Source: a virus | Reading direction: 5' to 3' (one strand) | Virus record (IMG/VR): IMGVR_UViG_3300025133_009823 | DNA: 18,873 bases | Shown: positions 1 through 18,873 of the stretch, piece by piece | Layout of the letters: each line of letters begins with the position of its first letter | How positions within the stretch are numbered: the first letter of the stretch is position 1 | Translations under genes and position numbers: made by a program | The notes under the pieces: generated by a model | What the model was told of the DNA's origin: nothing | What the model saw: only the letters and a program-made list of their open reading frames with translations | Databases searched by the model: none

Positions 1-6595: not shown

Positions 6596-6669
6596 TGGAT
6601 GGGATGCTAGGACTCGAACCTAGATTCACGGTGCCAAAAACCGGTGTCCTGCCATTGAACGACACCCCA
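6596..6669 (-). tRNA. tRNA-Gln (UUG)
   Basis: TGGGGTG-TC-GTTC-AATGGCA-GGAC-A-CCGGT-TTTTGGC-ACCGT-GAATC-TAGGT-TCGAGTC-CTAGC-ATCCCA-T-CCA. Confidence 0.65.
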
Positions 6670-6682
6670 ATAATGTGATCGA

Positions 6683-6709
6683 CTCTGCTTCGTGACCTTT
6701 GAAGCAGAG
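6683..6709. other. Strong hairpin (9-bp stem CTCTGCTTC / GAAGCAGAG, 9-nt loop) in a 165-bp tRNA-free spacer
   Basis: Perfect inverted repeat with no flanking U-run. Possibly a processing site or small RNA. Confidence 0.35.
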
Positions 6710-6837
6710 CGTTTGTCGCAGGGCTTTCCGGTTGAAATCCAGTCCGCCTTCGATTCACGCCTATGCACAGACGCTTCAACCTGCAATATCGCTCGATCAG
6801 CACGACTCCCGCCGCAGGATGGTTAGCAGCAGAAAAA

Positions 6838-6912
6838 TGGTCGGGAACCCGGGAGTCGAACCCAGCACTTCCTGCTCCCAAAGCAGACCGCACACCCCGC
6901 GCGTTGTTCCCG
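6838..6912 (-). tRNA. tRNA-Pro (UGG)
   Basis: CGGGAAC...TCTGC-TTTGGGA-GCAGG...CTGGG-TTCGACT-CCCGG-GTTCCCG-A-CCA, with G37 as expected for Pro. Confidence 0.75.
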
Positions 6913-6918
6913 TTAGAA

Positions 6919-6991
6919 TGGTCGAATGCCCTGGCGTCGAACCAGGCAAGAGAAGCTTCCAAGGCCCCGCCCGCACCCCGCTGTGCACTCG
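6919..6991 (-). tRNA. tRNA-like gene with canonical ends and a GC-rich core whose D and anticodon arms do not fold
   Basis: CGAGTGC-AC-AGCGGGGTGCGGGCGGGGCCTTGGAAGCTTCTCTTG-CCTGG-TTCGACG-CCAGG-GCATTCG-A-CCA. Confidence 0.35.
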
Positions 6992-6995
6992 AAAA

Positions 6996-7070
6996 TGGTG
7001 GGAGAGATAGGACTCGAACCTACAACCTTCTGGCTCAGAACCAGCTGCGCTGCCATTGCGCCACTCTCCT
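6996..7070 (-). tRNA. tRNA with anticodon CUG (Gln-type), A1-C72 mismatch
   Basis: AGGAGAG-TG-GCGC-AATGGCA-GCGC-A-GCTGG-TTCTGAG-CCAGA-AGGTT-GTAGG-TTCGAGT-CCTAT-CTCTCCC-A-CCA. Confidence 0.6.
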
Positions 7071-7147
7071 ACATGTGGGTTACACCAGAAATCTTGACTC
7101 TGCACGATATCGATCCCGCACAGAGTACTTGCTAACGATGTTTCGAA

Positions 7148-7169
7148 GAAGATGAGAGCTCTCATCTTC
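7148..7169. repeat. Perfect 22-bp palindrome GAAGATGAGAGCTCTCATCTTC, followed by a second hairpin CACGCC-TACCCAAA-GGCGTG
   Basis: Exact inverted repeat between tRNA 6996..7070 and tRNA 7224..7300. Confidence 0.5.
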
Positions 7170-7223
7170 AACCACGCCTACCCAAAGGCGTGCCAGAATC
7201 CCATCTCTCTGGTGGGTCTGAAG

Positions 7224-7300
7224 TGGTTGGGGTGGAAGGGCTCGAACCTTCACGTCTCCAGGGCCAGAACCCGGCGTTTTGCCAATTAAACTACACCCCA
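7224..7300 (-). tRNA. tRNA-Gln (CUG), paralog of the UUG tRNA at 6596..6669
   Basis: TGGGGTG-TA-GTTT-AATTGGC-AAAC-G-CCGGG-TTCTGGC-CCTGG-AGACGT-GAAGG-TTCGAGC-CCTTC-CACCCCA-A-CCA. Confidence 0.65.
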
Positions 7301-7304
7301 TGAA

Positions 7305-7398
7305 ATGTCACCGACGGCGGAATCGAACCGCGACCTAATGCCAGAGCACACCAGCAGAAGTTTTTACATCGACCCGGAGGCTGTGCTGCCTATCGGTG
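7305..7398 (-). tRNA. 94-nt class-II-like tRNA with a long variable region; anticodon not resolved; no CCA
   Basis: 5' CACCGAT pairs with 3' GTCGGTG; the T arm is GCGG-TTCGATT-CCGC. The internal region contains GATGTAAAAAC but no clean 5+7+5 anticodon arm. Confidence 0.35.
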
Positions 7399-7434
7399 GG
7401 AGCCGCCCCCTTTACGACGACGTCGGCTATAAAA

Positions 7435-7509
7435 TGGCTCCTCCTACTGGGATCGAACCAGTGACACACCGGTTAACAGCCGGTTGCTCTACCACTGAGC
7501 TAAGGAGGA
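7435..7509 (-). tRNA. tRNA-Asn (GUU)
   Basis: TCCTCCT-TA-GCTC-AGTGGTA-GAGC-A-ACCGG-CTGTTAA-CCGGT-GTGTC-ACTGG-TTCGATC-CCAGT-AGGAGGA-G-CCA. Confidence 0.85.
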
Positions 7510-7515
7510 ATGAAA

Positions 7516-7590
7516 ATGGAGCCTCTAGACGGTTACGATCCGACGTTTCTGTCATACCAAGACAGTGTTCTCCCATTGAACTATAGAGGC
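7516..7590 (-). tRNA. tRNA-Thr (GGU)
   Basis: GCCTCTA-TA-GTTC-AATGGGA-GAAC-A-CTGTC-TTGGTAT-GACAG-AAAC-GTCGG-ATCGTAA-CCGTC-TAGAGGC-T-CCA. Confidence 0.8.
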
Positions 7591-7660
7591 AGAAGAGGAG
7601 CGTTCACTCAATGTGAATCTTCTAAACGTTGTGCTGAATGACTACGTACTCTCTCAAAGA

Positions 7661-7735
7661 TGGCAGGCCCCCGGGGGCTCGAACCCCGACCGACGGGTTT
7701 GGAATCCGTCATGCTACCGATTACACCAAGGACCT
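7661..7735 (-). tRNA. tRNA-Trp (CCA), with G73 as in bacterial Trp
   Basis: AGGTCCT-TG-GTGT-AATCGGTA-GCAT-G-ACGGA-TTCCAAA-CCCGT-CGGT-CGGGG-TTCGAGC-CCCCG-GGGGCCT-G-CCA. Confidence 0.7.
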
Positions 7736-7923
7736 ATGAGTCGTCTCGAAGATCTTGCTTCTGCTCCTTCTCACGAAGGCGAGCTTCCTTCTCCTGACGT
7801 GTTTGACTGTTTAACGAACCCTTAGAACCGTTTGCCTTATGCGGCTTGCACATGAGGCATCCAGCTCGACGGTTTTTTGCGCGTCCGCGCTTGAAGTTTG
7901 CCACGAGATCTCTCCACTGTTTT

Positions 7924-7945
7924 CCCTGCTAGTCATCTAGCAGGG
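7924..7945. other. Perfect hairpin CCCTGCTAG-TCAT-CTAGCAGGG, 40 nt downstream of the methyltransferase stop
   Basis: 9-bp stem with a 4-nt loop and no downstream U-run on the coding (minus) strand, so it is a processing or binding site rather than a classical terminator. Confidence 0.4.
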
Positions 7946-7982
7946 CATGGTGTGATCTCTCCTGGAAGCTGGGCGGGTGTCA

Positions 7983-8798
7983 TTATGCTGTCTGCTGACT
8001 GCAGGTGCAACCACAGGTGCTACACGGAAGGATTTCCTCTGTAGACGTCGGGGGCTTAGCACGTTCTTTTGCAGCAGCCTCTGCCACATGCAGAGGGATG
8101 AAGCGCATCACAGTAGAGGGAAGTTTTGGATGGTGGATTCGATTTTCTGACACTAAGGCAAAGTGTGTACTAATCGTCCGAAGATCTCGCTTCTTTGTGT
8201 TAGTGTTGAGAACTAAGACACCACCCTCTCTTAGCAACTTTGAAAGTGTCTTAGTAGTCTGTCGACGGTGCACTGGGCTATGGTGACAAAGGACATGAGA
8301 CATGACAATGTAGTCGAACGTCCCAATCTCTTCTTCGATATTAGAGATGTCATCGCAGATGAATTCAATCTTATCACTAAGTCCATGCAAAGCTGCAAGG
8401 AACTCCGCATTTCGAATCCGAATGTCGAAAGCATCAACACCTACAACGTTAGCACCCATCTTAGCAAGCTCCACAGAAAACGTTCCGTCAGCGCAGCCAA
8501 GATCTAAAACCCTCTTGCCAGAGATAGACGACGAGAATCCCAGTGACGGAAACGAGTCTTTCATAGCAAATGTGCCAGGAATCACGACCCCTGGGGCAAT
8601 TGTCGTCTGATGATACCACTTTGATCCAAGAATCGCTGGGATATCAAAATCGACCAGGCGCTCCCAAATATCATCGTCAACGGAATCGTAGAGATCTAGA
8701 GCAAGTTGTTCGCCCTTTTTGAAGTTTTGCCTGCTCCAGCGCCGAGCCTTCGACCAACGACCGTTCTTTTTGTACCACTCGGACCAGGTCTCAGACAT
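7983..8798 (-). CDS. Class I SAM-dependent methyltransferase, CmoB-like (possible tRNA U34 modification enzyme), with a Cys-rich C-terminal tail
   Basis: SAM motif I is VLDLGCADGTFS. The stretch GKRVLDLGCADG...VVGVDAF...FDYIVMSHVLCHHSPVHRRQTTKTLSKLLREGGVLVLNT parallels the remembered CmoB pattern (ILDVGCGSGY...VGIDPT...[37 protein letters not shown]). It sits inside the tRNA array. Confidence 0.6.
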   Translation of the reverse strand: MSETWSEWYKKNGRWSKARRWSRQNFKKGEQLALDLYDSVDDDIWERLVDFDIPAILGSKWYHQTTIAPGVVIPGTFAMKDSFPSLGFSSSISGKRVLDLGCADGTFSVELAKMGANVVGVDAFDIRIRNAEFLAALHGLSDKIEFICDDISNIEEEIGTFDYIVMSHVLCHHSPVHRRQTTKTLSKLLREGGVLVLNTNTKKRDLRTISTHFALVSENRIHHPKLPSTVMRFIPLHVAEAAAKERAKPPTSTEEILPCSTCGCTCSQQTA

Positions 8799-8990
8799 TG
8801 TACTTTAACTCCAAGACTAAGTATGAACTGATCGCGAAAAAAATGCTGGGCCGGACGGTAACGCTCCGTCTACTTCTCGTCACAATCGAGGTATGTTTCT
8901 TTTACACCACGAGGGCCAAAAGTGGTTGCTGCATCATCGCAGCCTATGATTCTGGAGCTGTTTTCAACTCTAAGATGGGTATTTGCTCAT

Positions 8991-9626
8991 CTACTGAATC
9001 TCTGAAAAGTTCATCTTTCGGCCGCGAGTCCATCCTTGCTGAATCATCTCATCGACCCTGTCCTTTGAGACCTTAGTAGATCTCTTCTCTTCAAGGCTGT
9101 ACATCCACACTTTACCGAACTGAGAATTTCCCGAGCCCTTTTGGTGTTGACTGTTTGCCTTTCCAATCTTTCGTTTTGATTCATCTGTGTGTCGTCGACC
9201 TGACAAGTCATAAGGCTTCACGATTCCGTCTTCGTGCATCTTCTTGAAGCGGACCGACGCCCTTTTTCGTTGCCCTTCTCGCCAGTCATCATTAGCCCAC
9301 AACTTCTTGAGAGTGCGGCTCCCGCCCTTTCTCTGAGCTTCGGAGCCCCATCGATCACCTCGGCCTCCTGTTCGAAGATTGTAAGTGTCGTCTCTCTCAA
9401 CGAACTCCATGGTAACGATTAGAGCCTCTTCTTCAAAAGCATCGTCCTCAGAGGCATGATGAGATAGTACAGTTTTCCTAAATGACTCAAGCCCGAACTC
9501 GACGATAGCCGCAGAGAGAGCTGTTCCACTTCCCATATAACCGTCATTGAGATCGTCAGTTGTGTGCTTTCCGACGTAGACATGACCATTGATAATGTTT
9601 CGAACTTCGTAGACGTAGTGATGCAT
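8991..9626 (-). CDS. GIY-YIG homing endonuclease (SegB / I-TevI-like) with a NUMOD-like C-terminal DNA-binding region
   Basis: Starts MHHYVYEVRNIINGHVYVGKH (GIY...YVG), followed by NLRTGG and C-terminal KGSGNSQFGK repeats. The track ORF was trimmed to ATG 9624-9626 because the longer version overlaps tRNA 9663..9738. Confidence 0.75.
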   Translation of the reverse strand: MHHYVYEVRNIINGHVYVGKHTTDDLNDGYMGSGTALSAAIVEFGLESFRKTVLSHHASEDDAFEEEALIVTMEFVERDDTYNLRTGGRGDRWGSEAQRKGGSRTLKKLWANDDWREGQRKRASVRFKKMHEDGIVKPYDLSGRRHTDESKRKIGKANSQHQKGSGNSQFGKVWMYSLEEKRSTKVSKDRVDEMIQQGWTRGRKMNFSEIQ

Positions 9627-9662
9627 ACCTCTATGTATCAAACGAGTTCGATAAAGTAAGCA

Positions 9663-9738
9663 AGCGTGCACCGGGATTCGAACCCGGACCTTCTGGGTGG
9701 AAGCCAGAGATGCTAGACCGTTAAAACACCATGCGCGC
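9663..9738 (-). tRNA. tRNA-Gly (UCC)
   Basis: GCGCGCA-TG-GTGT-...-GCAT-C-TCTGG-CTTCCAC-CCAGA-AGGTC-CGGGG-TTCGAAT-CCCGG-TGCACGC-T. Confidence 0.7.
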
Positions 9739-9744
9739 AAGAAG

Positions 9745-9821
9745 TGGTGGGTTGCCTCGGCCACGATCCGAGATCTACTAGATTAAGAGTCCAGTGCTCT
9801 GCCCACTTGAGCTAACAACCC
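9745..9821 (-). tRNA. tRNA-Lys (CUU)
   Basis: GGGTTGT-TA-GCTC-AAGTGGGCA-GAGC-A-CTGGA-CTCTTAA-TCTAG-TAGAT-CTCGG-ATCGTGG-CCGAG-GCAACCC-A-CCA. Confidence 0.65.
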
Positions 9822-9827
9822 TAAAAA

Positions 9828-9903
9828 TGGCGGGGAAGACGGGACTCGAACCCGCAACCTTCGGATAGACAATCCGCTGCGCTACCAATTGCGCCACAAC
9901 CCC
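9828..9903 (-). tRNA. tRNA-Asp (GUC)-like with two U-U mismatches in the acceptor stem
   Basis: GGGGTTG-TG-GCGC-AATTGGTA-GCGC-A-GCGGA-TTGTCTA-TCCGA-AGGTT-GCGGG-TTCGAGT-CCCGT-CTTCCCC-G-CCA. Confidence 0.55.
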
Positions 9904-9999
9904 AAAAGCTGACTCTCCAGCTGTCACGCCTGCTCAGGGGGCGTTCCCTATCACGGAAATATTGCTTCCGCACCGAAACAGTGACCTGAATCGGAAAGC

Positions 10000-10088
10000 A
10001 CCTCAGCCGGGCCACGATCCCGGGTTAACCAAGGGGCTCGAACCCTTCCACTGTGCATGCGGCAGTGGGTCACCACGACTACTGAGGT
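10000..10088 (-). tRNA. 89-nt atypical tRNA-like gene with two T-arm-like hairpins; anticodon unresolved
   Basis: 5' ACCTCAG pairs with 3' CTGAGGT. It contains AAGGG-TTCGAGC-CCCTT and CCGGG-ATCGTGG-CCCGG plus a 9-nt-loop hairpin CACTG-CCGCATGCA-CAGTG. Confidence 0.35.
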
Positions 10089-10092
10089 AAAA

Positions 10093-10169
10093 TGGAGCTC
10101 CTGGACGGCATCGAACCGACAACCTTCCCCGTACGAAGGGGTTGTTCTACCAGACTGAACTTCAGGAGC
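10093..10169 (-). tRNA. tRNA-Thr (CGU)
   Basis: GCTCCTG-AA-GTTC-AGTCTGGTA-GAAC-A-ACCCC-TTCGTAC-GGGGA-AGGTT-GTCGG-TTCGATG-CCGTC-CAGGAGC-T-CCA. Confidence 0.8.
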
Positions 10170-10170
10170 A

Positions 10171-10247
10171 TGGTGGGACCTCCGGGGCTCGAACCCGGGA
10201 CTCTCGGATTAAAAGTCCGGTGCTCTACCTACTGAGCTAAGGACCCA
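10171..10247 (-). tRNA. tRNA-Lys (UUU)
   Basis: GGGTCCT-TA-GCTC-AGTAGGTA-GAGC-A-CCGGA-CTTTTAA-TCCGA-GAGTC-CCGGG-TTCGAGC-CCCGG-AGGTCCC-A-CCA. Confidence 0.8.
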
Positions 10248-10257
10248 CTTCGAAAGG

Positions 10258-10333
10258 ATGCAGAAGAGGGATTTGAACCCCCGTCGTACAGGGTATGAAC
10301 CTGTGCTGGAACCAGACTCCAGTCCATTCTGCA
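10258..10333 (-). tRNA. tRNA with anticodon CAU (elongator Met or Ile2) and an unusual 5-bp D-arm-like hairpin
   Basis: TGCAGAA-TG-GA-CTGGA-GTCTGGT-TCCAG-C-ACAGG-TTCATAC-CCTGT-ACGAC-GGGGG-TTCAAAT-CCCTC-TTCTGCA-T; no CCA encoded. Confidence 0.55.
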
Positions 10334-10340
10334 GAAAAAG

Positions 10341-10415
10341 ATGCGGAGGAGGGATTCGAACCACTCGACCTTTGGCTTATGAGGCCAACGAGCTACCAGA
10401 CTGCTCCACTCCGCA
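10341..10415 (-). tRNA. Initiator-like tRNA-fMet (CAU)
   Basis: TGCGGAG-TG-GAGC-AGTCTGGTA-GCTC-G-TTGGC-CTCATAA-GCCAA-AGGTC-GAGTGG-TTCGAAT-CCCTC-CTCCGCA-T. It has the A11:U24 pair and three consecutive G/C pairs at 29-31:39-41 seen in E. coli tRNA-fMet. Confidence 0.65.
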
Positions 10416-10421
10416 ACAAAG

Positions 10422-10492
10422 TACTCCCACGGGGTATCGATCCCCGGTTACCGGACTGAAAACCCAGCGTTCTACCATTAAACTATAGGAGC
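10422..10492 (-). tRNA. tRNA with anticodon probably UUC (Glu) or a related assignment; loop TTTTCAG
   Basis: GCTCCTA-TA-GTTT-AATGGTA-GAAC-G-CTGGG-TTTTCAG-TCCGG-TAAC-CGGGG-ATCGATA-CCCCG-TGGGAGT-A. Confidence 0.45.
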
Positions 10493-10495
10493 ATG

Positions 10496-10571
10496 ATGGG
10501 GTGTGACCGGGGTTCGAACCCTGGACTCCGGATTCACAGTCCGGTATGTTACCAACTACACTAGACACACC
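10496..10571 (-). tRNA. tRNA-His (GUG) with encoded G-1 opposite C73
   Basis: G-GTGTGTC-TA-GTGT-AGTTGGTA-ACAT-A-CCGGA-CTGTGAA-TCCGG-AGTC-CAGGG-TTCGAAC-CCCGG-TCACACC-C-CCA. Confidence 0.8.
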
Positions 10572-10576
10572 ATAAG

Positions 10577-10650
10577 TGCCCCGAATAGGAATCGAACCTA
10601 TGACCTCAGGTTTCGGAAACCTGCGCTCTATCCAACTGAGCTATCGGGGC
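10577..10650 (-). tRNA. tRNA-Arg (CCG)
   Basis: GCCCCGA-TA-GCTC-AGTTGGATA-GAGC-G-CAGGT-TTCCGAA-ACCTG-AGGTC-ATAGG-TTCGATT-CCTAT-TCGGGGC-A. Confidence 0.85.
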
Positions 10651-10787
10651 AAGTGGCCGACCACGGGAACTGGCTTCCCTGCCGGCACTAGCAGCCTTCG
10701 GCTGCCAGAACTTTCCATACATATTGAGATGTCAAAGAGTCAAAGCCTGTCGACCCGGTGGTCTGTCGGCTTGAAAATGGTGGGACC

Positions 10788-10863
10788 TAAGGGAATCGAA
10801 CCCATGACCTTCGGATTAAGAATCCGCCGCTCTACCTACTGAGCTAAGGTCCCATGGTCGGGA
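10788..10863 (-). tRNA. tRNA-Lys (CUU), paralog of the UUU tRNA at 10171..10247
   Basis: GGGACCT-TA-GCTC-AGTAGGTA-GAGC-G-GCGGA-TTCTTAA-TCCGA-AGGTC-ATGGG-TTCGATT-CCCTT-AGGTCCC-A-CCA. Confidence 0.7.
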
Positions 10864-10864
10864 T

Positions 10865-10940
10865 AGGAGGAATCGAACCTCCGACCTTCCGCTTATCAGG
10901 CGGATGCTCTAACCACTGAGCTACATCCCGGTCGGGTGTA
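10865..10940 (-). tRNA. tRNA-Ile (GAU)
   Basis: CGGGATG-TA-GCTC-AGTGGTTA-GAGC-A-TCCGC-CTGATAA-GCGGA-AGGTC-GGAGG-TTCGATT-CCTCC-TATCCCG-A-CCA. Confidence 0.85.
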
Positions 10941-11217
10941 CACGCCTTTCGGCGGGTTAGAAGCTTCGGTTTTTGGGCGAGGCTTCTTAGGCCTCGATAA
11001 TACCCGCCGGTTCCGTTCCAGGCTTTCGCCCCATCGGTTCCGGCCAGGTATCATTTTTCCCGTGCCAATTATGGGTGGGAGGCTGCATCTGATGCCTGAC
11101 CGAATCACTGGGATTCGTAATGCTGCGCTGGACCGTATCGTTGGTCTGATTGCGTTGCATGGCTGTGTGCCTCAGCGGTTTTGAGAGTTTGCAGTGCGCC
11201 GTGTTGCGCCCCGCGTT

Positions 11218-11275
11218 ATGATGTAAGTATAGTCTTTGGGGAGCTAAATGTGCACGCACAGTGCACGCAAAGTTC
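11218..11275 (-). promoter_or_regulatory. Candidate promoter for tRNA cluster C, with two 9-bp direct repeats (GTGCACGCA-CA-GTGCACGCA, plus strand 11249-11270) overlapping the -35 region
   Basis: The minus strand reads TGCACA-(17)-TATACT, with the -10 at 11226..11231. It lies in the ~520-bp non-coding gap upstream of tRNA 10865..10940. Confidence 0.3.
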
Positions 11276-11460
11276 AAAAAAGTTTGCGCGGCTTAAAAAG
11301 AAAGGTCAAAAGTATGGGCAGTGCTAACTGAGATGACTTTTGCGAGACTCAACTTGTGAGAATTGCCCATCCTATCACCAGAGTCAGCAGAGCGGCGTTT
11401 GCCCTAAAGAGCCACATAGCGGTGCGGAAGATCTGGGTGTCCTTCCTGTCGATCTTTTCA

Positions 11461-12006
11461 TCATCCATTGTAGAGTCTCCGGTTAATGTTTGTTGCCATG
11501 TAGCCCTTGAGATTCCCACCAGATGCTCCGCGCATAACAAGGGGAGAAGAGTTGCTGAATCGATCCATGTGCAGATAATCATCCTGCCCGTCAGGGTTAT
11601 TCATTCCTGGGACGAAAGGATTTTCTTCAACAACAGTGGCTCGAGTTCTTGCGCCCCGAAAGACACCACGCTTTTCGTAGCGTGAGCCAGGAGCAGTCGT
11701 CACATATTCACGTGCAAGGCCACCAAGCATGCTAAGCTTGTCCTGATTGCTAATCAGATTGCTATCCATTAGTGCTTCGTAGCTTGAATCACCGTAGGCT
11801 GGTGCCGCTCCAGCAGAGCCCGCGCCGAGCATCATGATCGGAGCACTTTCATCTGTCAAGTTTTGAATTCCATGACCATGACATGTGAGGCATTCTACAA
11901 CGCCTTCATATCGAAGAGGCTTGAGATAGTCTGGTGTCGTATCGTACAACTCGGGAGAAACTTGTCCTTTTCCTTCGCAGGTAGGACACACTCGACAATT
12001 ATTCAA
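11461..12006 (-). CDS. Hypothetical protein with an N-terminal DnaJ-type zinc-finger (two CxxCxGxG motifs) and a low-complexity Gly/Ala/Ser region
   Basis: CRVCPTCEGKG and CLTCHGHG in the first 50 aa. A TTGACA -35-like hexamer lies in the upstream intergenic region. Confidence 0.5.
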   Translation of the reverse strand: MNNCRVCPTCEGKGQVSPELYDTTPDYLKPLRYEGVVECLTCHGHGIQNLTDESAPIMMLGAGSAGAAPAYGDSSYEALMDSNLISNQDKLSMLGGLAREYVTTAPGSRYEKRGVFRGARTRATVVEENPFVPGMNNPDGQDDYLHMDRFSNSSPLVMRGASGGNLKGYMATNINRRLYNG

Positions 12007-12134
12007 AACGGACTCCAGCGCACTAATCGTATCATGCTACTATACCCCGAAATACCAGCAGTGTACCACACAAGTCATCCTGGTTGCACGGGAGAACTCA
12101 TTAAGGTGGAAACCCATTCGAGTTCTTGTCAAGT

Positions 12135-12172
12135 AGCAGATACAAATGCGCCCGGGACGCAATGCCCGGGCG
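12135..12172 (-). terminator. Rho-independent terminator after the vault-protein gene
   Basis: The minus strand has a perfect 9-bp stem GCGCCCGGG-CATTGCGT-CCCGGGCGC followed by ATTTGTAT, 26 nt downstream of the stop at 12198. Confidence 0.5.
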
Positions 12173-12197
12173 CAACCTCTACGAGAGAGAATCTAAG

Positions 12198-18873: not shown

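What the first reader, a model, noticed from the sequence alone, without database searches (positions are those of the whole stretch)
7983..8798. CmoB-like SAM methyltransferase inside the tRNA array: possible phage-encoded wobble-U34 modification enzyme
Motif I (VLDLGCADG), the post-motif spacing and a long C-terminal stretch follow the remembered CmoB pattern. CmoB makes cmo5U34, which expands wobble decoding of the UNN-anticodon tRNAs for Ala, Pro, Ser, Thr and Val. This window encodes Ala UGC, Pro UGG, Ser UGA and Val UAC. The assignment rests on recalled motifs rather than a search, so confidence is moderate.
Basis: partly seen in the sequence, partly recalled or inferred. Interest (0 to 1): 0.5.

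Follow-up and report, generated by a model that had tools for sequence, protein, structure and literature searches.

The report
Orphan methyltransferase inside phage tRNA array
A real, conserved SAM-dependent methyltransferase gene sits among 41 tRNA genes of a jumbo phage; it is not the bacterial wobble enzyme CmoB, but a rare divergent relative that recurs inside the tRNA and RNA-repair island of an unrelated phage, so it may methylate tRNA, which is unproven.

Summary
The ORF at 7983-8798 (minus strand, 271 aa) is real. It has a GGAG ribosome-binding site, motif I VLDLGCADG, strong generic class I methyltransferase HMM hits, a confident AlphaFold model and dN/dS 0.14 against an ortholog.

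The CmoB assignment fails as membership:
- CmoB equivalog models score 41 and 37 bits against cutoffs of 209 and 275.
- Only the Rossmann core aligns with E. coli CmoB.
- The carboxy-SAM ligand Tyr200 is an invariant Cys, and Arg315 is Ser.
- CmoB's N-terminal domain and a C-terminal insert are missing.
- CmoB is absent from the top structural matches.

The protein belongs to a tiny clade (6-7 clusters among 1.84 billion representatives). That clade branches from a large 'WYH-hairpin' methyltransferase family which is itself homologous to CmoB.

Context is the interesting part. In the window's lineage and in an unrelated low-GC phage, the gene is wedged between co-oriented tRNA genes, near RNA-repair and ribosome-rescue genes (RlaP, Thg1, PTH2 and a release factor; RtcB and tmRNA). 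Three sister lineages instead sit in glycan-modification clusters.

Best reading: an ordinary-SAM O-methyltransferase recruited to act on tRNA/RNA (about 0.4). Main rival: a sugar or small-molecule methyltransferase carried as cargo (about 0.3).

The parts
7983..8798 (-). Methyltransferase coding sequence, 271 aa (stop codon included)
   Evidence: ORF; Pfam class I methyltransferase hits at E about 1e-16; dN/dS 0.14 against L001; AlphaFold pLDDT 88
8809..8812 (-). Shine-Dalgarno-like GGAG, 10 nt upstream of the ATG
   Evidence: Read directly from the sequence
8709..8798 (-). N-terminal 30 residues, basic and Trp-rich (net +6, six aromatic residues); conserved W-x-D/E-x-Y-x-K start in the clade; lower model confidence
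8568..8618 (-). 'WYH' beta-hairpin (residues 61-77, WYHQTTIAPGVVIPGTF), hallmark of the wider family; His63 and Gly75 invariant in the clade
   Evidence: Alignments; strands 65-68 and 71-73 in the model
8484..8510 (-). Motif I, SAM-binding loop VLDLGCADG (residues 97-105)
8280..8297 (-). Post-beta4 motif H168-V-L-C171-H172-H173. Cys171 replaces CmoB Tyr200 and the family's usual Tyr. Its position equals the E-x-x-E-H metal site of Hen1 (inference).
   Evidence: CmoB ligands from PMC7496830; HEN1 ligands from PMC10781085
8001..8024 (-). C-terminal Cys cluster C259-x2-C262-x-C264-x-C266, conserved in the 89% ortholog; low model confidence; function unknown
9663..9738 (-). tRNA-Gly(UCC), the upstream tRNA neighbour in this lineage (adjacent to the gene in L001/L054)
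9007..9662 (-). 656-bp insertion carrying a GIY-YIG/NUMOD3 homing endonuclease, absent from L001 and L054; not part of the methyltransferase unit
7734..7904 (-). 56-aa basic CxxC ORF immediately downstream, conserved in the related phages; no family match
7661..7735 (-). tRNA-Trp(CCA), the downstream tRNA neighbour

Best explanation
The gene encodes an ordinary-SAM (not carboxy-SAM) class I methyltransferase. It belongs to a very small, divergent clade found so far only on phage-like and unassigned metagenomic contigs. That clade branches from the large 'WYH-hairpin' methyltransferase family, the family that also contains CmoB. In this jumbo phage the gene is co-oriented, and probably co-transcribed, with the tRNA genes of a translation-maintenance and RNA-repair island. 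The most likely role is methylation of a hydroxyl group on tRNA, either phage-encoded tRNA or tRNA being repaired. The target could be a ribose 2'-OH or a modified-base hydroxyl, and the active site would use the invariant His63, His168, Cys171 and His172, possibly as a metal site. The benefit would be tRNAs that work better or resist host anticodon nucleases. Shown: the fold, the SAM-binding motifs, purifying selection, non-membership of CmoB, and the recurrent tRNA/RNA-repair context. Inferred: the RNA substrate, the O-methylation chemistry, the metal site and the protective role.
For: Class I methyltransferase identity. Real gene under selection. Rare clade: the exhaustive search finds only P0001 (89% identity), P0002 (38%), P0004 (29%), P0007, P0008 and P0013 before generic relatives, and clade support is 84%. 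Recurrent context: in the window, L001 and L054 the gene lies between tRNA-Gly and tRNA-Trp in a 40-tRNA array. In L040/L057 (GC 38% against 52%) the 29%-identical P0004 gene starts 40 nt after tRNA-Met and ends 5 nt before tRNA-Ser. That array has 9 tRNAs plus a tmRNA, with RtcB about 5.6 kb upstream on the same strand. The only other detectable similarity between the two contigs is a homing-endonuclease C-terminal domain. The window's island also carries RlaP, PTH2 and a release factor, and next to it a metallophosphoesterase, Thg1 and an HD protein; these are the jumbo-phage RNA-repair components listed in PMC7824862. By contrast, none of 30 generic relatives in viral contigs is next to a tRNA gene, and only one has a tRNA anywhere within about 10 kb. 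No promoter-like or terminator-like site on the coding strand separates the gene from its tRNA neighbours. WIN, P0001, P0002 and P0004 share a roughly 25-30-residue N-terminal helical segment and the IPGTFxMK motif, both lacking in P0008 and P0013. The N-terminal 30 residues are basic and Trp-rich. The only characterised relative in the family, CmoB, acts on tRNA.
Against: Three sister lineages in or beside the supported clade lie in glycan-modification clusters with no tRNAs. P0013 lies with a TylF-type methyltransferase, a GT1-like protein and an epimerase. P0008 lies with a carbamoyltransferase and a GDSL protein. P0007 lies with a GT1-like protein. The tRNA-linked members are not resolved as a separate clade by NJ bootstrap (11%). 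There is no recognisable RNA-binding domain. Overall charge is neutral (pI 7.1). Structural neighbours are mostly small-molecule methyltransferases, with a flat score list. Jumbo-phage tRNA arrays carry unrelated cargo such as homing endonucleases and an MVP-like protein, so location alone is weak evidence. P0002, the closest relative outside the lineage, has no tRNA on its 1.6 kb contig.
Confidence: 0.4

Rival explanations
1. It is a sugar, glycan or small-molecule O-methyltransferase, like its sister lineages. It is simply cargo that happens to sit in the gene-poor, insertion-tolerant tRNA region of two phages.
For: P0013, P0008 and P0007 lie in clusters with a TylF sugar O-methyltransferase (167 bits), GT1-like glycosyltransferases, a GDP-mannose-dehydratase/epimerase fragment, a carbamoyltransferase and GDSL acylhydrolases. 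The generic relative in L002 also lies among glycosyltransferases near a tail fibre. In the 288 kb relative and in L054, a second methyltransferase (DUF268/Methyltransf_11) follows the gene. The top sequence and fold matches are small-molecule methyltransferases.
Against: No glycan-related gene was found in the roughly 30 kb seen around the gene in the window lineage or in the 10 kb of L040/L057. Tight tRNA flanking recurs in two phages that share no other detectable gene. The tRNA-linked members share an N-terminal insertion absent from P0008 and P0013.
Confidence: 0.3
2. It acts on wobble 5-hydroxyuridine like CmoB but uses plain SAM, making mo5U34 on the phage's UNN tRNAs. This is the version of the first reader's idea most compatible with the evidence.
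For: It is remotely homologous to CmoB. NCBI names CmoB as a tRNA 5-methoxyuridine(34)/uridine 5-oxyacetic acid(34) synthase (family names). Loss of the carboxylate ligands would favour methyl transfer. Ala UGC, Pro UGG, Ser UGA, Thr UGU and Val UAC tRNAs are present.
Against: The clade is further from CmoB than the generic relatives are: none of P0002, P0004, P0007, P0008 or P0013 hits PF08003 at 1e-5. It lacks CmoB's N-terminal domain and the beta5-alphaE insert. No TrhO, TrhP or CmoA was seen nearby. The presence of UNN tRNAs is expected in a 41-tRNA set.
Confidence: 0.08
3. It is a true CmoB functional equivalent: a carboxy-SAM-dependent cmo5U34 synthase.
For: PF08003 scores just above its gathering score on the core, and the gene lies in a tRNA array.
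Against: The equivalog HMMs fall far below their cutoffs. Tyr200 is Cys171 and Arg315 is Ser228 (ligand roles from PMC7496830). The flanking domains do not align. CmoB is not among the top structural hits.
Confidence: 0.02
4. It methylates a protein of the translation apparatus, for example the phage-encoded release factor or a ribosomal protein.
For: A release-factor gene lies 2 kb away. There are weak hits to PrmA and to protein arginine methyltransferases.
Against: It has no NPPY/DPPY-type motif as in PrmC. No release factor is seen in the 10 kb L040/L057 contig. The protein-methyltransferase hits are no better than the generic ones.
Confidence: 0.07
5. It is a DNA methyltransferase protecting the phage genome.
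For: Phages commonly encode DNA methyltransferases, and there is one weak PHROG hit to a 'DNA methyltransferase' family (E 8.5e-4).
Against: It has no (D/N/S)PP(Y/F/W) or PC-type catalytic motif and no target-recognition domain. The best hits are non-DNA families.
Confidence: 0.03

Closest known systems
CmoB (tRNA U34 carboxymethyltransferase, E. coli b1871; Pfam PF08003, NCBIfam NF011650/TIGR00452)
   Same: Class I fold. The core is homologous (27% identity over about 120 residues; hhalign probability 96.6% for the clade and 99.4% for the wider family). Both share the F-D-x-V-x-S-x-x-V-L-x-H motif after beta4. The gene is associated with tRNA.
   Different: Equivalog scores are about one fifth of the cutoffs. 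Tyr200 is Cys and Arg315 is Ser. There is no CmoB N-terminal domain of about 90 residues, no beta5-alphaE insert and no matching C-terminus. The protein is 271 aa against 323 aa. No CmoA partner was seen.
Uncharacterised 'WYH-hairpin' class I methyltransferases (many hit PF08003; some are labelled 'tRNA (mo5U34)-methyltransferase' by JGI; e.g. P0010, P0036, P0055, P0153)
   Same: N-terminal W-[YH]-H...G..T.G beta-hairpin, motif I, and overall length.
   Different: The generic members have G-V-L-Y-H where the target clade has H-V-L-C-H. They keep an Arg at the CmoB-315 column and the CmoB-like insert. They are not next to tRNAs in viral contigs, and one sits among glycosyltransferases.
Hen1 (3'-terminal RNA ribose 2'-O-methyltransferase of the bacterial Pnkp-Hen1 RNA repair system; plant HEN1, human HENMT1)
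   Same: A class I methyltransferase associated with RNA-repair genes. Potential metal ligands sit at the same post-beta4 positions: H168-x-x-C171-H172 here, E-x-x-E-H in HEN1 (PMC10781085). O-methylation of a sugar hydroxyl would also fit the glycan-cluster relatives.
PH0226 (PDB 1ve3) and other generic small-molecule methyltransferases (MitM, NodS, UbiG, ChlM)
   Same: Best sequence and fold matches for the Rossmann core.

Membership tests
Class I (Rossmann-fold) SAM-dependent methyltransferase | Family HMMs above their curated thresholds | tested here: met
   Methyltransf_25 60.2 bits, Methyltransf_31 59.3, Methyltransf_23 58.4 (cutoff 27 for each); Methyltransf_12 51.8 (cutoff 30); Methyltransf_11 49.4 (cutoff 21.2)
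Class I (Rossmann-fold) SAM-dependent methyltransferase | Glycine-rich motif I and conserved acidic residues after beta1, beta2 and beta4 | tested here: met
   VLDLGCADG at residues 97-105. D99, D122, D150 and D162 are conserved; D162 is invariant in 56 sequences
Class I (Rossmann-fold) SAM-dependent methyltransferase | Seven-stranded alpha/beta fold | tested here: met
CmoB (cmo5U34 synthase) | Score at or above the NCBIfam equivalog cutoffs | tested here: not met
   NF011650 41.4 bits against 209; TIGR00452 36.8 bits against 275; only profile positions 114-233 matched
CmoB (cmo5U34 synthase) | Pfam PF08003 (Methyltransf_9/DUF1698) match | tested here: inconclusive
   30.2 bits against a gathering score of 23.8, but only positions 112-227 of 315, ranked sixth behind generic families. 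Clade relatives P0002, P0004, P0007, P0008 and P0013 do not hit it at 1e-5
CmoB (cmo5U34 synthase) | Tyr200 contacting the carboxymethyl group of carboxy-SAM (PMC7496830) | tested here: not met
   Aligns with Cys171, invariant in all 7 clade members. 38 of 56 family sequences keep Tyr
CmoB (cmo5U34 synthase) | Arg315 contacting the carboxymethyl group | tested here: not met
   The column holds Arg in 34 of 56 family sequences, but Asn in P0002 and Ser in P0004. The target's own row is gapped there; by transitive alignment the residue is Ser228
CmoB (cmo5U34 synthase) | Lys91 contacting the carboxymethyl group | tested here: inconclusive
   The CmoB PWRKG segment does not align with the target in BLASTP, hhalign or MAFFT. 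His63 of the WYH motif is only a guessed positional equivalent
CmoB (cmo5U34 synthase) | CmoB-specific N-terminal domain and C-terminal region | tested here: not met
   Alignments stop at CmoB residues 119-236. The target lacks the roughly 26-residue insert that the generic family shares with CmoB
CmoB (cmo5U34 synthase) | CmoB as nearest structural neighbour | tested here: not met
CmoB (cmo5U34 synthase) | Carboxy-SAM supply (CmoA) and ho5U34 synthesis (TrhO/TrhP) available | not testable with these tools
   None seen among the ORFs of the window and L051.
Hen1 (RNA 3'-terminal 2'-O-methyltransferase) | Metal ligands Glu-x-x-Glu-His plus a downstream His (PMC10781085) | tested here: not met
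   The equivalent positions hold His168-x-x-Cys171-His172, and no conserved downstream His exists in the clade. It is an analogous arrangement, not the same residues
Hen1 (RNA 3'-terminal 2'-O-methyltransferase) | Specific sequence or fold similarity to Hen1 | tested here: not met
WYH-hairpin methyltransferase family (uncharacterised, CmoB-related) | N-terminal W-[YH]-H ... G-x-x-[TI]-x-G beta-hairpin preceding motif I | tested here: met
   W61-Y62-H63 ... G70-V-V-I-P-G75, with strands in the model. Dozens of hits in the exhaustive search start at residues 56-61
WYH-hairpin methyltransferase family (uncharacterised, CmoB-related) | G-V-L-Y-H motif after beta4 | tested here: not met
   Replaced by H-V-L-C-H in the target clade; this is the feature that sets the clade apart

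The most novel reading that the evidence does not exclude
A previously unrecognised component of jumbo-phage RNA-repair and tRNA islands: a metal-assisted, Hen1-like but evolutionarily distinct O-methyltransferase, derived from sugar O-methyltransferases. It would methylate a ribose 2'-OH of phage tRNAs or of healed tRNA ends, making them immune to host anticodon nucleases or to re-cleavage after RtcB/Rnl ligation.
Probability: 0.15. Interest if true: 0.8.

Novelty: new variant of a known kind. Interest (0 to 1): 0.42.

Why it matters
Phage tRNA arrays and RNA-repair genes are seen as counter-measures to host tRNA-cleaving defences. The jumbo-phage survey I read (PMC7824862, section 3.4.9) lists ligases, nucleotidyltransferases, phosphatases, Thg1 and PTH2, but no methyltransferase. 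If this clade methylates tRNA, it would add chemical modification of tRNA to the phage counter-defence repertoire. It would also give a compact new RNA methyltransferase with an unusual His/Cys/His active site. If it is a sugar methyltransferase, the finding is ordinary. Either way, the CmoB label, and the 'tRNA (mo5U34)-methyltransferase' label that pipelines attach to relatives, should not be transferred to it.

Tried and rejected
- CmoB orthology: rejected on HMM cutoffs, ligand residues, domain architecture and fold ranking.
- Hen1 homology: no specific similarity; only a motif-position analogy remains.
- Homing-endonuclease cassette as the reason for the tRNA-array location: weakened. The GIY-YIG gene in the window is a 656-bp insertion absent from L001 and L054, although an endonuclease C-terminal domain also lies near the L040 copy.
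- Conserved partner gene: the genes following the relatives in L054, L049, L037 and L047 are not homologous to one another (11-20% identity).
- Overall charge as an RNA-binding indicator: uninformative.
- Viral-contig scans with P0002, P0008 and the tight profile found no further clade members. The genome scan found only a generic relative in an Elusimicrobia MAG.
- L043 and the 735 kb megaphage hit are generic relatives without tRNA neighbours.
- The afdb50 fold library was unavailable.
- Burroughs & Aravind 2016 (PMC5062991) could not be read.
- The first NJ bootstrap script timed out; a smaller version was used instead.
- Protein (PrmC-like) and DNA methyltransferase readings: rejected for lack of the catalytic motifs.

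Full report
**1. The observation**

The ORF at 7983-8798 on the minus strand is real: 271 aa with an ATG start. A GGAG sits 10 nt upstream of the start (window 8809-8812). Motif I, VLDLGCADG, is residues 97-105 (window 8484-8510).

ARAGORN finds 41 tRNA genes in the window, all on the minus strand, and 35 reach the Rfam tRNA gathering score. The gene lies between tRNA-Gly(UCC) at 9663-9738 and tRNA-Trp(CCA) at 7661-7735. In a near-complete set of 41 tRNAs this carries little weight.

The gene is functional. An ortholog that is 89% identical in protein and 88% in DNA (P0001 on L001) gives dS 0.44, dN 0.063 and dN/dS 0.14.

**2. What the protein is**

- Pfam gives generic class I methyltransferase families at E about 1e-16 for residues 93-206 (Methyltransf_25, _31, _23, _12, _11). 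PF08003 (the CmoB family, DUF1698) is sixth at 30.2 bits and covers only core positions 112-227 of 315.
- NCBIfam ranks CpaM (62.6 bits) and UbiG (61.9) first. The two CmoB equivalog models reach 41.4 and 36.8 bits against cutoffs of 209 and 275.
- PHROGs gives 'methyltransferase' and a 'tRNA methyltransferase' family, again on the core only.
- The best PDB sequence matches are PH0226 and MitM.
- An AlphaFold model built on a 55-sequence alignment is confident (pLDDT 88.2, pTM 0.84). It shows an N-terminal helical segment, a beta-hairpin at residues 65-73, the Rossmann core, and a low-confidence C-terminal tail.
- Neither CmoB nor Hen1 appears in these lists.

**3. The direct CmoB test**

I fetched E. 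coli K-12 cmoB.

- BLASTP aligns only target residues 90-209 with CmoB 119-236, at 27% identity.
- hhalign of the clade profile gives 96.6% probability over the same core.
- **Tyr200** aligns with Cys171. This Cys is invariant in all seven clade members, while 38 of 56 family sequences keep Tyr.
- **Arg315**: the column holds Arg in 34 of 56 family sequences, but Asn in P0002 and Ser in P0004. The target's own row is gapped at that column. The clade alignment places target Ser228 at the equivalent position.
- **Lys91** could not be aligned by any method.
- A profile of the wider family aligns to CmoB at 99.4% probability over CmoB 119-273. This includes an insert of about 26 residues between beta5 and the next helix, which the target lacks.

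So the wider family is truly homologous to CmoB. The target clade is a reduced, divergent offshoot that has lost the carboxy-SAM determinants. If it transfers anything, it transfers a methyl group from ordinary SAM.

**4. The clade**

The word-indexed search found only P0001. The exhaustive search of 1.84 billion representatives found 6955 hits at E up to 1e-3, but only two below 1e-30. The ranking was:

| Protein | Identity | Bits |
|---|---|---|
| P0001 | 89% | 559.3 |
| P0002 | 38% | 149.7 |
| P0004 | 29% | 93.2 |
| P0007 | 35% | 79.1 |
| P0008 | 33% | 78.7 |
| P0013 | 34% | 68.2 |

(P0003, 113.3 bits, is a 1535-residue protein matched in 26 short stretches and was left out.)

After these come generic relatives, many of whose alignments start at residues 56-61, at the WYH motif.

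The clade shares:
- an N-terminal W-x-D/E-x-Y-x-K start;
- the hairpin WYH..EL..G..IPGTF.M;
- the motif-I loop (V[LI]D[LV]G, then CADG in five of the seven members);
- a distinctive S-H-V-L-C-H-H motif after beta4.

In a neighbour-joining tree, {target, P0001, P0002, P0004, P0008, P0013} has 84% bootstrap support. Branching inside that group is unresolved; the group {target, P0001, P0002, P0004} gets 11%. However, those four share an N-terminal helical segment of about 25-30 residues and the IPGTFxMK motif, both lacking in P0008 and P0013.

**5. Genomic context**

*The window's lineage.* The window protein itself occurs on several metagenomic contigs, including a 43 kb NCBI contig. A 90%-identity cluster mate, P0166, lies on a 288 kb contig, so the source is a jumbo phage. 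No known phage matches at the DNA level.

The island around the gene encodes:
- RlaP nucleotidyltransferase;
- a PLD-like protein;
- PTH2 peptidyl-tRNA hydrolase;
- a release factor;
- an MVP-shoulder protein;
- GIY-YIG and HNH endonucleases.

Just beyond the window it also encodes a metallophosphoesterase, a Thg1-like enzyme and an HD protein. These are the RNA-repair and ribosome-rescue components that PMC7824862 describes for jumbo phages. That survey lists no methyltransferase.

In L001 and L054 the gene follows tRNA-Gly directly. The window's GIY-YIG gene is a 656-bp insertion at 9007-9662 that those contigs lack.

*An unrelated phage.* P0004, 29% identical, lies on a 10 kb contig with GC 38% (against 52% for the window).
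- Its gene starts 40 nt after tRNA-Met and ends 5 nt before tRNA-Ser.
- It sits on the same strand as 9 tRNAs and a tmRNA, with an RtcB RNA ligase about 5.6 kb upstream.
- Apart from the methyltransferase, the only similarity between that contig and the window plus L051 is a homing-endonuclease C-terminal domain.

*Controls and counter-examples.*
- None of 30 generic relatives in viral contigs is next to a tRNA gene, and only one has a tRNA anywhere within about 10 kb. One of them lies among glycosyltransferases.
- As a rough calculation of my own, two tRNA-flanked lineages out of four clade lineages with usable context, against none of 30 generic relatives, has a chance probability of about 0.01.
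- Against this, P0013, P0008 and P0007 lie in glycan-modification clusters with no tRNAs. Those clusters contain a TylF-type methyltransferase, GT1-like proteins, an epimerase/dehydratase fragment, a carbamoyltransferase and GDSL proteins.
- P0002's contig is too short to judge.
- No promoter-like or terminator-like site on the coding strand separates the target gene from its tRNA neighbours.

**6. Mechanism**

Shown: a SAM-binding class I fold, with the residues that select carboxy-SAM missing.

Inferred:
- The positions after beta4 that face the transferred group hold Gly and Tyr in CmoB, and metal-binding Glu-x-x-Glu-His in HEN1 (PMC10781085). Here they are His168-x-x-Cys171-His172, with invariant His63 from the hairpin.
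- This suggests a base- or metal-assisted attack by a substrate hydroxyl, that is, O-methylation. O-methylation of a sugar hydroxyl would suit both the glycan-cluster relatives and a ribose 2'-OH in RNA.
- I therefore favour recruitment of a sugar-type O-methyltransferase to tRNA/RNA in the two tRNA-island lineages (confidence about 0.4).
- The cargo sugar or small-molecule methyltransferase is the main rival (about 0.3).
- An mo5U34-forming, SAM-using CmoB-like activity is a minor possibility (about 0.08). True CmoB activity is close to excluded.
- I could not inspect the model coordinates, so the proposed metal site is untested.

**7. Comparison with known systems, and novelty**

The protein is a member of the class I methyltransferase superfamily and of the uncharacterised WYH-hairpin family. 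It is not a member of the CmoB or Hen1 families.

The clade itself, its H-V-L-C-H active-site variant, and its repeated placement inside phage tRNA and RNA-repair islands are not described in the literature I could read. I rate it a new variant of a known kind, of moderate interest. The interest would rise sharply only if a tRNA substrate were shown.

**8. Seen in passing**

- The release-factor gene carries a prfB-type +1 frameshift cassette, GGAGG-TCC-CUU-UGA-C. It lies near one UCA and two CUA suppressor-type tRNAs.
- A protein of 896 aa with major-vault-protein shoulder and repeat domains lies inside the tRNA array.

Noticed in passing
window 5395-6073 (minus strand); frameshift site at 5959-5965: The release-factor gene is split. 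A 37-codon ORF (MKSIIVEIRAGEGG...RRSL) ends at an in-frame TGA (5960-5962), and the +1 frame continues through ...GGHRWQRIPPSEKRGRVHTS...GGQ... to the stop. The site reads GGAGG-TCC-CTT-TGA-C, the same Shine-Dalgarno-like element plus CUU UGA C cassette as the programmed +1 frameshift of bacterial prfB (RF2). The fused product is 225 aa, lacks release-factor domain 1, and has P-P-S at the RF1 'PxT' position.
   Followed up: partly
window 2784-2856, 3987-4061 (anticodon CUA) and 4221-4296 (anticodon UCA): Two amber-suppressor-type tRNAs and one opal-suppressor-type tRNA (ARAGORN labels them Pyl and SeC) lie within about 3.3 kb of the frameshifted release-factor gene. This hints at stop-codon recoding or readthrough in this phage. 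The ORFs examined here are intact under the standard code.
   Followed up: no
window 12198-14888 (minus strand): An 896-aa protein with major vault protein shoulder (94.8 bits) and Vault_3 repeat domains is embedded in the tRNA array. It is conserved in the related phages (887-889 aa), and no PHROG family matches it.
   Followed up: no
window 9007-9662 (ORF listed as 8991-9764, minus strand): A GIY-YIG/NUMOD3 homing endonuclease is a clean 656-bp insertion directly after tRNA-Gly, absent from the 88%-identical contigs L001 and L054 (a presence/absence polymorphism). Its C-terminal domain is 37% identical to a small ORF in L040/L057 (9013-9240), 302 nt downstream of the P0004 gene.
   Followed up: partly
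window 7734-7904 (minus strand): A 56-aa very basic ORF with a C-x-x-C-K-P-H-K motif lies directly downstream of the methyltransferase, and its stop abuts tRNA-Trp. It is conserved at the same position in L054 and the 288 kb relative. It has no Pfam or PHROG match.
   Followed up: partly
L054 2866-3618 and the 288 kb relative: In the closest related phages, a second methyltransferase (250 aa, DUF268/Methyltransf_11) sits between tRNA-Trp and tRNA-Thr, just downstream of the target's ortholog. It is absent from the window.
   Followed up: partly
L051 17905-20816 (continuation beyond window position 1): Next to RlaP, the source contig encodes a metallophosphoesterase, a Thg1-like 3'-5' polymerase and a weak HD-domain protein. 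Together with PTH2 (window 3517-3831) and the PLD-like protein (2898-3470), this forms a dense tRNA repair and ribosome-rescue island.
   Followed up: partly
window 15584-15670 (minus strand): ARAGORN reports a tRNA with an undetermined identity and a two-base 'ga' anticodon call (irregular anticodon loop). Rfam scores it as a tRNA at 43 bits. It is also present in L051.
   Followed up: no
L040/L057 7332-7721 and 1160-2404: The unrelated low-GC phage-like contig that carries P0004 encodes its own tmRNA (tag ANNNSNFEIALAA) inside the tRNA array, and an RtcB RNA ligase, DnaJ and a trypsin-like protease upstream.
   Followed up: no
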